NCBI GenBank assembly: GCA_041937175.2
Contig: CP166615.1
Coordinates: forward strand, 1,376,001-1,440,000
Source: Limnothrix sp. BL-A-16
Lineage (GTDB): Bacteria; Cyanobacteriota; Cyanobacteriia; CACIAM-69d
Length of the DNA stretch: 64,000 bases
Reading direction: 5' to 3'
Shown here: positions 1-64,000 of the stretch, piece after piece
Layout: each line of letters opens with the position of its first letter
Numbering within the stretch: the first letter of the stretch is position 1
Program-made: the position numbers and the translations under genes
Notes under the pieces: model-generated
The model's input: only the letters and a program-made list of their open reading frames with translations
Told to the model about the DNA's origin: nothing
Databases searched by the model: none

Positions 1-692
1 CCGCCCAACTCCAACAGGGTTTTTTTGAGGTGGGTTCCGCAATGGCTCGCCAGGGCGCTGCCTGCCCCTTCGCTGCCGGTGAGGGTGGCCGCCGCGATTC
101 GCGGATCCGCCACCAGGGCCGCCACCCGATCGCTCCCAATCAGCAAGGTTTGGAAGATGCCCGCCGGAAACCCTCCCGCCAAAAATAAGTCCTCTAGCTT
201 TTGGGCCACCTGCGGCACATTGGACGCATGTTTCAGCAGGGCCCCATTGCCGGCCATCAGGGCCGGAGCAGCAAAGCGAAACACTTGCCAATAGGGAAAA
301 TTCCAAGGCATGACGGCCAAAATGAGGCCCAAGGGTTGATACCGGATAAAGCTGCGATGAGCATCAGTTTCAACCATTTCATCCGCTAAGAATTCGGCTG
401 CTCGATCGGCATAAAAACGACAAACGGCGGCGCATTTTTGCACTTCCCCGATCGCTGCGGTTAGGGGTTTTCCCATTTCCAAAACAGCCAGCCGGGCGAG
501 GGCTTCACAGTCTGTTTCCAGGCGATCGGCCACTTGATTTAACCAGGCTGCTCGTTGGGCGATCGGGACAGTTTGGTAAGCCTGAAAGGCGCGATCAGCT
601 AAATCCAGTTTGGCGGCTAATGCCTGATCCGTGAGCGGTTCAAAACGTTGAACCCATTGCCCGGTTGTGGGATTGACAGTTGCAATGGCCAC
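1..692 (-). CDS. gabD: NAD(P)-dependent succinate-semialdehyde dehydrogenase (aldehyde dehydrogenase family), N-terminal part; runs off the window start
   Basis: Manual minus-strand translation from GTG at 692 (AGGAGG RBS upstream) gives MAIATVNPTTGQW...; the window start reads LKKTLLELGG (ALDH catalytic Glu motif); also MPWNFP and TLTGS motifs. Confidence 0.8.
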   Translation of the reverse strand, partial: MAIATVNPTTGQWVQRFEPLTDQALAAKLDLADRAFQAYQTVPIAQRAAWLNQVADRLETDCEALARLAVLEMGKPLTAAIGEVQKCAAVCRFYADRAAEFLADEMVETDAHRSFIRYQPLGLILAVMPWNFPYWQVFRFAAPALMAGNGALLKHASNVPQVAQKLEDLFLAGGFPAGIFQTLLIGSDRVAALVADPRIAAATLTGSEGAGSALASHCGTHLKKTLLELG

Positions 693-1333
693 TGGACACC
701 TCCTAGATTTGTCCATGTCCCATCAGAACCGATTCTGCACTGACCCAAAATCGCTTAAGGATTGATCAAGTACCAATTCTGTTCTGAGTTAAAGATTGAT
801 TGAAGTATTTGTTAAAAGTCAATTAGTGATGAGCTAATCACGCCAAAACAGCGTTGAAGCAATAGCCAAAAACCAACGATTGAGAACCGATCAATAATGA
901 TTGAAAAAATAATTAAAGAAACGATTGAAAAGTTAATGGCCAGTCATTGCTGATCCATTTCTCATCGAATACCTATTCCTATCCTAGATGGGTTTTGGGG
1001 TCTAATTCTCGGTATTTCGCCAAAACTGTGTAACCTTATACAAAACTACATCATGCCAAGTGACCCTGGCCGCTGATTGGTCACTGATTGGTCAAACGAT
1101 TGCCCATTGGGATGCAGTGCTTTGCGATGGTCGGAAGCCTATCTTGAGTGGCTGAAGCGAAAGGTCGTTGTCTTGAATTGTCGCTCTTGAATTGCCGCTG
1201 TTTTTTGGATTAAGACTGTGCTGAGTTGCGCGTAACCTAATCGTTCTGCCGAGGTCGATTCAACCTTACCTGCGATTAACTGCCGCGTCACTGGTTTCTC
1301 AGCTCTCCTCTTAGTAACCCAAGGACAACTCCC

Positions 1334-4300
1334 ATGGCAACTTGGCTCCATCGCTCTGGTAATCGGTTGCTGGTGCTGCTGTTGTGGGGAAGTTGTTTGG
1401 GGAGCGGGGGCGATCGCGCCTGGGCCTTTAATCCCGAGCATTTGCGCCAACTGTTTGCCACCAATCAATGCGAGGGCTGTGACCTGTCGGGGGCGGATCT
1501 CAGTGGCCAGCGGATGAGCTATGCCAACCTGAGCGGGGCCGATTTGCGGGGCGCGAACTTATCGGGGGCCAATCTGAAGTCGGTTTTGGCTTGGCGTGCC
1601 AACTTGGCCGGGGCTAACTTGACGGGAGCCAATTTGGAAGATGCCACCCTGTCGAGGGCGAATTTGCAGGGGGTGAATTTGCGATCGGCCATCCTGGAGG
1701 ATTGCGATCTAGAGGGCACGGATTTGGCGGGGGTTGACCTCAGCGGCGTGGACTTGTCCAGAGTCAGTTTCAACGGAGCGAACCTGACAGAGGCCAAGTT
1801 GATGGGGGCCGATTTGTCTTGGGCGGAGTTAAACCGGGCGAATTTGACCAATGCTGATCTAACGGGGGCAATTCTGTTTGGGGCCGATTTGAATGGGGCG
1901 AATTTGACCGGGGCCAAGCTGGACGGAGCCAACATCGATGGGGCCGAAATGGCGGGGGTGATTGGCTACGGTGGCCCGCTGCCCAAGGAGGGGCCGGCAA
2001 TTCTAATTCAGGAGCAACCAAATTCGGCGGAGGGCGATCGCCTGTTGGAGCAGGGCGTGAACCTGTTGGGCCAAGGTCGGTTGCCGGAAGCACAGACCAC
2101 CTGGGAACAGGCCCTGGGAATTTATCGGCGCGATCGGGATGGGGCCGGAGCGGCGGTGACCATGGCTCAGTTGGCTATGGTCACCTTTCAGCGGGGGCAA
2201 TTGGATCAGGCGATCGATTGGGGATTCCAGGCGCTGAATCTGGCTCGGCAGGAGCGATCGGCCAGTGCGGAATCGGTGGCCTTGGGGATCATTGGCAATG
2301 TTCACTACGAGCGGGCAGATTATCTGAAAGCCCTGGAGTTTTATCAACAGCGGTTACAGGCCTCCGCTGGTGGGCCCTTCTACCATGCGGCTTTGATCGA
2401 TCGCGCCAAGGGGGCGATCGCCATTGGCGACTATGCCACCGGAATGCTCGACAGCTTGGAGGTGCTCAACGATCCGCTGCAAACGGCCACACCCGTTCGG
2501 CGCTTAGGAGCCTTGATCACCATGGTGCAAGGCCTGATCGGCGCAGGAGACTATGCCCAGGCTCGCCGCTACCTGAACGAAGCCCGCCAAGACCTGAAAG
2601 GGGTCAGCAATCGGCTGTGGGAGCCGGAGTTTTGGCAACTGAGCAGCGCCCTTGATCTGAACCAAGGCAACTTTACAGCGGCGATCGCAGCGGCAGAACA
2701 GGCCTGGGAAATTGCCCCCAGCCCCCGATTGAAATATGCGGCCCAACGCTCGATCGGCCTGGCCCAAGCGGCCCAAGGCAACTGGGGTGCGGCCATCAAA
2801 TCCTATGAAGCGGCGCTGAACATTGCCCAAACGGTGAACGATCGACGGGGCCGCGTGGAGGTGCTCAGTGATTTGGGGTTGGCTCTACACCAATCCGGCG
2901 ACCTAAACCGAGCGGCCAGCGTCCTCACCCAAGCGAGCGAAGGTTGGGATGAGCTGGTGCAAACCTTCATTGGCGAGGATTATTTCAAGGTGGGGTTCAT
3001 GGAGCTGCAAACCCAGGTTAATCAACGGCTTCAGGATGTGTACTTGGCTCAAAACCGCCCGGAACAGGCCCTGGTGGTGTCAGAACAGGGGCGATCGCGC
3101 GTGTTTTTGGACTTGATGATGGGGAAATTGGCTGCCCAAGGTCGTTTGGCTAACCCCGATTCCGCTGTGTCGGTGGAAAGCATCCAGGCCACTGCCCGAT
3201 CGCAGCGGGCCACCCTGGTGATCTACGCGGTTCAGCAAGAGGACAGCACGACCTATTGCAGCATCTACAGCAAGTCCTGCCAATTAACCACCGCCAAGCC
3301 CCAAACCAGCGCCCTCAACCCGCCGCCACCGGACAAGGTGAATATTTGGGTGGTGTCGCCCGAGGGACAAATTCACTTTCGGCGCGGCCAGTTACCTCAG
3401 GCCGAAAACCAGCCTCATCCCGTTCCCTTGAACGATTTGGTGAGCCGCAGCCGCAGCAAGGTGACCTTTCAACAGTTGCCCAGCCTGCGCCAACTCCACA
3501 GCCTGTTGATTGAACCGATTGTCGATCTGTTGCCCAAGGAGCCGAGCGATCGAGTGGTGTTTATTCCCCAAGGCACGCTGTTTTTAGTGCCCTTTGCGGC
3601 CCTGCGCAATCCCGATGGCCAATACCTGATCCAAAATCACACCCTGTCGGTCTCTCCTTCCATTCGCGTGTTGGCCCTGGCCAGCAGCCAACTGCCCCCA
3701 CTATCAGCGGGACAACCCCAACCCCTGCGCGGCCCGGCTTTGGTGGTGGGTAACCCAACCATGCCCCAAATTCCCGATCGCAACTTGGGCGACCAGGAGC
3801 GCTCCTTGGCCCCCTTGCCGGGAGCCAGCCTGGAGGCCCGGGCGATCGCCCAATTGCTGAACACTCAGCCCCTGGAGGGCGCAGCGGCCACCGAAACCGC
3901 CGTCACCGCCCGGATGGAAGAATCCCAAATTATTCACCTTGCCACCCATGGCCTGCTGGATGACTACTTCGGTGAGGGGGTCATTCCGGCGGTTCCGGGG
4001 GCTTTGGCGTTGGCTCCCAGCCCCAATCCGGAAGGGGATGACCAAGATGGATTCCTGACCACCGAGGAAATCTTGAACCTGAAGCTAAAGGCGCAGTTGG
4101 TGGTGCTGAGTGCCTGCGATACGGGACGGGGCCGACTCACTAGTGATGGGGCGATCGGGCTGTCGCGGGCGTTCATTGTGGCGGGTGCGCCCAGCACGGT
4201 TGTTTCCCTTTGGGCAGTGCCGGATCAGCCCACTTCGGAGTTGATGTTGACGTTCTACCGGGAATTTTTGAAGTCGGGCGATCGGGCCGCGGCCCTGCGG

Positions 4301-4381
4301 GCGGCCATGCTGGATACCCAACAGCGTCACCCGGATCCGGTGAATTGGGCGGCCTTTTCCCTGGTGGGGGCAGCCCGTTAG
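1334..4381 (+). CDS. Secreted pentapeptide-repeat / TPR / CHAT (caspase-HetF family) protease
   Basis: N-terminal signal-like segment ending AWA; A(D/N)LxG pentapeptide repeats; TPR-like helices; CHAT motifs IIHLATHG and VLSACDTG; C-terminal WAAFSLVG. Confidence 0.9.
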   Translation: MATWLHRSGNRLLVLLLWGSCLGSGGDRAWAFNPEHLRQLFATNQCEGCDLSGADLSGQRMSYANLSGADLRGANLSGANLKSVLAWRANLAGANLTGANLEDATLSRANLQGVNLRSAILEDCDLEGTDLAGVDLSGVDLSRVSFNGANLTEAKLMGADLSWAELNRANLTNADLTGAILFGADLNGANLTGAKLDGANIDGAEMAGVIGYGGPLPKEGPAILIQEQPNSAEGDRLLEQGVNLLGQGRLPEAQTTWEQALGIYRRDRDGAGAAVTMAQLAMVTFQRGQLDQAIDWGFQALNLARQERSASAESVALGIIGNVHYERADYLKALEFYQQRLQASAGGPFYHAALIDRAKGAIAIGDYATGMLDSLEVLNDPLQTATPVRRLGALITMVQGLIGAGDYAQARRYLNEARQDLKGVSNRLWEPEFWQLSSALDLNQGNFTAAIAAAEQAWEIAPSPRLKYAAQRSIGLAQAAQGNWGAAIKSYEAALNIAQTVNDRRGRVEVLSDLGLALHQSGDLNRAASVLTQASEGWDELVQTFIGEDYFKVGFMELQTQVNQRLQDVYLAQNRPEQALVVSEQGRSRVFLDLMMGKLAAQGRLANPDSAVSVESIQATARSQRATLVIYAVQQEDSTTYCSIYSKSCQLTTAKPQTSALNPPPPDKVNIWVVSPEGQIHFRRGQLPQAENQPHPVPLNDLVSRSRSKVTFQQLPSLRQLHSLLIEPIVDLLPKEPSDRVVFIPQGTLFLVPFAALRNPDGQYLIQNHTLSVSPSIRVLALASSQLPPLSAGQPQPLRGPALVVGNPTMPQIPDRNLGDQERSLAPLPGASLEARAIAQLLNTQPLEGAAATETAVTARMEESQIIHLATHGLLDDYFGEGVIPAVPGALALAPSPNPEGDDQDGFLTTEEILNLKLKAQLVVLSACDTGRGRLTSDGAIGLSRAFIVAGAPSTVVSLWAVPDQPTSELMLTFYREFLKSGDRAAALRAAMLDTQQRHPDPVNWAAFSLVGAAR

Positions 4382-4389
4382 GGATCGAC

Positions 4390-4471
4390 GGGAAAACAGG
4401 CGATCACGCTTGAATTTGTAACGTTCTTCATGGGAAAGCAGGCGATCGCGCTTGAATCTGTAACGTTCTTC
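4390..4471. repeat. Two-copy ~42-bp tandem duplication containing HIP1
   Basis: gggaaaacaggcgatcacgcttgaatttgtaacgttcttca followed by gggaaagcaggcgatcgcgcttgaatctgtaacgttcttca. Confidence 0.85.
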
Positions 4472-4570
4472 AACGGAACATTGACAGGTCTGATGACAAT
4501 TCCGTAGCTTTGGATACAGAAAAAGACTGGTCTTTTAAGCTGGGCGTTGATGTCCAAAGGAGTTGAGGCC

Positions 4571-4816
4571 ATGCAACTGAGCGATCGCGTCACCCGTTCC
4601 TACAGCCCCACAACTTGGACGGCCGCGGCTAACATTGCCCACCCTCAGGAGCGCTGCTGGGTTGATCTGCTCTGGTTGCCGAATGATACCTGCCACGATC
4701 GGGCGCTGTTGCTTTGTGAGCATGAGGATGAAGCCTGGACGGTCTGGATTCCTGGCCATGGCGAAATGGTGATTGCTCGATCGCAAATGGGCCCGATCGT
4801 CTGCGAAGCGGCCTAG
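4571..4816 (+). CDS. Small conserved cyanobacterial hypothetical protein
   Basis: ATG at 4571 after GGAG/GAGG; motif WVDLL..P...HDRALLLC....W.VWIPGHGE resembles a small cyanobacterial family. Confidence 0.65.
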   Translation: MQLSDRVTRSYSPTTWTAAANIAHPQERCWVDLLWLPNDTCHDRALLLCEHEDEAWTVWIPGHGEMVIARSQMGPIVCEAA

Positions 4817-4980
4817 GCGCACAGCCAAAAGCTTGCATTGTTCCTCGATTCATTCGCCCCAAACGTAATCATTCGCCCAGATCACCCGCCTAAAGGCCAA
4901 ACCCTAGAGGCGCAACCATCCCAGACAAGGGGTTTAAACCCCTTGCCCCTACGACTTTGCAGCGGCCGTGATTTGGCTCC

Positions 4981-5045
4981 GGCGAAGACTTTCGGCAAAG
5001 ACTTTCAGTAAAAACTTCGGGCCAAGATTCTTGGTAGAAACTGCC
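4981..5045. repeat. Degenerate 13-bp tandem repeat (about 5 units)
   Basis: ggcgaagactttc ggcaaagactttc agtaaaaacttcg ggccaagattctt ggtagaaactgcc. Confidence 0.6.
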
Positions 5046-5210
5046 AACCAAAACGGTGGCCAAACGGCTGTTACTGCCGCTTGGCCACCATCTTGATGAG
5101 CACCGTCATGAGTCACGGGGGAGTCAGAGGCACGAATCGGGGAACTGGAGCCAGATCGAGTTCAGCTCCCCGCAACGCCGCCCCTGAAAACTCTGATCCA
5201 ACTAATCCAA

Positions 5211-7358
5211 CTAAGGCGCGAGGTAGGTATAGCCCTGAAGGCTGCGCTCATAGTTTTGTAGCAGCAGTTGCGACTCCCGCAAGGAAATGTGTTTTTCCTG
5301 CATGGCTTGCTCCGCTTGCCGGCGCATACTTTCCACCAAATCCTCCGGCTCGTATTGCACGTAGCTGAGGGCTTCCTTCATGGTGTCACCCCTCACCACA
5401 TGCTCAATTCGGTAGCCCTTGGGGGTGAGGTGGATATGAACGGTGTTGGTGTCACCAAACAGATTGTGCAGGCTGCCCATAATTTCCTGATAAGCGCCAT
5501 TCAGGAACATGCCCAGGTAGTAGGGTTCATATTCCCGATCGCCATAGGACTCCTGTTGACTGGGATCAACCGGCTTTAGGGCGTGCAGTTCCAACACGTT
5601 TTTCACGTCGCGCAAATCGATGAATTGGTCGATTTTGCCGTCGCTGTCGCAGGTGAGATCCGCCAAAATCCCTCGCTCGGTGGGTTCCTCATCGAGGCGG
5701 TGGATCGGCGCGATCGGGAAAAGCTGCCCGATCGCCCAAGTATCCGGGGCCGACTGAAACACCGACATATTGATGTAGTAGATCGACGACATCATCTGTT
5801 CTAGGTATTCCAAATCATCGGGCACATAATCTTCCTTGCGGACAATTTCCCGAATCTTGGTGCAGCAAGCCCAATACAACCGCTCAATTTTGGCGCGATC
5901 GGTCAGGCTCAAATAACCAAAACTAAACAGGCTCAAGGCCTCATCCCGAGTTTGCGTTGCATCGTGGAACATCTCTTGATAGTTGTCCCGATCGATCAAC
6001 GAATAGGTTTCATAAAGGCTCTTGAGGGCCGCGTGGTCTTCCGGTTCCGAGGGTTGCGGCTCCGTGAAAGCCATTTGGCTCACACTCAACACATCAAACA
6101 CCAGCACCGACTGGTGCGAAGCCACCGCCCGCCCGCTCTCGCTAATGAGGGTGGGAACCTTCACCCCTCGCGACGAACAGGTATCATTCACCGCCGCCAC
6201 AATGTCATCGGCGTAATTTTGCAGCGTGTAGTTGGTGGAAGCGTGGAAATTCGTCTTGGAACCGTCATAGTCGATCCCCAAGCCGCCTCCCACATCCAGG
6301 TATTGCATCCCCGCACCCAGTTCATGCAGTTCCACATAAATCTGGCTGGCTTCGCGGATCGCATCCTTAATCACACTGATTGAGGAGATCTGAGAACCAA
6401 TGTGGAAATGCAGCAACTGCAAACAGTCGAGCATATCCGCTTGGCGCAGTTGATCCACCGCGCCCAGAATTTCCGGAATCGTCAGGCCAAATTTTGCCCG
6501 ATCGCCCGCCGAATCTCCCCAGCGGCCCACGCCCTTCGCATTCAGCTTGGCCCGGACACCCAAAATCGGCTTGATGCCTAACCGTTGACTGGCGGAGATG
6601 GCCAGTTTCACCTCTTCCACCTGCTCCAGCACAATGACGGGCGTTTTGCCCAAGCGCTGGGCCAAGATTGCCGTTTCGATATATTCCCGATCCTTGTAGC
6701 CATTGCAAATCAGCATGGCTCCCGGGGTGGTCAACATCGCCAGGGCGATCATCAATTCTGGCTTTGACCCGGCTTCCAGCCCAAATTGATAGGGCTGGCC
6801 AAATTCCACCAGGTCTTCAATCAAGTGGCGCTGCTGGTTGCACTTGACGGGGAACACGCCCTTATAGCCCCCGGCGTATTTGTATTTGGCGATCGCCTTA
6901 GCAAAAACCGCCGTGAGCCGTTCAATGCGATCGGCCAAAATATCCGTGAACCGAATCAACAGAGGCAAACCCAAATTTCGCTGCTTGAGCGCTTCAACGA
7001 GTTCGTGCAAGTCGATCGCCCCGCCGCGCTCCGCTTTTGGCGAAACCGTCACGTGACCCGCCGCATTAATCGAAAAATACGGCTCACCCCATGCCCGAAT
7101 GCGATAGGTGGCTTCGCTGTCCTCGATCGTCCAGGGACGTTCCCCGGTCACGCTATTTGTTTTTTGTGCCAATTCCGTTAAACCCTGAATTGCCGTGCGT
7201 GCATCGGCCCGCATTCCGCGCTTGCGTCGTCCGCCCCGGTCACTGCGGGCTGATTCTTCAGTTTCCTTTGCAGTAACCGACCCGTCCACCATTGGACTTT
7301 CGGCCTGGGCGATCGTCGATTCCGCCGTGGCAGTCTCGACCGTCAAATCGATCCCCAT
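5211..7358 (-). CDS. speA: Biosynthetic arginine decarboxylase
   Basis: FPVKCNQ (PLP lysine), GLEAGSKPEL, LHFHIGSQI, DVGGGLGIDYDGS, DLTCDSDG, GAYQEIMGSLHNLFG. Confidence 0.97.
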   Translation of the reverse strand: MGIDLTVETATAESTIAQAESPMVDGSVTAKETEESARSDRGGRRKRGMRADARTAIQGLTELAQKTNSVTGERPWTIEDSEATYRIRAWGEPYFSINAAGHVTVSPKAERGGAIDLHELVEALKQRNLGLPLLIRFTDILADRIERLTAVFAKAIAKYKYAGGYKGVFPVKCNQQRHLIEDLVEFGQPYQFGLEAGSKPELMIALAMLTTPGAMLICNGYKDREYIETAILAQRLGKTPVIVLEQVEEVKLAISASQRLGIKPILGVRAKLNAKGVGRWGDSAGDRAKFGLTIPEILGAVDQLRQADMLDCLQLLHFHIGSQISSISVIKDAIREASQIYVELHELGAGMQYLDVGGGLGIDYDGSKTNFHASTNYTLQNYADDIVAAVNDTCSSRGVKVPTLISESGRAVASHQSVLVFDVLSVSQMAFTEPQPSEPEDHAALKSLYETYSLIDRDNYQEMFHDATQTRDEALSLFSFGYLSLTDRAKIERLYWACCTKIREIVRKEDYVPDDLEYLEQMMSSIYYINMSVFQSAPDTWAIGQLFPIAPIHRLDEEPTERGILADLTCDSDGKIDQFIDLRDVKNVLELHALKPVDPSQQESYGDREYEPYYLGMFLNGAYQEIMGSLHNLFGDTNTVHIHLTPKGYRIEHVVRGDTMKEALSYVQYEPEDLVESMRRQAEQAMQEKHISLRESQLLLQNYERSLQGYTYLAP

Positions 7359-7681
7359 TTTTCGTCAACCTCCAGACGACAGTCCAGCTAGCAGCGGGTC
7401 TGCTTGATTGATAATGACCGGCAATGACCGGACTAAGATAAACCAGCTTCTCAGTGTATCCTAATTCCAATCAAAAGGGCGGCAATCCCGGTGGGGTAAG
7501 GATTCGGTTAACTTTTGGTTATACCCCCGCAGCCCTAGGGCGACCTGTGAAGTCATCCGCAAAGCCCTAATCGACAGTCCCGGCGATCGATCCTGACCAA
7601 ACTGGCCCATTTTTTTGCACTATTAGAAGGGCAAAAATTTCCCGCCCCTATTATTTTTCCCTTTCTTGAGGAGTGCAAGTC

Positions 7682-8131
7682 GTGGAACGTACGTTTATTG
7701 CCATCAAACCCGATGGCGTGCAGCGCGGTCTGATTGGTGAAATCATCAAGCGTTTTGAAGTCAAAGGCTTCACCCTCGTGGGTCTCAAGCTGCTGAACGT
7801 GAGCCGCGAGCTAGCTGAAGAGCACTACTCGGTACACCGCGAGCGCCCCTTCTTTGCTGGCTTGGTGGAATTCATCACCTCCGGCCCCGTGGTGGCGATG
7901 GTGTGGGAAGGTGACGGCGTGGTGGCATCGGCCCGCCAAATCATTGGGGCCACCAACCCCCTGACCGCCAATCCGGGCACGATCCGGGGTGACTTTGGGG
8001 TCAACATTGGCCGCAACCTGATCCATGGTTCCGACGCAGTGGAAACGGCCCAGCGCGAAATCGCATTGTGGTTCAAGGATGAGGAGCTGGCCAACTGGTC
8101 TCCGACGATCAGCAAGTGGCTGTACGAATAG
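7682..8131 (+). CDS. ndk: Nucleoside diphosphate kinase
   Basis: [33 protein letters not shown] at 7682 after a GAGGAG RBS. Confidence 0.97.
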
Positions 8132-8305
8132 GATCGTTCACTAACCCTCGCCACTTGCGAGATTGGGGCGCGTCCTCAAATTCGATTCATGAAAACTCGA
8201 TTCAATGGGGCTGGGATATGTGGATCTGCTCAATGTAGATCTGCTCACCCCCATGATCTTGGGCAAGGGGCTGAAGCCCCTTGTCTTTGTTGATTTTTGG
8301 GTCTT

Positions 8306-9289
8306 TTAGCCGCGACTGTGGAACTCGATTTGATTGCCCCGAATGATCAGGTCATAGCCACCGAAAAAGTTTTGACCCAATAGCCCAATTTCCAAGACCG
8401 GTGCAACGCCCACTTCTAGGTTGCTGACCGACAGGCCTTCCACTTGCACGGTGTCAATGCGGGCCAAGTCCATGGTGACACGGCGATCGCTCGGGGTTGA
8501 AACCAAGATCTTGTCATGGGGCCGAATGCCGAGAGCTGACAGCATTTTGCTGGTGATCACGGTGGCGCTGGCTCCGGTGTCCAACATCATGGGAAATTTG
8601 CGCCCGTTGAAGGTCACTTCAATGACGGGAATGCCACTGACCCGCTGAATGATGGGGATGGTGGCGATGACGGGCCCGGAACTGGCAACGGTGCTGTTTG
8701 GGCTGTCGCTGCCGGTTTCTGGAGCGGGCAGGTTGGAACTGGTGTCAGGGTTGCCGCTGGGGCTGCTGACGGGGATGGGGGTGGCGGCGGCTCCCGGTTG
8801 GGTTCCGCCGTTGTTGCTTGGGGTGGTGTTGCTGGCGGGGGCGCTCAGGGGTTGGGCGGCAATGGTGGCGGGGGGTTGGGCGATCGGCTGGCGCGATCGC
8901 TCCCGGGCATAGGCCAAGTTGCTGCGGTATTCCTGGATTTTGGCTTGGGCTTGGGCATGTTGAGCACTTTGGGGTGGCACTGATTGCAGCACCACGATCG
9001 CCTCTTGCCAACGGGACATGACATATTGCCAATCCGCTGGGATGTAGGCCGATTGGGTGAGCTTTGCTGCGCCATAGCCCAAGTCCAGGGCTTTTTGGAA
9101 GGTGGCGGCTCCGTCGATCACCGGGGTGGGCGTGGTGGGTACTTGGGGCTTCGCGGCGATCGGGGCGGGGGCGCTTTCGTTGGTTTCGGCGGGCGCGGCG
9201 GTCGGGGCAGAGCCAAGGGGCAGCGCCTCACAACCGGCCAGGGCGATCGCCCCTAGCCCAATCCAGGTTGCCCACAGTTGCTTCCACAT
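8306..9289 (-). CDS. Lipoprotein with C-terminal retropepsin-like aspartic protease domain
   Basis: Lipobox ALAGC; Pro/Thr/Ser-rich linker; MMLDTGAS and GLLGQNFF motifs; start taken at ATG 9289. Confidence 0.8.
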   Translation of the reverse strand: MWKQLWATWIGLGAIALAGCEALPLGSAPTAAPAETNESAPAPIAAKPQVPTTPTPVIDGAATFQKALDLGYGAAKLTQSAYIPADWQYVMSRWQEAIVVLQSVPPQSAQHAQAQAKIQEYRSNLAYARERSRQPIAQPPATIAAQPLSAPASNTTPSNNGGTQPGAAATPIPVSSPSGNPDTSSNLPAPETGSDSPNSTVASSGPVIATIPIIQRVSGIPVIEVTFNGRKFPMMLDTGASATVITSKMLSALGIRPHDKILVSTPSDRRVTMDLARIDTVQVEGLSVSNLEVGVAPVLEIGLLGQNFFGGYDLIIRGNQIEFHSRG

Positions 9290-9414
9290 GGCTTTGATTC
9301 TTGGTTTGAAGGTTAACGGCAACGTTGACTGCAAAAAAGCCCCTTAATTTGGGGGGTGGGTCGGGAAAATCAGCCCTTGACATCTTGATTGATCGAACAG
9401 GCAACAACCCCTGA

Positions 9415-9545
9415 GAGGATGTCTGAAAAGTGTCTTTTGGCACGGGCAATGCACCAATAGTCGTGGGGGCAAGGGGCTTAAGCCCCTTGTCTTCGTCGAT
9501 CAATGAGGCGTGCAGAGTATTGATTTTGGCTTTTCAGACATCCTC
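9415..9545. mobile_element. MITE (131 bp) with IS5/IS1031-like ends, carrying the 20-bp palindrome
   Basis: Perfect 16-bp TIRs GAGGATGTCTGAAAAG / CTTTTCAGACATCCTC flanked by a 3-bp TGA direct repeat. Confidence 0.8.
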
Positions 9546-9696
9546 TGAGACTGACCTTTCCCCAATATTTTTTCCTAGGTTTCCCAAAATCCTATAGAAA
9601 ACTGTCGAATTTGATAGCACTCGCGGGCCAGAAATGATTCTATATAGACTTGATTTTATGCCCACTTCATCGACTGCTGCACAGGCATTGCTCACC

Positions 9697-10878
9697 ATGT
9701 CTTCAACTTCCGATCGCCCAGCGCTTTTAGTCTTGGCCGATGGCAGCGCCTATTTGGGTCGCAGCTTCGGAGCCACCGGCACAACCGTTGGCGAAGTCGT
9801 CTTTAACACCGGCATGACTGGCTATCAGGAGGTGCTGACCGATCCGAGCTATTGCGGCCAGATTGTGCTGTTCACCTATCCGGAGTTGGGCAACGTTGGC
9901 ATCAACCCGGAAGATGAGGAGTCCGATCGCCCCTATGTGTGCGGGGCGATCGCCCGCAACGTGTCTCGCCGGCCGAGCAACTGGCGATCGACCGAGGCCC
10001 TGCCGGACTACATGGCCCGCCATGATATTCCAGGGATCTACGGGGTTGATACTCGGGCGATCGTCCGCAAAATTCGGGCCGTGGGGGCCATGAACGGGGC
10101 AATTTCCACGGAAATTTTGGATCCAGCAGATCTGCTGCGGTTGGTGCAACAAACCCCGAGCATGGCGGGCTTGAACCTGGTGAAGGAAGTCACCACGGCG
10201 GAAATTTACGAGTGGACGGAAGGAACCCAACCGGAATGGGAATTTAACCCGGCGACGGAGGCGGCCAAGGCCACCACGGGTGATCAGCCGTTGACGGTGG
10301 TGGCGCTGGATTTTGGTGTGAAGCGGAATATTCTGCGCCGGTTGGCGAGTTTTGGTTGCCGCATCATTGTGGTGCCCGCCAGCACCCCGATCGACACCAT
10401 TTTGGGATTCAATCCCGATGGCATTTTCCTCTCCAACGGCCCCGGCGACCCGTCCGCTGTCACCGAAGGTATTGAAACGGTGCAACAACTGGTGAATGCC
10501 AACAAGCCCATGTTTGGCATTTGCATGGGTCACCAAATTTTGGGTTTGGCGCTGGGAGCCGAAACCTTCAAGCTCAAGTTTGGTCACCGCGGCCTGAACC
10601 AACCGGCCGGCTTTGCGGGGCAGCAGGTGGAAATTACCAGCCAAAACCACAGTTTCGCCATTTCTGACGGTTCCCTGACGGAAGGGGAGGTGGAAGTGAC
10701 GCATTTGAACCTGAACGATCGAACGATCGCGGGCTTGCGCCACCGCCAATTGCCGCTGTTTTCGGTGCAATATCACCCAGAAGCCAGCCCCGGCCCCCAC
10801 GATGCCGATTATCTGTTTGAAAAATTCGTGCGATCGATGCAAGATGCCCGCCGCACTCGATCGACCGTTCCGGCCTAG
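9697..10878 (+). CDS. carA: Carbamoyl-phosphate synthase small subunit
   Basis: [44 protein letters not shown]; start uncertain (9634/9658/9697). Confidence 0.96.
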
Positions 10879-11028
10879 GCAACTGGGATCGTGTTTGGGC
10901 AATCAATCCCAATCGACAGGAACTCAAGCACGCTAACCCAACAAATTTAAGGTAGGGGCGCACATCAGTGCGCCCTAAATTGATCGTTTTATTTACTATT
11001 CTCGTGCAGAAATTTCAAATTCTTCCAT

Positions 11029-11050
11029 AAAAAAAGGGGCCGAAGCCCCT
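11029..11050 (-). terminator. Rho-independent terminator on the minus strand downstream of acsF
   Basis: Minus strand reads AGGGGC-TTCG-GCCCCT followed by a T run. Confidence 0.7.
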
Positions 11051-11243
11051 CAACCACCAAAATTCCACCAAAGATTTAGAGAACTTGACCAGTTAACGAT
11101 CGCTCTCATGCTTCATGCTTTGAAAATGATCATCAAGCATCAAAGTCGATCGCAGCACCGACCGAGGAAAGCACTCAATCGCGGACAATTCAGCGTGGGT
11201 CACTGAGTTAAAAACCTAGTTAGCAACTCAGCTAGCACCTCAG

Positions 11244-12305
11244 TTAGCGAACGGTTCCCCGTAATGCTTCCGCATCCACTCCCGGTAACAGGAACAGACG
11301 CAGCAAATGCCCAAAAATTTTCACCTGAATCGGGAGCTTCTTCAGGGATTTCAACCACTTGGGCTGTGGTGACTTCTCGATCGTGCTCATCTGCTGATTC
11401 AGATCAGAACATTGATGGAGCCGATCGAGAAATTCTGGATGATCCACATTCAAAACGGAGGGGAAAGCCCGCGCCGCCGTTTCGTTGGTTTTGCGAATCA
11501 CTTCCGCATCAAAATCCGTGGGATCGATGCCAAGGGTGTGATAAAAATTCGCGCGCTCATGTACCGTCAGGGTGTGGGTTGCGAACACCGTCAGCAGGAA
11601 AAAGCGGCTCCAGAGGCGCGATTGCCAGGTTTGCCACAGGCTGGGCTGCGATCGCAGGAGGGCCTTGAAGATATCTCCATGGCGATTTTCATCCTGACAC
11701 CAAGGTTCAAAGTATTTGAACAGTGGATAAAACTGATTTTCGGGATGAGCAGCCAAATGGCGATGGATCAGAATATAGCGCCAGTAGCCAATTTTTTCGG
11801 ACAAATAAACCGTGTAAATCACCCACTCGATCGGGAAGAAGGTGTACTGACGATTCTTGGTTAAATGTCCCAAATCCAAAGTACGGCCAAAATCTCCCAT
11901 GGCCTTATTCAGAAATCCCGCGTGGCGAGCCTCATCCCGCGCCATTAATTGGAACATTTCCGCCAACAACGGGCTGCGTTGCTTCACGCGGCGCGACAGT
12001 TCCTTAAAGAGTAAAAACCCCGAAAATTCAGAAACGCACGATCGCTCCAGGTAGTCAATAAACGCCTGCCGAGCCTCACCCGTAATGTGATCCCAGGACT
12101 GATTAAACGATTGATCGCGCACAAAGTGATCGCGATTGTAGTCCGCGCGCATTTCCGCCAACATCGCTTCTAGTTCCGTTGCTTGGGCTGACAAATCCAG
12201 GCCCGCCGCCACCTCAAAATTTGTGGTGTAAAAGCGTGGTGTCAGGAGATTTTCTTGAATTGCGACCTGCTTGGCGATCGCGGGTTTTGCCAATGAATCA
12301 ACCAT
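11244..12305 (-). CDS. acsF: Mg-protoporphyrin IX monomethyl ester oxidative cyclase (probably the low-oxygen AcsF2/ChlAII type)
   Basis: LLTPRFYTT, ERSCVSEFSGFLL, RDEARHAG, LSEKIGYWRY, QDENRHGD di-iron motifs; adjacent to heme oxygenase and hemN. Confidence 0.93.
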   Translation of the reverse strand: MVDSLAKPAIAKQVAIQENLLTPRFYTTNFEVAAGLDLSAQATELEAMLAEMRADYNRDHFVRDQSFNQSWDHITGEARQAFIDYLERSCVSEFSGFLLFKELSRRVKQRSPLLAEMFQLMARDEARHAGFLNKAMGDFGRTLDLGHLTKNRQYTFFPIEWVIYTVYLSEKIGYWRYILIHRHLAAHPENQFYPLFKYFEPWCQDENRHGDIFKALLRSQPSLWQTWQSRLWSRFFLLTVFATHTLTVHERANFYHTLGIDPTDFDAEVIRKTNETAARAFPSVLNVDHPEFLDRLHQCSDLNQQMSTIEKSPQPKWLKSLKKLPIQVKIFGHLLRLFLLPGVDAEALRGTVR

Positions 12306-12601
12306 GGTTAAAGATCGAAGATCAGAAATTAAGGACTGAACCAAAACGGAACGAAGACTAAACAAAAGCTCAAGTTGAGTCTGCGCTGGCGCTCGGAAAC
12401 CCCCAACTGTCAGCGCTGAGCGCTGGGATGGGGCGGGAAGTGGGTCTGCTGGCGGTGCTGGGAGAGCCGAATCGTCGGTGGTGACCGCCTGCCGGGGGAC
12501 TGGTTTGTTAAGTTATGAGAATTTCCTACTATTGAATCATTTAATCGCTATATGGTTATTTATCGTTAACAGAATTTTACGCAGCCTAGGAGCGGGCCAC
12601 C

Positions 12602-13366
12602 ATGAGCCACGACCTGAGCCACAGTCCCCAACCCCTCGCCCCCGGACATCAACTCGCCGCGCGCCTGCGGGAGGGAACCCAGCAATCCCACACCAGCGCC
12701 GAGAACACGGCCTACATGAAGTGCTTTCTGAAGGGCATTGTGGTGCGCGAGGCTTTTCAGAAACTTTTGGCGAATTTGTATTGGGTTTATGATGCCCTGG
12801 AAACGGAACTCGATCGGCTGAAAGATCACCCGATCGTTGGACAAATCTACTTTCCAGAGTTGCTGCGGCGCGATCAATTAGCCCGCGATCTTGCCTTTTA
12901 TTACGGGGAAGATTGGGAAGCGAAAATTAATCCCAGCAGCATCACCTTGAACTATTTGATGCGGATTCACTGGGCAGCTTCAGAGCAGCCAGAACGGCTA
13001 ATTGCCCATGCCTATGTGCGCTATTTGGGTGATTTGTCGGGCGGTCAAGGCCTACGGACGATCGCGCGATCGGCTTTGAATTTGCCAGCCGATCAGGGAA
13101 CCCGTTTACATGAATTTGACTCATTGCCAACGCCCGAAGCCAAGCGGGATTTCAAGATGCGCTATCGGGATCTTTTAAACGCACTACCCTTGAGTGAAGC
13201 GCAAGTGGCGGGCATCGTTGAAGAGGCAAACCTCGCCTTTCGTTTGAATCGCCAGTTGGTGGAAAGTTTGGAACCGGTGATTCAAGCGGCCGTGAATTCC
13301 GCCATTTTTGAAGAAGTGGTTTTGCAATCTCGCAAGGGCAGCACTGAATTGGTGAGTGTGAGTTAG
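12602..13366 (+). CDS. Heme oxygenase (biliverdin-producing, Ho2-like)
   Basis: LREGTQQSHTSAEN and AHAYVRYLGDLSGGQ motifs. Confidence 0.92.
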   Translation: MSHDLSHSPQPLAPGHQLAARLREGTQQSHTSAENTAYMKCFLKGIVVREAFQKLLANLYWVYDALETELDRLKDHPIVGQIYFPELLRRDQLARDLAFYYGEDWEAKINPSSITLNYLMRIHWAASEQPERLIAHAYVRYLGDLSGGQGLRTIARSALNLPADQGTRLHEFDSLPTPEAKRDFKMRYRDLLNALPLSEAQVAGIVEEANLAFRLNRQLVESLEPVIQAAVNSAIFEEVVLQSRKGSTELVSVS

Positions 13367-13573
13367 CGATCACCCACCATGTTCGCCATTCATCTGCTGT
13401 TCACTCGCAATTGTTGGTGAATTCTCAGCCAATCAACTGTTCATCCCACAACAACCATTGCTCGGGCGATCGCTCGGTGAATTAATTTATTGATTTTCTG
13501 GGCGATCGCTCCTTTTTTGACCTGTTCGTATTTTGCCGTTTGGTGTTTTTGAATCCCGCTAGGAACTCCACCC

Positions 13574-14977
13574 ATGCAAGTTTTAGATCAAGCTTTAAAT
13601 TTGGCCTTTGATGCAGATTTGATTCAAAAATATAATTGCTCTTTACCTCGCTATACCAGCTACCCACCCGCCACAGAACTTTCGACTCAGTTTCCAGAAC
13701 AAGACTGGATCCAATCCATTCAGCGTGGCAACGATCGCAAAACGCCCCTTTCGCTGTATTGCCACATTCCTTTTTGCGAATCGGCTTGCTATTTTTGTGG
13801 TTGCAACACGGTCATTACTCAACACAAGGCCGTCACAGAAACCTATTTGGATTATCTGCAACGTCACATTGAGCAAGTCTCAAGGTATTTATCAAATGAC
13901 CGATTGGTCAATCAGATGCATTGGGGAGGCGGCACTCCAAATTATTTATCGATCGAGCAGGTACAACATCTTTGGAAAATTCTGCACCAACATTTCCAAT
14001 TTACCGATGATGCAGAACTGTCGATCGAGGTGAATCCGCGTCCTCTCACGGAAGCCTATGTTTCTGCCTTGCGATCGCTCGGCTTTAATCGCATTAGCTT
14101 TGGCATTCAAGACTTCAATCCTGTTGTTCAGGAAGCCATTAACCGCATTCAACCGGAAGAAATGCTTTTCCAGGCGATGGATTGGATGCGATCGGCTGAG
14201 TTTGAAAGCATCAATGTAGATTTGATCTATGGGTTGCCTTTCCAGGATCTCAACACCTTCCGGGAAACGCTGCATAAAACCCTGGCGCTGAATCCCGATC
14301 GAATTGCAGTGTTTAACTTTGCCTATGTGCCTTGGATGAAACCAATTCAGCGGCGGATTCCCTACGATGCATTGCCATCGGCGGAAGAGAAACTCGACAT
14401 TTTACAAATGACGATCGCCACCCTCACGGAAGCGGGCTACACCTTCATTGGGATGGATCACTTTGCCAAGCCCAATGATGAATTGGCGATCGCCCAGCAC
14501 CAGGGACAGCTTCACCGCAACTTCCAAGGCTATACAACACAGCCCGATTCTGATCTGATTGGGTTTGGGATGACTTCGATCGGAATGCTGAATGATGTGT
14601 ATACCCAAAATCAAAAGCGTCTGCGGGATTATTACCGAGCCATTGACTATCAAACGCTCCCGATCGAGCGTGGGGTTACTCTGGACGCTGATGATATTTT
14701 GCGGCGTTCCATCATCATGGAGCTGATGTGTCAATTTCAGGTCGATCGGGATGCGCTGGCCCAAAAATATGGGCTGTCTTTTAAGCACAGTTTGGAAGCC
14801 CATTTTTCGCAGGAATATTTGGATTTGCGAAATCTGGAAAGCGATGGACTGTTGACCCTCAATCCGAACCGCATTACTATCACCCCGATCGGTCGGTTGT
14901 TGGTGCGAAATATTGCTTCTGTGTTCGATCATTATCTGCGTGCCCAGACCTATAACGGTTTCTCAAAGGCAGTTTAG
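13574..14977 (+). CDS. hemN: Oxygen-independent coproporphyrinogen III oxidase (radical SAM)
   Basis: PRYTSYP, HIPFCESACYFCGC (CxxxCxxC), HWGGGTP, HRNFQGY. Confidence 0.95.
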   Translation: MQVLDQALNLAFDADLIQKYNCSLPRYTSYPPATELSTQFPEQDWIQSIQRGNDRKTPLSLYCHIPFCESACYFCGCNTVITQHKAVTETYLDYLQRHIEQVSRYLSNDRLVNQMHWGGGTPNYLSIEQVQHLWKILHQHFQFTDDAELSIEVNPRPLTEAYVSALRSLGFNRISFGIQDFNPVVQEAINRIQPEEMLFQAMDWMRSAEFESINVDLIYGLPFQDLNTFRETLHKTLALNPDRIAVFNFAYVPWMKPIQRRIPYDALPSAEEKLDILQMTIATLTEAGYTFIGMDHFAKPNDELAIAQHQGQLHRNFQGYTTQPDSDLIGFGMTSIGMLNDVYTQNQKRLRDYYRAIDYQTLPIERGVTLDADDILRRSIIMELMCQFQVDRDALAQKYGLSFKHSLEAHFSQEYLDLRNLESDGLLTLNPNRITITPIGRLLVRNIASVFDHYLRAQTYNGFSKAV

Positions 14978-15138
14978 ACTCAGGATGAAAATCCTTTGGC
15001 GGATCGTAGGTGGGTAAGGGGCTTAAGCCCCTTGTCTGGGGCGGTTAGGGTAAGCCAGTTTAGACTCAGGATGAAGATCCTTTGGTAGATCGTGGGTGGG
15101 CAAGGGGCTTAAGCCCCTTGTCTAGGGCGGTTAGGGTA
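14970..15138. repeat. 86-bp tandem duplication that includes the hemN stop codon and one 20-bp palindrome per unit
   Basis: cagtttagactcaggatgaa...ggcggttagggta begins at 14970 and again at 15056. Confidence 0.9.
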
Positions 15139-15350
15139 TGGAGAATTAACCGTTCTGAAATTAACTGTTTTGATCTGAAATTGAGCCTCAACTTGTCTTC
15201 ATAAACTAAAGTTTGCATTCTAAAACCCATTGCTAAACAATTGCAGCTTCAAATCGGTGGACAATGGGCGATGTGACCCATAGTTCATGACGATCAGGTT
15301 GTCAAAAACAGGAACCAAATAGCAGGGGCAAAATGATTGGTAGCAAAATA

Positions 15351-16378
15351 CAGTTCTTACCGTAATCACTAGGTACAATAACAACATTTGGTAAACCAGT
15401 TTTTCAGGCACTGTAAATCCACCAGTCGGGCTGCCAATCTAGTTAATTGTTCCAACACTTCTATGGTTTCTGTTCTAAATTTCCACAAAAAGATTTTTAA
15501 CTGTGACCACATCATTTCTATAGGTTTAAAATCTGGTGAGTACACTGGCAGATATTCTACTGTTGCTCCTACTGCTTCTATCATTTCTTTCACTTCTGGA
15601 CGATGATGAGAGTTTAAGTTGTCCATGATAACCACATCACCCACTTTTAACTGCTGTGCCAAATTTACTTTAACAAACTCTAGAAAATCTTCCTTTTTCA
15701 TTGAGCCTTTCAATCCTTTTATTGTGACAACTCCTGATCGCCTGATCGCACTAATGACTGTCATCTTTTTACCGTAATAGGGCTTCTGGGTTTCATAAGC
15801 CTTCATTCCTTTTTTAGCTCTGGCCATGGGGCGATTCATCCCAACCCAAAAACCGCTTTCGTCAATGAAGACAAGCTTTTCAGCTTCCACTTTCAAAATT
15901 CGCTGCCAGTAGCTCACGCGCTCGGCTTGTACTTCCGCCGTGATTACTTTTTCGCTCCTGTATGTTTTTTTGAGGCTGATGTCATGTTGCTTTAAAAATC
16001 GATCCATCATGCTTGTGTTAGAACTGACACCCAATTTTTCTTGCACTGCTTCGCAATACTCTCGCAATGTAAAATCAGGATTAGTCTCTACAATTTCTAA
16101 GATGGCTTCTTCATGCTGAGACAAGATGCTCACTCGCTTCGTGCCACACTTCTTAGGTACTAAGCTTCCAGTTGAACGATATAGATTTAGAAGCCGCCTG
16201 ACGGTATCTGGACTAATCGAAAACTGTTTTGCCACTTTCCGAATTGAAGTGTCTCCCTTTTCGTAGGCTTCTACAATCTTTCGGCGCAAGTCCAGAGAAT
16301 AACGACCCATGAGTTTTCCTGACGATAACTCAACTACACTTATAATTATGTCGTACCAATCGTTCTAGGTAAAGGCTG
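15351..16378 (-). mobile_element. IS630-family insertion sequence
   Basis: Transposase ORF bounded by imperfect inverted ends (CAGttcTTACC...GGTAC / GTACC...GGTAAaggCTG); TA on the left flank; AT-rich and HIP1-poor. Confidence 0.8.
15369..16310 (-). CDS. IS630-family transposase (HTH + DDE in a single frame)
   Basis: YSLDLRRKIV N-terminal HTH; VFIDESG, IMDNL..H, YLPVYSPDFKPIEMMWS catalytic motifs. Confidence 0.92.
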   Translation of the reverse strand: MGRYSLDLRRKIVEAYEKGDTSIRKVAKQFSISPDTVRRLLNLYRSTGSLVPKKCGTKRVSILSQHEEAILEIVETNPDFTLREYCEAVQEKLGVSSNTSMMDRFLKQHDISLKKTYRSEKVITAEVQAERVSYWQRILKVEAEKLVFIDESGFWVGMNRPMARAKKGMKAYETQKPYYGKKMTVISAIRRSGVVTIKGLKGSMKKEDFLEFVKVNLAQQLKVGDVVIMDNLNSHHRPEVKEMIEAVGATVEYLPVYSPDFKPIEMMWSQLKIFLWKFRTETIEVLEQLTRLAARLVDLQCLKNWFTKCCYCT

Positions 16379-16594
16379 TTGGCTGGCGTGTTTTAGGCGA
16401 AATTGTCCCTGAAATGGATTGCCGATCGGCTGAGGCGGTGTTTGGGCCAGTGGTTGCCGTTGATCCTTCAGTGGATTCCATGCGCACAATTTGTGGCCCA
16501 GTCATTGCGAGAAGGGCCATGAAGCGGTACAAAGCGATCGCAGCGGGGCACTGTTCACCCGGGGTCTTGTGGCAATTGCGGAGCAGTGTAATCC

Positions 16595-17503
16595 ATGACA
16601 GCGGACTTTTGGACTTGGTATGCACAAGCGCGCCGCCAAGCATCGGAGCAGCAAGTACCCATCGGGGAACTGGATTGGCTCCTGGTCGAATGGGCCGGGG
16701 TCGATCGGCTGCGGCTGCGGCTCCAGGTGGGCGATCTGCCTTCGGGAATCGACCTAGAACGCTTGGATCAACTGTGGCAGCGGCGATTGGTCGATCGCGT
16801 GCCGGTGCAGTACCTGGCGGGGGTAGTGGGCTGGCGTAACTTTCGGCTGCGCGTTTCCCCGGGGGTGCTGATTCCTCGACCCGAGACGGAGTTAATTGTG
16901 GACTTGGCTTGGGAGCTGACGGCGACTAACGCCCTCTTGCGGCGCGGGGTTTGGGCAGATTTGGGGACGGGGAGCGGGGCGATCGCCCTGGCGCTGGCGG
17001 AAGCCATGCCAGAAGCAACGATTTGGGCGGTGGATCAATCGACAACGGCGCTGGAAATTGCTCACCTCAATGCCACGCACACAGGGCTGGATCACCGAAT
17101 TCACCTCGCGTTGGGGAACTGGTTTGAACCTTTGGCAGATTTGGCCGGCCACCTGGCGGGGATGGTTTCTAATCCGCCCTATATCCCAAGCGCGGAAGTG
17201 CCTGTCTTGCAGCGGGAGGTGGCCGACCATGAACCCCATGGGGCTTTGGATGGTGGGCCCGATGGCCTCGATTGCTTGCGCCATTTGGTGAAGTTGGCTC
17301 CGGCCTATCTCCGACCGGGCGGCGTTTGGCTGGTGGAGGTGATGGCTGGGCAGGCTCCGGCGGTGATGGAACTGTTGTGGGCCAAGGGGTCGTATCAGGA
17401 GATTATGACTCATCGGGATTTGGCGGGAATTGATCGATTTGTTTCAGCCAGATACCAACCGCTACGTCGCCCGCTCCCTGTGGAAATCGCCCCCACCGCG
17501 TGA
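16595..17503 (+). CDS. prmC: Release factor glutamine methyltransferase
   Basis: PVQYL, VLIPRPETE, DLGTGSGAI, SNPPYI, EP..ALDGG.DGL. Confidence 0.95.
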   Translation: MTADFWTWYAQARRQASEQQVPIGELDWLLVEWAGVDRLRLRLQVGDLPSGIDLERLDQLWQRRLVDRVPVQYLAGVVGWRNFRLRVSPGVLIPRPETELIVDLAWELTATNALLRRGVWADLGTGSGAIALALAEAMPEATIWAVDQSTTALEIAHLNATHTGLDHRIHLALGNWFEPLADLAGHLAGMVSNPPYIPSAEVPVLQREVADHEPHGALDGGPDGLDCLRHLVKLAPAYLRPGGVWLVEVMAGQAPAVMELLWAKGSYQEIMTHRDLAGIDRFVSARYQPLRRPLPVEIAPTA

Positions 17504-17766
17504 TAATAGGAAGGTTATCTGAACGGGCTTTTGCCCTGGGTTGCCTGAGCGATTTCTAAGGGGCGATCGGGACTGCGATCGGGTGATGGGTGCTTGATTG
17601 GGTGGGTGCGCTGGGATCAGTGCCGCCTCCAGAAAGAGCCGGATCCAGTTCAATGGCATTGACCGCATCCGGAAAAGCGTTCAGGCAAAAATGTTCAGAG
17701 AAAACGTGGCTTCTAGTCTGGGGCTGCGGCGTTGGTGATCGTTCAGCTATGGTGTGTTGAAAGTTC

Positions 17767-18960
17767 ATGTCCGTCACCGGTTCTACTTTGCCTAAAACCT
17801 TTTTGCTGCTTGGCTCCGGCGAGTTAGGCAAAGAGTTTGCGATCGCGGCCAAGCGTCTGGGCAACCAGGTGATTGCGGTTGATCGCTATGCCAATGCGCC
17901 CGCGATGCAGGTGGCCGACGAGGCAGAGGTCATCTCAATGTTGGATGGGGATGCGCTGGAGTCGATCGTCACGAAGCATCGTCCAGATTTCATCGTTCCG
18001 GAAATTGAAGCGATTCGCACCGAAAAGCTCGCGGAATTTGAAGCTCGCGGAATCACCGTTATTCCAACGGCCGCCGCCACCCACTACACCATGAACCGCG
18101 ATCGAATCCGGGACTTGGCGGCGGGCGAGTTGGGGGTGCGCACGGCTCGCTATGGCTATGCGGCCACCTTGGCGGAATTGCAGGCCGTGGCGGCGGAGAT
18201 TGGCTTTCCGAATGTGGTGAAGCCGGTGATGTCTTCGTCAGGCAAGGGCCAATCCGTGGTGCGATCGCCCGAGGAGCTAACCACCGCCTGGCAATACGCC
18301 ACCGAACAGGGGCGCGGTGACCAAGCCAAGGTGATTGTTGAAGAATTTATTCACTTTGAGCTGGAGATCACGCTGCTGACCATTCGGCAGTGGTCGGGGC
18401 CGACGTTGTTTTGTCCCCCGATCGGCCATCGTCAGGAACGCGGTGACTATCAAGAATCCTGGCAACCAGCCCCGATCGCCCCAGAACTGTTGAAACAGGC
18501 CCAGTCGATCGCCCAGCGGGTGACGGAGGCCCTGGGCGGCGCGGGCATTTTTGGGGTGGAATTTTTCATCACGCCTGACGCTGCCATTTTTTCTGAGCTG
18601 TCACCCCGCCCCCACGACACGGGCATGGTTACCTTGGTCTCCCAAAACCTGAATGAGTTTGAGTTGCACCTGCGGGCCATTTTGGGGTTGCCCATCCCAG
18701 AAATTACGGTTTACGAGCCGGCTGCGAGTGCTGCCATTTTGGCCAATCGCCAGTCAGATCCCGCAGAGTCGGTGGTCTATGACGGGTTGGCGGAAGCCCT
18801 GATGGAGCCGGGCACAGATGTTCGGTTGTTTGGCAAACCCAGCACCCGTCAATACCGGCGAATGGGGGTGGCCCTGGCGCGAGCTGACTCGATCGACCAG
18901 GCCCGGGCCAAGGCAAATCGAGTGGCGCGATCAGTTCAAGTCAACCTGACAGGGCTATAG
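17767..18960 (+). CDS. purT: Formate-dependent phosphoribosylglycinamide formyltransferase
   Basis: [49 protein letters not shown]. Confidence 0.96.
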
Positions 18961-19263
18961 GGAGCCGACGGGGCCGCTGAATATGCTGCTGGAGCGATCA
19001 CCCCAGCGGCCAGCGACGATCGCTCCCCGAGGTCAGCCAGAGCTGAGGCCCCAACCGGTTTTCGATTGCGTTTTCTGGAGTCCAGTGTTTTTGCAAGGAG
19101 AATCTCGGTATGATGAGGGCGATCGTCCAAACGCATCCTCAAAAATCTTGAGAAATGTTGGCCGCTGTGGTTTTGGGACTCGCTCATTGTTGAAAAACCT
19201 TCAGCCCCATTCGGCCGCTTTTAAGTCAAGCCATCTTTAGGTTAAGCCGCCAATCAATTCTTG

Positions 19264-19317
19264 TTTCAATGCTGGTCATTTCTGCGCTAATTTCAATGCT
19301 GGTCATTTCTGCGCTAA
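19264..19317. repeat. Perfect 27-bp tandem duplication
   Basis: tttcaatgctggtcatttctgcgctaa twice. Confidence 0.9.
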
Positions 19318-19390
19318 TTTGTGGCCTTTCAATCCGATGCTATGGAAGACCCAACTAATCAACCCATCCAATGAATTGCATCAGTCCGGT

Positions 19391-19474
19391 TGAATTAGCC
19401 TGAGCGAATTAGCCTGACTAAATTAGCCCAATGAAACTAGCTTGATTAGACTGGCTTGCTTGAATTAGATTAAG
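19391..19474. repeat. Degenerate 14-bp tandem array (6 units) upstream of hisC
   Basis: tgaattagcctgag cgaattagcctgac taaattagcccaat gaaactagcttgat tagactggcttgct tgaattagattaag. Confidence 0.7.
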
Positions 19475-19707
19475 TTCGTGTTCCGCCTGTGATTCAGTTC
19501 GCGATTCAAGGGGGGGATCCTAGCCAAATCACAGACCAACTACAGATCAATAGCAGATCAACAGCAGATCAATATCGGTGTTGCCCATCTAATTGCAGTT
19601 GAAATTGAATTTTTTGGGGTTTGTTTCAGATTTTTTGCGCAGCCAACTCCGTTGTTTGAAGACGGAAGGCCGGTCAACCTCCCTAACAGACATTTGTAGC
19701 CTGCACC

Positions 19708-20868
19708 ATGTTGGAGTTTTTGCGTCCAGATTTGGTTGAGTTTGTCGCCTATCAGGCTCACCCGGGGGGAGAGTTACCCACGGGCGTTGAGATTGATCGT
19801 CTGGACACCAATGAATGTCCCTATCAGTTGCCGGAAGCGCTGAAAGAAAAACTCTGCTTAACCTATCAGAACCTGATTGAAACCAACCGTTACCCGGGAG
19901 GCGATCATACGGACCTGAAGCGGGCGATCGCCCAGTACGTGAATGAAGCCTGCTCGGCCATTGCCAACGGCACGGCGGAGGCGATCGCCCCTGGGCAAAT
20001 TTCCGTGGGGAATGGCTCGGATGAATTAATTCGATCGATCCTGATTGCCACCTGTGTGGGCGGTCGTGGTCGTGTGTTGGTGGCCCAGCCCACCTTTGGC
20101 ATGTATGGGATTTTGGCCCAAACCCTGGGAATTCCGGTGGAGCGGGTGGGCCGATCGCCCAAAACCTTTGAAATTGACCTGGATGCCGCGCGTCAAGTCA
20201 TTGCCCAAGCACAACTGACCCCCTCGCCCGTGCGGGTGGTGTGGATGGTGCACCCCAACTCTCCCACTGCCAACGCTCTGACGACAGCGGAACTCAACTG
20301 GCTGCGGGGACTGCCATCCAATATTTTGGTGGTGATTGACGAAGCCTATTTTGAATTCAGCCGTCGCACCGTGGTGGGTGAACTGCAAGCGCGGCCCAAC
20401 TGGGTGGTGTTGCGGACGTTCTCGAAAGCGTTTCGATTGGCGGCCCATCGGGTCGGTTACGCGATCGCCAATCCCGAGTTGTCCGCCATCTTGGAAAAGG
20501 TGCGCCTACCCTACAACCTGCCCAGTTTTACCCAAGCGGCCGCCCTCGCTGCGTTGGCCCACCGTCGAGATCTGTTGGCGATCGTTCCAGAGATTTTGAC
20601 GGAGCGCGATCGATTGCTCCAGCAGTTGCGGGCCCTGCCAGGATTGGAACTGTGGGATAGCCAAGCGAATTTTCTTTACGCTCGCCTGAAGGGAGCCGCC
20701 AACACCGATGAAGCCATGGCTCATCTGGTGCAGCAGCTTAAGCAGCAGGGAACCCTAATTCGTCACACAGGAGGCGGATTGCGCATTACCGTGGGCACCC
20801 CGGCGGAAAATGCGCGTACGGTCGATCGAATGCGGGTGGCGTTGGCGCAAACTGTCGCCTCCCGCTAG
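19708..20868 (+). CDS. hisC: Histidinol-phosphate aminotransferase
   Basis: [54 protein letters not shown]. Confidence 0.88.
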
Positions 20869-21010
20869 GCTATCGGGCTGAAATTGGCTGAACCGTGCTG
20901 AAAAAATTTGCAGCAAAAGCGCTTCTCCCCGATCGGTTGGCGGGAAGCACTTTTTCAGAAGCCAGATTTTAGCAGCCAGGTTTTAGGAACCAGAACAAGT
21001 CTCATCAATC

Positions 21011-21092
21011 ATCGAAGACAAGGGGCTTCAGCCCCTTGCCCCACGGCTATTCGTGCTTTGCAAGTCCCTCAAGTTGCTTCTCAGACACTCGC
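21011..21092. mobile_element. Degenerate remnant of the same MITE family
   Basis: gaagac + palindrome + ccccacggctattcgtgc, ending in a TIR-like CTTCTCAGACACTCGC-TTAG; left end not recognisable. Confidence 0.5.
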
Positions 21093-21126
21093 TTAGAAGC
21101 TGGATGAAATCTCACTTATATCAGAC

Positions 21127-22404
21127 TTAATTGCCGTAATTCCACCGGGCCCGATATCCCCGATTATCCACATGGGTGAAGGTGGAGCCATACCCCAGGC
21201 CGCCTTCCCACCAAGGATCCAAAATCCGCTGCACCGCTTGGGGCGAAAGACCCTCCACCACAAAATCCACCCCATGGCCTCGCATGTGGGTTGAGTTGGA
21301 AGCGCCGCCCACGGCCCGGTTCACCGCTGGCGGTCGATACCAACTGGTGATGGTGATGGCGCGATCGCCCAATTTGGTGCGAATTCGCTGCATCTGTTGA
21401 GCCATCCGCACAATGTTGCGGGCAATTTCTTCCGATTCAGGAAGTCTGGTGCCGTCCTTAGTCGCTTCTCCCCAGAAAAAGGAACCGTTCGGCACAATTG
21501 GATCACGGGTTCCCACCACCCCATAGCCAGGGATCCGAATGGCGGGGCCGCGGGAAGGTGCTGGGCTAGGACTGGGCGCGGGCTGAGGTGCGGGCGCAGG
21601 AGCAGGCCTTGGGGCGGGGGCAGGAGTCGGGGCGGGGCTAGGAGCGGGAGCCGGGGCAGGGCTAGGAGCCGGACTGGCCGAAAGCAACTGATCGGCATCA
21701 ATTAAATCCACATGGCCGGCAAACACAAACCAAGTTTGGCGATCGCTCACCGGCTCACTAAGCTGCACCTGATAGTGGCTGCCCGATCGACTGATGGCCC
21801 GAATCCGAAAATCGCCCGGTGCTACAGACACCTCTTCATCATCCTTGAGTTCTGCGGAAGAGACGGGGCGTTGCTTAAAGATGGTGGGCACTTTGACCCG
21901 AATTTTGGGCAGAGGCGGAAAATTAGTTGCGTCCTTTGGCGGCGGGTAGGGCGGCACGTTCAACAACTCAATGTGCCCCTTAAACACGACCCAATTTTTG
22001 CGATCGCGCAGGGGCTGCATCAACACCACGCTCAGGTGGGAATCGGGCGCTTCTTCGTAGCTTTCAAGGGGAAACTCACCCCGGGCCACGCTCAACTTTT
22101 CCGCGCTGCTCAGGGCCGAAGACAGGGCCACACGGGTTTTAAAAACGGTTTCGCTCTTGACAACCAGGGTGGGGACGGCGGCAATTTCCAAGTGATCTTT
22201 AAATATGAACCACTCTTGACGATTCCCGATCGGCTCAATCAGGGTCACCCGATAGTGATTTCCTTCCAAGACGGCCGCCTGTACCGTGAGTTCGCGGGGG
22301 GCAACCGAGAGTTTTTCTGCGGTTGGCAGTTCACTCGACGAGACTGGCCGGCTTTTGAAGATCGTGGGTTGAACGATTTTCAGCTTCACCATAGGTTGCA
22401 CCAC
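21127..22404 (-). CDS. Peptidase M15A (Zn D-Ala-D-Ala carboxypeptidase family) with three N-terminal repeats and a Pro-Ala linker
   Basis: TSWYRPP.VN..VGGA.NS.H..G..VD...FTHVD; three T(I/V)FK.R...SS.L...E..SVA...H repeats. Confidence 0.85.
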   Translation of the reverse strand: MVQPMVKLKIVQPTIFKSRPVSSSELPTAEKLSVAPRELTVQAAVLEGNHYRVTLIEPIGNRQEWFIFKDHLEIAAVPTLVVKSETVFKTRVALSSALSSAEKLSVARGEFPLESYEEAPDSHLSVVLMQPLRDRKNWVVFKGHIELLNVPPYPPPKDATNFPPLPKIRVKVPTIFKQRPVSSAELKDDEEVSVAPGDFRIRAISRSGSHYQVQLSEPVSDRQTWFVFAGHVDLIDADQLLSASPAPSPAPAPAPSPAPTPAPAPRPAPAPAPQPAPSPSPAPSRGPAIRIPGYGVVGTRDPIVPNGSFFWGEATKDGTRLPESEEIARNIVRMAQQMQRIRTKLGDRAITITSWYRPPAVNRAVGGASNSTHMRGHGVDFVVEGLSPQAVQRILDPWWEGGLGYGSTFTHVDNRGYRARWNYGN

Positions 22405-22625
22405 ACCGAAATACAGCGCCCAGTTATCGTGAACTGGTTGCAGTTACTTGGACATGCTAGCCATCAATGGGTTGGATGGCTTGAAGCTTCAAGGATTTTT
22501 ACGAATTTTGCCACTCTCGTTGCTCGATCGCCATGGGGCTTCAGCCCTCGATCGCTTGGATTGGCCCTAGCAACTCATGCGCGGTGTCTACCCCATGCTG
22601 ATCATTGGTTTAGGCCAGCTCAACG

Positions 22626-23987
22626 TTAGTAGTCATAGCTGCTGCCGCCGAGGCCGCTGGGGGGCGCAATTCGGGGATCCGGCGCGATCGCCAGCCATAG
22701 GGGAAACTGCAACAACGAAAGGCTAATGCGGCCGTCGGACTCATCCACCACAATGAACGGCACGCCACCGCCCCGCTGGATTCGATCGGCCCGTTGCGCC
22801 AAGGGATCCGGGGACTCAAATAGCATCACGCCCTGTTCGGCTCCGAAGTCAGCGCGGGAAATGCCCAGGGAATCTTGCAGGCCGCGCCGCCAGTCGCCCA
22901 GTCGCTCGGGACTGTCGATCAGGATCAGGGTTCGGAGTCGATCGCCATGGATGGCCCGCAGCACGGAGATGGTGGCGGAAACCACCAGGATGTTTTGGAG
23001 GCGGCTGCCCATGGTGCGCAGGGCCCCTCGACCGCTGAGGTCAAAAAACCACTGACTGACCCGATCGGCATGAACCTGCTCAAAGGTGCGCCGCAAACGC
23101 CACGGGGGGCCGTAATAGTCCGGCCGGGTGCGATATCGCTCGAGAATTTGCTCAATTTTGCGACGATCGCCCTGAAATTGCCCCTCGATCGCAGTGGGTG
23201 GCGTGGGGGTCGATCGCTCCGGAGTCGGGGCTGGAGTTGGGGCGGGCGGCGGCGCAAAGGATAATTCCTCAGCGGCGGCCACCAACTCTTGCAAACTACC
23301 CACCAGGTAGTCCTTAAACCCCTGAACCCTGGCGGCAACGTTTTGGGATGCACCGGCAAAGGTGCTTTTCATTTCCTGGCGAATGCGTTCCTGACGGCGC
23401 TCCAGTTGCTCAATGCTGGCGGTCAGGTTTTGGCGGCGCTGTTCCAGCTCGGCGGTTCCCAAGCTGAGAATGCGGCTGAGGTCGCGACGGGCTTGGGCAA
23501 TTTCCGCCAGCAGTTGATCTCGCTGGGTCTGGAGATCGGCCACGCGATCGGCCAGGGATTGGGCAGCCGAGTTGGTACTTGCATCTAGCTCTGGGTCTAG
23601 ATTTGGAGTTGAACTTTGATCGGGATCGGGGTCTGCACTTGAAGTGGCTGCTGGCGTTGCCCGATCGGGGCTGTCCGCCGGAGGCGCTGCCGACTCTGAA
23701 GCCGTGACGATCGGGGCCGGAGCCACCGGGGAGCTGTCGATCGGGGATTGTGAGTCGATCGTTTCCGGTGTCGCGGCCGGTTCCGGTGGGGGGGAAGCCT
23801 CGGGAGCCGAATTGGCGATCAATTCCCCTGCTGCTGTGCTCGATCGATCCGCCGAGCTGACCGGTGTTTCGGCCGCCGCCGCTTCTCCCACCTGGGGCAA
23901 TGGGGCAGGGGTGGGCAACGGTTCATCGTCCCAGTTGGTTTCCGAGGGGCGATCGATCGATTCGGACAGATCAGCAATATCAGACAT
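22626..23987 (-). CDS. DUF3086-domain cyanobacterial protein
   Basis: Coiled coil then FAGASQ.VA.RVQGFKDYLVGSLQ, PDYYGPPW.LRRTF, PERLGDWRRGLQD; low-complexity N-terminus. Confidence 0.8.
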   Translation of the reverse strand: MSDIADLSESIDRPSETNWDDEPLPTPAPLPQVGEAAAAETPVSSADRSSTAAGELIANSAPEASPPPEPAATPETIDSQSPIDSSPVAPAPIVTASESAAPPADSPDRATPAATSSADPDPDQSSTPNLDPELDASTNSAAQSLADRVADLQTQRDQLLAEIAQARRDLSRILSLGTAELEQRRQNLTASIEQLERRQERIRQEMKSTFAGASQNVAARVQGFKDYLVGSLQELVAAAEELSFAPPPAPTPAPTPERSTPTPPTAIEGQFQGDRRKIEQILERYRTRPDYYGPPWRLRRTFEQVHADRVSQWFFDLSGRGALRTMGSRLQNILVVSATISVLRAIHGDRLRTLILIDSPERLGDWRRGLQDSLGISRADFGAEQGVMLFESPDPLAQRADRIQRGGGVPFIVVDESDGRISLSLLQFPLWLAIAPDPRIAPPSGLGGSSYDY

Positions 23988-24188
23988 TTCAAGCACTAGA
24001 TTGCAAACAGTGGAACGCTCAAGGGGAACAACACCGAGCGTTTAAACCTTGGCCGCCATCATCCCAGTTCCTTGAACGATTATGATTCGTAACTCCACCC
24101 GATTTTCGGTCGGGTTTCCCGAAAGCGACCGAATCCCGCTCAATCGCCCCCAGAAATTTCCCCAGCGCTCGATCGTGCCACAGCGGCC

Positions 24189-24656
24189 CTATTGCCAAGA
24201 GCGGCGCTTGGGCAGTTGTTTTGCTTCCAAACAGGCCCGCAAGAGCTTGGGATCAAACAAAATGGGCAGGAAATGCAGGCTTTTCACTTCCTTGAAATAG
24301 AACAAAGTCGGTAGGTAGTACCAAAAGATATCCCAGTTTTCCCAATCCTGGTAAGGAAAGCGCCGAATCAGCTTGTCGCCCCGGTAAATGTCCAAAGCCG
24401 TTGCCGTGAACAACAGCCGCAGGGTGGCCGCTTGTAGGGTCAAAAATGCTGAAAACGCCGCCAGTGCCAGCGCCGCCAACAAATTCCAAGCCAAAAACAG
24501 AATCGAAATGGCCGCCAAACCCGTGGGCAACACAAAATCCGGCGGGAGTTCAATCACCTCCGAATCGGGCAGCGAGCCAGCGGTGGTTTCCTCGGGGCCG
24601 ATCGGGGACAGATCGGGCGACTGGACAGCGGATGGGGTTGCGTTGGGTTCAGACAT
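24189..24656 (-). CDS. DUF3119-family membrane protein
   Basis: Two TM helices; RRFPY..W.NW.IFW, YFKEVKSLHFLPILFD; lies next to DUF3086 as expected. Confidence 0.8.
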   Translation of the reverse strand: MSEPNATPSAVQSPDLSPIGPEETTAGSLPDSEVIELPPDFVLPTGLAAISILFLAWNLLAALALAAFSAFLTLQAATLRLLFTATALDIYRGDKLIRRFPYQDWENWDIFWYYLPTLFYFKEVKSLHFLPILFDPKLLRACLEAKQLPKRRSWQ

Positions 24657-25061
24657 ACTTGGGCGATCGCGAGTTGGGATCAGTTGGGACGCGAGTTGGA
24701 ATTAATTAGAATCAATTGGGATCAATTGAGATCAAAAAGATACAGCAATAGTTCTGGAATAGCTCTGGGTATGGCTCTGGGGTTGCTCCAGGCCGCTTTG
24801 GCATTGGGCGCAACCATTCCAACGCGGCGAAACGCGGCGATTGGATGACCACGAACAGCGGTCGCTGTCCCATTCTAAGAGGATGTCCGAAACGACGCGA
24901 TCGATCCTGCGATTCACCCCTGATCTGTGATTCATGCGCCGGTTATCAGCGCATTTCTCAGCACACCTTTCAGCCCCTTTCTCCGCAAATTTACGGCAAC
25001 GACACCCACCCGATCGCCCTGTTACCCTGAAAGACAGGAAGCGTTGGGGAAGCGGTGAGCA

Positions 25062-25589
25062 ATGGAAACAGCAGTCGATCGAGTGGCGAACCCTACAGCG
25101 ATCGCGCCGGGAACTGAGACACAAGCGCCCAGGGTTGGTTTAGGACTGGGAACCCTACGACAAGTGCATCATATTGCCCTCAACGTTCAAGATATGCAGG
25201 CCTCTCGCCACTTTTACGGCTTCCTGTTGGGTCTGGAGGAGTTGACGGGCGATCGGGTTCCCAGCACTCTCAAATCCCTGGTGGCGGCGGGCAAGGTTGC
25301 CAACTTTCTGCTCCCCGATGGCTTGATTTTGGATTTGTTTTGGGAGCCAGACCTCCAACCACCGCACCCAGATCCGGATCAGCAATTCACCCGCGCCAAT
25401 CATTTGGCCTTTGATATTGCCCCAGAACTGTTCGATCGCGCCCTTGCCGTCCTTCAGCAGCACCAAGTGGCGATCGCCCATGGGCCCGTCACTCGCCCCA
25501 CCGGTCGCGGCGTTTACTTTTACGACCCTGACGGATTCATGGTAGAAATTCGCTGTGATCCGGATCCAAAGTCTTCGGAGTCCAGTTAA
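25062..25589 (+). CDS. VOC / glyoxalase family protein
   Basis: VHHIALNV, ANHLAFDI, GVYFYDPDGFMVEI. Confidence 0.88.
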   Translation: METAVDRVANPTAIAPGTETQAPRVGLGLGTLRQVHHIALNVQDMQASRHFYGFLLGLEELTGDRVPSTLKSLVAAGKVANFLLPDGLILDLFWEPDLQPPHPDPDQQFTRANHLAFDIAPELFDRALAVLQQHQVAIAHGPVTRPTGRGVYFYDPDGFMVEIRCDPDPKSSESS

Positions 25590-25629
25590 AAAATCACCGT
25601 TGTTGCATTCACCCTTCGCCCCATCTTTG

Positions 25630-25694
25630 AACCCAATTTTAAAACTCAATTTCAAAACCCAGTTTCATAAGCCAGTTTCATAAGCCAATTTCGG
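25630..25694. repeat. Degenerate 13-bp tandem array (5 units)
   Basis: aacccaattttaa aactcaatttcaa aacccagtttcat aagccagtttcat aagccaatttcgg. Confidence 0.7.
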
Positions 25695-25754
25695 AAGATG
25701 TCTGAAAAGATCAAACAGACACCTGAATATAGCCATTACTTTCAAGCAAAAACC

Positions 25755-26702
25755 ATGACTAATCTGCAAAATTCGACCGATCGAGCTACTCAATTTTATG
25801 ATTGGCAAGGCTATCGCTGTAGCTATGACCAATGGGGAACGGCCCAACCGAACCAGCCAGTTTTGCTGTTAATTCACCCGATCGGGGTTGGCCTATCGCG
25901 ACACTTTTGGAAGCGGTTCATTAATGCTTGGGGGCGATCGGGCAGTGCCTTAGCCATTTTTAATCCAGACCTGTTGGGTTGTGGGGATGCGGCCAAGCCT
26001 CGTTATGCCCTGTATCCAGAAGATTGGGCTGATCAACTGCTGTATTTTGTGAAAACGGTGGTGCAGCGGCCAGTGATTTTGGTGGTGCAGGGGGCGCTGT
26101 TTCCTGTGGCGATCGAGATGGTGGAGCGATCGACCAATGCCAACAATGCCAACGGGGCGATCGATATTCGCGGTCTGATTCTCTCGGGGCCACCTGCTTG
26201 GCAAGTGATGGCCGAAGTTGCACCCAAATGGCAACAAAAACTGCTCTGGAATGGGCTGTTTGACTCTTGGATTGGGGCTGCTTTTTTTCAATATGCGAAG
26301 CGGCGGCAATTTCTGAGTTCTTTTTCGGCAAAACAGCTTTTCGCTTCCTTGCCAGACATTGACGAAGAATGGCTTTTCATGCTGGATCAAGGTGCTGCGG
26401 ATCCGGCCAGTCGCCATGCGGTTTTTGCGTTTCTGGCTCGGTTTTGGCAGAAGGGCTATGCTGAAAAAATTCGCAAAATTCCTTACCCAACCTTGGCCTT
26501 GTTTGGAGAAACCGCCTCTAGCATCAGCAAAAGCGGCAAGCAGGAAAGTCCTGATCAGCGTCTCAATCTTTACCTTGAAAACCTTCCCCAAGGTGAAGGC
26601 TACAAACTTCCAGGACGGAATGTTTTGCCCTATGAATCTACAGCAGCTTTCACCCATGCGGTTTCGGAATTCATCCTTAAACTGCTTGTAAAGATAGATT
26701 GA
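25755..26702 (+). CDS. Alpha/beta-hydrolase-fold protein with non-canonical catalytic motifs
   Basis: LLLIHPIGVG, PDLLGCG...P, PVILVVQGA, PTLALFGE, GRNVLPYE; start 25698 or 25755. Confidence 0.8.
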   Translation: MTNLQNSTDRATQFYDWQGYRCSYDQWGTAQPNQPVLLLIHPIGVGLSRHFWKRFINAWGRSGSALAIFNPDLLGCGDAAKPRYALYPEDWADQLLYFVKTVVQRPVILVVQGALFPVAIEMVERSTNANNANGAIDIRGLILSGPPAWQVMAEVAPKWQQKLLWNGLFDSWIGAAFFQYAKRRQFLSSFSAKQLFASLPDIDEEWLFMLDQGAADPASRHAVFAFLARFWQKGYAEKIRKIPYPTLALFGETASSISKSGKQESPDQRLNLYLENLPQGEGYKLPGRNVLPYESTAAFTHAVSEFILKLLVKID

Positions 26703-26932
26703 CTGGAAGAGAATAAAAACTAAATCAATCGATAATTAAGCCAACTCGTTTCTACTCATCGTTATTCTGAACAGAATAGAGGGAAGCAGTGAGATGGTCG
26801 ATTGCCCAGAATTGATGACAATACTTCGTCATAATTCAGTCATATTGAGCGGTAATAGTCCTTTGTGACGACAAGGGGCGATCGATTTGGCTCATTCCCA
26901 AGCCAATTGAAGTAAATGGGGTGAATAACGTC

Positions 26933-27514
26933 ATGGATGCAGATGAACTGTTGGGGCGCTATCGCTTAGGAGAACGGAATTTTCGAGGTGCAGATCTCAG
27001 TGAAGTTAATCTGATTGCGGCTGAGCTACCGGGAATTAATTTGAGCGAAGCCAATTTGGTGTTGGCTAACTTAACCCGTGCGAACTTGAGTGAAGCCAAT
27101 CTGAACGGTGCAAACTTGATTGGGGTGGATTTGATTGGGGTGAATCTCAGCCGAGCTAGCCTCACTTGGGTTAGGGCGATCGGGGCCAACTTTACCGGAG
27201 CCAATTTATCAGCCACTAACTCGATCGAGGCAGTCTTCACCGGGGCGACCTTTGATGGCGCTAATCTTCATCGGCTCTGTGCCTTGGGGGCTGATTTTGT
27301 GGGCGCATCGTTGGTGGGAGTGAACCTACAAGAGGCAAATATTTTGGGAGCTAATTTTGCCGGGGCCGACCTGCACATGGCAAAGCTAGCCGAGTCCAAT
27401 TTCCAAGATGCCTATTGGAAGTCTGCCAAGTTACCTCCCGATTTGATGTTGAAACTACGTCAACATCAGCGCCATCGGATTCATAGTGCTGACACGAGTG
27501 CTGAAACGGCCTAA
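26933..27514 (+). CDS. Pentapeptide repeat protein
   Basis: ELL.RY..GERNFRG N-terminus followed by A(N/D)L pentapeptides. Confidence 0.9.
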   Translation: MDADELLGRYRLGERNFRGADLSEVNLIAAELPGINLSEANLVLANLTRANLSEANLNGANLIGVDLIGVNLSRASLTWVRAIGANFTGANLSATNSIEAVFTGATFDGANLHRLCALGADFVGASLVGVNLQEANILGANFAGADLHMAKLAESNFQDAYWKSAKLPPDLMLKLRQHQRHRIHSADTSAETA

Positions 27515-28283
27515 AGGCGCTTGACTGATTTTTTGGGGTGTGGTTTTCGCTCTGTTCACCAGTTCAAAAAGCAGGCCATAAGCTTGTAATTCAAAAGATC
27601 GATGGCATTGATCAATAATTTCTGGCCCCTGTGAGTGATTGCAAAAATGGCAGAAATTTTGAGTACCATGCCTATTTGAATGTTCAAGGATGCCTGACAG
27701 CCATCAGGGTTTATCTTTTTTGTTTGAAAATTGATCGCAAAATTACAACAAAGTTACGCAATTATTTGAATCTAATTTTCGAGGCTAATTTTTGAATCTA
27801 ATTTTGATGTTTATCTGATATTCGTTAATTCTGATATTTATTAAATTTCTATCATTAAATGATAATGCCTGTGAAGTGATGATTTTCATTGAAGATTACT
27901 GATGCAGTAAGGCTTTCACCTGCTCATCATTACTAAATTACGACACTACCCATTCAATTAAAGAACTATGGATAAGAAATTTAGCGTTTTGGCTGTAATG
28001 CAGAAAATCAGCAATAGAACTTGGCTAGTAATTTAATTGATTGTCTCATCAGCTTTTGAATGGATCCAGAAGCGGATCTTGAACAGCCTGAATCGTCTCT
28101 AAATTTCATAAACAAATGTTCTAGACTGGCCGCGGGGCGTATGGGATCAAATTTTTGCGAAAACTGGGTATGTTGCTTGTTGAGCAGCTCTCCCGAAACT
28201 TCAGCGATTTGATGGCATCTTGATTTTGATTGCGTCTTGATCTCGCTGGATCTGACTCCTACTCACTGCTTGTTGTTCTTACC

Positions 28284-31200
28284 ATGCATGTCTTGCGGAA
28301 CTTAGGTGGCTGCTCCTTCGTGGGGGCGGGCGTTGGGGGATGTTTAATAATTGCGGGAATTGCGGGTTTTTTGACGATCGGGAGCCTGGGTGCTGACTCA
28401 GGGGCGGCTTGGGCCCAGTCGATCGCCCCGGCGGCCGACGGCACGGGCACGGTGGTGACTCCCCAGGGCGATCGCCTTGATATCAGCGGCGGCAGTCGAT
28501 CGAGTGATGGGGCGAATTTATTTCACAGTTTTGAGCGGTTTAATCTCAACACCCAGGAAATTGCGAATTTCCTGGCCACGCCGGACTTGCGCAACATTCT
28601 AGGGCGTGTGGTGGGGGGCGATCCATCGCGCATTGATGGACTCATCCAGGTCAGCGGTGGTAGTCCCAATCTATTTTTGATGAATCCGGCGGGTCTGGTG
28701 TTTGGGCCCAATGCTCGGCTGAATGTGCCCGCTTCCTTCACGGCCACTACGGCTACGGGTGTGAGCTTTGGGGAGTCCGGGGAATTTTGGTTCCAAGCGA
28801 CGGGATCCAATCAATACGCGAATTTGCTGGGCGATCCGACGGGGTTGGCGTTTGCCTTATCGCAACCGGCGGGAATTGTGAACCGGGCGGCGCTGGCCGT
28901 ACCAACGGGCCAAAGCCTGAGTTTGGTGGGGGGCACGGTGTTGAGCGTGGGAACTCTGTCGGCTCCGGGAGGACGGCTGATGGTGGCGGCGGTTCCGGGC
29001 GATCGCTTTGTGCGGTTCACGCCGGAAGGATCGGTGCTGGCGTTGGATTTGCCGATCGGGGGGCGGCCCGGTGCGGATTTGACCTGGGGCCCGATCGCCC
29101 CGCGAACAATTCCGGAACTGCTGGCGGGGCAACCGGTCACGGCCAATGCCTTGACGGTGCGGCCCGATGGCACGGTTTCGATCGGCCATTCCGAGGGCCC
29201 CTTGGCGGCGGGGGATGTGGCGGTGCAGTCAGCCACGGCCGGAACGGCTACCCTGTCGGCGGCCAATAACTTGCTGCTGCTGTCTAGTCAGCTCAGCACC
29301 ACGGGCGATTTGCACTTGTTGGCGGGACAAGCGGCGATCGGGCGAGACAATCCCACAAATCCTTTACGGTTGAGTGCCGGGGGACAGTTGACCCTCTGGG
29401 GCGATCGGCAGGTGGATCTATACGGCTTGCACCACCCCGACAGCGGCATCATCAGTGATCACAGTCTTTTTTTAGTGAGTTCAGGGGCGATCGCTGGGAA
29501 TTTGCCCCTGCGCACGGGCGGTCAATTGTTTGTGACGCAACCGACGGGCGATCGGGTGCTGTTTCGCACGGTCTTTGAACCGATTTTCAGCGATCGCAGC
29601 GGTCAAATCACCCTCGCTTTCGGTACCACACCGGCCCGCAGCAATCGCGCTCCCTTCATTTCCTCGCCCGTGGTTGCGACCACCACCACCCGACCCACTA
29701 CGCCCTCACCCAGCAGCACCAGTTCCAGCAGCAGCACTGGCTCCACAACCCTACGTCCTGTCGTTCCTCTGAACCCCACAGGCACAGGGACAACGGGCAC
29801 GGGGACAACGGGCACGATCAACCCCGGATCCATCACCCTGATTCCCGGCACAACCAACGATCCCCCCACCACCAATCCAACCCTGAGCAATTCAGTGTCG
29901 CTGATTCCGGTGGCTCCCATGCAAACTGGCTCCAATTCCAGCACCACCAACACCACCGTTAGCGGCCTGAATACCTCCTTTAGCTTGATCCCGATCGCCC
30001 CTGTGGACTCGCCCACGACCAATTCCACCAGTTCAGAGGATGAGGACGATCGATCTGCTTTCTTGCCGGTGAAGCCGATCGTGGTGAACAACAATTCCAA
30101 CACCGGTAACACTGGTTCTTCATTCACGGTGGCTACGGTTAACCTCAGCCTTGATAGCGCGAACTTTGGTGGGTTGGTGACACCCACTAATCAAGGAATC
30201 CATTTCTCTACAGGTAAGTCGCCCATTTCGGCCCCTTGGGCTGCCAATGTGGATGGGTTAGTGCAGTCCACCTTGGCCAACACCACCGAGCAACCGGTGA
30301 GCGCGGGGGGAAGTAGCCCAGTGGCGGGAACTGTCAATGCTGGCAATACAAATCTGGTTGGCAATAACCTAAGCACGGCCATTAGTTCCGATGCGATCGT
30401 GCAGCGGGCGAATTTGGCTTCTGCGACCTTTGCGGCGAATCCGGGATCCGTGAACGGGGTTGCCGGAAATGTGGCTCCCGTAACCGGGGCAGTCCCCACA
30501 TCCGCGAATGTGTCGATCGCGCCTTCTTCCGGCCAGTCTCCCAATGCAGCACCTTTGGTTCCGCTCTCGGGGGTAACGGATGCGGCCAACAATTCGACGG
30601 TGGGAACCTTGGTGACGGGGCTACCGGTGAGCAGTAACCCCTTACCCAACAGTGGTGCGATTGGAGAGGGCGGCTCGAACCTGGCGCATTCGGCCGGCGT
30701 GGGCAATAACCAGGCCATTAGCCAAACGGACTTGCTGGGGCCCCGATCGCCCGGCTTGGAGGGCACAAATCCCTCGGGTATCCCCGCCAACGGCCCAGTC
30801 ACCGACCCGGGGCAAGTGTTGAATCTGCAAGCCTTGCGGGCCGAAACCCTGCAAGTGGCCCTTTGTGACAACACCGTTTGGTTAGATTGCCAACGCAAAG
30901 ACCTGGAACGGGCCCGCAACAGTGGCGATCGCAAGGCGATCGTGGTGGCCTTGCAGCGGTTGGGCCGGGCCCACTACCAAGCGGGTGAATATGGCGATGC
31001 GATTTTGGCCCATCGCGAAAGTCGTGATTTAGCGGCCGATCAGCCCCTGTTGGCCGCGATCGCAGAAAGTGACCTGGGCAGTAGCTACGGGGCTTTGGGT
31101 CAATATTCGGAAGCGATCGCCCATTACGGGCAGGCCTTGGCCCTGTTGCGATCGAACCCTGCGCCTACGTTGGAAAGCAATATCCTGAATAACTTGGGTC

Positions 31201-33032
31201 TGATAGCGACCAACCAACAAAACCTGGAACAAGCCCGCGCCTATTTTGAACAGTCCCTGGCGATCGCCCAGCAACATCGGGATTTGAGTAATCAAGCCCG
31301 CGCCCTCACCCAAATTGGCCTGCTGGATTACCAAGCCACGCGCTACGAGGCGGCCGTGAGGGCACATCAGGCCAGCTTGGCCCTGGCAGAGCAGGCGAAC
31401 GACCAACCGGCGATCGCCCGCACCCTCGATAATTTGGGTTTGGCCTACTATGCCCAAGGAGACTACGGGGCCGCGGCCACGGTTCAACAAAAGTCCCTGG
31501 CCCTGTCGCAGGCCTTGGGCGATCGCCATGGTACGGCGCGGGCCCTGTCCAACTTGGGAGATACGTACTATCGACTCCAAGACTTTGACGCGGCCACGGA
31601 TTATCTGCAGCGGGCGATCGCCTCTTGGGAACAGGTGCGCGAAAACCTGACCAGTGATGGGGCCCGGCTGGCGATTTTTGAGACCCAAGAAACCACCTAC
31701 AGCACCTTGCAAACGGTGTTAATTGCGGCCCAAAAACCAGAACAGGCCCTGCTGGCCAATGAACGGGGCCGGGCCCAAGCCCTCTTGAAACTGTTGGCGG
31801 AAGAGAGTCAATGGGCCGATCGACCCGCCGCGCGATCGACCCCAACCCCTAACCCATCGGAATTGACGGACTCGATCGACTTAGCACAAATCCAGCGGGT
31901 GGCCCGCGAGCAGTCCGCCACCCTGATTTCCTACGCGATCGAGCGGGATACCCGAGACCACGGAGGCCAACGCCAACTCCTCGACTTGGCTATCAATATT
32001 TGGGTGGTGCAACCTTCGGGACAGGTGCATTTTCGCCAAGTACCCTTGCCCAACAGCCAAACCTTGCGCGATCAAATCCCGTTGCTGCGGTTGTTTTTGG
32101 GAACACGCACCGCCAGCCGATCGGCCCAGTCCACGGTGAACGGCAACCGGCGATCGATCACCCCCGGTTTGCGCCAGCTCCATCGCCTGTTGATTGAGCC
32201 GATCGCCGAATGGTTACCCACCCAACCGGGCGATCGACTGATTGTGATGCCCCAGCAGGATTTGTTCCTGGTGCCCTTTTCCGCCCTGCAAGATGACCAA
32301 GGCCGATACCTGATCGAGCGCCATAGTTTGGCCATGGCTCCTTCGATTCAAGTGCTCGATCGCACCCAACACCAGGCCCAGCGCCTGCGCCAGGAAGGAA
32401 CAGCCCTGACCGATCGCCCCTTGATCGTGGGTAATCCAACCATGCCGCGCTTGCCCAGCAGCCGATCCAATACCCGATCGCAATTGGCCCCGCTGCCCAA
32501 TGCGGAAATCGAAGCCCAATCGATCGCCCGCATGTTGAATGCTCGCCCCCTGTTGGGATCCCAAGCCACCAAAACCGCCGTCTTGGGGCAAATGGAGCAA
32601 GCCAGCCTGATCCACTTGGCCACTCACGGGATTTTGGATGCGAAACATGGCCTAGACAGCGCGATCGCCCTGGCCCCCGGCAACAGCCCGGGGGATGACG
32701 GTTGGTTAACCGCCCGAGAACTGCTGAACCTGGACTTAAAGGCGCAATTAGTCGTCCTCAGCGCCTGCAACACCGGCCAAGGGGCAATTTCCGGCGATGG
32801 AATTGTGGGCTTATCCCGATCGCTCCTGGCGGCCGGAACCCCCAGCGCGATCGTCACCCAATGGGCCGTACCCGACGCACCCACCGCCTTCCTGATGACC
32901 CAGTTCTATCAATTCCTGGGGCAAGGGATGGATAAGGCGGCGGCCTTGCGCCAAGCAACCCTGAGAACTATTCAGGAATATCCCGACCCGATCGACTGGG
33001 CCGCCTTCACCCTCATCGGCGACACCCGCTAG
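28284..33032 (+). CDS. Filamentous-haemagglutinin (TPS) N-terminal domain / low-complexity linker / TPR / CHAT protease
   Basis: Signal AWAQ; NLFHSF..F, NILGRVVGG..S.IDG, NLFLMNPAG; TPRs; LIHLATHG, VLSACNTG, WAAFTLIG. Confidence 0.9.
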   Translation: MHVLRNLGGCSFVGAGVGGCLIIAGIAGFLTIGSLGADSGAAWAQSIAPAADGTGTVVTPQGDRLDISGGSRSSDGANLFHSFERFNLNTQEIANFLATPDLRNILGRVVGGDPSRIDGLIQVSGGSPNLFLMNPAGLVFGPNARLNVPASFTATTATGVSFGESGEFWFQATGSNQYANLLGDPTGLAFALSQPAGIVNRAALAVPTGQSLSLVGGTVLSVGTLSAPGGRLMVAAVPGDRFVRFTPEGSVLALDLPIGGRPGADLTWGPIAPRTIPELLAGQPVTANALTVRPDGTVSIGHSEGPLAAGDVAVQSATAGTATLSAANNLLLLSSQLSTTGDLHLLAGQAAIGRDNPTNPLRLSAGGQLTLWGDRQVDLYGLHHPDSGIISDHSLFLVSSGAIAGNLPLRTGGQLFVTQPTGDRVLFRTVFEPIFSDRSGQITLAFGTTPARSNRAPFISSPVVATTTTRPTTPSPSSTSSSSSTGSTTLRPVVPLNPTGTGTTGTGTTGTINPGSITLIPGTTNDPPTTNPTLSNSVSLIPVAPMQTGSNSSTTNTTVSGLNTSFSLIPIAPVDSPTTNSTSSEDEDDRSAFLPVKPIVVNNNSNTGNTGSSFTVATVNLSLDSANFGGLVTPTNQGIHFSTGKSPISAPWAANVDGLVQSTLANTTEQPVSAGGSSPVAGTVNAGNTNLVGNNLSTAISSDAIVQRANLASATFAANPGSVNGVAGNVAPVTGAVPTSANVSIAPSSGQSPNAAPLVPLSGVTDAANNSTVGTLVTGLPVSSNPLPNSGAIGEGGSNLAHSAGVGNNQAISQTDLLGPRSPGLEGTNPSGIPANGPVTDPGQVLNLQALRAETLQVALCDNTVWLDCQRKDLERARNSGDRKAIVVALQRLGRAHYQAGEYGDAILAHRESRDLAADQPLLAAIAESDLGSSYGALGQYSEAIAHYGQALALLRSNPAPTLESNILNNLGLIATNQQNLEQARAYFEQSLAIAQQHRDLSNQARALTQIGLLDYQATRYEAAVRAHQASLALAEQANDQPAIARTLDNLGLAYYAQGDYGAAATVQQKSLALSQALGDRHGTARALSNLGDTYYRLQDFDAATDYLQRAIASWEQVRENLTSDGARLAIFETQETTYSTLQTVLIAAQKPEQALLANERGRAQALLKLLAEESQWADRPAARSTPTPNPSELTDSIDLAQIQRVAREQSATLISYAIERDTRDHGGQRQLLDLAINIWVVQPSGQVHFRQVPLPNSQTLRDQIPLLRLFLGTRTASRSAQSTVNGNRRSITPGLRQLHRLLIEPIAEWLPTQPGDRLIVMPQQDLFLVPFSALQDDQGRYLIERHSLAMAPSIQVLDRTQHQAQRLRQEGTALTDRPLIVGNPTMPRLPSSRSNTRSQLAPLPNAEIEAQSIARMLNARPLLGSQATKTAVLGQMEQASLIHLATHGILDAKHGLDSAIALAPGNSPGDDGWLTARELLNLDLKAQLVVLSACNTGQGAISGDGIVGLSRSLLAAGTPSAIVTQWAVPDAPTAFLMTQFYQFLGQGMDKAAALRQATLRTIQEYPDPIDWAAFTLIGDTR

Positions 33033-33111
33033 TTCTCTCCAATAGACTCCTGCCCAAAAGGTGAGCGTTGATGAATTCCAATCTCACCAGCGCCGCAAGT
33101 TGGGGAAACGA

Positions 33112-33120
33112 TGCTATACT
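33112..33120 (+). promoter_or_regulatory. Extended -10 promoter element for the riboswitch-led transcript
   Basis: TG-C-TATACT 7-8 nt upstream of the riboswitch 5' end. Confidence 0.55.
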
Positions 33121-33127
33121 TCACCGA

Positions 33128-33241
33128 GTCGGTTCTAGCGGGGAGCAGCCGCTAGAGGTAACGGGGAAAGTTCGGTGTGAATCCGGCACTGTCCCGCAGC
33201 TGTGAAGGAGAAGTGTTTCTCCGAGTCAGAATGCCCGCCGA
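33128..33241 (+). ncRNA. Cobalamin (B12) riboswitch
   Basis: GGTTCTAGCGG..CCGCTAGAGGTAACGGGGAAAGTTCGGTGTGAATCCGGCACTGTCCCGCAGCTGTG...GAGTCAGAATGCCCGCCGA matches the B12-element core; upstream of metE. Confidence 0.93.
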
Positions 33242-33279
33242 TTCAATCCTACAAAGCCCTAAACATCTGCGAGGTACAG

Positions 33280-33393
33280 ATGAACTTACAGCATTTTGCT
33301 GACGACCGCCAAAGGCTTGGGTCGTCAAACTTTTACAGTGCAACGCTTCAGCTCAGCACCTTAGCCGTGCCTCCCTGTTCGACTAATTCCTAA
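33280..33393 (+). CDS. Putative 37-aa leader ORF directly under riboswitch control
   Basis: The hairpin CATCTG-CGAGGTA-CAGATG contains the GAGG SD and the ATG; translation is not proven. Confidence 0.35.
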   Translation: MNLQHFADDRQRLGSSNFYSATLQLSTLAVPPCSTNS

Positions 33394-33772
33394 GTCCAGG
33401 CGGGCGCAGACCCCAATTCCCTCCAAGAGCTGACCGCTAGGGCCATCCGGTTTCTACCCAATGGCAAGGGCCAATCACGATGACCGGAGACTGATGATCA
33501 GGCCTCCCGATCGCTGATTGCATTCTGGACTTCCTCTAGATTGTGAGAAACCCGATCGCCCGATCAAAGTCAGCGGGACTTGGTGTTAGCGAGACTAAGA
33601 AGGCTGACAAACTTAACCTTCGTCGCTCTCACCAGTGACAAACTCCAGCACAGGGGCACAACCGCAAACCTTGTGGATTCAGCCCCCCAGCGAGACTCGG
33701 GCACCCTCAAATTAATGCCCATACTCGCTGCATTTTGGCTGGATTAGGTCTGTCTGTCGCCTGGGACTTGGG
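33389..33772 (+). ncRNA. Large multibranch structured RNA in the metE leader (unassigned)
   Basis: Long closing helix 33389-33428 / 33733-33772 plus at least five internal helices found by manual pairing. Confidence 0.45.
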
Positions 33773-33904
33773 TTCAACATTCATCCCTTGACATCGCGCG
33801 GCCTTGCCTAGCCGATCGGTGGGTGTTCTGTTCGATCAAGCACCCCTCAACTGCGCTGTCATCATCACTCAAAATTTCGCAAAATTTCAGGAGCCTCGAT
33901 TCCC

Positions 33905-36154
33905 ATGGTTATTCAAACCGCCACCTTGGGCTATGCCCGCATGGGCAAAAATCGTGAAGTCAAAAAGGCCCTAGAGTCTTTTTGGCATGGCAAGTGTGAG
34001 ATCAACGCATTGCGATCGACCGTAGAAGCTGTGGAAACCCATGCTTGGACAGTTCAGTTAAAAGCTGGGGTCGATCGAATTGCCGTCGGAGACCAAACTC
34101 TTTACGACCACGTTCTAGATTGGTCAGTGCGTCTGGGGCTAATTCCCGCTCGGTTTCGGCAGTTCACAGGCATTGATCAGTACTTTGCGATGGCCAGGGG
34201 CAAAGACGGGATTCCTGCACTCGAAATGACGAAATGGTTTGATACCAACTATCACTATCTCGTGCCCGAAATTGAGTCTGATCTTGTTCCCACGGCCAAT
34301 TTCGATGATTTCCTAGCAACGGTCAAGCGAGCACAGCTCATTCTCAGCGATCGGGCAACTCCCGTGATCCTCAGTCCGATTACGCTGCTCACCCTCAGTC
34401 GGCGCTCCAACGATCTCTACTCGGATTTAGATCGGTTGCTGCCTCTTTACCTTGACCTACTGGGGCAGTTGAAATCCCTGGGAATCACCGAGGTGCAATT
34501 CCATGAGCCAACCTTAGTAACCAGTCATGCCGGTGATTTAGAAACTGCAATTAAACATACCTACCATCAACTAGCAACTGCGGGGTTGCCGATTCAACTG
34601 GTCACCTACTTTGATGATTTGGGGGATGCCTATAACTGGGTGATGCAGCTCCCGGTAGCTGGAGTTAGCCTCGATTTCACACGAAGCAACAATCTATCTT
34701 TAGTGAAAACCCATGGCTTTCCTCACGACAAAGTGCTTGGGGCCGGTGTTGTGGACGGGCGGAGCGTTTGGGCCATTGAACCCAAGGGTCTGTTGGAACT
34801 GCTTCAGGAATTGCAGGCAATCACACCAAATTTGCGTGTTCAGCCCTCCGCGTCACTCCAGTTTGTTCCCCATGATGCAACCTGCGAAGCTCAACTCCCG
34901 CAACCTTTGCGCGATGTCCTCAGTTTTGCGGAGCAAAAGTTAACGGAAGTGGTGTTGCTGGCAAGCGGCCTCAACGGACAAGACACGACCAACGAGCAAG
35001 CTGCGATCGAGTTGCGTTGGCAGGCATTCAAGCATTTCAACTTACCTAACCCGGCAGTGCGCGATGTGTTACAAACCCTCAAGGTAGAGGATTTTCAGCG
35101 CTCCCTTCCCTATGAACAACGGCTGAATCAGCAACCCAAACTTCCCCCCCTGCCCACCACCACGATCGGTTCTTTTCCGCAAACCCAAGACATTCGACAA
35201 CTGCGGCTCCGATACAAAAAAGGGGAAATTTCCCAAGCGGACTATCACCAGGCGATCGATACCAAAATTGCAGAGTGCATCAAACTCCAAGAGGACGTTG
35301 GGCTAGATGTGCTAGTGCACGGTGAGTTTGAGCGAACTGACATGGTGGAGTATTTTGGACAGCAACTCCAGGGCTTTGCCTTCACAACGGATGGATGGGT
35401 GCAGAGTTATGGCAGTCGTTGCGTTCGCCCACCCATCATTTATGGTGATGTGTCCCGACTGCAACCCATGACCGTTCGGGAGTTTCAAGTTGCACAATCA
35501 TTGACAGATAAACCGGTGAAGGGAATGCTCACGGGCCCGGTCACCATGATCAATTGGTCATTCCCTCGGGCTGACCTCCCGCGCCGTGAACAGGCCATGC
35601 AGATTGCGCTGGCTTTACGAGATGAGGTTGCCGATTTGGAAGCCGCTGGCGCTGTCATGGTGCAAGTGGATGAACCGGCCCTCCGGGAAGGATTGCCCTT
35701 GAAATCTGCTCGGTGGAATGAGTACCTCAGTTGGGCTGTGGATTCGTTCCGATTAGCCACCGGTGGCGCGAAGACTGAAACCCAAATTCACACGCACATG
35801 TGCTATTCCGAGTTTGGAGACATTATTGAGCACATTGAACGCCTTGATGCGGATGTTCTATCCATTGAAAATAGCCGCAGCAACAACGCAACGCTCTTTG
35901 AAATCACGGATGCTGGATATCAGTATCAAGTTGGGAACGGGGTCTATGATGTCCACAGCCCAAGCGTTCCCAGTGTGGAACAAATTCTTCAGCAGTTGCG
36001 CACGGGTGCTGATCGTTTGCCTGTTCAGCAAACCTGGATTAATCCTGACTGCGGGCTAAAAACTCGCCAGTGGGAAGAAGTGCTTCCTGCGCTCAAAAAT
36101 ATGGTGCTCGCCACGCAAAAGCTACGGGAAGAAATTCATGATTCATCCCACTAG
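33905..36154 (+). CDS. metE: Cobalamin-independent methionine synthase
   Basis: EMTKWFDTNYHY, PTTTIGSFPQT, VHGEFER.DMVEYFG, HTHMCYSEF, WINPDCGLKTR; AGGAG RBS. Confidence 0.97.
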   Translation: MVIQTATLGYARMGKNREVKKALESFWHGKCEINALRSTVEAVETHAWTVQLKAGVDRIAVGDQTLYDHVLDWSVRLGLIPARFRQFTGIDQYFAMARGKDGIPALEMTKWFDTNYHYLVPEIESDLVPTANFDDFLATVKRAQLILSDRATPVILSPITLLTLSRRSNDLYSDLDRLLPLYLDLLGQLKSLGITEVQFHEPTLVTSHAGDLETAIKHTYHQLATAGLPIQLVTYFDDLGDAYNWVMQLPVAGVSLDFTRSNNLSLVKTHGFPHDKVLGAGVVDGRSVWAIEPKGLLELLQELQAITPNLRVQPSASLQFVPHDATCEAQLPQPLRDVLSFAEQKLTEVVLLASGLNGQDTTNEQAAIELRWQAFKHFNLPNPAVRDVLQTLKVEDFQRSLPYEQRLNQQPKLPPLPTTTIGSFPQTQDIRQLRLRYKKGEISQADYHQAIDTKIAECIKLQEDVGLDVLVHGEFERTDMVEYFGQQLQGFAFTTDGWVQSYGSRCVRPPIIYGDVSRLQPMTVREFQVAQSLTDKPVKGMLTGPVTMINWSFPRADLPRREQAMQIALALRDEVADLEAAGAVMVQVDEPALREGLPLKSARWNEYLSWAVDSFRLATGGAKTETQIHTHMCYSEFGDIIEHIERLDADVLSIENSRSNNATLFEITDAGYQYQVGNGVYDVHSPSVPSVEQILQQLRTGADRLPVQQTWINPDCGLKTRQWEEVLPALKNMVLATQKLREEIHDSSH

Positions 36155-36572
36155 CCCAAGGTTGTCAAACCTGACTGTTGGCTTACCCAACGTTATTCAG
36201 GATAACTTCCTGTACATCGGCTATGTTGCATGGCAAGGCCACCTCCAATATGGACGAGGGATGGTGGCTTGTACAGTGCAAGAAACGGTGACTAATCGCT
36301 TGGGTGGGATTGAGGATGTAACAGCAAGGTCTGTGCAATATATTCCGTTCGACCTTGCTGCTTTATACCTTGACCTTTGCCTTGTGCCTGTTAGTTCAAT
36401 CGATCGCCTGTTGAGCGTGATCAAAACCTATGCACCCGATCGAGAGATTTTGATTTTGGTCAAGCAAGGTCAAGATGTGGAGATTGACTGGCTGCAAAAC
36501 CTAGCAATTTCACCTTCTGAGTGTTATCGCCAAGTGTGCGATCGCTGGTCAGAGTTTAATCTGGCTTCTTAA
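36138..36572 (+). CDS. Hypothetical protein, paralog of 38886-39353
   Basis: Overlaps the metE stop by 17 nt; shares GY.AW...L..GRG.V.C and ISP...Y..VC....EF.L with the downstream paralog. Confidence 0.75.
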   Translation: MIHPTSPRLSNLTVGLPNVIQDNFLYIGYVAWQGHLQYGRGMVACTVQETVTNRLGGIEDVTARSVQYIPFDLAALYLDLCLVPVSSIDRLLSVIKTYAPDREILILVKQGQDVEIDWLQNLAISPSECYRQVCDRWSEFNLAS

Positions 36573-36672
36573 CTCAACAGAGGCTGGATTAACACCAAGG
36601 ATTGCAGTGTTGATGATTGCTTCGGCGGATCAGCTCGATGCATGAGCTAGTTCATTGTGTTCTCTTTCATTT

Positions 36673-38052
36673 ATGAATAAGCAGTCGATTTTGGCATTGG
36701 CAGACCATCCCACTGTGGCAGTGACAGGGCGAGTGGATCAGTGGCTCCATGATCCTGCGGGGCGGCTGCCGGTGAGCTGTACGGTTCTGGCTGTGCAGGA
36801 TCGAATGGATGGCCCGGATGGCATTGAAGATAGTTGGCATTTCACGAGCCAGGCCCTCCGCTATGGGGCTGGTGTTGCGATCAACTTGTCAGCGCTTCGG
36901 CCTGCGGGTACGGTTTCGCCGAATGTCACAGCCTCTGGCCCCACATCTTTTGCCCGCATTTACAGCGTCTTGAATGAGACGATCCGCCGGGGCGGTCGAT
37001 TTAAAAACGGGGCGGTCAATTTGCATTTGGATAGTCATCACCCTGATGCTCAGGACTTTATTAAGATTCCAATCGATCGCTTGCCTTGGGCTAAACGCAC
37101 GCTAATTGTTCATGATGATTTGCTGCAATTGCCATACCTGAATGACATCATGGAGCAAATGCAATCCGGCAGTTTGTGGCTCTCCAAAGCTCGGACGGAT
37201 GCTGCGGGAAATGTGCTGTATGGCAATGTTTGCAATGAAATTTTTTTGCCGTCACGGGGAACCTGTTTGCTGCAACATGTCAACTTGGGAATGTGTTGCA
37301 TTGAGGATATTCCTGATGCTTTCGAGCATGGCATGAAGATGCTCTGTTCAATTCATCCCATCACTGGTGTGGGTGAGAGTAGCCTTTATCGATCGCCCGA
37401 ACATGATCGACAGGTGGGGTTGGGGGTCATTGGCTTGGCATCGCTTTTGGCGATCGAAAGCGTTACCTATCGCGAGTTGGTGGAAGCTTGGGAATTGCGC
37501 CTGCGGCCGATCGACCACGCAAGAAGTCAAACCAAGGCCGATCGATTAGTGAACAGCCTAATTGAAGGGTTCGATCGCGCGGCGGCTTGGGCCCGAAAAG
37601 AGGGAATGGAGCGCAGTCTAACGATCGCGCCAACGGCTTCCTGTGCTTATCGCTATGTTGATCGCGATGGCTACACAACAACACCGGAAATTAGCCCCCC
37701 GATCGCCTGTGAAGTCGATCGCTACAGTGGTGTTTTTGGGATCCAAACCTATGATCATCATCCCCGAGTAGAAACTGCTTCAGAAGTGGGATATGAGGAC
37801 TATTTCCGGCTGGCCAATTGTTGGCAGCAAAGCATGGAAGCGACGGGACAGGCTCACTCGATATCCTTCAACATTTGGGATACCCAGGTGATTGATCAAG
37901 ATTTCCTAGAAAAATGGATGCGATCGGCACTTTGGACAACCTACTATCGATTGCCAGTCCGTCAACAATCCGCCCTTGATAAAACCATCATTCAACAGAA
38001 ATCGTTAACTTGCGATCTGTCGGCTGATGAATGTGTTGCTTGTGCTGAATAG
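36673..38052 (+). CDS. Minimal ribonucleotide reductase catalytic (alpha, NrdA-like) subunit, cyanophage-like / class Ø type
   Basis: About 460 aa; GRLPVSCT, finger loop GNVCNE (NxCxE), TCLLQHVNLG, QVGLGVIGLA, IAPTASC, TTYYR dyad, C-terminal CVACAE; no ATP-cone. Confidence 0.88.
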   Translation: MNKQSILALADHPTVAVTGRVDQWLHDPAGRLPVSCTVLAVQDRMDGPDGIEDSWHFTSQALRYGAGVAINLSALRPAGTVSPNVTASGPTSFARIYSVLNETIRRGGRFKNGAVNLHLDSHHPDAQDFIKIPIDRLPWAKRTLIVHDDLLQLPYLNDIMEQMQSGSLWLSKARTDAAGNVLYGNVCNEIFLPSRGTCLLQHVNLGMCCIEDIPDAFEHGMKMLCSIHPITGVGESSLYRSPEHDRQVGLGVIGLASLLAIESVTYRELVEAWELRLRPIDHARSQTKADRLVNSLIEGFDRAAAWARKEGMERSLTIAPTASCAYRYVDRDGYTTTPEISPPIACEVDRYSGVFGIQTYDHHPRVETASEVGYEDYFRLANCWQQSMEATGQAHSISFNIWDTQVIDQDFLEKWMRSALWTTYYRLPVRQQSALDKTIIQQKSLTCDLSADECVACAE

Positions 38053-38064
38053 GAAGCATTTCTG

Positions 38065-38784
38065 ATGGACTTTTACACTGAACAATTGGCTCGCAAGCGC
38101 TCCTGGACACCCACTTGTGGCGAAAGGATGAACACAATGCCGGGCGCGGATCAAGTTTTGGGGCGGGCCCTGGCGCTGCGTGTTCTTGAATTAGAAGTGG
38201 CGGAATGGCTAGACGACGCTTTGGGCAAAACGACACTTCCAGCAACAGCAGTTGAATGTCTGCGCTCTAATATTCTTGATGAAGAACGGCACGACAAAGT
38301 GTTAGGAATGGCCGCTCAAATCTATCAACTGACGACCGATAGGGACGAAGCAGAAGCCAAACAAATTCATCAGCAATGGATTCATCATCCTGACCATCCA
38401 TTGGTCAAGGCCTTCGTGTTGGAAAATTCCGTCTTCTTTGTGATTCTGCCCTTGCTGCGGATGTTTGGTGGCGTGGGTTTGGGAATCATCTCAGGCGATA
38501 TTTCCGGTGATGAATCTGTCCATGCGGCCGTCCATCGCCAAGCAGCGCATGATCTAGGATTGACCTACAGCAGTTCCTTAGATCGTCTTAGAAGAGATAC
38601 CGTTGGTTGGCTGGTGGATGGCTTGCGAATCCCGGAAGCGGGACGTTCTGGGAAACCTCAACGTTGGTTGGATGCGTCAGATAGTTTGCTCTATCAAGGG
38701 GCTTCTGATTTGGTGGAAACCCGTCGCGCAATTCAGCCTGCATTTTTTGAAATTGCTAACGATGCCCTACCGAGCTATCGGTAA
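38065..38784 (+). CDS. Ferritin-like ribonucleotide reductase small (beta, NrdB-like) subunit
   Basis: 239 aa, 12 nt after alpha; ligand pattern LELEV / DEERH / LENSVFF / DESVH; C-terminal LPSYR. Confidence 0.83.
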   Translation: MDFYTEQLARKRSWTPTCGERMNTMPGADQVLGRALALRVLELEVAEWLDDALGKTTLPATAVECLRSNILDEERHDKVLGMAAQIYQLTTDRDEAEAKQIHQQWIHHPDHPLVKAFVLENSVFFVILPLLRMFGGVGLGIISGDISGDESVHAAVHRQAAHDLGLTYSSSLDRLRRDTVGWLVDGLRIPEAGRSGKPQRWLDASDSLLYQGASDLVETRRAIQPAFFEIANDALPSYR

Positions 38785-38885
38785 CTGGTCAGATAATGGC
38801 TTGAGTTCTATCACTGACAATCATAATTTTCAGCATTTTCGACCATGGGTTTTGATCTGAAGTTGTGACGAGTTGGAGTTTTTGG

Positions 38886-39353
38886 ATGGCGACATCTTCT
38901 TCTGACTGGCAGGAGTCCTTTGTTGCCACAAATTTAATTGCTCTGGGATATAACGCTTGGAGTAATTATTTGGCGGGAGGACGAGGTGCAGTGATTTGTA
39001 GCTTGAATTTACCGCAGCTCAACATCACAGGAGAAACATTTCGTACCCATTATGTTGTGAGATCACGACTCGCTGCATTTTTAAATGCCTGGCTAGCCTT
39101 TCCTGATACGGTGATTCTGAATCATCACCATATGAATGGTCATATCTTACAAGCCGTTGACAGCTACAATCCCGAAACCGATCTGGTTTTGTTGCTGGAA
39201 TCTGGCGCGCAAGCCGCTTTTTTATATTTACGCGCTTTGCCCATTTCGCCTCCTAAAAGTTATCAGATCGTTTGTCAAATTCAAGATGAATTTCGTCTAG
39301 AACAACCGAACGCTGCTGAGTTGGGGCAATCTGGAATTGGTCTGAATTTTTAG
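38886..39353 (+). CDS. Hypothetical protein, paralog of 36138-36572
   Basis: GGAG RBS before ATG 38886; shared motifs as above. Confidence 0.75.
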   Translation: MATSSSDWQESFVATNLIALGYNAWSNYLAGGRGAVICSLNLPQLNITGETFRTHYVVRSRLAAFLNAWLAFPDTVILNHHHMNGHILQAVDSYNPETDLVLLLESGAQAAFLYLRALPISPPKSYQIVCQIQDEFRLEQPNAAELGQSGIGLNF

Positions 39354-39449
39354 TGAAATAGGCTGCGGCCGGTCGGTTTCTGGAGCGATCGCCCTATTCG
39401 ATCGCCCCAACTGCGATATTCTGGTCTGTGCATTGCTCCTGGCTGTTTT

Positions 39450-41246
39450 ATGCGTCTGTCCCAAGCCCTGTTCGTCACCCTTCGTGAAGACCCCGCCGAA
39501 GCCGTTGTCACCAGCCACAAGCTGTTGCTACGCGCGGGCTACATCCGCCAAATCGGGAGCGGTATCTATGCCTATTTGCCCCTGATGTGGCGGGTGTTGC
39601 AGAAGGTGTCGCAAATCGTGCGACAGGAAATGGACGCGACGGGCGCGCAGGAATGCCTGCTGCCGCAATTGCAACCGGCGGAACTGTGGCGCGAGTCGGG
39701 CCGTTGGGATGTGTATAAAGCAGAAGGAATCGCCTTCACCCTGAGCGATCGCGCCGATCGGGAGCTGATGCTCGGGCCCACCCACGAGGAAGTGATCACC
39801 ACCGTGGCCAAGGAATTAATCCGTTCCTATCGCCAACTGCCGGTGAATTTGTATCAAATTCAAACCAAATTCCGCGATGAAATTCGCCCGCGCTTTGGCC
39901 TGCTGCGGGGTCGCGAATTCATCATGAAGGATGCCTATTCCTTCCACACCTCGCCCGAAAGCCTGAAGGAAACCTACGACGCGATGGATCAGGCCTATCG
40001 GAATATGCTGCGCCGCTGTGGCCTGAAATTCCGGCCAGTGCAGGCGGATTCCGGGGCGATCGGGGGCAGTGCGTCCCAGGAATTTATGATCCTGGCGGAA
40101 ACGGGCGAAGACGAAATTTTGTTCACCGAGGACGAGCAATACGCCGCCAACGTGGAAAAAGCCGTGTCGCTGCCGGTGGATGCGGTTCCCTCGCCCTTTA
40201 CGAGTTTTGAAACCCTGGAAACGCCGGACACCAACACGATCGCCCGGTTGTGCGAGGTGCTGAAGTGCGACCCAACCCAGGTGGTGAAGAACGTGCTCTA
40301 CGAAGCCTTGCTGGATAACGGCAAGCGGGTGCTGGTGTTGATTAGCATTCGGGGCGATCGGGATGTGAACGAGGTGAAGTTGTTCAACGCGATTACCCAA
40401 CGGGCCCCGAACTACGGCGGCTCGAAGGTGTTGGCCCTGAAAGTACCCGACGCGGCGGCCCAAGCGGCTTGGACGGCCAAACCCTTGCCCCTGGGTTATA
40501 TTGCACCGGACTTGAGCGACGACCACATCGCAACGGCCAAGGACACGGCTCCCCAATTCCTGCGGCTGGTGGATCCGAGTGCCAGCCAGCTCCAGAACTT
40601 CGTGACCGGTGCGAACCAAGCGGGCTATCACGTCGTGGGTGCAAACTGGGGAACTCAATACCAACTACCGGAAGTGGTGGAACTGGATGTGGCCCGGCCG
40701 GGCGATCGCGCGGTGCATGACCCCTCGCAAACCCTGCAATCGGCGCGGGGCATCGAAGCCGGTCACATTTTCCAATTGGGGCTGAAATATTCCCAGGCCA
40801 TGAGCGCAGCTTTCACGACGGAATCCGGCGAAAGCCAGCCCTTTTGGATGGGCTGCTATGGCGTGGGGGTGTCGCGGATTGCCCAAGCGGCGGTGGAACA
40901 GTCCCACGACAAAAACGGCATCATTTGGCCCGTAGCGATCGCCCCGTACCAGGCGATCGTGACCGTGCCGAACATTGCCGACGAGAACCAAATGGCGATC
41001 GCCCAGCAGCTCTACACCGACCTAAACGCGGCGGGCATCGAAACAATCCTGGACGATCGCGAAGAGCGGGCCGGCGTGAAGTTCAAGGATGCGGATTTGA
41101 TCGGGATTCCGTTCCGGGTGGTGACGGGCCGGGCGATCGCCCAAGGCAAGGTGGAACTCGTAACCCGCGCCACGGGAACGGCGGAAGAAGTGGCGATCGC
41201 TGAGTTGGTCAGCACGCTGCAAACCAAGATTGCCGAAGCCCTGTGA
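39450..41246 (+). CDS. proS: Proline--tRNA ligase
   Basis: [66 protein letters not shown]. Confidence 0.97.
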
Positions 41247-41341
41247 CGATCGCTTGAACTCCACCACGGCGCATGACGCGTTTTGCCTGCAACCAGACCT
41301 AGGCAAAACGCCTTGAGGCTGGGGAGGATGTCAACAAGTAC

Positions 41342-41761
41342 CTACGGGGACTGGGGCGGTTGATTCAGACCGCATCGGAGTAATTCGATACGGAGTCCCT
41401 GGAACTCGGGCGGCAGAGAATTGGTTTGCTGCCATTGATTTAAGACCGCAGCATTCGATCGACCAAAGGTGGCGATCCGAGCAAAATCCTCCGGCGTGGG
41501 TAATTGGGATAAGCGCTCTTCGCCCAAGTCGCCCACTAAAATGACCCGCTCAATAACCATGGCTTTCTGTTGATGAGCTTGGTAGCGATCGCGGTAGGCT
41601 GCGGTTGTGAGTTGCCACTGATTGGGAGCACAAAAGGCACGATCGACCACGATTGCCACTCGCGCGGGGGGGAAGATCCAGGCGATCGCCCCACCCACTA
41701 AGCCAAAGCTGCCGACTCCTACTGCGATCGTTCTCAAAAATGCCCAGTCGATCGATTTCAT
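41342..41761 (-). CDS. Small membrane-anchored hypothetical protein
   Basis: N-terminal TM helix; VAIVVDRAFC strand; co-oriented downstream of the vWA gene. Confidence 0.65.
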   Translation of the reverse strand: MKSIDWAFLRTIAVGVGSFGLVGGAIAWIFPPARVAIVVDRAFCAPNQWQLTTAAYRDRYQAHQQKAMVIERVILVGDLGEERLSQLPTPEDFARIATFGRSNAAVLNQWQQTNSLPPEFQGLRIELLRCGLNQPPQSP

Positions 41762-41841
41762 GTGACCTGTTCTTCCATTCAGCCGAGAGAGCCGACCTAT
41801 TGGTCAAGATATGACCTGATCAATCCTGATTACTGACACCA

Positions 41842-43614
41842 TTAGAGATTGGTTTCAAAGAGGCCTTTGAGAAGGTCACGAACCGTTTTTGGATCGCCCG
41901 TTTGCACACTAGATTCTCGCAGAGCGGCGATCGCTTCTAATTGGTTTTTATCCACCTCTCCATAGGCGATCGGATAAACCCGAATGCCGCTTTGAGCAAT
42001 GATGCTTTGCACGTCCGGCAAACTAAATCCCGTATTGGAATCCCCATCGCTTAAGACAATCACGTAAAAACGACCATTCGGATCGGCTTTCTTTTTCGCT
42101 ACTAATTCGTTGAGCGCCACCATTAAACCGTCGTACATGGCAGTGCCACCATCGGCGCGCAGACTCTCAATGGCTGCCAAAAACTTTTGATGTTGCAGGC
42201 GATCGAACGATGCCAAGGCCAGCCGCCGCACCACCTGATCGCTAAAGGTGACTAGCCCCACTTGGTTACCCGAATTAATTTGGGTGGTGGCGGCTTTTAG
42301 TCCCTCTTGAACCGCTTTGATGGGTTCACCATCCATAGAGCCGCTGGTATCGACCACGGTCATCAGATAGACCGTTTTACCCACATCTTTGCCCCGTTTC
42401 CATTGGGCTTGGATGGCTTTTAGAATCTTGCCCGAAGGGTTGACTGGGGGGAATTTACCGGCTTTGGTATAGTCCGTTTCTACAAAGCCTGCATCTGTGG
42501 CTAGCTTCTGCATTTCAGGCGATCGGGCAAATTCCGCAAAGGCCTTAAGGGCTGCTTTTTGGTCAGGGGTTGTCCAAGCGAAACTGACCAAGGGATTGGT
42601 GTGGGGCAAGCCGAGGGGCACAAATTTGGTTTGCTCAAACCCCGGCATTTTTTGAATGGTTTGATAGTTTTGATATTCCAGTGGAAAAGCTTGCAGGGTC
42701 GATTTATCCCGCAAGAAAATATCTTGAAGTTCCGGTGAAGTATTGGTGGCAATCAGCACTTGTTTTTGGAACTGCTCAAAGACCGAAGCCACCTGTTGGG
42801 ATTGGATATCTTGTTCGGTTAGCAATCCCCCCGCTTGATCGCGACCCGCTGCTCGCCAAAACAGCGCATACATCAAGTTCAACGCTGTGGAACTGCGGTA
42901 AGGATTGGGATAGCCGATCGTGATTTTGCCAGCCGCGATCGCATTCAAAATGCGATCGAACGTAACCGGGCCAGCAGCCGCTAATTGTTGATAAACCTCA
43001 CCGCGCAACACAAAACCGATCGAGTTGGGCAAGAGGCGATCGGCCACAGGCTCAAACGCCACGCCGCTCTCTTGGAGCAGTGCTAACCACAGATTGTTAG
43101 AAGGCGAATAGGCCGCTGGTTTGGCTTGGCCCGCTGCCAGCAAGCGCATTCCCGCCCCAGAGTCAATGCGGCGCACCCCCAAGCGCACGGGCTTGCCCCC
43201 GATCGCCACATTTTTTTGATTGAATGCTTCCGCCACATCCACAAGCCAACGGCTATCGGTGCGTTCCGCATTGGACTTTTCAGTGGAGCCAAAAATCTCC
43301 ACATAAATTTCGGAGTTGCCCGTGGGTTTGGCTGCAAAAACTGGAAAATCCGCCAAATCCGGCAGCGGGTCAGCAATGCCTTCGATCGAGTAACGAGCTG
43401 CCGCTGCGTCGCTCACCAATTCATCCTGAACGGTGATTTTAGGCATCACCTGACTGTTCAGAATATTCACCGCTTCATCAAAGCTTTTGGCTTCCGAAAT
43501 ACCACCGCCCAAACAGGCCGTTAAAACCGTGATGCAAGCACTAATTGCAAAAACGATTGCCCATACTTGTCGCTTGAATTTTCGCTTGGGTAGTCGGCGG
43601 TGTTTGAACAGCAT
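41842..43614 (-). CDS. Lipoprotein: solute-binding-like domain fused to a C-terminal vWA domain
   Basis: Lipobox LTAC; NPYRSSTALN; MIDAS VVDTSGSM, GGTAMYDG, VLSDG. Confidence 0.85.
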   Translation of the reverse strand: MLFKHRRLPKRKFKRQVWAIVFAISACITVLTACLGGGISEAKSFDEAVNILNSQVMPKITVQDELVSDAAAARYSIEGIADPLPDLADFPVFAAKPTGNSEIYVEIFGSTEKSNAERTDSRWLVDVAEAFNQKNVAIGGKPVRLGVRRIDSGAGMRLLAAGQAKPAAYSPSNNLWLALLQESGVAFEPVADRLLPNSIGFVLRGEVYQQLAAAGPVTFDRILNAIAAGKITIGYPNPYRSSTALNLMYALFWRAAGRDQAGGLLTEQDIQSQQVASVFEQFQKQVLIATNTSPELQDIFLRDKSTLQAFPLEYQNYQTIQKMPGFEQTKFVPLGLPHTNPLVSFAWTTPDQKAALKAFAEFARSPEMQKLATDAGFVETDYTKAGKFPPVNPSGKILKAIQAQWKRGKDVGKTVYLMTVVDTSGSMDGEPIKAVQEGLKAATTQINSGNQVGLVTFSDQVVRRLALASFDRLQHQKFLAAIESLRADGGTAMYDGLMVALNELVAKKKADPNGRFYVIVLSDGDSNTGFSLPDVQSIIAQSGIRVYPIAYGEVDKNQLEAIAALRESSVQTGDPKTVRDLLKGLFETNL

Positions 43615-43670
43615 CGGCTTGCCTCAACAATCCTAAAGTCGATGTCCCAATCAGTTGCAATTCATCTCAA

Positions 43671-44360
43671 TCATGAGCTGGATTGTCGTTGAAGCGCTGC
43701 TCGATTGTCCTCAACAATCAGGCTCAAGCGGGCCGGCAAGGACGATCGCCCTTCTTGGGTGACAATTTCCCCCAAGACCAGGCTATCCCGCAATTCAGTC
43801 ATGGCCGTGCAGGCTGCTTTTAAACGACCGATCGCCTCCTGTTGCTGGCTGCGTGCCCGATCGCGGTAGGCGGCCGTTTGCACCGTTTCGATCGCGGCAG
43901 TGGCTTTCATGGCCTGCTCGGCTAGCCCCAACCCCGTGACGATCGCCTCGTATAGATCCGGCACCAAGGACGAATCCCGCTGGGCGATGTCCGTCGCTGC
44001 CGCCCGCAGCGATTGCATTTCCTGCACCACCGTTGTCCAAAGGCGCTGGGCTGTGGCTGACTGACCGGCTAGAGATTCCAGGGCCACAAGTTGGTGATTT
44101 AGCCCCGCCGCATCCAGCAAGTCCTCACTGGCTTTCGGGATCGGCAGCCGCCGCACTTCCAGCACCCACCAGCCCAGCATGATCAGCGTGGCGATCGAAC
44201 CACCCAGCCACACCACCGGCCGCAACCCCAGCCACAACAACAAACCCGCCCAACCACCTGCGGTCAGGCCAAGCAACCCATAGGTCTGGGGCAGCGATCG
44301 CAAGGTAGGTTGAGACGGGTGAGGCGGTAACTGATTGGGGGCGATCGGCATAAGCAGCAA
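43671..44360 (-). CDS. Hypothetical membrane protein (2 TM + helical/coiled-coil domain)
   Basis: Two hydrophobic segments then an Ala/Gln/Glu-rich helical region; first gene of a 3-gene unit. Confidence 0.65.
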   Translation of the reverse strand: MLLMPIAPNQLPPHPSQPTLRSLPQTYGLLGLTAGGWAGLLLWLGLRPVVWLGGSIATLIMLGWWVLEVRRLPIPKASEDLLDAAGLNHQLVALESLAGQSATAQRLWTTVVQEMQSLRAAATDIAQRDSSLVPDLYEAIVTGLGLAEQAMKATAAIETVQTAAYRDRARSQQQEAIGRLKAACTAMTELRDSLVLGEIVTQEGRSSLPARLSLIVEDNRAALQRQSSS

Positions 44361-44440
44361 GGGGATTGCGAGGATCGCAGAACTTGCTACCCAGGCTAAC
44401 CGATCCAGATTGTGTTGGGGTTAACGGCGCGATCGCCCCG

Positions 44441-45556
44441 TTAGCCCACCGCTTCCGGGCGGCGATCGTACATCTTCTGGTAATAGGTTTGGTAATCGGC
44501 CGAGAGCAGCGGTTCCCACCAACTGCGGTTCGTGAGATACCAAGTGACGGTGCGGCGCAGGCCCTCTTCAACAGTTACTGACGGTTCCCAACCCAACTCG
44601 GTGCGGATTTTTTCGGCATTGATCGCATAGCGGCGATCGTGGCCGGGGCGATCGGTCACGAAGGTAATCAGGCTGCTGCTTGGTTGGGTGGGCAAGCTCC
44701 AGCCATGCTGCGGGGCCAGCTCATCCATCAACTCGCACAGCAACTTCACCAAGTCCAAATTCCGCACCTCGTTGTTGCCACCAATGTTGTAGGCTTCGCC
44801 CGGTTGGCCCTTGTGGATCGCCACATCGATCCCGCCGCAGTGATCTTCCACATAGAGCCAATCGCGGATGTTTTGCCCATCGCCATAGACCGGCAGCGGC
44901 TTGCCCAGCAGGATGTTGATGCACATCAGCGGGATCAGCTTTTCCGGGAAATGGTAGGGGCCGTAATTGTTGGAGCAGTTGGTGATGATCGTGGGCATTC
45001 CGTAGGTGTGGAAGTAGGCGCGGGCCAGGTGGTCGCTGCCGGCCTTGGAGGCGGAATAGGGGCTATTGGGTGCGTAGGGTGTGGTTTCGCTGAAGGCGGG
45101 ATCGTCCTCGCCCAAGGAGCCGTAGACCTCATCGGTGGAAACGTGCAAAAAGCGCCAATCGGCCGGTTTGCCCGCCGCCAGCCAATGTTGGCGGAAGGCT
45201 TCCAGCAGGGTGAACGTGCCGACCACGTTGGTTTGCACGAAGGCTCCGGGGCCGAGGATTGATCGATCGACGTGGGATTCGGCGGCGAAGTGGGCGATCG
45301 TGTCGATTTGTTCTTCGCTCAGCAGCCGATCGATCAAGGCGCGATCGGTAATATCACCCTGCACAAACCGCAGGCGATCGGCTGCTTCCAGATCGGCCAA
45401 GGTGGCCCGGTTGCCCGCGTAGGTGAGGGCATCGAGCACCACCACCCGATCGCCCGGATAGCGATCGCACCAGTGGTGCACAAAGTTGGAACCAATGAAG
45501 CCCGCACCACCCGTGATGATGATGCGGCGAGGGGAACGGGCGATCGAGTCAGTCAT
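44441..45556 (-). CDS. rfbB: dTDP-glucose 4,6-dehydratase
   Basis: [55 protein letters not shown]. Confidence 0.95.
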
Positions 45557-45628
45557 GGTGGGTGAATTCAGGTCAGGGGTCGCATGTCGAGATCAACAAA
45601 CAAAACCTACCAGACCCCAGAGCATTCC

Positions 45629-46333
45629 CTAAGCGCCGGTGCCGCGCATGGCGGGCACGTCGATTTCCTTGAGGCAGGTGGCCCGCGACAGAGACAGCAC
45701 GCAATCCAGAATGTTCAGCAAGTCTGACAAGGGAATCGCCGCCCCTCCATCAAGTTGCGCTGCTGCTAAGTCGGCCAAAACTTCCGGCGTGCCCACATTG
45801 CCGGGATTGATGATGGTGGCGGCAATTTGTTGCGATCGCAGCTCCTCACGCAGGGCATGCACCACGCCCCGCAGCCCAAACTTGGAGGCGCTGTTGGCCA
45901 CTTCGCGCCCCGGGAAGTTATCGCGGCCCGACAGCGCCCCCATCAAGACAATCTTGGGATTGGGCGATCGCCGCAGGGCCGGCAGCAAGCGCTGAATCAG
46001 CCGAATCGGCGCCAACAGATTCACCGCGATCACCCGCTCCAGATCCGCATCGCTACAGGTTTCAAAGTTGTAGCGACTGGTGAAGGCATCGGTTTCCCAA
46101 GTACCGCCCATGTATAGCAGGGCATCCAGGCGATCGGAGCCGATCGCCTCGACCACAGCAGCAACGCCCTCGGACGTGGCTAAGTCCGCCGTCACCCATT
46201 CCCCCACCGGGGCCGGCGTACGGGAAACGGCCACTAGGCGATCAGTTCGGGATTGCAAGTGCTCGGCCACAGCCAAACCGATGCCGCGACTGGCCCCCGC
46301 CACCAAAAGGGTTTGAAATGCCCGATCAGCCAT
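45629..46333 (-). CDS. Short-chain dehydrogenase/reductase (atypical: NSASK in place of YxxxK)
   Basis: AGASRGIG Rossmann motif, VNLLAP, ASKFGLRG, INPGNV. Confidence 0.85.
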   Translation of the reverse strand: MADRAFQTLLVAGASRGIGLAVAEHLQSRTDRLVAVSRTPAPVGEWVTADLATSEGVAAVVEAIGSDRLDALLYMGGTWETDAFTSRYNFETCSDADLERVIAVNLLAPIRLIQRLLPALRRSPNPKIVLMGALSGRDNFPGREVANSASKFGLRGVVHALREELRSQQIAATIINPGNVGTPEVLADLAAAQLDGGAAIPLSDLLNILDCVLSLSRATCLKEIDVPAMRGTGA

Positions 46334-46440
46334 CAAACTACCTCCCTGCTTTGTAGACTCCGCTTCAATGGTGTCATGCCCAATCGGGCGTGAGCTGCGG
46401 TCAGCCTCACTGCTGAATGGGTGCTTTGGCTAGGACTTGG

Positions 46441-47478
46441 CTAGTTGCTGTCGCCGCGATCGAGCAGTGCTTTCAAGGCCCGTTTCATTTCATCCCGGCT
46501 GGTGGTGGCCGTGCCAATGTGACGCACCACCAGGCTGGCGGCCAGGTTGCCCAGCACCGCCGCTTCCCAAGGCGTGGCCCCCAGCACATAGCCCAAGGTC
46601 AGGGCCGCCACCACCGTGTCGCCTGCGCCGGTCACGTCAAACACCTCCGCCCGGTTGAAGGCGGGAATGTGGAAAATGTCGCCCGATCGCCCAAACAGGC
46701 TCATCCCCGACTCGCCACAGGTGATCAACACATATTCCGCGTCGGTTTTGGCCAGCAGCGTGGCCCCCGCCTTCAGCAAGCTGGCCTCGTCGGTGATGCC
46801 AAAGCCCGCTTCCCGTTCCGCTTCCGGCAGGTTGGGCGTAAACCAAGTGGCTCCCCGGTAGCGGGTCAGATCCTTTTGGGCATCCACAATCACCGGCTGG
46901 CCGGTCAGGGCCGCTTGGATCACGCCGCTGGAGCAGACCCCATCGCCATAGTCGGAGCAGACCACTGCCTGGGCCTTGGGGGCACGATCGGCCACAAACT
47001 CAGCCAGGCGATCGCAGTCGGCCGCCGTGGGGGGATCGTCGGACTTGCGATCGAACCGGACAATTTGTTGGGTCACGGACTGGCGCGAGTGGGCCGAAAT
47101 TCGGGTTTTGGTGACCGTGGGCCGCTCCTGCTCAATGAGCGCCCCCGTGGTGTCAATGCCCGCCGCCTCAAAGATTTGACGCATGGCCAGCCCCTGCACA
47201 TCGTCCCCCAAAAAGCCAGCAACCTGGACGTTTGCCCCGAGCTTCGCTAGGTTATAGACCGCATTGGCCCCGCCGCCGGGCACTTGGCGCGTTCGTTCGT
47301 GGCGGATGATCGGCACTGGTGCTTCTCGGGAGATTCGTTCCACATATCCCGTCAGAAACTCGTCCAAGGTCAGATCGCCCACCACCAACACCTGCGCTTC
47401 CCCGAAGCGATCGATCAGGGTTAAGAGCCGATCGGTCGATCGGCGCAACAACGGCATGAAGTCTGGATCAAAAGTCAT
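46441..47478 (-). CDS. PfkB-family sugar kinase, heptose-7-phosphate kinase domain (RfaE/HldE domain I-like)
   Basis: VVGDLTLDE, RISREAPVP, PGGGANA, SDYG.G, TPNLPEA, DVTGAGDTV. Confidence 0.85.
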   Translation of the reverse strand: MTFDPDFMPLLRRSTDRLLTLIDRFGEAQVLVVGDLTLDEFLTGYVERISREAPVPIIRHERTRQVPGGGANAVYNLAKLGANVQVAGFLGDDVQGLAMRQIFEAAGIDTTGALIEQERPTVTKTRISAHSRQSVTQQIVRFDRKSDDPPTAADCDRLAEFVADRAPKAQAVVCSDYGDGVCSSGVIQAALTGQPVIVDAQKDLTRYRGATWFTPNLPEAEREAGFGITDEASLLKAGATLLAKTDAEYVLITCGESGMSLFGRSGDIFHIPAFNRAEVFDVTGAGDTVVAALTLGYVLGATPWEAAVLGNLAASLVVRHIGTATTSRDEMKRALKALLDRGDSN

Positions 47479-47709
47479 AGGGGGTAAGGTTACGATCGCA
47501 AGCATAGAATAGGCTATCAGCACATCAGGATCACTGCTGAAACCACATTCCATTCATTCAAAGACTCTGCGAGCGGTTGAGCGTGTCCGTATAGGTAATA
47601 AAAATAAAAAAGACCAATTCCTTTAACGGTTAGCCATGGTTCTTGAGTGATGAATTGCTGGTTTTCGTGAACAACCAATTCATATTTTGCCAAGGGTTGC
47701 GCAATCTAA

Positions 47710-47841
47710 GAGGATGTCTGAAAAGCCGAAATGGCTACCTTGTGGGTTGCACTAATCGACGAAGACAAGGGGCTTAAGCCCCTTGCTCCTACAGACACCA
47801 GCGCCTTTGCAAGCGGCCAAAGCCACTTCTCAGACATCCTC
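47710..47841. mobile_element. MITE (132 bp), second full copy, in opposite orientation to 9415-9545
   Basis: TIRs GAGGATGTCTGAAAAG / CTTCTCAGACATCCTC (1 mismatch), 3-bp TAA direct repeat, central palindrome. Confidence 0.8.
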
Positions 47842-48102
47842 TAAGACAAAACTCTGATTAGATCCAAATTCTTCAAAATTCATCAACTTCAGGAAACGAG
47901 TTCTTGCGATCAAGACTTGACTGAATTGAAGCATCAATCATCATTAAATTTCTTGTGATGATTGATTGTGAATAATCAAAATCGTGCTTGTCAACTGTGC
48001 TAAATTTTGAAAATTTTGATAAGCTTTGGGTTCTGTGGCTAGCGCAATTGGCTGATTTTTTAGATCATTCAAAATGATTTCCATCTGAGGAGTATTTTAT
48101 CC

Positions 48103-48603
48103 ATGTCTTTCACCCTGATTCATCGCCTTGGTCAATCCCTCTCTGCTGGGCGATTAGTGGCCGCTTCTGCGGTGCTGTCCTTAGCTTTGGTGGGTTGCGG
48201 CGAAAGCAAAGTTGCCCAATGCAACAAGCTGATTGCCGTTGTGAACAAAGGTCAGCAGATCAGCTCCAGCATTAAGGGGATGGATGCCCCAGCGATGAAG
48301 AAACTGTCCACGGATCTGAGTGGCTTATCAACAGAAATTGGGGCTGTGGAAGTAGCCGATGAGACCCTGAAGGGTTTTCAGGGACGGTTTGTCAAAATCT
48401 ATTCAGACTTGAGCACCGCTTCGAGCAAGGTGGGCGGCGCACTGGAGGAAATGGAAAAGACGAAAAAGCCGAGTCCTGAAAGCTTGAAGCGGCTGAAGCA
48501 ACTACAGGAAGATGTGACCGGGGCTAGCAAGATGGGAGAAACGGCGGCGAAGGACGAAAGCGCCCTGGTCAAGGAAGTGAATACCTACTGTGCCGGTAAG
48601 TAG
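48103..48603 (+). CDS. Helical lipoprotein of unknown function
   Basis: GAGGAG RBS; lipobox LVGC; Cys near both ends (AQCNK, TYCAGK). Confidence 0.75.
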   Translation: MSFTLIHRLGQSLSAGRLVAASAVLSLALVGCGESKVAQCNKLIAVVNKGQQISSSIKGMDAPAMKKLSTDLSGLSTEIGAVEVADETLKGFQGRFVKIYSDLSTASSKVGGALEEMEKTKKPSPESLKRLKQLQEDVTGASKMGETAAKDESALVKEVNTYCAGK

Positions 48604-48804
48604 TGTATTGGTTAGCGTGCAAGTCCATTGAATTTGAGATGAAAACTTGTTGGATGGTGGAGCAACGCTAGGGGATTGAGCTTGATTGTTGCCCCTTGCT
48701 AATGGATCGATCGTCCAACAAGATTCCTGTTCTGTGATTGTGCTGGCGATCGGGCGATCCTTGGAAATAGATTGCCCTTTTTAATGCTGGGTAGCTGAAT
48801 TTTG

Positions 48805-49365
48805 CTAAGTTCCATGGTCACCTTGCGCAGGATCTAACCCTTGCTGAGGCGTTGGAACTTTACCAGGGCTAAGCACCTGTTTGCCCATCCAACTCACCCG
48901 TTTGGGAACCATGATTCCATCCTCCGTGGTGCTCCCCGAGGAATAGGATTGAGCAAGCACCTGCACCACGATCCAAACTAGGCGATCGACGGGCGATCGA
49001 TTACGCAAGCAGCGTTCACCATCGGGACTAACCCGCACAAAGCTGCCTTCTTGAACTGGAAAAACCCAGTTATTGACTTGAAATTCCCCTTCCCCCGCCA
49101 AAAAGAGATAAATCTCTTCATTTTGCTGATGCTTGTGATAGAAAAGCAGCGACTCTTTGGGCGGAAGGCTATTAACAGAAATTTCTGCCCCGGTTAACCC
49201 TAATAAATCTTTCAGGAACAGTTTTCCAGGCGCTGGCAGCGATCGATCGCCCAGGTTGAGGGTGAAGGTGAACTGTTCGAGGTTGGCAAGCGGCCCCGCG
49301 TGGGTCACGGCAAAGTCTGGGCCGGTCTGGGCTGTGGGTTGGGTGCTGGATGAAGCGTGGTACAT
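48805..49365 (-). CDS. Cupin-domain protein
   Basis: GKLFLK..LGLTG.EISVN, HKH..NEE.Y.FL.G.GEF, VRVSP.GER. Confidence 0.85.
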   Translation of the reverse strand: MYHASSSTQPTAQTGPDFAVTHAGPLANLEQFTFTLNLGDRSLPAPGKLFLKDLLGLTGAEISVNSLPPKESLLFYHKHQQNEEIYLFLAGEGEFQVNNWVFPVQEGSFVRVSPDGERCLRNRSPVDRLVWIVVQVLAQSYSSGSTTEDGIMVPKRVSWMGKQVLSPGKVPTPQQGLDPAQGDHGT

Positions 49366-49373
49366 GGCGCTTA

Positions 49374-49435
49374 ACTTTTAAATTGCAAGTTGCAAGTCAA
49401 AATCAAACTAACAGGGTTACTTGTAAAATGCAAGG
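49374..49435. promoter_or_regulatory. Two candidate HxlR operator sites between the divergent cupin and HxlR genes
   Basis: ACTTTTAAATTGCAAGT (49374) and ACTTGTAAAATGCAAG (49419): imperfect palindromes that also repeat each other. Confidence 0.5.
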
Positions 49436-49491
49436 GAGAATTGAAAAAGTTGTAAATCCCTGAACGGGAATGAATTTTGGAGCCTTGTGCT

Positions 49492-49857
49492 ATGGCGGTT
49501 GACCACCGATCTCACTGCCCGATCGCCTGTACGCTGGATCTCCTGGGCGATCGGTGGACGCTGCTGGTCATTCGGGACATGCTGTTTTTTGGCAAGCAGC
49601 GCTTTGAGGAATTTTTGGAATCGCCTGAGGGAATTTCCACCAATATTTTGGCCAGCCGCCTGAAGTCCCTGGAAGCCCTGGGGCTAATTACCAAACAGCC
49701 CTACAGCAATCACACTCGCCGCATGAATTACCAACTCACGGAGGCGGGCGAAAGTCTGCGCCCTGTGCTGCGCTCGATCGCTCGCTGGGGCCTAAGGCAA
49801 TTTCCTGAGGCTCGTCTACCGGATGCTTTAGAGTCAAGTTCCGCTAATTCAGATTGA
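49492..49857 (+). CDS. HxlR-family winged-helix transcriptional regulator
   Basis: RSHCPIACTLDLLGDRWTLLVIRD, GISTNILASRLK, YQLTEAG. Confidence 0.9.
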   Translation: MAVDHRSHCPIACTLDLLGDRWTLLVIRDMLFFGKQRFEEFLESPEGISTNILASRLKSLEALGLITKQPYSNHTRRMNYQLTEAGESLRPVLRSIARWGLRQFPEARLPDALESSSANSD

Positions 49858-49942
49858 GCCTGTGGCTAATTCGCATCAGTCATAGGTGCTTTATAGTTTG
49901 AATCTGAATATTTTTGCAACACTATCAGGACTGAGAAACGCC

Positions 49943-50380
49943 ATGTCGCGCAAAGATCAATTTCACGAAGCCGTTAAGCATGGCTTAAATAAAGAGGGAT
50001 GGACGATTACACATGATCCATTTACAATTCAGATCAGCGAAACAATTAAGCTTAAAATTGATCTAGGAGCTGAGACAACGATTGCTGCCCAGCGAGATTG
50101 CGAAAAAATTGCAGTAGAGATTAAAAGCTTTATTTCAGACTCAGAGATCAGTGACTTTCATGCTGCATTAGGTCAATATTTGAACTACTTGCAAGCTCTA
50201 GAGGATAAGGAACCAGATCGCATTCTTTATCTAGCCGTTCCCAAAGACAATTATGAGGACTTCTTTCAAATCCCCTTCATTCAGAAATCTTTGAGAAAAT
50301 ATTCAGTTAATTTGATTGTTTATTGCCCGATTCAAGAGGTGATTGAGCAATGGATAAACTACAGCAATATCATCAAATAA
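49943..50380 (+). CDS. xisH: XisH-family protein
   Basis: KD.FH.AVK..L.KEGW.IT.DP, IDLGAE, IAVEIKSF, FH.ALGQY.NY, R.LYLAVP. Confidence 0.9.
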   Translation: MSRKDQFHEAVKHGLNKEGWTITHDPFTIQISETIKLKIDLGAETTIAAQRDCEKIAVEIKSFISDSEISDFHAALGQYLNYLQALEDKEPDRILYLAVPKDNYEDFFQIPFIQKSLRKYSVNLIVYCPIQEVIEQWINYSNIIK

Positions 50381-50685
50381 TTCAAGATTTGTTGATGGAA
50401 GAAGCCCATCCCTACTGTCAGTCTGATGACGTAGAGACGGTGATTATTTGCGACCCAGAACGGCATCACTACCAACTAACCTATATTGGCTGGGAAGGGA
50501 ATCAGCGAATTTTTAATTTGATTTTGCACCTAGACATTAAAGATGAAAAAATCTGGGTGCAACATAACGGTACTGAAATGGCGATCGGTCAGCGGCTGAT
50601 GGAGCAGGGTGTACCGGCTTCGGATATCGTGTTGGGTTTTCAATCACCCTTTCGCCGACAATTTAGCGGCTATGCGATCGCCTAA
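50350..50685 (+). CDS. xisI: XisI-family protein
   Basis: MDKL..Y, HYQL..IGW, HLDIKD.KIWVQ.NGTE, IVLGF..P..R. Confidence 0.9.
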   Translation: MDKLQQYHQIIQDLLMEEAHPYCQSDDVETVIICDPERHHYQLTYIGWEGNQRIFNLILHLDIKDEKIWVQHNGTEMAIGQRLMEQGVPASDIVLGFQSPFRRQFSGYAIA

Positions 50686-50766
50686 TCAGTTTTCGTCGGA
50701 CAGGATCAATCCTCCAATAGGCCGTAGCCGCCGCCGGGGGGGCGATCGCCTTGTTTGCTTTTTGCA

Positions 50767-51123
50767 TCACTCAGTATCCAACCCAGATGCCTCAGTAGGG
50801 ATGATTTTGAGCGAAAATTTCATGAGATTTGGAATATCTGATTGGGTGACTTCCCAAGCTAGATTTAAGTCAACCTTGTTGTATTCATGAATGAGTTTAT
50901 CTCGCATTCCCGCGATCGCACGCCAAGGAATTGATGATTGGCTTTGGCGAAAATCAGGAGAGAGCCGCTTAGCAACTTCACCAATAACTGTAATTTCATA
51001 TAAAACTGCTAAATGTGTTCGACGATCAGCTTTAAAAGCCTCTCGATCCATACCATCAACAAAATCTAGAATGGTTTGGCAGGCATGATCAATATCTAGC
51101 AGATACGTTAAATCACGGTTCAT
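50767..51123 (-). CDS. HepT-like (DUF86/HEPN) ribonuclease toxin
   Basis: IGEVAKRL, IPW..IAGMRDKLIHEY (RX4HXY). Confidence 0.88.
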   Translation of the reverse strand: MNRDLTYLLDIDHACQTILDFVDGMDREAFKADRRTHLAVLYEITVIGEVAKRLSPDFRQSQSSIPWRAIAGMRDKLIHEYNKVDLNLAWEVTQSDIPNLMKFSLKIIPTEASGLDTE

Positions 51124-51451
51124 AAATAGTACGAGCGGTTTTCAGAATTTCAGTGCGGCGTAGCCAATTAGCATCTTCCTGGACTGATTGCCGCGTGAGT
51201 AAATCTACTGATCGCCCCAATAATTCAGATAGCTCTTCTTCCATTTGCACCAATCCCAGCAGACTGATTTTGGATTGAGGAGCAAAGGTGACTAAGAAAT
51301 CCAAATCACTATCGGCACGGAAACGATCGGTCAAGACTGAGCCGAAAACCGCTAACTCGATCGCCTGCCATTTTTGACAAAATTCAGCTAGGCGATCGGG
51401 ATGAATCGCTAGGCGATCGAAAACATCAGCAGTCGGCTTTGTGATGTCCAT
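51113..51451 (-). CDS. Minimal nucleotidyltransferase (MNT) antitoxin
   Basis: FGSV...F..DSDLD motif, LGRSVDL; overlaps the HEPN start. Confidence 0.88.
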   Translation of the reverse strand: MDITKPTADVFDRLAIHPDRLAEFCQKWQAIELAVFGSVLTDRFRADSDLDFLVTFAPQSKISLLGLVQMEEELSELLGRSVDLLTRQSVQEDANWLRRTEILKTARTIYEP

Positions 51452-51487
51452 AGCTCATGTCCAAACTGACGCTGGCTACCCACTAGT

Positions 51488-54400
51488 TTATGGTTCTGGC
51501 AGGCCGTAGCCGCCGCCGCCGGGGGTTTCGATCGCGATCGCCTCACCTGCCTGTACCTGTACCTGATCAGTTGCGCCGAGGGGATTGATCGCCCCATTGA
51601 GTCGTTCCACCCAGGCGCGACCCGGTGCGCCCGGTGCGCCGCCGGCCAGGCCCGCCGGTTGGGTCGATCGCCGCCCCGAAACGATCGCCGCCGTCATCGG
51701 TTCCAAAAAGCGCAGTTTGCGGATCACGCCGTTGCCGCCCCGCTGTTGGCCCACGCCGCCGCTGTGGGGGCGAATTTGGAAGGACTCCAGCCGCACCGGA
51801 TAGCGCCATTCCAGCACCTCGGGATCCGTAAGCCGGGAGTTGGTCATGTGCGTTTGCACCGCGTCGGCTCCGGGGAAGGTTGCGCCCGCCCCCGCGCCGC
51901 CGCAGATCGTTTCGTAATATTGGTGCCGATCGCTCCCAAACGTGAAGTTGTTCATCGTGCCCTGGGCGTTGGCCATCACCCCGAGGGCTTGGTAGAGCGC
52001 ATCGACGACGGCTTGGGAGGTTTCCACGTTGCCGGCCACCACGGCGGCGGGCGATCGGGGATCGAGCAGGCTGGCGGGTGGCACGGTCAGCGCGATCGGG
52101 CGCAAACAACCGGCATTCAGGGGGATTTCGTCGGCCACCAGGGTGCGGAACACGTAGAGCACGGCGGCTTTAGTGATCGCGATCGGGGCGTTGAAGTTGT
52201 TCGGCTGTTGGAGCGAGGTGCCGCTGAAGTCGATCGCCGCCCGCCGACGCGCCCGATCGATCCGCACTTGCACCGTAATTTGCGCCCCACAGTCGAGGGC
52301 GATCGTTGCTTGGCCGTCCTGCAATTGGACGATCGCCCGTTCCACCGAAGCGGCGGCGTTGTCCTGCACAAACCCGGCGTAGGCCTGGATCGTGGCGGCT
52401 CCGTAGGTGTCAGCGAGGCGCTGCAATTCCTGGCAACCGCGCTCGTTGGCGGCAATTTGCGCCTGCAAGTCCGCCAGGTTTTGCACCGGGTTGCGGGCGG
52501 GGTAGGGATTGTCAGCCAGTTGCGCCAGCACGTCGGCTTCCAGGAATTCCCCGGCGCGGACGATCGGCAGGAAGTCAAACAGGATGCCCTCTTCGTCGAT
52601 CGAGTGGCTGTGGGGCGGCATCGATCCCGGGGTCAGGCCGCCCAAGTCCGCATGGTGGCCGCGGGAGGCGACGAAGAAATCCGGGCGATCGCTCAGGACT
52701 CCAGCGGGCGATCGCAACCAAACCGGTGTAATCACCGTGATATCGGGCAGGTGCGTGCCGCCGTTGTAGGGGTTGTTGCTGGCAAACACATCGCCGGGCC
52801 GCAGTTCCCGCGCCGCCATCAGCGCTGTGACTGTTTCGCCCATGGAGCCGAGGTGGACGGGAATGTGCGGCGCGTTGGCGATCAGTTGACCGGCGCGATC
52901 GAACAGGGCGCAGGAAAAGTCCAGCCGCTCCTTGATATTCACGGAATAGCTGGTGTTTTGCAGGGTTGCGCCCATCTGCTCGGCGATCGCGCTGAACCGG
53001 TTGTTGAAAATCTCCAAGCGCACCGGGTCGGGCTGCTGGGTTGAATTGTCGTCGGGACGGGCAAGGGGCTTAAGCCCCTTGTCTTGATCAGTGGGGGTTG
53101 GGGCGAGGGTTTCCAGCACTAGGCCGCCCCGATCGCCCAAGGTGGCCGCCCAGCCCGGTTCAATCACGTTTGTGCCCGTTGGTTCCACGATTACCGCTGG
53201 CCCGACGATTCGATCGCCCGGTTGCAACGCAGATCGCCCAAAGACCGGTGCATCTTGCCAGCGATCGGCGGTGTAGATCTGAATCGTCGTGATCGGTTCC
53301 GGCGGGGTCGATCGACTAGCCACCAGCACCGGTTCCGGCGGCAGATCCTTGTGGCGCACCAACTCCAGGGCGATCGCCTCAATCACCACGGGCTTATCCG
53401 GCAGGGCGAACCCGTAGCGCTGGCGGTGGATTGCCTCAAAGCGATCGCGCAACCAGCCCGCCGGGTCGGGTTCCGTGGCCGCCGGCCAGCTCACCACCAA
53501 GGGCGAATCCGTGCCGCCGTAACGCAGCCGAGCCGTGCGGATCGCCTCCTGGAACCCCGGCAATTGCGGTTCCAGTTCGGTTTGCAAGTCCCCAAAGCTC
53601 GGTTCCAACGCGGCGATCGCCCCCGGGTCTAAAACCTGCTCGATCGCCCGTTCACCGATTTGCCGCACATCCGCCAGCCCAATTCCATAGGCCGACAGCA
53701 CCCCGGCGTAGGGATGGATAAAAATCCGCGTCATTCCCAGGGCTTCCGCCAACAGGCAAGCGTGCTGCCCGCCCGCCCCGCCGAAGCAACAGAGGGTGTA
53801 GTGCGCCAAATCGTAGCCGCGCTGGACGGAAATTTGCTTAATCGCCGCCGCCATTTTCTCGATCGCGATCGCCAGGAACCCGGCCGCCACTGCTTCCGGG
53901 CTGCGGCCATCGCCGGTCGATCGGGCAATCTCAGCGGTGATCTGCGCGAACCGTTCCGCCACGATCGCCTTGTCCAAGGGGCGATCGCCCTCGGGGCCAA
54001 ACACCGCCGGGAAAAAGTCCGGGTGCAACTTCCCGAGCTGCACATTGCAATCGGTGACGGTCAGGGGGCCGCCGCGCCCGTAGGCCGCCGGGCCGGGATT
54101 CGCCCCCGCCGAGTCGGGCCCCACCCGGTAGCGCTGGCCATCGAAGTGCAAAATCGAGCCACCGCCCGCCGCCACCGTATGGATCGCCATCATCGGGGCC
54201 CGCAGCCGCACCCCCGCCACCTCCGTCTCGAACTGCCGCTCATACTCGCCCGCGTAGTGGGCCACATCCGTCGAAGTGCCGCCCATATCAAAGGTGACGA
54301 TTTGCCCAAAACCCGCCGCCACACAGGTTTGCACCGCCCCGACAATGCCGCCTGCCGGCCCCGACAGCACCGCATCCTTGCCCCGGAATCGATCGGCATC

Positions 54401-55165
54401 GGTCAGCCCGCCGTTGGACTGCATAAAAAACAGCTTGCCCGCCAGCGCTTCACCATCTGACCCCGCCAGGGATGATCGCACCTGGTTCACATAACGCCGC
54501 AACACGGGCGACAAGTAAGTATCAACCACGGTGGTTTCGGCGCGGCTGACCAGCTTAATCAGCGGACTCACGTGATGGGAAACGGAAATTTGCTCAAAGC
54601 CTGCCGCCGCCGCCAAGGCCGCCGCGATGTGCTCATGCTGGGGATAGCGGTAGCCATGGATCAGGGCGATCGCGCAACTGGTGCAACCCTCGGCCCGCGC
54701 TGCTTTCAGTTGGGCCAGCAAGGCCGCCTGGGCGGCCGCATCGAAGGGCCGCACCACTTCGCCTTGGGCGCTCAGCCGTTCCCGCACCTCGATCGCCCGT
54801 TCATAGAGCGGCGCAGGTTTGCGAATCTCCAGCGCAAAAATATCCGGTCGATTTTGGTAGCCAATCTGGAGGGCATCGCCAAACCCTTCGGTAATCACCA
54901 GTGCGGTGCGATCGCCTTTGCGCTCCAGCAGGGCGTTGGTGGCGACGGTGGTTCCCATCTCGATCGCCCCAATTTGCGCCAGGTCGATCGGCTCGGCGGC
55001 GGCTAATCCCATCAGGTCGCGAATTCCCTGAACGGGTGCATCGGCATAGCGATCGGGGTTTTCCGACAGCAGCTTATGCACCACCAGCCGCCCATCGGGC
55101 CGCCGCGCCACAATGTCGGTAAATGTCCCGCCGCGATCGATCCAAAACCACCAACGCCGATCCAT
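51488..55165 (-). CDS. 5-oxoprolinase (fused hydantoinase A/B)
   Basis: [79 protein letters not shown]. Confidence 0.93.
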
Positions 55166-55466
55166 GCTCTGCCTCAGTCCACGCGCCTAATCTCGATTCA
55201 TCATATCGATTTGGGTCGTCGAGGGCGATCGTGGCGACCATACTTGATGAGTGATCAGCCAGCTCATATTTTTTAGTAGACTTACTGTCTAAAAGGATTC
55301 TTAAGGAAAAAATCAGTAATTGATAGAGGGTATAGAGTAGAAGCACTAAATTCAGTAAAAATCTAAACTCTGTATCAAGATTTAGCTAAATCAGCCAAAA
55401 GAATCAAAGGCCAAAAGCATTGCTTTTGAAAAATCTTGTTGTTCCTTATATTGAAATTGGCTAAGA

Positions 55467-56234
55467 ATGAAAAATCTTCCCGAAAAGCTTGTTGTCGCAA
55501 TTTTTGTTTATTGCTTGTTTTTGATTTCATATATTGCAATATTTCAAGATAAGGTCTTTGTGGCAATTATTAGTTCTCTGGGTACTTTGCTTATACAAAA
55601 CTATTTAGAAAAAAGAAGAAACGGAAGAAAACAAGAAGACTTTTCTAGGTTGATTATTAATCTGATTCGAGCTAGGTCTAAAATTCTTCTGTTCTTAAGG
55701 ATTAATGTTATTTTATCGAATGATAATAGTGTGGAAATCAAAAAGATTCTTGTGCAGCGATACATGAGTCGTATTCAAAAAGATGAGGTCTATAAGTCAG
55801 CACTCAGAGATCTTGGAATGCTTCCTATGAGCATCATCAAATATCTATCAGAATACAACTCCAGCCTAGATGATATTTATGATTCTCTTCTATATCACGT
55901 CAATCATGACTCTGGTCAGGGCTTAAGTACATGGAAGGTGCAAGAAAATTTAGCCATCCAAATTATCTATAACGGAATTGATGCTGAAATCGTCATCATG
56001 CTTATTTGTCAAAAAATCCTCAAAAACCAAGAAGAACTTGCAATATCTAAAAATTTCTTAATAGATGAATATTGGAGAGTTAAAAATGCAATGAAACAGG
56101 GTGAAAATGTTCCTGAGATTATAAATTCTAGCTTGAGCCAGATTGAAATGGCATTTGCTGAAATAGGATTACTGAGTGAGCTTCTTTCATACGCAAAGCC
56201 CATTGAAGAGCTTGACAATATAAATAACCTGTAG
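55467..56234 (+). CDS. AT-rich hypothetical protein with N-terminal TM hairpin
   Basis: 255-aa ORF in low-GC, HIP1-free DNA; two hydrophobic segments followed by a basic patch. Confidence 0.65.
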   Translation: MKNLPEKLVVAIFVYCLFLISYIAIFQDKVFVAIISSLGTLLIQNYLEKRRNGRKQEDFSRLIINLIRARSKILLFLRINVILSNDNSVEIKKILVQRYMSRIQKDEVYKSALRDLGMLPMSIIKYLSEYNSSLDDIYDSLLYHVNHDSGQGLSTWKVQENLAIQIIYNGIDAEIVIMLICQKILKNQEELAISKNFLIDEYWRVKNAMKQGENVPEIINSSLSQIEMAFAEIGLLSELLSYAKPIEELDNINNL

Positions 56235-56259
56235 TCGATAAAATTTATATACTGAAGCG

Positions 56260-56431
56260 TTTAAGAGTTTAGAAGAATGCTTATGAGGCAACGATTTGAT
56301 TTGTATTTTCTTCCACGCAGTGTCGATCAATTTCGCCTTTTTTGGATCGTAATTATGCCCCCTTACAGCGGTGCGTAGGGCATCAATCAGAGAGGCTAAA
56401 AACAAGAAACCGTTGCCCTACACACCCTACG
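56260..56431. repeat. Degenerate copy of the REP-doublet element
   Basis: ...ttccacgcagtgtcgatcaat...cagcggtgcgtagggca...ttgccctacacaccctacg; left boundary approximate. Confidence 0.65.
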
Positions 56432-56529
56432 GTTGCTGATTTTGAGAAACCATACGCTGAATTTTTGAGCGATCGCCCTTATCATCGTAATTTATTAATA
56501 ATTGATTCTGAAAGTGAGGTCGGTAATTG

Positions 56530-56895
56530 ATGTTGAGGTTTTCGTTTTATTTAGACAATGGAGAAGAAGAGGAAATTGTTGATATTCCCGATGAGCTTTA
56601 TCAATGGCTCATCCATTCAGAATTTTCTAAAATTGGTCAGTCTGAAGAACGAGACGTGAAAATAGATGGTGAAATCACCAAAATTGCGGTAGTTCCCTTG
56701 ATGGGCAGCAACCGCAGAAAACTCAGCAACTTCTTCCGCGATGCCATTGTCCAAGAAAGCGATCGAATGCTCAGCCAGTTAAGCCATTCATCATCCAAAG
56801 AAGACTATTTAGCAGCTTCCTATACACTCAGGATTCTGCAAAATTTACGAAAACTGATCGAGGATGAACAATTTAAATACCTAAGCCGAATTTAG
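56530..56895 (+). CDS. Hypothetical protein
   Basis: 121-aa ORF with a GAGGT RBS, bracketed by REP-doublet elements. Confidence 0.65.
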   Translation: MLRFSFYLDNGEEEEIVDIPDELYQWLIHSEFSKIGQSEERDVKIDGEITKIAVVPLMGSNRRKLSNFFRDAIVQESDRMLSQLSHSSSKEDYLAASYTLRILQNLRKLIEDEQFKYLSRI

Positions 56896-56920
56896 TGCAT
56901 CAATCGCGTATCCTTTAGCG

Positions 56921-57065
56921 CGTAGGGTGTGTGGGAGAACGCTTTTGGGGAAACGATCGCGCTGGCATTTTCTCCCACGCACCGTCGATCAATCTCGGTT
57001 GCAGCGGTGCGTAGGGCAAAAACGAGATCTTGGGAATAAGTAAGCATTGCCCTACACACCCTACG
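56921..57065. repeat. REP-doublet (REPIN-like) element with GTAG-family feet
   Basis: cGTAG-ggtgtgtgggagaa...ttctcccacgcacc / ggtgcgtagggcaa...ttgccctacacacc-CTACg: two hairpins inside an outer inverted repeat. Confidence 0.8.
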
Positions 57066-57138
57066 AAATACTGAATGATCTGACTGTGATATCGATTAGG
57101 GTTGGCAAGTCTAGCGGGGAGCTGGCAAGGGCGATCGG

Positions 57139-57369
57139 TTACTCCACCACTTCGCCAAGATAGCGCTGCACAAAGTCCCGCGCTGCTTCGGGCTTGAGTA
57201 CTTTCAGGGCCTTCACAATTTCCAAAAGTGTTTCAGCGGTGGGATCGCGAATTTCTTTGCACCAGCGATAAACATTGGTGCGCTCAATTTCCATCTGCAT
57301 CGCAAGGGAGTATTGGCTCACCTCGTGATCCTCAAGCACTTGTTTCAAAACGCGGCCGGCTTTTCCCAT
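57139..57369 (-). CDS. XRE-family HTH regulator (copy 1)
   Basis: MGKAG..LKQVL....SQ..LA..M.IERTNVYRW....RDP.AE. Confidence 0.85.
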   Translation of the reverse strand: MGKAGRVLKQVLEDHEVSQYSLAMQMEIERTNVYRWCKEIRDPTAETLLEIVKALKVLKPEAARDFVQRYLGEVVE

Positions 57370-57504
57370 GCCCTCGATCGTCTCAAAGGTCTGGATTTCC
57401 GTAAATGACATCCCTGTGGCTGACGGAATCCTAAAGGTTGACAGTCACCTAAAAGGATGACTACCATGCTTCATGGAAGCGAGCGCTCAGTAGGAGAGCG
57501 AATC

Positions 57505-57771
57505 ATGCAGCCATTGAATTTTTTAGAAGGAACGATCGCCCCGGAACCCTTGACGGAGGGGCGATCTCCGCTCGATTCCTTGCCCGCGCGATCGAATGGG
57601 CGCGAAACGGTGAAGGTCATGGTGATCGGGTCGCCACGTGCCGTGGAAAACACGATCCGCGTGTTGTATCTGCGCGGCTTTGCGGAATTGTATGAGTGGT
57701 CGCCCATACAGCCGACGCAAAATCCCGGTGAAGTGATGAGCTTGATGCGGCGGCTATTGTCGTTGAGTTGA
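57505..57771 (+). CDS. Small cyanobacterial hypothetical protein (copy 1)
   Basis: AGGAG RBS; RETVKVMVIGSP.AV..TI..LY..GFAE..EWSP...T.NPGEVMSL. Confidence 0.75.
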   Translation: MQPLNFLEGTIAPEPLTEGRSPLDSLPARSNGRETVKVMVIGSPRAVENTIRVLYLRGFAELYEWSPIQPTQNPGEVMSLMRRLLSLS

Positions 57772-57781
57772 GTTTGTGTAT

Positions 57782-57924
57782 TAGGGTGTGCAGGAGAACG
57801 CTTGCGGAGAAACGATCTCGCTGGCATTTCCTCCCACGCACCGTCGATCGATCCCGGTTGCAGCGGTGCGTAGGGCAAAAACGAGATCTTGGGAATAAGC
57901 AAGCATTGCCCTACATACCCTACG
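57782..57924. repeat. REP-doublet element (second full copy); homology to the first copy continues to about 57995
   Basis: Near-identical to 56922-57065 and its downstream flank. Confidence 0.8.
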
Positions 57925-57997
57925 AAATACTGAATGATGTGACCGTGGTATCGATAAGGGATAGCAAGTCCAGCGGGAAGCTGGCAAGGGCGATCGA

Positions 57998-58228
57998 CTA
58001 TTCCAAAAGCTCGCCCAAGTAGCACTGCACAAAGTCGCGGGCAGCTTCGGGGTTCAATCCTTTCAAGGCTGTGACGATCTCCACAACGGTCTCAGCCGTC
58101 GGGTCGCGCTGCTCGTGAAACCACTTAAAAACCACTGACCGATCAACCTGCAACAGCACCGCCAGCCGGTTCTGGCTGATTTTGTGCTGGTCTAATACGG
58201 CTTTGAGGGCTTTTCCTGCTCTTCCCAT
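57998..58228 (-). CDS. XRE-family HTH regulator (copy 2)
   Basis: MGRAGKALK.VL....SQ..LA..L.VDRSVVFKW....RDP.AE. Confidence 0.85.
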   Translation of the reverse strand: MGRAGKALKAVLDQHKISQNRLAVLLQVDRSVVFKWFHEQRDPTAETVVEIVTALKGLNPEAARDFVQCYLGELLE

Positions 58229-58434
58229 GCCCCCAATCCTGTCAAAGAATCTTAATCCGGTAAATGTTGACCTTTGAGCTGACAGCACATAACATTCAAA
58301 TGTTGACTCAAAAGACAACATTCAGCACAAAACCTCCGGGCTAGTCATGGCTGAAAGCCTGAGCCGATGGTGATGTCTTGTTTGTCTTGCTCTGAATCAT
58401 TCACAGCAGCCAATCCATTTGAGAAGGTGTGGCC

Positions 58435-58701
58435 ATGACAATGCAGAGTTTTGTAGAAACGCCGATCGCCCCGGAATCCCTGACTGAGGGGCGATCGCAG
58501 CTCGATTCCTTGCCCGCGCGATCGGACGGGCGCGAAACGGTGAAGGTGATGGTGATCGGGTCGCCGCGTGCCGTGGAAAACACGATCCGCGTGTTGTATC
58601 TGCGCGGCTTTGCGGAGTTGTATGAGTGGTCGCCCATGCAGCCGACGCAAAATCCTGGTGAGGTGATGAGTTTGATGCGGCAGCTATTGTCGTTGAGTTG
58701 A
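58435..58701 (+). CDS. Small cyanobacterial hypothetical protein (copy 2)
   Basis: Nearly identical to 57505-57771 downstream of IAPE; start 58435 or 58441. Confidence 0.75.
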   Translation: MTMQSFVETPIAPESLTEGRSQLDSLPARSDGRETVKVMVIGSPRAVENTIRVLYLRGFAELYEWSPMQPTQNPGEVMSLMRQLLSLS

Positions 58702-58710
58702 GCGCTTGTA

Positions 58711-58776
58711 CTAGAGTTTGCGGGAGAACGTTTTTAGGAAAGTGATTGTGATTGCACCTCTCCCGCGCACCGTCAA
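58711..58776. repeat. Half (single-hairpin) copy of the REP-doublet element
   Basis: tgcgggagaacg...tctcccgcgcaccgtc. Confidence 0.6.
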
Positions 58777-58908
58777 TTAATGTGCATGATCAAAATCGAA
58801 ATTACACCCCATTACTGGTTCTAGCAGTTCATCTCAACCACATTGCTACACTGAAGTTAGGGTCGATGTCGCACTGCAAGCAATTTATCAGGAGAGATTA
58901 ACGAGTCC

Positions 58909-59478
58909 ATGATTGCTCAACAGAATTTATATTTCTTCAGCCCTGATGACTATTTACAACAGGAGGCAAAATCTACCCAAAAGCATGACTATATTGATGG
59001 CGAAATTGTAGCGATGGCAGGTGCGAGTAGTGCCCATTGCACGATCGTGGCAACCTTAACGGCGCTGCTCTTAAAACCCGTTCGCCAGCAAGGGTGTCAG
59101 CTTTTTACGGGGGATATGAAAGTGCGAGTCGATCGCCATAATTGCTTTTACTATCCGGATTTGCTCGTCACCTGCGACCCACGCGATCAAGACACAGATT
59201 ATTACAAATGCTTTCCTAAATTAATTATTGAAGTGCTTTCAGAGAGTACAGAGCTGCGCGATCGCGGCGAAAAATTTTTCAACTATAGTGCCTTAGAAAG
59301 CCTGGAAGAATATGTCTTGATCAGTCAAGATAAAATGCGCGTTGAGTGTTTTCGTCGCAATGAGACGAATCGGTGGGTTTTGGAGTGGTACGGCCCGGGC
59401 GATCGCGTTTTTTTCGACAGCATCCCTTGGCAAGGCGCGATCAACGATCTCTACGAAGCTGTGCCATTGCTTGGTTAG
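58909..59478 (+). CDS. Uma2-family (PD-(D/E)XK) endonuclease-like protein
   Basis: YIDGEIVAMAG.S..H, YYPDL.VTCD, P.LIIEVLSEST...DRGEKF, SLEEYVLISQ. Confidence 0.9.
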   Translation: MIAQQNLYFFSPDDYLQQEAKSTQKHDYIDGEIVAMAGASSAHCTIVATLTALLLKPVRQQGCQLFTGDMKVRVDRHNCFYYPDLLVTCDPRDQDTDYYKCFPKLIIEVLSESTELRDRGEKFFNYSALESLEEYVLISQDKMRVECFRRNETNRWVLEWYGPGDRVFFDSIPWQGAINDLYEAVPLLG

Positions 59479-59555
59479 AGGCGATCTGAAAAGTATTTTT
59501 GGGTACGAGCCAAGCACCAATAGTCGTGGGGGCAAGGGGCTTAAGCCCCTTGTCT
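59478..59555. mobile_element. Truncated MITE copy (left TIR to palindrome)
   Basis: TTA-GAGGCGATCTGAAAAG then gcaccaatagtcgtgggggcaaggggcttaagccccttgtct, identical to the core of 9415-9545. Confidence 0.65.
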
Positions 59556-59736
59556 GCGGCGATTTCTAAACAATCCATGTTGAGTTGATCCCAAGCGCGA
59601 TCGGGACGGTTCAGAACCCAAAAAGAATCGGAAACCTGGGCAAACCGTAGCCGCGATCGCAGACGGGGCAGCGGCGGCCGGCGACGGTTTCCGGTAAAGT
59701 TTTTTGCACCTTTAGCGGTTGTGGGGGCAAAGACCA

Positions 59737-61620
59737 ATGGCAACGATCGTTCAGAAATATGGCGGCACGTCGGTTGGCTCGATCGAGCGGATTCAGTCCG
59801 TGGCGGCTCGGGTGATCGACACCGTAAAAGCGGGAAACTCCGTGGTGGTGGTGGTTTCGGCCATGGGCAAAACCACCGATGGGCTGGTGGCCCTGGCGCG
59901 GGAAATTAGCGACCAACCCAGCCGCCGGGAAATGGATATGCTGCTTTCGACCGGGGAGCAGGTGTCGATCGCCCTGTTGAGCATGGCGTTGCAGGCGGCG
60001 GGCCAACCGGCGATTTCCCTGACCGGCGCGCAAATTGGGATCGTCACGGAAGCGTCCCACACGCGGGCGCGGATTTTGAGTATTGATCCCGATCGGCTGC
60101 GTCGCCACCTCGATGAGGGCAAAGTGGTTGTGGCGGCGGGCTTCCAGGGGATCTCGAATGCCGATGATTTGGAAATTACCACCCTGGGGCGCGGCGGCTC
60201 GGATACCTCGGCGGTGGCCCTGGCGGCGGCCTTGCGGGCCGATGCCTGCGAGATTTATACGGATGTGCCGGGGGTGCTGACCACCGATCCCCGCCTCGTG
60301 CCGGAAGCGCAAATCATGGCGGAAATTTCCTGCGATGAAATGCTGGAGTTGGCCAGCTTGGGCGCGAAGGTGTTGCATCCGCGCGCGGTGGAAATTGCCC
60401 GCAATTACGGTGTGCCGCTGATTGTCAAATCGAGCTGGACAACCGATCCGGGGACGCGGGTGGTGTCGCAGCCCGTGGGCGATCGCCCCTTGGAAAACCT
60501 GGAAATTGCCCGGCCGGTGGATGCGATTCGCTACAACACCAATCAGGCGCAAATCGGCTTGCTGCGTGTACCCGATCGCCCCGGGATCGCCGCCAAGTTG
60601 TTCGGGGAGCTGGCCAAGCAAGCGGTGGATGTGGACTTGATTATTCAGTCGATCCACGAGGGCAACACCAACGACATCGCCTTCACGGTGACGGAGCAGG
60701 AAGCCGATCGGGCCGAGGCCATGGCCGGGGCGATCGCACCGACCCTACGCACGGAACCGACCCGCCCAATGGAAACGGAGGGAGCCGAAGCAGAATTGGT
60801 GGTCGATCGACATGTGGCCGAAGTCAGCATCTACGGCGCGGGCATGATTGGCCGGCCCGGCGTGGCGGCCCAAATGTTCAAGACCCTGGCCGACGCGGGG
60901 ATCAATATTGAAACCATATCCACCTCAGAAGTGCAGGTGGGTTGCATCATCGCTCCCGGTGACGACGCAGCCGATCGCAACCTGGAAACCCTCTGTCAGC
61001 GAGCAGTGGCGGCCCTGCGCCATGCCTTTGAGCTAGACACGGATCAGCTCTTGCCGGAGGTGCTGCCGATCGAGCAGCCCGCCAGCCCCGATGAGCCGCC
61101 CGTGCGGGGTGTGGCGCTCGATCGCAACCAAAGCCAAATCGCCGTCCGCAACGTGCCCGATCGCCCCGGCATGGCCGCCAAGATCTTTGAGCTGCTGGCG
61201 GACAAGAGCATCAGCGTCGATACGATCGTCCAGTCCCAGCGGCGGATCGTGGTCAACGGCTCCCCCACCCGCCACATCGCCTTCACCACCGCCGCCACGG
61301 ATGCGGAAGCCGCCCGCGCCGTGCTGCTGGCCGCCGGTCAGGAATTCGGCTGGGGTGACGTGGTGGTGAATGCCCAGGTAGCCAAGGTCAGCGCCGTGGG
61401 CACGGGGATGATCAACCGGCCCGGCGTGGCGGCCCAAATGTTCAACGCCTTGGCAGCCAAGAGGATCAACCTGCTGATGATCACCACCTCGGCGATCAAG
61501 ATCAGTTGCGTGGTCGAACAAGATCAAGGCGTGGAAGCCCTGAAGGCGGTTCACGAAGCCTTTGATCTTTCCGGCGAATACCAAGCCAGCAACGTCCACG
61601 GACTGACCCCGGCAAAATAG
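59737..61620 (+). CDS. lysC: Aspartate kinase (cyanobacterial type with four ACT domains)
   Basis: [35 protein letters not shown], duplicated VPDRPG / GM..RPGVAA ACT units. Confidence 0.95.
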
Positions 61621-63020
61621 GCGAGCAAAATCGTCCAGTTGCGGAGCGTGCAGCGCCAAACGCCCTCACGCTCCCACCGCCGGGACGAAGTGAGCACCCG
61701 ATCAGGCAAAATCCGAATCCGCCAGCCCCGCCACCGAATCGATCGCATTAGGGCCACGTCTTCCATAATCGGAATTTCCGGGTAGCCGCCCAATTCTAGA
61801 AACGCCGATCGCCGGATAAAAATCGCCTGATCCCCATAGGGCAATCGGGTGAGGCGCGATCGCACGGAAGCGACTCGGGCGATCGTTCGCAAGATCCACC
61901 GCGACGAGGCGATCGCCAAATCAAACGCCCCACCCACCAGTTGATCCCCTGCGCCGTCGTTGGGGACAAGGGGCTTAAGCCCCTTGCTGCCAAAATTTGG
62001 GGTGTGATCAGGATTTGGAGCAGGATCAAATAATTGACTGATCGATTGAAATGCCGTTGCGGGTAATTGCGTGTCAGCGTGTAGAAATAGCAAGATTTCC
62101 CCTCGGGAGATCGCCGCGCCTGCGTTCATTTGCAGCCCCCGACCTCGTGCCGCCGTGATCCCTCGCACCGGGCGATCGCTCGGTAAATATTGCAAGGTTG
62201 ACCCCGCTAGATCGCCATCTACCACAATCACTTCGTAGGGAATTTGTCCCGAAATTTCCGCTAAGTGATCCAGCGTTTTTTGAATCCATTCCCCTTCATT
62301 CAGCACGGGCATAATCACCGAAAGGGCGATCGGCTGTCGGATTTTTTCCAGCGTTGTAACTGATCGCTTCAGAGCCGGATTCTGCCGATTCAATTGCCAA
62401 AATCGATCTAAATCTTGCGCGTGGTCAATGTCATACCAATGGGGCAGAATTGCGACGGGCTGATTAGCGGATTGGAACCGGGCAATTGTTTCCGCAAAAA
62501 CCGTTTCGGTACTCCAAATCATGTTTTGAAAAATGCTGGGTAAAAGGCGATCGCGCCGAAACCCGACCAAACAATAACCGCCATCTTCCGTGGGGCAAAG
62601 GGTCGCGCCGGTTTCGATTAAGGCTGCGGCCGCTTGGGTCAAAATCACATCGGGTAAATCGGGGCTGTCGCTACCGACGAGCAAGACCCGATCGCTCCCT
62701 CGCTCGAAACAAGTCGTGAACGCCCGCGCCATCCGATCGCCCAAATCCCCATCGCCCTGGGCCACCAGTTGCCGATCGTCGCAGCCCAGCCAATCTTGCA
62801 CGAGCGATCGCCCCGAGTCGGGTGCATAAAACACACGAATATCAGCTTGCTGGGAGTCGGCAAATTCCGTGAGCCGATCGAACCAGTCCCGCCCCATCGA
62901 TCGATAAAATTCCGTCGCAAAATCCGCCCCGATCGTTTTGGCGAGGCGCGATTTCACTTGCCCTAGTTCCGGTGCTTTAACGAAGAGGGCGATCGTTAGT
63001 TCTGAATGGCTCAATTTCAC
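61551..63020 (-). CDS. Fusion of a TIGR04282/DUF2064 (CofC-like) transferase and a TIGR04283-family GT2 glycosyltransferase
   Basis: N-half KAPE.G.VKSRL, Q..GDLG.RM, GSDSPDL, DGGY.L, DID...DL; C-half [40 protein letters not shown]. Confidence 0.85.
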
Positions 63021-63073
63021 TGGCTCTTATCCATTTGCTATCCTAAAACCTAGAGCGCCAGGACAGTCGCAAT

Positions 63074-63634
63074 ATGATTGCAGTTCCCAGCGGATTTAGT
63101 GCCCCTGAATATTTAGAGCTGGAACAAGCCAGTAGCCAACGCCATGAGTACCGTTATGGCTTGGTCTATGCCATGGCCGGTGGCAGCGGCAACCATAGCG
63201 CCATCTGCATTAATTTGCTGAGTGCAATCCATGGACATTTGCGCCAAACCGATTGCCGATTCTATGGCAGCGACGTGAAAGTCAGCTATGGTGATCGCTT
63301 CTTTTACTATCCCGATGCGTTTGTGACCTGTGACCCACGCGATCGCACCGATCGCTATGTCAAACGCTATCCCAAACTGATTGCGGAAGTGCTATCACCC
63401 TCTACCGAATTATTCGATCGCACCACCAAGTTTGAGGATTATCAAGCGATCGAAACCCTCGAAGAATATGTCTTAATTGACCAAGAAAAAGTCGCCGTGG
63501 AATGTCGGCGACGAGTAGGGGGCGATCGCTGGGAAAGCCAAACCTATCAAGCGGGCGATCGGGTGGAATTAATTAGTATTGGTTTAACTGTGGCGATCGA
63601 GGATCTCTACGCCGGTTTAGATGAAATGTCCTAA
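63074..63634 (+). CDS. Uma2-family endonuclease-like protein
   Basis: HEY..G.VYAMAGGS..H, YYPDAFVTCD, PKLIAEVLSPST, LEEYVLIDQ. Confidence 0.9.
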   Translation: MIAVPSGFSAPEYLELEQASSQRHEYRYGLVYAMAGGSGNHSAICINLLSAIHGHLRQTDCRFYGSDVKVSYGDRFFYYPDAFVTCDPRDRTDRYVKRYPKLIAEVLSPSTELFDRTTKFEDYQAIETLEEYVLIDQEKVAVECRRRVGGDRWESQTYQAGDRVELISIGLTVAIEDLYAGLDEMS

Positions 63635-63694
63635 AAATCATCAATCTAGACAAGGGGCTTCAGCCCCTTGCCTCCCAGAATTCAACGGTCAGAA

Positions 63695-64000
63695 TCAGGT
63701 GGTGTATTCGGCGTTAATCTTCACGTAGTCGTAGCTGAGATCGCAGCCCCAAGCCTTCGCGGAGCCGGGCCCGTCGCCGATGCTGACCCCGATCGCCACG
63801 GTGTCAGTTTTCAGATACTCACCCTCGGCGGCGGACTTCAGGTAGTTGTGCGCCGCCATCCGATCGAACGCCAGCGGTTGCCCGTTTTCCATCAACACGA
63901 TGTCGCCGAGCTGGATTCGCAGGTTGTTTTGATCGAACTTCACGCCAGCGCGACCGGCGGCCCCGGCAATCCGGCCCCAGTTGGGATCACGACCGAAAAT
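63695..64000 (-). CDS. argJ: Bifunctional glutamate N-acetyltransferase / amino-acid acetyltransferase, C-terminal part
   Basis: [14 protein letters not shown] and [19 protein letters not shown]; runs off the window end. Confidence 0.92.

Follow-up and report, generated by a model that had tools for sequence, protein, structure and literature searches.

Introduction

B12-riboswitch repression of the ribonucleotide reductase (RNR) genes nrdAB was reportedly described in Streptomyces by Borovok et al. in 2006, and the metE riboswitch of Picosynechococcus sp. PCC 73109 is said to have been confirmed in living cells by Perez et al. in 2016. In the nrdJ-bearing genomes of Desulfovibrio and Desulfuromonas, B12 elements precede the B12-independent nrdDG genes, and the same source notes earlier descriptions of such control for RNR and methionine synthase isozymes (PMC545781). 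The NrdA and NrdB proteins of Acaryochloris marina MBIC11017 plasmid pREB6 are listed as plasmid-borne by Lundin et al. 2010 (PMC3019208), in a text whose available sections make no mention of a riboswitch. The class Ø (Cyano SP) RNR is represented by the enzyme of Synechococcus phage S-CBP4, PDB 7URG (Burnim et al. 2022, PMC9531940; Harrison et al. 2019, PMC6370689), and the class has no biochemical characterisation as yet, according to one source (PMC12918982).

Here we analyzed a 64-kb stretch of DNA (the window) from the freshwater cyanobacterium Limnothrix in which a cobalamin riboswitch leads metE, hypA, a class Ø alpha, its beta, and hypB on the forward strand, with proS next (Table 1). 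We consider it probable that this is an acquired "low-B12" operon of ~6.3 kb, headed by the riboswitch, in which a pre-existing metE-hypA-...-hypB operon took up alpha-beta, now transcribed together with the older genes.

Table 1. Features of the Limnothrix locus, in window coordinates
Feature	Position	Strand	Basis
Cobalamin riboswitch aptamer, RF00174	33113-33256	+	Rfam cmscan
Post-aptamer hairpin, CAUCUG-CGAGGUA-CAGAUG	33264-33282	+	Kept across aligned riboswitches
Leader uORF, 37 codons, predicted	33280-33393	+	Opened by gated start codon
metE, cobalamin-independent methionine synthase, 749 aa	33905-36154	+	TIGR01371, NF003556, PF08267, PF01717
hypA, 144 aa, A-type, modelled CcmS-fold family	36138-36572	+	Paralogy, AF2 model
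hypA-alpha spacer, 100 nt	36573-36672	+	L. redekei comparison
Class Ø ribonucleotide reductase alpha, 459 aa	36673-38052	+	PDB 7URG match
Class Ø ferritin-like beta, 239 aa	38065-38784	+	phrog_6799
hypB, 155 aa from ATG, B-type of hypA family	38886-39353	+	Riboswitch-operon homologs
Right island edge	39354-39384		Similarity to island-less congener G001 resumes at 39385
proS	39450-41246	+	ORF

Results and Discussion

Operon layout

The first-pass annotation had described a riboswitch and five co-oriented genes with gaps of -17, 100, 12, and 101 nt, and all four gaps match. metE scored 940.3 bits against TIGR01371 (cut-off 929.95) and 984.7 bits against NF003556, and matched both of its Pfam domains. 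dN/dS ratios of 0.03 to 0.35 indicate purifying selection throughout the five genes, with values against L. redekei of 0.08 for metE, 0.10 for alpha, 0.03 for beta, and 0.05 for hypB. No intergenic terminator signal within the operon rose above chance in a comparison with shuffled sequences. Contigs from RNA libraries bridge metE/hypA (X1) as well as hypA/alpha and alpha/beta (X5), with DNA carry-over possible; they give weak support to co-transcription and cannot establish a single transcript.

The riboswitch and its leader

Cobalamin was the sole Rfam family in the window. The aptamer matched the full model (positions 1-189) at 61.5 bits (gathering score 31.5; E = 8.7e-13) and is one of three cobalamin riboswitches in the Limnothrix genome. 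Compensatory changes occur in its helices across the 12 cyanobacterial homologs compared. The hairpin that follows, with GAGG in its loop and AUG in its 3' stem, is likely the expression platform, a gated ribosome-binding site. It was predicted in 12/12 aligned riboswitches, where CUGCGAGG is invariant and pairing is preserved despite changes in the stem, and the motif was found again in 14 of 19 further riboswitches.

Limnothrix cbiM and a DUF1636 gene are opened directly by an equivalent GAGG and start codon. At the metE locus, the gated codon instead opens a predicted leader uORF, which ends 511 nt before the metE start and 3.3 kb before alpha; the aptamer itself lies 648 nt from the metE ATG, a distance on which the first-pass annotation was silent. 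The L. redekei leader has a uORF of the same frame and length, a non-conserved ORF of 18 to 53 codons is opened by all 10 metE/hyp-type leaders, and 11 more leaders, including those of Acaryochloris nrdAB and PCC 73109 metE, have uORFs of 22 to 38 codons. The platform looks translational, gating a uORF that is presumably translated. To our knowledge, Rho is absent from cyanobacteria. A single promoter had also been proposed ahead of the riboswitch; a sigma-70 scan placed none ahead of the aptamer, and its two sites in 8.7 kb are fewer than in shuffles (6.3 ± 2.1).

A class Ø alpha and beta on the cellular branch

The best PDB match of alpha was 7URG (S-CBP4 alpha, E = 2.1e-128), with the next chain at 2.1e-10, and the NCBIfam models for classes I and II all fell far short of their cut-offs. 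These matches led us to reject alpha as an NrdJ and agree with the class Ø type first suggested for it. A 21-sequence alignment shows its catalytic and redox cysteines, YY dyad, and C-terminal CVAC to be invariant, and the ATG at 36673 is shared by L. redekei. The short ferritin-like gene anticipated beside alpha has class Ø hallmarks: a full-length phrog_6799 match (E = 2.8e-70), conserved E42, E73xxH76, E120, and E150xxH153, Leu80 four residues past H76, and a C-terminus ending in SYR. Searches of beta gave no PF00268 match and no PDB sequence match; it adjoins alpha in 69 of 81 loci. We expect the Limnothrix enzyme to be B12-independent.

In the RNR tree, Limnothrix alpha joins every one of the 10 sequences that come from contigs of at least 69 kb and is separated from 4/4 phage references by the starred branch. 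By sequence, then, alpha sits on the cellular rather than the phage branch of class Ø, and a phage donor is not supported. Its closest relatives, at 77-80% identity, are P0006-P0008 and the Desertifilum and Fischerella fragments. Of the proposal of a phage-type RNR in a host B12 regulon, the position among B12-regulon genes is supported and the phage origin is not. It is barely credible that the pair is a cyanophage or prophage leftover with no host function. Cyanopodoviruses are the best-known class Ø carriers, and alpha has matches of 45-51% identity in 56 phage records, but in addition to the tree, the pair lacks flanking phage genes, has dN/dS of 0.03 to 0.10, and is kept in many Limnothrix strains.

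B12-dependent counterparts in the genome

A genome search for nrdJ and metH, which the first-pass annotation had recommended, found both. NrdJ matches TIGR02505 in two pieces (345.5 and 399.8 bits; cut-off 340.05) within a single open frame of 1504-1512 aa with no stops, which contains the RNR-II insertion domain and an Intein_splicing/LAGLIDADG insert, a homing-endonuclease intein of ~700 aa. From these domains, it is a B12-dependent, intein-bearing enzyme of the monomeric RTPR type. The genome also encodes MetH (1535 bits) and two copies of cobQ, while neither NrdD nor a PF00268 beta was found in it. With NrdJ, MetH, and cobQ present, the logic of a backup therefore applies. The idea that the operon might hold the sole, constitutive RNR fails because the genome has a B12-dependent one.

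A related reading, in which class Ø is the main aerobic RNR and the intein-interrupted NrdJ is secondary or defective, draws on the size of the intein and on the strong purifying selection on alpha and beta. We judge it very improbable: the NrdJ frame is open and both halves exceed the equivalog cut-off, and a sole essential RNR behind a B12 off-switch would be hazardous in a B12 producer. Furthermore, NrdJ-type enzymes appear to suffice in relatives, because class Ø is absent from the congener and from all 400 other sampled cyanobacteria.

hypA and hypB belong to a B12-regulon family

Two genes had been noted only as "hyp." Both are present, and they can now be described as paralogs (27% identity, E = 4e-14). 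hypA had no match in Pfam, NCBIfam, or PHROG. Its AF2 model (pLDDT 81, pTM 0.74) retrieved CcmS chains at the top of a Foldseek search (E = 4e-6, TM 0.53-0.58), and VIA gave CcmS a Z of 8.6 over 114 of ~130 residues, compared with 4.6 for the next unrelated entry. Taken with the paralogy, this modelling gives hypA and hypB a CcmS-like fold, within a cyanobacterial B12-regulon family. In Synechocystis, CcmS acts as a chaperone in beta-carboxysome assembly (PDB 8ZLH, 9IUR, 9IV7; PMC11635287). Note that hypA is only 14-18% identical to CcmS and that its neighbors are B12 and cobalt genes rather than carboxysome genes; a common function is not implied.

Of 401 sampled cyanobacterial genomes, 45 carry the family. 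All 9 loci with enough flank, from close and distant relatives, have a co-oriented cobalamin riboswitch ahead of them, as do 16 of 20 further loci taken one per genus (nhmmer E 1e-22 to 1e-38). Thus, in most of the cyanobacterial genera compared, the family is led by such a riboswitch. hypA overlaps the metE stop by 17 nt in Limnothrix, G027, and PCC 73109, and directly follows metE in G018. hypB, for which an alternative GTG start at 38865 would give 162 aa, is 52-66% identical to genes after metE, hypA, DUF1636, or nrdB in other cyanobacterial riboswitch-led operons. It has no riboswitch of its own, because the window holds only one. Alpha-beta is therefore flanked on both sides by genes that belong to cobalamin-riboswitch operons in other cyanobacteria. 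Both hyp proteins may have a role in the low-B12 response.

The spacer before alpha

An internal alpha promoter is possible because the hypA-alpha spacer contains a promoter-like site (TTAACA-17-GATGAT, 9/12, 36589-36617) and a weak hairpin (36632-36648). These features could suit a reading in which the riboswitch controls metE, and perhaps hypA, while alpha-beta is transcribed from its own spacer promoter, constitutively or with the cell cycle, and adjacency is a by-product of island assembly. The position of the gated element, a uORF far upstream, can be counted in its favor, as can cellular class Ø loci elsewhere: neither of the two others open to inspection (L017, L018) has a riboswitch within reach, so the riboswitch link is not general to class Ø.

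We nevertheless think this reading unlikely, if worth weighing. Neither the promoter-like site nor the hairpin (one of each) is above its count in shuffles, the promoter-like count being under chance. The spacer also differs between two close strains: at this junction L. redekei has 2.65 kb with a 94-aa ORF, a SAM methyltransferase, and an FAD hydroxylase, and its alpha begins 61 nt after the last of these. Similarity upstream of alpha starts just ~13-18 nt before the ATG in strains that are 92% identical elsewhere, and no conserved alpha promoter is evident in the alignment. Additionally, hypB downstream is a regulon gene with no riboswitch of its own, and the sole riboswitch of the Acaryochloris array precedes nrdAB, with DUF1636-cobW after it.

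Composition and edges of the island

The block (33033-39353) has a GC content of 0.44-0.54, GC3 of 0.39-0.54, and one HIP1 site in 6.3 kb, against genome values of 0.552 for GC and 1.15 HIP1 sites per kb. Its neighbors differ: proS has GC 0.60, GC3 0.745, and 6 HIP1 sites, and the upstream gene, for a 1600-aa TPS/TPR/CHAT protein, has GC 0.60 and 12 HIP1 sites. Neither side of the block has phage structural genes. The first-pass annotation was thus right about these neighbors and about the low GC and HIP1 relative to proS. The congener matches from 39385 on (proS, 94-96% identity), has unrelated AT-rich sequence to the left, and lacks the whole riboswitch-metE-...-hypB island. From its composition and its patchy distribution, the block looks acquired, as had been suspected, but the atypical stretch spans the whole island, metE included, and not the RNR alone.

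Proposed mechanism

Under the probable scheme of a shared transcript, plentiful (pseudo)cobalamin would bind the aptamer, and the hairpin would hide the GAGG and AUG of the leader ORF. Downstream expression would then drop, and the cell would rely on MetH and the intein-bearing NrdJ. A shortage of B12 or cobalt would turn the operon on: MetE would make methionine, and a class Ø alpha2/beta2 enzyme with a ferritin-type metal cofactor and no adenosylcobalamin would make dNTPs. The other two riboswitches would de-repress cobalt uptake through cbiMQO and DUF1636-hupE-cobW. In this scheme, metE and RNR share one transcript, B12 represses RNR, and uORF gating would be relayed to genes 0.5-5 kb downstream. 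Alpha-beta, inserted into the older metE-hypA-...-hypB operon, would be read along with it.

Comparison with known systems

The synteny of riboswitch, metE, and RNR, which the first-pass annotation had proposed to survey, was compared in other cyanobacteria. L. redekei has metE and RNR together, as riboswitch-metE-hypA-94aa-MT-FAD hydroxylase-alpha-beta-hypB. PCC 73109 (plasmid NZ_CP014003) has riboswitch-metE-hypA-desaturase-MT-FAD hydroxylase-hypB. Like Limnothrix, it combines the same invariant platform motif with a uORF (38 codons there), metE, a 17-nt hypA overlap, and a terminal hypB; unlike Limnothrix, it has no RNR, and its desaturase-like gene, methyltransferase, and FAD hydroxylase are absent from the Limnothrix genome (G000). 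pREB6 of A. marina MBIC11017 has riboswitch-(uORF)-nrdA-nrdB-hypB-DUF1636-cobW, with a 65% identical hypB directly after beta, but the RNR there belongs to class I (NrdAB, alpha of 960 aa), metE is missing, and DUF1636 and cobW follow.

Limnothrix and S-CBP4 alpha are both minimal (459 and 470 aa), without an ATP cone, at 49% identity, and share the YY dyad, redox cysteines, and a C-terminal double Cys, the tail being CXXC in Limnothrix and CXC in S-CBP4. Both betas are ~240 aa, adjoin alpha, and have a redox-inert radical-site residue and a penultimate Tyr. Unlike S-CBP4 alpha, the Limnothrix protein is chromosomal in a free-living cyanobacterium, on the cellular branch, and behind a cobalamin riboswitch.

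As in the nrdDG and nrdAB cases, the genome encodes NrdJ and has a cobalamin riboswitch ahead of a B12-independent RNR, following the same logic as metE versus metH. Limnothrix differs in that the RNR belongs to class Ø, not to class Ia or III, is in one array with metE, and is found in a cyanobacterium, and in that what the platform gates is a short uORF, well ahead of the genes. What is new comprises the CcmS-like hypA/hypB paralogs of the B12 regulon, the RNR-less PCC 73109 operon, the pREB6 parallel, the atypicality of the whole island, and the cellular-branch alpha. Repression of B12-independent isozymes by B12 riboswitches is a known strategy, of which the Limnothrix operon is a variant not seen before.

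Results and Discussion

A class Ø reductase in a predicted riboswitch-led operon

Five co-oriented open reading frames follow the cobalamin riboswitch and are themselves followed by proS. The coordinates and gaps in the first-pass annotation were correct. Both the Meth_synt_1 and Meth_synt_2 domains were found in metE, and dN/dS values of 0.03 to 0.35 for the five genes indicate purifying selection.

Features of the operon, its neighbors, and related loci (positions are in the window unless a contig or extracted locus is named)
Feature	Position	Strand	Length	Evidence or context
TPS (secretion)-TPR repeat-CHAT (protease, C-terminal) protein	28230-33032	+	1600 aa	Directly 5' of riboswitch; GC 0.60, 12 HIP1 sites
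Cobalamin riboswitch (RF00174)	33113-33256	+		61.5 bits vs gathering 31.5; model positions 1-189 (Rfam)
Stem inside leader uORF	33300-33334			Kept between two Limnothrix strains
metE	33905-36154	+		940.3 bits vs TIGR01371 cut-off 929.95; PF08267 E 1.5e-102, PF01717 E 1.2e-150
hypA		+	144 aa	17-nt overlap with metE
RNR alpha	ATG 36673	+	459 aa	
RNR beta		+	239 aa	12 nt after alpha
hypB		+	155 aa	101 nt after beta
NrdJ match, own genome	C1:1366964-1371340			~5 kb before window
NrdJ frame, own genome	G000:C1:1366841-1371355 (L129 1342-5856)		1504 aa	Open; ~4.6 kb before window position 1
metH and hypB-family gene, Acaryochloris marina MBIC10699 plasmid pREC2	L143 3340-7456			hypB-family gene 10 nt after metH
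Riboswitch-metE-hypA-hypB, then proS	L192 4133-9430 (G359:C36)			proS 65% identical, opposite strand
Riboswitch-led metE match	L178 2871-6291 (G067:C1)			Two pieces, ~1.2 kb apart
Recurring desaturase/methyltransferase/hydroxylase sets	L142 5863-9382, L015 4366-6951, L113, L115, L116, L184 and others			
c-di-AMP (ydaO-type) riboswitch, PCC 73109 plasmid	L142 1591-1754	-		63.7 bits; ~440 nt from cobalamin riboswitch
Nitrate/bicarbonate-type ABC permease gene, same plasmid	L142 654-1493	-		~100 nt downstream of ydaO-type riboswitch

The alpha subunit matches 7urg_A, the cryo-EM structure from Synechococcus phage S-CBP4, at E 2.1e-128, vs E 2.1e-10 for the best class I chain in the PDB (6dqw_A) and E 2.4e-8 for the best class II chain, and it scores far under the cut-off with any class I or II model in NCBIfam. 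It is minimal (class Ø alpha subunits have ~410-470 aa), its sole Pfam match is the barrel domain PF02867, and it has no ATP cone. Residues C36, C187, C198, Y424-Y425, C454, and C457 are invariant among 21 aligned alpha sequences, and the protein has the finger-loop catalytic Cys, the active-site redox Cys pair, the stacked YY dyad, and a tail that reads CVAC. Together, the 7URG match, the failure of all class I and II models, and the motifs bear out an assignment to class Ø and not to class I or II. According to Burnim et al. (PMC9531940), the finger-loop Cys, redox Cys pair, YY dyad, and C-terminal Cys pair are features of class Ø. The class was put forward in 2022 as an ancestral clade, and a 2026 preprint describes it as still biochemically uncharacterized (PMC12918982).

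The beta subunit, the ferritin-like partner of class Ø alpha, matches phrog_6799 (E 3e-70), and a PF00268 search of it gave no match. E42, E73-x-x-H76, E120, and E150-x-x-H153 are invariant in nine sequences and make up two E/D+EXXH metal motifs. Where class Ia carries the radical Tyr, beta has an L80 that is invariant in nine sequences; we take this to be the radical site by the rule that it lies four residues past the first His. The tail ends in SYR, with Y238 invariant. Beta adjoins alpha in 69 of 81 loci, and in 9 of the 12 with no beta match alpha ends within ~220 nt of the locus end.

Origin and distribution of the island

GC and GC3 are both low across the block that runs from the leader through hypB, which has a single HIP1 site in its 6.3 kb, vs 1.15 per kb in the genome, between HIP1-rich flanks. 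The entire block is missing from the congener G001, in which similarity resumes at 39385, just ahead of proS. Composition and absence in the congener thus agree with the first-pass suggestion of an acquired block, while its extent has to be redrawn, as the whole operon including metE makes up the island.

Class Ø alpha is present in two of the three genomes of the genus and, at class Ø level, in 0 of 38 other relatives; among 40 relatives it occurs in G002 only, a weak 29% match in G020 being another RNR type. It was found in none of 400 other sampled cyanobacterial genomes (E <= 1e-20), and a search of 72,556 plasmid records gave no match at E <= 1e-30. Many Limnothrix strains carry it, and relatives with 77-80% identity occur in Desertifilum and Fischerella records.

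We placed alpha in a quick IQ-TREE phylogeny of 76 class Ø-like sequences, which has no class I or II outgroup and shows position within the clade only. The four phage references lie across a starred branch from Limnothrix, which grouped with 10 of 10 sequences from contigs of at least 69 kb, the cellular branch. Cyanobacterial sequences are the nearest neighbors of the Limnothrix alpha and a Dehalococcoidia-type group comes next, and all 56 matching phage records are less than 60% identical to it. Given the tree and the low phage identity, the earlier label "cyanophage-like" fairly describes the class to which the enzyme belongs, but donation by a phage is unsupported; alpha appears to be of cellular and not phage origin, and the label needs correction to that extent.

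Placement of the RNR pair in related operons

In Picosynechococcus PCC 73109, the gene order is riboswitch-metE-hypA-desaturase-methyltransferase-FAD hydroxylase-hypB, whereas Limnothrix redekei LRLZ20PSL1, whose DNA is 92% identical to the window, has riboswitch-metE-hypA-94aa-methyltransferase-FAD hydroxylase-alpha-beta-hypB. The window holds the same array as L. redekei minus the 2.65-kb 94aa-methyltransferase-hydroxylase segment, and a 98.5% identical sample (X10) shares this shorter form. The comparison places the RNR pair inside a conserved riboswitch operon, immediately before hypB, which has no riboswitch of its own. Upstream of alpha, L. redekei and the window have only ~13-18 nt in common, which argues against a common dedicated promoter. 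A parallel arrangement built around another enzyme occurs on Acaryochloris marina pREB6, with the array riboswitch-uORF-nrdA-nrdB-hypB (65% identical)-DUF1636-cobW. Among the metagenome alpha loci, 78 of 80 belong to the phage branch. An nhmmer riboswitch scan of 81 alpha loci, including the extracted locus L015, gave a match in L015 alone, and Rfam found no riboswitch on two others (L017, L018).

Several further observations concern such operons. Three genes recur within cobalamin-riboswitch operons and may form an unrecognized B12-independent pathway: one resembling a fatty-acid desaturase, one for a CMAS/UbiE-like SAM methyltransferase with 75-84% identity between genera, and one for an FAD-dependent hydroxylase. 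The array in L192 adjoins proS, as does the Limnothrix island. The split metE of L178 could reflect an insertion or an intein.

B12-dependent counterparts in the genome

The first-pass annotation had proposed looking for nrdJ and metH, and the genome has both. NrdJ, of the monomeric RTPR type, was detected by TIGR02505 as two pieces (345.5 and 399.8 bits vs a cut-off of 340.05) with no stops, and the ~700-aa insert between them carries Intein_splicing and LAGLIDADG homing-endonuclease domains. metH is intact, cobQ is present in two copies, and the two further cobalamin riboswitches of the genome lead cbiMQO and DUF1636-hupE-cobW. Judging from the two cobQ copies, Limnothrix seems to produce its own corrinoid, using it for MetH and NrdJ and sensing it with three riboswitches.

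The class Ø enzyme had at one stage looked like the only RNR, as TIGR02504 and PF02867 matched its alpha alone in this 100%-complete genome. That reading was dropped, as the same models found no RNR in four relatives or in the S. elongatus control, and free-living cells cannot do without one. TIGR02505 then revealed NrdJ, so a B12-dependent RNR is present beside the class Ø enzyme, and the first-pass backup reading, which its absence would have refuted, stands on this point. It is important for annotation that the cyanobacterial monomeric NrdJ is missed by PF02867 and TIGR02504 and detected solely by TIGR02505, and surveys with either or both of the former alone would thus wrongly score genomes as lacking class II RNR, so that a genome may falsely seem to have no B12-dependent RNR. 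Neither NrdD nor PF00268 had a credible match in the genome. A scan with a 16-nt NrdR-box consensus gave no site of at least 14/16 on C1, the chromosomal contig, and was uninformative around nrdJ and the island.

Riboswitch, leader, and transcription

RF00174 is the sole Rfam family in the whole window, and its aptamer is full-length. It lies 648 nt from metE, a point absent from the first-pass annotation. On comparative support, namely conserved helices, compensatory changes, and a platform hairpin, the aptamer is predicted to bind a corrinoid and to repress.

The platform hairpin, CAUCUG-CGAGGUA-CAGAUG, stands 3' of the aptamer in 12 of 12 aligned riboswitches, with a start codon 5-12 nt 3' of its GAGG. 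For the cbiM and DUF1636 leaders of the same genome, this codon is the start of the structural gene; in 10 of 10 metE/hyp-type leaders, an ORF of 18-53 codons that is not conserved begins there. The motif is also present in 14 of 19 further riboswitches, including the PCC 73109 metE and Acaryochloris nrdAB leaders. We read the hairpin as a putative ligand-gated ribosome-binding site for the leader uORF, whose translation would be relayed to genes 0.5-5 kb further downstream. More speculatively, the stem inside the uORF would suit attenuation. Promoter and terminator scans gave no signal beyond shuffles. This candidate uORF-type expression platform, common to these cyanobacterial riboswitches, is newly identified.

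RNA-library contigs span the metE/hypA (X1, 35720-36228), hypA/alpha (X5, 36382-36929), and alpha/beta (X5, 37719-38645) junctions, though a single transcript cannot be proved from such bridging contigs and the libraries may contain carried-over DNA. The hypB region 38764-39331 is without contigs in X1, X4, and X5. In X4, a 396-nt contig runs over the aptamer's 3' half and on through the leader to 33575. It is deeper than the metE contigs, which hints at a short leader RNA, although contig depth cannot rank regions. We infer that the RNR is probably under B12 control.

A CcmS-fold family in cyanobacterial B12 regulons

The genes hypA and hypB are paralogous (27% identity, E 4e-14). When modeled with AlphaFold (pLDDT 81, pTM 0.74), hypA matches the carboxysome chaperone CcmS alone, with a Foldseek E of 4e-6 at probability 1.00 and VIA Z scores of 8.6 (114 residues) and 8.0, the next unrelated entry having a Z of 4.6. 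The model therefore predicts that hypA shares the CcmS fold. The two differ in that identity to CcmS is 14-18% in structural alignments and the neighbors of hypA and hypB are B12 and cobalt genes. An ESM Atlas search with hypA returned eukaryotic tethering-complex clusters only (scores 0.90-0.93), which we treated as chance matches.

We found the family in 45 of the 401 cyanobacterial genomes sampled, and in 25 of 156 genera. Of the loci from relatives with adequate flank, 9 of 9 have a co-oriented cobalamin riboswitch upstream, as do 16 of 20 others chosen to represent one genus each; the 4 exceptions include a pseudogene and a weak match whose contig is short. The family typically sits in the arrays riboswitch-metE-hypA-hypB, riboswitch-DUF1636-hypA-MT, riboswitch-cobW-hypA, and riboswitch-desaturase-MT-hypA, and in Calothrix and Nostoc the family stands upstream of cobW and TonB/ABC uptake genes. 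Its position after metH in Acaryochloris means that it accompanies enzymes that depend on B12 and also enzymes that do not. Extra copies with 2-7 in-frame stops in several genomes of a single genus, g32 (for example G178:C101, G217:C179, G186:C1:1288412-1288844, G421:C110) look like decaying paralogs.

Both "hyp" genes, previously taken as plain hypotheticals, thus belong to an unannotated CcmS-fold family that cyanobacterial B12 regulons regularly include.

Significance and comparison with known systems

The first-pass interpretation of the locus as a cobalamin-starvation backup module was largely right, save for the phage origin, the island extent, and the status of the "hyp" genes. One acquired island is predicted to bypass both B12-dependent reactions of a cyanobacterium. 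Its class Ø enzyme sits behind a putative B12 off-switch in a genome that also has NrdJ. This would be an independent line of genomic evidence that the enzyme works free of B12, which the culturable cyanobacterial host makes testable there.

Cyanobacteria are not known to have Rho. We tentatively propose that class Ø, gated by a riboswitch and needing no cobalamin, stands in for NrdJ in free-living cyanobacteria, that uORF translation licenses a multi-kb operon without Rho, and that hypA/hypB are a new class of B12-economy helpers, a combination we consider possible but somewhat improbable as a whole. The helper role is suggested by the occurrence of the family with metE, metH, nrdAB, class Ø RNR, cobW, and DUF1636 behind cobalamin riboswitches phylum-wide. 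If true, the proposal would give the "ancestral" class Ø its first physiological role, plus in vivo evidence of B12-free working.

A literature search found, among the matches listed, no paper that ties a riboswitch to class Ø or to the RNR of Limnothrix. It is an established pattern that B12 elements repress B12-independent isozymes, for metE and for nrdDG/nrdAB in nrdJ-bearing genomes (PMC545781), and Harrison et al. argue that cyanophages carry class Ø-type RNR to escape reliance on host B12 (PMC6370689). Relative to these precedents, what is new here is the RNR class, its union with metE in one acquired cyanobacterial island, the flanking regulon family, and the uORF-type platform.

Follow-up and report, generated by a model that had tools for sequence, protein, structure and literature searches.

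What does a long, strongly folding stretch of RNA do between a cobalamin riboswitch and metE? To our knowledge cyanobacteria lack Rho, and the control of a gene located hundreds of bases downstream by a translational riboswitch therefore needs explaining. The question is raised by the metE leader of Limnothrix sp. BL-A-16 (GCA_041937175.2), located in the window analysed here, i.e., the whole 64,000-nt stretch CP166615.1:1376001-1440000, in which all positions given below are counted. An original prediction, made from the sequence alone, had pointed to an unassigned multibranch RNA structure between the riboswitch and metE, and had offered three possible identities for it: a second cis-regulatory element, a processed non-coding RNA (ncRNA) or a mobile-RNA remnant. 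The element, 384 nt in length (33389-33772), is a real orphan RNA domain, restricted to a single genus and embedded in a leader composed of a riboswitch, a short upstream ORF (uORF) and metE; what it may do to metE, we infer.

Organization of the metE leader

The features of the locus are collected in Table 1. The aptamer harbors a B12 box and is a full-length member of RF00174 (Rfam 15), followed by a leader of 648 nt up to metE, while its upstream neighbour is a gene encoding a TPS/TPR/CHAT protein of 1600 aa that ends at 33032. No promoter-like or terminator-like site was detected on either strand in 32900-34000. Since MetH is also encoded in the same genome, a metE gene repressed by B12 makes sense. 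Two more cobalamin riboswitches are present elsewhere in this genome, one of them with the same loop (CUGCGAGG) in its expression-platform hairpin and a gene start 9 nt past this hairpin.

Table 1. Features of the metE leader of Limnothrix sp. BL-A-16; helices and domains are those of the predicted fold.
Feature	Position	Strand	Remarks
Cobalamin riboswitch aptamer (RF00174)	33113..33256	+	61.5 bits vs gathering score 31.5; model positions 1-189
Terminal hairpin, riboswitch expression platform (CAUCUG-CGAGGUA-CAGAUG)	33264..33282	+	Motif ATCTGCGAGGTACRGATG; GAGG in loop, AUG in 3' strand
Upstream ORF, 37 codons (MNLQHFADD...)	33280..33393	+	Putative, sequence-based; TAA stop 33391-33393
Local hairpin within uORF (GACGACC ... 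GGUCGUC)	33301..33326	+	Stem identical and loop different in the congener
Closing helix, 5' arm	33389..33412	+	Basal part 33389-33403 (holds uORF stop); second part 33406-33412
Domain I	33413..33583	+	Closed by CCAAUUCCC/GGGACUUGG, then GCUGAC/GUCAGC, then 14-bp helix 33440-33455/33546-33561
Two small hairpins	33584..33643	+	33584-33609 and 33622-33639; single-stranded GACAAACU at 33606 and 33637
Domain III	33644..33743	+	Closed by UCCAGCACA/UGGCUGGA; hairpins 33653-33686 and 33688-33730; P 0.83-1.00
Closing helix, 3' arm	33747..33772	+	Partition function
3' part of leader	33773..33904	+	metE Shine-Dalgarno GGAG 33890-33893
metE, cobalamin-independent methionine synthase	33905..36154	+	Pfam Meth_synt_1 (1.5e-102), Meth_synt_2 (1.2e-150)

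The expression platform and the upstream ORF

The aptamer is followed by a hairpin which we take to be the P13/L13 kissing-loop hairpin, whose loop would pair with L5, a role deduced from what is known of the riboswitch family. Allowing up to 1 mismatch, its motif was found in 197 of 401 cyanobacterial genomes, frequently in more than one copy (4 matches for the reversed control), and RF00174 is found directly upstream of it in 16 of the 20 loci scanned; BLAST matches from other families all fall on 33262-33282. As the AUG at 33280 belongs to the 3' strand of this hairpin, with GAGG 5 nt upstream, the start of the uORF lies within the expression platform itself. Elsewhere, the AUG of the hairpin starts a long ORF (at least 100 aa) in 9 of 30 loci, making AUG 33280 a plausible initiation site as far as sequence comparison can tell; the remaining loci have a short frame of 6-65 codons (in four, the last triplet of the hairpin is not ATG), and the main gene is located 13-640 nt after this short frame.

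In the congener that shares the element, the uORF has the same length and stop position, with 11 of its 37 residues different, and the peptide is therefore not conserved. A hairpin followed by a uORF of 18-42 codons, again with an unconserved peptide, was found in all 10 cyanobacterial metE leaders examined, in which the spacer between the uORF stop and the metE ATG ranges from 106 to 525 nt and is longest in this genus. Without its 384 nt, the Limnothrix leader would have 254 nt between hairpin and metE, a distance matching that of 4 other leaders (245-265 nt). The 5' arm of the helix closing the element begins 2 nt before the UAA of the uORF and contains this codon; such a placement of the stop codon could be a coincidence (roughly 1 in 10, by estimate). 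The uORF-stop region of the leaders L017 and L018 pairs with the Shine-Dalgarno (SD)/AUG region of metE with P about 1, and in L020 about 20 bp are formed between the uORF-stop region and the metE SD (duplex folding), so that a design linking the uORF stop to a long-range helix does exist in relatives. In L028 and others, no pairing between uORF stop and metE SD was found. The solutions adopted by these leaders are lineage-specific.

Distribution of the element

Among the genomes sampled, the element is restricted to one cyanobacterial genus. It is single-copy in its own genome (word-7 blastn and nhmmer), and occurs in 2 of the 401 cyanobacterial genomes, i.e., its own and that of one congener, which carries one copy, 83-84% identical; besides these two, the sample contained two matches of 33-37 nt. 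Within the family (8 genomes), it is again present in these two only, and a third species of the genus has neither the element nor metE. Other loci compared with the element by nhmmer and blastn gave short matches only, in L003 (49 nt, 84%) and L010 (24 nt); the match in L003, located inside a large ORF, was taken as chance, with no in-frame similarity by tblastn. Searches of metagenome contigs with exact patterns (a 20-mer of the element and a 24-mer of the conserved uORF start) returned 0 matches, and a MetE-based contig search returned mostly distant bacteria together with 3 cyanobacterial loci (L028, L030 and L032), none with the element. Near-identical sequences were found in 13 public DNA runs, which hold at least half of the words sampled from 33100-34100 (1001 nt) and include strain variants.

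The original prediction recognised no RNA family in the element, and indeed the 64-kb window, scanned with Rfam 15 at gathering thresholds, gave RF00174 upstream only. Relaxing the threshold to E<=10 brought nothing credible inside the element, the sole match being an archaeal snoRNA model (14.7 bits for a gathering score of 60), and no match to any of the SAM riboswitch classes. There is no sign either of a decayed gene: the longest frames in the element (50-56 aa) have no Pfam match at E<=1, no match above chance came from the 26,762 open frames of this genome, and the indels that separate the element from its congener counterpart are 13 nt and 1 nt long.

Folding of the element

On the + strand, 33389-33772 folds at -159.6 kcal/mol (RNAfold), and none of 100 dinucleotide shuffles (mean -121.7, sd 5.4) is as stable, corresponding to z = -7.04; the - strand of the element has z = -4.49. 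A check against shuffles had been proposed beforehand, and the element does fold better than they do. How exceptional is such a value in this genome? When 36 of its ORF-free stretches were scored in the same manner over their central 384 nt, the mean z was -2.3 (sd 2.6), with 5 of the 36 at -5.4 or lower and 2 below -7.04. Three of the five strongest-folding controls, including both of those below -7.04, contain a dispersed palindromic repeat, and one other contains a tRNA; the element contains neither. In view of these controls, its fold is unusual in this genome, but not unique by z alone. The spacers of other leaders have z values of -0.75 to -3.1, compared with -5.6 in the window and -5.3 in the congener.

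The helices originally drawn by manual pairing are only partly retained in the predicted ensemble. The region carries the sequence ascribed to it, and all 12 complementary segment pairs listed for it are present at the places given, 11 of them fully canonical and one (TGATCAGGC/GCCCGATCA) at 8 of 9 positions; the motif said to occur twice, TGACAAACT, is found at 33605 and 33636. According to the partition function, 7 of these 12 pairs dominate the ensemble, and 5 are displaced by alternative helices. Those retained comprise, in the closing helix and Domain I, CCTAAGTCC/GGACTTGGG (P 0.86), CAGGCG/CGCCTG (0.93), CAGACC/GGTCTG (0.99) and GCTGAC/GTCAGC (1.00), and in the hairpin 33688-33730, CAGCGAG/CTCGCTG (1.00) and GGGCA/TGCCC (0.96); AGCGA/TCGCT also pairs at P 1.00, as 33689/33725 and not in the hairpin 33581-33634 in which it had been drawn. 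Poorly populated are CCAAGA/TTTTGG (0.02), TCCGGT/ACCGGA (0.00), TGATCAGGC/GCCCGATCA (0.00), TGGTG/CACCA (0.14) and CACAGGG/CCTTGTG (0.01), replaced notably by the 14-bp helix 33440-33455/33546-33561 of Domain I, which is predicted to enclose a three-way junction. The closing helix consists of a basal part of 15 bp formed with 33757-33772 (mean P 0.89) and of a second part of 7 bp formed with 33747-33753 (P 0.96).

Divergence and selection on pairing

Is this fold maintained, or is it only a property of the sequence as it stands? The congener was used to address this question. Its flanking genes are 91-94% identical, with a divergence at four-fold degenerate sites of 16.1% for metE and 14.0% for the upstream gene. 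The 872-nt intergenic region is colinear between the two genomes, with two indels, and three nearby intergenic regions do not align. The element itself differs by 55 substitutions over 384 aligned positions (14.3%), plus indels of 13 nt and 1 nt, the former being an insertion in the congener after 33613, in a stretch predicted to be unpaired. As 14.3% is about the four-fold-site rate (14.0-16.1%), the primary sequence of the element is not constrained; the aptamer is 97.9% identical (2.1% divergence).

In this single genome pair, formed by the only two genomes that carry the element, paired positions have diverged by 11.6% and unpaired positions by 19.4%. Unpaired positions thus exceed the 14-16% of four-fold sites, so that no conserved core is visible, and the comparison with the congener reveals no clearly conserved loop or junction; GACAAACU, of which both copies are predicted to be single-stranded, is kept. 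Substitutions found in the congener break 12 of the 125 pairs of the window MFE structure, compared with 21.9 ± 2.6 in 400 simulations in which the same substitution spectrum was placed at random positions (minimum 14; 0 of 400 with 12 or fewer). The window structure imposed on the congener letters has an energy of -124.7 kcal/mol, compared with -90.7 ± 8.9 in the simulations (0 of 400), and the MFE of the congener itself is -145.6, compared with -125.3 ± 7.1 (0 of 150). The same simulation applied to predicted pairs of the flanks gave p=0.54 and 0.55, and these null outcomes indicate that the pair-breakage test is not automatically significant; likewise, long-range pairs proposed between the 5' and 3' flanks are conserved no better than chance.

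Some compensatory change is also visible in this genome pair, as the covariation check suggested by the original prediction would require. All 3 pairs of the window MFE structure changed on both sides are still paired, and RNAalifold retains 114 consensus pairs, with 4 two-sided and 15 one-sided changes. The compensatory changes of Domain I are 33434:33569 (CG>UA) and 33475:33517 (UA>CG), the 8 bp closing Domain III have no change, and the closing helix displays CG>GU, CG>UA in a shifted register and several GC<>GU exchanges. Without a shift of register, the congener loses two basal pairs of this helix, and the MFE structure of its whole leader lacks the closing helix in favor of a local alternative, forcing the helix at a cost of 4.3 kcal/mol. 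The 12 strain variants listed for the element are distributed as 5 at unpaired positions, 4 that keep a pair and 3 that break one. For the - strand, preservation of the specific structure does not reach significance (p=0.09 and 0.16), although that of overall foldability does, which fits an RNA of the + strand making use of G-U pairs. Pairing of the element, and not its sequence, is maintained by selection on the + strand.

Transcription

A contig of 385 nt from an RNA library covers 33139-33523, i.e., the aptamer, the uORF and the first 135 nt of the element, in a metatranscriptome in which DNA carry-over is possible and whose contigs do not show RNA ends. Another RNA run has contigs on both sides of the element and leaves it uncovered, and the contigs of the RNA runs X16 and X17 leave its interior uncovered, a gap to which, as it concerns contigs only, no weight is given. 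The 385-nt contig weakly indicates that the aptamer, the uORF and the element share one transcript. Transcription of the region, without which the original prediction would fall, is indicated to the same weak degree, and for the first 135 nt of the element.

Possible role of the element in the metE leader

The reading preferred here, in which we place about even confidence, is that of a lineage-specific, self-closing structured domain, forming an 'expansion' of the expression platform in the metE leader, and acting in cis as a spacer or insulator and as a relay for the uORF. Among the three identities proposed at the outset, a second cis-regulatory element comes closest, as the element belongs to the + strand leader of metE, has its pairing under selection and abuts the uORF, but no independent ligand sensor was seen.

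The mechanism may be pictured as follows. The aptamer is succeeded by a hairpin that, as homology shows, presents the Shine-Dalgarno GAGG and the AUG, and the sequence shows that this AUG opens a uORF of 37 codons whose stop is located within the 5' strand of the closing helix. Binding of B12 would hide the uORF start via the kissing-loop hairpin. In the absence of B12, the uORF would be translated, and the terminating ribosome would unzip most of the 15-bp basal helix; a terminating ribosome keeps roughly 10-13 nt past the stop-codon neighbourhood single-stranded, and most of this basal part would therefore have to open at termination. The compact, nuclease-resistant fold would keep about 380 nt of leader aside and hold together the end of the uORF and the metE-proximal leader, and the opening or closing of the helix base by uORF translation may then influence metE mRNA stability, cleavage or access to the start site.

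Models of the leader lend no support to the last step. Blocking the stretch covered by the ribosome, or the whole uORF, did not raise the accessibility of the metE SD in constrained folding of either genome, and the 3' arm of the closing helix ends 117 nt upstream of this SD, not on it. The metE SD is predicted to sit in a weak local hairpin only, which hints at a control through mRNA fate instead of SD masking. Several pairing schemes were set aside on the way. An attenuator-like arrangement of four segments (a pyrimidine tract of the uORF, both arms of the closing helix and the metE SD) was unsupported by constrained folding in either genome; pairing between the metE SD and a released 3' arm was predicted, but a G>T change disrupts it in the congener; and 33284-33322 shows direct similarity to the 3' arm, a candidate alternative pairing, but the bases concerned are not the same in the congener and belong there to the loop of a hairpin.

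A bolder version, which we regard as quite unlikely, would make the closing helix a translation-gated switch of a kind undescribed in bacteria, B12 governing uORF translation and the ribosome at the foot of the helix deciding the fate of metE. Two routes may be envisaged: the terminating ribosome would protect the closing helix (22 bp) from being cut by an RNase specific for double strands, or it would cross from the foot of the helix to its 3' side, in a shunt-like manner, and so reach metE.

Alternative explanations

The element might instead be the functionless remnant of a MITE-like insert with long terminal inverted repeats that came to lie in a tolerant part of the leader, its pairing being kept only because an unfolded insert would harm the riboswitch or the mRNA. 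About 24 nt at either end make up an imperfect inverted repeat, the rate of sequence divergence is close to neutral, the leader without the element has a typical length, and the genome is rich in dispersed palindromic repeats; the variable spacer between uORF and metE also shows expansions of its own in other lineages, such as the tandem repeats of L020. Against such an origin of the present-day fold, the element is single-copy in its own genome and in the congener and absent from the third species, with no further copy among the 401 genomes; its flanks share only 'TT', with no clear target-site duplication; conservation extends to the internal helices and is not limited to the ends, with a bias to the + strand that depends on G-U pairs; and its end motif CCTAAGTCC is under-represented, with 4 copies in the genome where 17 are expected. 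A descent from the dispersed palindrome family of this genome (ACAAGGGGCTTAAGCCCCTTGT, GACGACAGGCCCTAGGGCCTGTCGTC) was also considered and rejected, the likeness being limited to CCTAAG[T/C]CC, of which the version found in the element is rare. The proposal of a mobile-RNA remnant, put forward by the original prediction, is thus unsupported, and we consider a functionless remnant unlikely, while an ancient insertion may be its origin, compatible with a role as a spacer domain today.

Could the element be a sensor in its own right, i.e., a second riboswitch, or a regulatory RNA binding a protein or another RNA, adding an input such as SAM or methionine to that of B12? Its position between riboswitch and metE, its multi-branch architecture with junctions, and the two copies of GACAAACU kept in predicted single strands would suit such a role, as would the tandem control of metE by SAM and AdoCbl known from a Bacillus species. 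Ligand-binding cores are normally the most conserved part of an aptamer, and here, in contrast, unpaired positions diverge by more than the neutral 14-16%; moreover, no Rfam family was matched, all SAM classes included, even at the relaxed threshold, the element is restricted to one genus, and its 384 nt are much larger than known aptamers. We regard an independent sensor as highly unlikely.

An excised, stable ncRNA acting in trans, whose abundance would be set by the B12 riboswitch, deserves equally slight credence. Small RNAs controlled by riboswitches in Listeria and Enterococcus provide the model; a closed and very stable fold would resist nucleases, the closing helix (15 + 7 bp) may resemble an RNase III substrate, and one RNA-library contig ends within the element, at 33523. 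Contigs of this type do not show RNA ends, however, and the stretch 32900-34000 is devoid of promoter-like or terminator-like sites on either strand, no conserved single-stranded seed is evident, and the narrow distribution argues against a general role in trans. Finally, a chance or compositional artefact, by which G+C-rich intergenic DNA with HIP1-type palindromes simply folds well, is hardly credible: the good folding of intergenic stretches in this genome (mean z -2.3, 5 of 36 at -5.4 or lower), two CCCGATCGC motifs inside the element and 5226 occurrences of GCGATCGC in the genome would favor it, but only 2 of the 36 controls exceed z = -7.04, both with a repeat that the element lacks, and congener substitutions avoid pair breakage to an extent reached in 0 of 400 simulations while the flanks are null.

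Comparison with known systems

Like other cobalamin riboswitch platforms of its type, the leader combines an aptamer with a hairpin bearing GAGG and AUG, this AUG starting the regulated gene itself in the 9 of 30 loci mentioned above; here, in contrast, it opens a 37-codon uORF, and the regulated gene comes 511 nt further on, behind the 384-nt fold, which, unlike the RF00174 platform, belongs to no riboswitch model. Bacillus clausii metE reportedly has tandem riboswitches, SAM-I plus AdoCbl. Two structured RNAs in series are common to both cases, and the second one has, in Limnothrix, neither a match to an aptamer family nor a conserved core. Perez et al. are said to have studied the Synechococcus metE riboswitch experimentally in 2016.

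Leader-peptide attenuation and long-range anti-Shine-Dalgarno leaders resemble the relay proposed here in that translation of a short ORF remodels downstream pairing, and complementarity between the uORF stop and the metE SD is indeed found in L017, L018 and L020. In the Limnothrix leader, in contrast, the partner of the uORF stop is the 3' arm and not the metE SD, access to the SD is unchanged in the models, and there is no terminator. The element resembles MITEs in being about 400 nt long, in bearing imperfect inverted repeats at its ends and in its insertion-like position; it differs in being single-copy, in having no clear target-site duplication, and in keeping internal helices with a G-U bias to the + strand. 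In cauliflower mosaic virus, whose leader is bypassed by ribosome shunting, a large stable structure precedes the main ORF, and a short ORF terminates at the foot of this structure. Shunting is a eukaryotic mechanism and serves as an analogy only, with 132 nt between the 3' arm and metE in the present leader, and we know of no bacterial precedent for ribosome shunting.

The closest parallel in the literature is provided by Mycobacterium tuberculosis. According to Kipkorir et al. 2024 (PMC11260477), a short ORF is translated in the ppe2 and metE leaders and is switched off at the level of translation by the B12 riboswitch, and translation of this ORF modulates the downstream gene, metE included. 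In that report, PPE2 expression depends on uORF translation, mainly through termination-reinitiation, while MetE is suppressed by a uORF located inside the aptamer. The Limnothrix uORF differs in being placed after the aptamer and in ending at the base of a large fold, 511 nt ahead of metE, and it is known from sequence alone. In the literature searched, no description of a uORF in a cyanobacterial B12 riboswitch leader was found, an interplay between riboswitch and uORF being described for M. tuberculosis only; the preprint 10.1101/2023.08.23.554402 contains nothing relevant on riboswitches.

Significance

The metE leader of Limnothrix represents a concrete and testable layout, in which an aptamer, a start-site hairpin, a uORF, a fold with the uORF stop at its foot, and metE follow one another. 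It also provides an example of a long leader insert kept by selection on pairing alone. A wider point may outweigh this domain of 384 nt: in cyanobacteria, one and the same riboswitch module is fused directly to genes at some loci and to short uORFs at others, and three relatives have metE leaders in which the uORF stop is predicted to pair with the ribosome-binding site of that gene.

The cobalamin riboswitch hairpin and its start codon

The terminal hairpin that follows the cobalamin aptamer (ATCTGCGAGGTACRGATG) is present in 197 of 401 cyanobacterial genomes, with up to five copies per genome, and it behaves as a portable module. Among the 30 hairpin loci considered (L113-L142), nine have the hairpin ATG as the start codon of the regulated gene itself, and at the remaining loci the hairpin opens a short frame of 6-65 codons, some of these frames running a few bases past the start of the main gene; the final hairpin triplet is not ATG at four of the short-frame loci. 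The longest frame, which has 65 codons and begins at the hairpin ATG (L122, genome G180), ends in ...MFMIIQTIPLGY before its stop, a C-terminus that looks like the N-terminus of MetE; at this locus metE may be frameshifted or misassembled, and fused to the uORF frame.

Features of the leaders, the metE neighborhood and the dispersed palindromes
Feature	Location	Remark
Riboswitch hairpin	window 33264-33282	3' of cobalamin aptamer
metE leader	L017	genome G018
metE leader	L018	genome G055
metE leader	L020	genome G020
Additional DNA in congener	L025, at position matching window 36563-36655	3' of metE, 5' of ribonucleotide reductase-like ORF
465-aa ORF	window 36655-38052	ribonucleotide reductase barrel domain, start only
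Palindrome example	L106, 293-604	G000
Palindrome example	L107, 230-724	G000
Palindrome example	L110, 371-502	G000

Genomic surroundings and repeats

The congener (G002), one of the two genomes with the 384-nt leader element among 401 sampled, carries about 2.6 kb of additional DNA in the intergenic region downstream of metE. Three further nearby intergenic regions do not align between the window and this congener; the metE leader does. The 465-aa ORF matches the barrel-domain profile in two stretches limited to positions 1-97 of 523, and may represent a split, intein-bearing or truncated gene.

The window's own genome (G000) contains 342 occurrences of a dispersed palindrome, GGGGCTTAAGCCCC, chiefly in the form ACAAGGGGCTTAAGCCCCTTGT, and a second, related palindrome, GACGACAGGCCCTAGGGCCTGTCGTC, both forming in places tandem units of about 145 nt. 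An Rfam search returned no match for these palindromes, which explain the most extreme z-scores for folding in the intergenic controls. The HIP1 octamer GCGATCGC reaches 5226 copies in the same genome, against about 69 expected.

Leader variants and the end of the uORF

A contig from an RNA-library run on a freshwater sample (X16) departs from the window at 33311 and continues with the loop sequence that the congener has in its uORF hairpin, which shows that a congener-like strain is present in that sample. The leader at L020 bears three tandem GAAAGCAATCTGA-like units in the uORF-metE spacer, a further case, beside the 384-nt element, of lineage-specific expansion at this position in the leader.

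In three relatives (L017, L018 and L020), the metE ribosome-binding region (AGGACGCUACA) has 16-20 bp of complementarity to the uORF end (UGUAGCGUUCUGA), a segment that takes in the UAG stop. At L022, the UGUAGCGUUCUGA-type motif is present and the AGGACGCUACA-type partner has diverged, and at L028 the partner is found without the UGUAGCGUUCUGA-type motif. Because of this complementarity, the three leaders suggest that translation of the uORF would unmask metE in these lineages.

Follow-up and report, generated by a model that had tools for sequence, protein, structure and literature searches.

A chromosomal class Ø ribonucleotide reductase pair in a cobalamin-riboswitch-metE operon of Limnothrix: a tyrosine-less beta subunit and its probable role as a backup in vitamin B12 shortage

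Introduction

The ribonucleotide reductases (RNR) called 'Cyano SP' were described by Harrison 2019 (PMC6370689) as having a beta subunit without Y122, with a first coordination sphere like that of classes Ic and Id and a unique Asp/Asp (D/D) second sphere; this beta branches apart from class Ic, and a subclass If was proposed for it. In Burnim 2022 (PMC9531940) the clade was named class Ø; its ferritin-like partners of ~240 aa were reported to have a radical site occupied by Phe or Leu, considered 'much like class Ic', and to end one residue beyond a C-terminal Tyr. Class Ø has been assigned a position ancestral to classes I and II, with a beta subunit that is unstable or unisolated in vitro (PMC9531940, PMC11067019). 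A 2024 paper (PMC11067019) gives this beta as not isolated so far, and a preprint of February 2026 (PMC12918982) gives the class as 'yet to be biochemically characterized'.

The class I chemistry that lies behind the storage and relay steps proposed below has been reviewed (PMC8463856), and a Glu first ligand combined with an inert residue has its precedent there in the Mn/Fe cofactor of class Ic. Control of an RNR by vitamin B12 is known from Streptomyces coelicolor, in which nrdABS (class Ia), present in addition to NrdJ, is governed by a B12 riboswitch (Borovok 2006, cited in PMC4991794); in cyanobacteria, the metE promoter is known to be controlled by a riboswitch (PMC8123684). Literature listings and one supplement of Burnim 2022 contained no report of a class Ø RNR in a riboswitch-metE operon, although the species list of Fig. 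4A may include such genomes.

The window analysed here is a stretch of 64,000 nucleotides from Limnothrix sp. BL-A-16 (contig CP166615.1, positions 1,376,001 to 1,440,000), in which a first-pass annotation had pointed to a small RNR beta subunit with a seemingly unusual metal site. The explanation that we favour as a whole, with a probability of roughly three in four, is that this gene codes for a radical-generating class Ø beta subunit with a metal-stored oxidant, which would act as a backup when B12 is short.

Results

Identity of the RNR pair

To judge from its homologues, the ORF at 38065-38784 (Table 1) is a class Ø, or 'Cyano SP', beta subunit. It matches 56 phage records (among the matches listed, nearly all are named Synechococcus, Prochlorococcus or Cyanophage), is 42% identical to the beta of Prochlorococcus phage P-SSP7 (YP_214198) and matches PHROG 6799 with an E of 3e-70. 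Its E-E-H-E-E-H ligands and its D72/D149 second sphere are those of the published Cyano SP row and align with P-SSP7. Other attributes of the class found in this protein are the R2/ferritin fold, a Leu at the Y122 site, a penultimate C-terminal Tyr and the lack of a PF00268 match (there was no Pfam match at all, and no NCBIfam beta match), together with a length rightly described as very small, which at ~240 aa is normal for class Ø. The gene lies directly 3' of a class Ø alpha gene, after a gap of 12 nt, as expected for a small ferritin-like beta of this kind.

The alpha subunit matches the class Ø alpha of Synechococcus phage S-CBP4 (PDB 7URG) with an E of 2e-128, the next PDB match being at 2e-10. 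It has no ATP cone, the alignment with 7URG starting near residue 13-20, and contains a C35/C197 pair, the catalytic N184-x-C186-x-E188 and a C-terminal C453-x-x-C456. The YY dyad previously noted in alpha is Y423-Y424, invariant in 34/34 alphas, the set over which invariant columns were judged.

Table 1. Features of the Limnothrix locus (window coordinates)
Feature	Position	Strand	Remarks
Cobalamin riboswitch aptamer RF00174	33113..33256	+	61.5 bits, gathering score 31.5
Six-pair hairpin, GAGG loop, ATG (33280) in 3' arm	33264..33282	+	RNA folding of 33257-33300
metE, cobalamin-independent methionine synthase, 749 aa	33905..36154	+	PF01717, PF08267
hyp1, 144 aa, unannotated, small family 3' of metE in other cyanobacteria	36138..36572	+	
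Class Ø RNR alpha, 458 aa	36676..38052	+	ATG 36676; ORF finder start TTG 36655
Class Ø (Cyano SP / proposed If) RNR beta, ferritin-like	38065..38784	+	ATG start, 239 aa
Predicted beta metal-ligand codons	E42 38188, E73 38281, H76 38290, E120 38422, E150 38512, H153 38521		
Other key beta codons	L80 (Y122 position) 38302, W14 38104, D149 38509, Y238 38776		
hyp2, about 155-162 aa (start uncertain), hyp1 paralogue (27%)	38865..39353	+	

Among the relatives there are long-form class Ø alphas of 520-585 aa (loci L011/L014, L015, L017, L020, L022, L023, L025-L033 and L039). The N-terminal part of the Limnothrix alpha matches them twice, suggesting an internal duplication, and no duplication was detected when the L014 alpha was compared with itself by blastp. 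Phage-like genes are present at the long-form loci L014, L023, L030 and L031, and in some phage-like loci (L017 8863-9987; L033) alpha and beta are separated by an ORF of 374 aa. On metagenome contig L022 one such class Ø alpha-beta pair is located between runs of 10 and 3 copies of CRISPR-DR58 repeats (7495-8202, 10885-11067). The S-CBP4 beta (L072 2501-3210, NC_025464) is annotated with 205 aa; the terminal Tyr and the rest of the last 38 residues are in another frame. This break is also present in HM559717 (two pieces) and could be a sequencing error, a pseudogene or a frameshift.

Metal site and fold of the beta subunit

The stretch around H76 reads D72-E73-E74-R75-H76-D77-K78-V79-L80 and is followed by E120, D149-E150 and H153, the predicted ligand set consisting of four Glu and two His at six positions. 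L80, four residues after H76, occupies the position of E. coli Y122, confirming the Leu reported at the radical-Tyr site, and the Tyr seen close to the C-terminus is Y238, followed by R239 as the last residue. Tyr is absent from residues 6 to 86 apart from none, and The W14/D149/H76 triad is kept, W14 being aligned by motif with E. coli W48.

The distances E42-E73 (31) and H76-L80 (4) are the same as D84-E115 and H118-Y122 in E. coli NrdB (K-12 gene). Sequence and profile comparisons were weak or null: beta gave 0 PDB matches at E<=10, the family profile gave weak matches only (one of them, E 0.25, places the H..L site opposite the H...Y site of the class Id beta PDB 8DQ5), and hhalign of the family against single-sequence E. 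coli NrdB gave no meaningful alignment. Because of this, the equivalences with NrdB are based on motif spacing and on the fold match. The latter comes from the structure-based comparison that the first-pass annotation had suggested, in which the AlphaFold2 model of beta (pLDDT 91.8, low in the tail 220-239, with a break at residues 38-39) has an R2-type four-helix core and resembles the R2 proteins of four classes (Ia, Ib, Ic and Ie) to a similar degree: over about 215 residues the rmsd is about 3 A and the identity 9-15%, and Z is about 19-20, with Z of 19.1-19.4 and 13-14% identity for class Ic R2 (PDB 4D8F, 4M1I, 1SYY).

Conservation was followed in two sets of homologues. The close set (n=63) is composed of beta and 62 of its 70 matches, eight partial or over-long ones being left out. 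For the distant set, representatives at 50% identity were searched with a profile, which matched 379 proteins at E<=0.001; the best 150 of them were examined, and the 115 of these that cover the six ligands and position 80 were used. Tyr at position 80 was found in 0/63 close homologues and in 0/115 distant representatives (from the best 150 of 379), the latter having Leu (55), Phe (48), Ile (7), Val (3) or Met (2). The Glu of LELEV proposed as first ligand proved to be the first one, E42, present in 63/63 aligned homologues, while the second (E44) is replaced by Pro in 40/63. In the same 115 of the best 150 of 379, the first ligand is Glu in 115/115, D72 is kept in 113/115, W14 in 106/115 and Y238 in 104/115. 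Within their ligand helices, these representatives share no near-invariant Tyr, Trp or Cys: position 77, Asp in the Limnothrix beta, is Tyr in 30/115, and Y87, 11 residues beyond H76, is Tyr in 54/115. Judged by sequence position only, another aromatic residue near the metal site would be excluded. R39 was considered as a substitute for Lys71 of class Id and was dropped, since it is present in 59/63 close homologues but in 42/115 distant ones (best 150 of 379).

The residue observation is real and not due to chance. What could not be maintained is its unusualness, because the missing Tyr, the all-Glu/His site, the size, the short Tyr tail and the likeness to class Ic are already published for class Ø. 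The residue pattern is ordinary for this class, and the less ordinary part is a chromosomal class Ø pair inside a presumably B12-switched operon.

Proposed mechanism and cofactor

In the proposed mechanism beta would bind two metals, which would be oxidised by O2 or a reduced oxygen species, and the oxidising equivalent would be stored on these metals and not on a Tyr; in each turnover the oxidant would be relayed from Y238 of beta to Y423/Y424 of alpha and then to C186. The metal-centred oxidant without a tyrosyl radical, already put forward in the first-pass annotation, stays as the best reading, in line with the proposals of Harrison 2019 and Burnim 2022. The accompanying comparison with class Ic has to be narrowed, since the D72/D149 second sphere, the lack of a tail extension and the published trees set beta apart from that class: it may work like class Ic yet is not a member, differing also in length, partner alpha and Pfam/NCBIfam status. 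Class Ic pairs a Glu first ligand with an inert residue, and for this reason Mn(IV)/Fe(III) is taken as the first guess for the metals of beta, a guess to which we would give even odds.

The first-sphere ligands of beta match class Id as well as class Ic, and neither NrdI nor a second small-subunit RNR gene was found beside beta, nor a flavodoxin among its neighbours; the missing NrdI is a feature of class Id, which suggests a dimanganese cofactor, Mn2(IV/III), assembled with free superoxide. Published alpha trees in which the NrdAk/NrdAi(Id) branch has Cyano SP at its base (Harrison 2019, PMC6370689) point in the same direction, as does the Pro at E42 +2 in 80/115 distant representatives (best 150 of 379), which could distort helix 1 as in class Id, and the modelled break at residues 38-39 would be consistent with it. 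However, position 44 of the Limnothrix beta itself is Glu and not Pro, and in those 115 of the best 150 of 379 the conserved second-sphere Tyr of class Id is found in 0/115, while the equivalent of Lys71 (position 46) is Gly in 81/115 and Lys in 5/115, being Ala in Limnothrix. A class Id-like cofactor is rather unlikely.

It is less probable still that the site is di-iron, with the oxidant on another Tyr or Trp or as transient Fe(IV)/Fe(III). The distant representatives (115 of the best 150 of 379) do conserve redox-capable residues, namely W14 (106/115), W182 (88/115), W105 (84/115) and Y87 (54/115), and the fold scores equally against di-iron R2s. Nevertheless, their ligand helices have no near-invariant Tyr, Trp or Cys, W14 corresponds by motif to W48, the usual residue of the H-bond network, and a Glu first ligand accompanies Mn-containing cofactors in both characterised cases (PMC8463856).

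The riboswitch-metE operon

The pair is part of a same-strand array (all +) with the order riboswitch, metE, hyp1, alpha, beta, hyp2, proS, in which the intergenic gaps from metE on are -17, 103, 12, 80 and 96 nt and the RNR genes are 3.4 kb downstream of the aptamer. The hairpin that follows the aptamer, identical in L. redekei, is likely the expression platform. In the 103-nt gap ahead of alpha, a hairpin resembling a terminator and a weak match to a promoter are present, such matches being at or below chance level (2 promoters vs 5.7 expected from shuffles, and 13 terminators vs 9.8 expected). Contigs from RNA libraries of four studies, which carry no strand, ends or level and may include DNA carry-over, span parts of the operon, the alpha-beta junction among them, and were given no weight as evidence.

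Between the aptamer and metE there is a 650-nt leader (33257-33904), 93% identical in L. redekei, where the ATG of the hairpin opens a 37-codon frame (33280-33393). Neither hyp1 nor hyp2 belongs to a Pfam or NCBIfam family above cut-off, and at locus L100 a riboswitch precedes a hyp2 homologue alone, so this unnamed family is probably B12-regulated. A DDE transposase gene is present at 15372-16310 of the window.

In the comparison set, composed of 19 metE loci from 18 other cyanobacterial genomes (17/18 with a metE match, one left out, plus one further), metE has a same-strand riboswitch ahead of it in 17/19 loci; in one locus the riboswitch precedes a hyp2 homologue instead of metE, and in one it is absent. 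A full-length hyp-family gene follows metE in 12/19 loci, hyp1 and hyp2 are adjacent in 7/19, and hyp2 homologues are normally directly 3' of metE or hyp1. The class Ø pair was found in 0/19 of these loci and, therefore, interrupts a conserved metE-hyp1-hyp2 operon in Limnothrix.

Distribution in cyanobacteria

The nearest named relative, Limnothrix redekei (97%), has the order riboswitch-metE-hyp1-small ORF-methyltransferase-hydroxylase-alpha-beta-hyp2. The same embedding is found in the Desertifilum sp. SIO1I2 MAG, where it is distributed over two contigs with 126 identical shared bases inside alpha; the riboswitch is present, the metE at this locus is a 25-codon stub and an intact metE is located elsewhere. 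The Limnothrix and Desertifilum betas are 82% identical, and one transfer event may be behind the pairs of both genera.

The arrangement is nevertheless rare. Beta was found in 0/400 other cyanobacterial genomes sampled; it is present in 2/8 genomes of the order (1/7 others) and in 1/14 of the search in the Desertifilum family. One congeneric genome has neither beta nor metE, with other genes preceding proS. A scan of the genome collection with a single-protein query, which may miss more distant cellular copies, gave 3 loci, and the 20-member 90% cluster of beta includes named entries from several Limnothrix strains.

Other arrangements were observed at related loci. A methyltransferase and a UbiH-like FAD hydroxylase (PRK07364), which the Limnothrix window does not have at the corresponding position, are in the riboswitch operon of three genomes (L. 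redekei L009 5965-8550; Desertifilum L105 2808-5412; L085 7373-9845). Locus L085, from another cyanobacterium, also has a conventional class I nrdAB (224-3664, - strand) divergent beside riboswitch-metE, possibly a parallel solution, and at locus L097 an insertion element interrupts metE.

Host genome and backup role

The host genome (4.56 Mb, two contigs, 100% complete) encodes a B12-dependent class II NrdJ with an intein (1504 aa; contig positions 1366841-1371352, about 4.6 kb before the window start) and the B12-dependent MetH, and no PF00268 or NrdD match was found in it. It also contains cob/cbi genes and two more riboswitches, at the cbiM and cobW loci. With metE and the RNR pair set against MetH and NrdJ, the operon provides B12-independent counterparts of both B12 enzymes named for cyanobacteria in Harrison 2019. 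Upstream of it there is a same-strand riboswitch, and the two B12-dependent enzymes are encoded elsewhere in the genome, as in a backup operon.

The gene content suggests that the host would routinely use NrdJ and MetH and that a shortage of cobalamin or cobalt would open the riboswitch, with metE and the B12-independent RNR taking over both jobs. The class Ø pair is thus probably a backup for B12 or cobalt starvation. Furthermore, we lean towards the view that at least two filamentous cyanobacterial genera have domesticated a cyanophage class Ø RNR as a riboswitch-controlled, cobalt-free replacement of NrdJ.

Origin of the pair and selection

In a tree of 72 betas, the Limnothrix beta groups with the Desertifilum MAG and with proteins from phage-like or mobile-looking loci; a phage origin of the pair is likely. 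No plasmid records matched. A prophage was considered and rejected, because 0 phage proteins were found among the 36 other window proteins scanned.

The pair could also be a passive phage or mobile remnant that landed in the operon by chance and has no role in host DNA synthesis. Its nearest relatives outside the operon are found amid ssb, terminase, portal, endolysin and processivity factor genes, its distribution is patchy (the counts for the order and for the Desertifilum family given above), and its GC3 is low (0.47-0.52 vs 0.74 for proS), all of which would fit such an accident. Nonetheless, both frames are intact and the alpha-beta pair is under purifying selection: against L. redekei, dN/dS is 0.031 for beta (65 synonymous and 9 non-synonymous differences) and 0.099 for alpha, comparable to proS (0.059) and metE (0.08). 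The absence of phage genes from the rest of the scanned window, the operon genes on both flanks of the pair in two genera, its retention in the Desertifilum MAG despite the metE stub there, and the 20-member cluster with its several Limnothrix strains also argue against a remnant, which we regard as very improbable.

Discussion

A chromosomal copy in a cultured Limnothrix offers an in vivo route to the metals of class Ø and to the question of B12-free DNA synthesis, and a culturable host could supply a beta subunit that has resisted isolation. If domestication is true, it would be genetic evidence for class Ø working in a cell without B12, and cobalt starvation of this host would induce a natively metallated beta, with a cofactor or alpha-docking possibly unlike those of classes Ia-Ie. 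If the backup role is true, it would explain how a B12-producing cyanobacterium survives cobalt shortage.

The closest known systems are the class Ø enzymes of P-SSP7 and S-CBP4, with which the Limnothrix pair shares a ~240-aa gene after a minimal alpha, the ligands, the D/D second sphere, the Leu and the penultimate Tyr of beta, and the YY dyad, the lack of an ATP cone and the C-terminal CxxC of alpha. In the class Ø papers (PMC6370689, PMC9531940) the class is described from cyanophages and marine bacteria, whereas the Limnothrix copy is chromosomal and in a cobalamin-riboswitch-metE operon. Its beta belongs to a distinct subclade and has Glu, not Pro, at position 44.

With class Ic R2 (Chlamydia trachomatis NrdB, Mn(IV)/Fe(III)) it has in common the Glu first ligand, the inert residue at the Tyr site and the fold, but it is about 90-100 aa shorter than the listed class Ic chains of 317-336 residues, has D72 in the second sphere where class Ic has E119 (the NrdBzc row being E/D), has no extension after the transfer Tyr and is partnered by a class Ø alpha. 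The separation of class Ic in trees is taken from Harrison 2019 (PMC6370689); members of the NrdBzc clade are PF00268 proteins of about 340 aa. Class Id R2 (Flavobacterium johnsoniae, Mn2(IV/III), PDB 8DQ4/8DQ5) shares the all-Glu/His first sphere, the absence of NrdI, a cone-less alpha and, as proposed for Limnothrix, a metal-centred oxidant; the Limnothrix beta differs from it in having no equivalent of Tyr104 (L80) or Lys71 (A46) and in being much shorter. R2 proteins of classes Ia, Ib and Ie have an Asp first ligand and a radical Tyr or DOPA, with NrdI in Ib and Ie, in contrast to E42, L80 and the lack of a flavodoxin neighbour in Limnothrix.

Regarding regulation, B12 represses the B12-independent isozyme in Streptomyces coelicolor, where the class II RNR does the routine work. 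The backup is a class Ia enzyme there, whereas in Limnothrix it would be a class Ø enzyme sharing its operon with metE.
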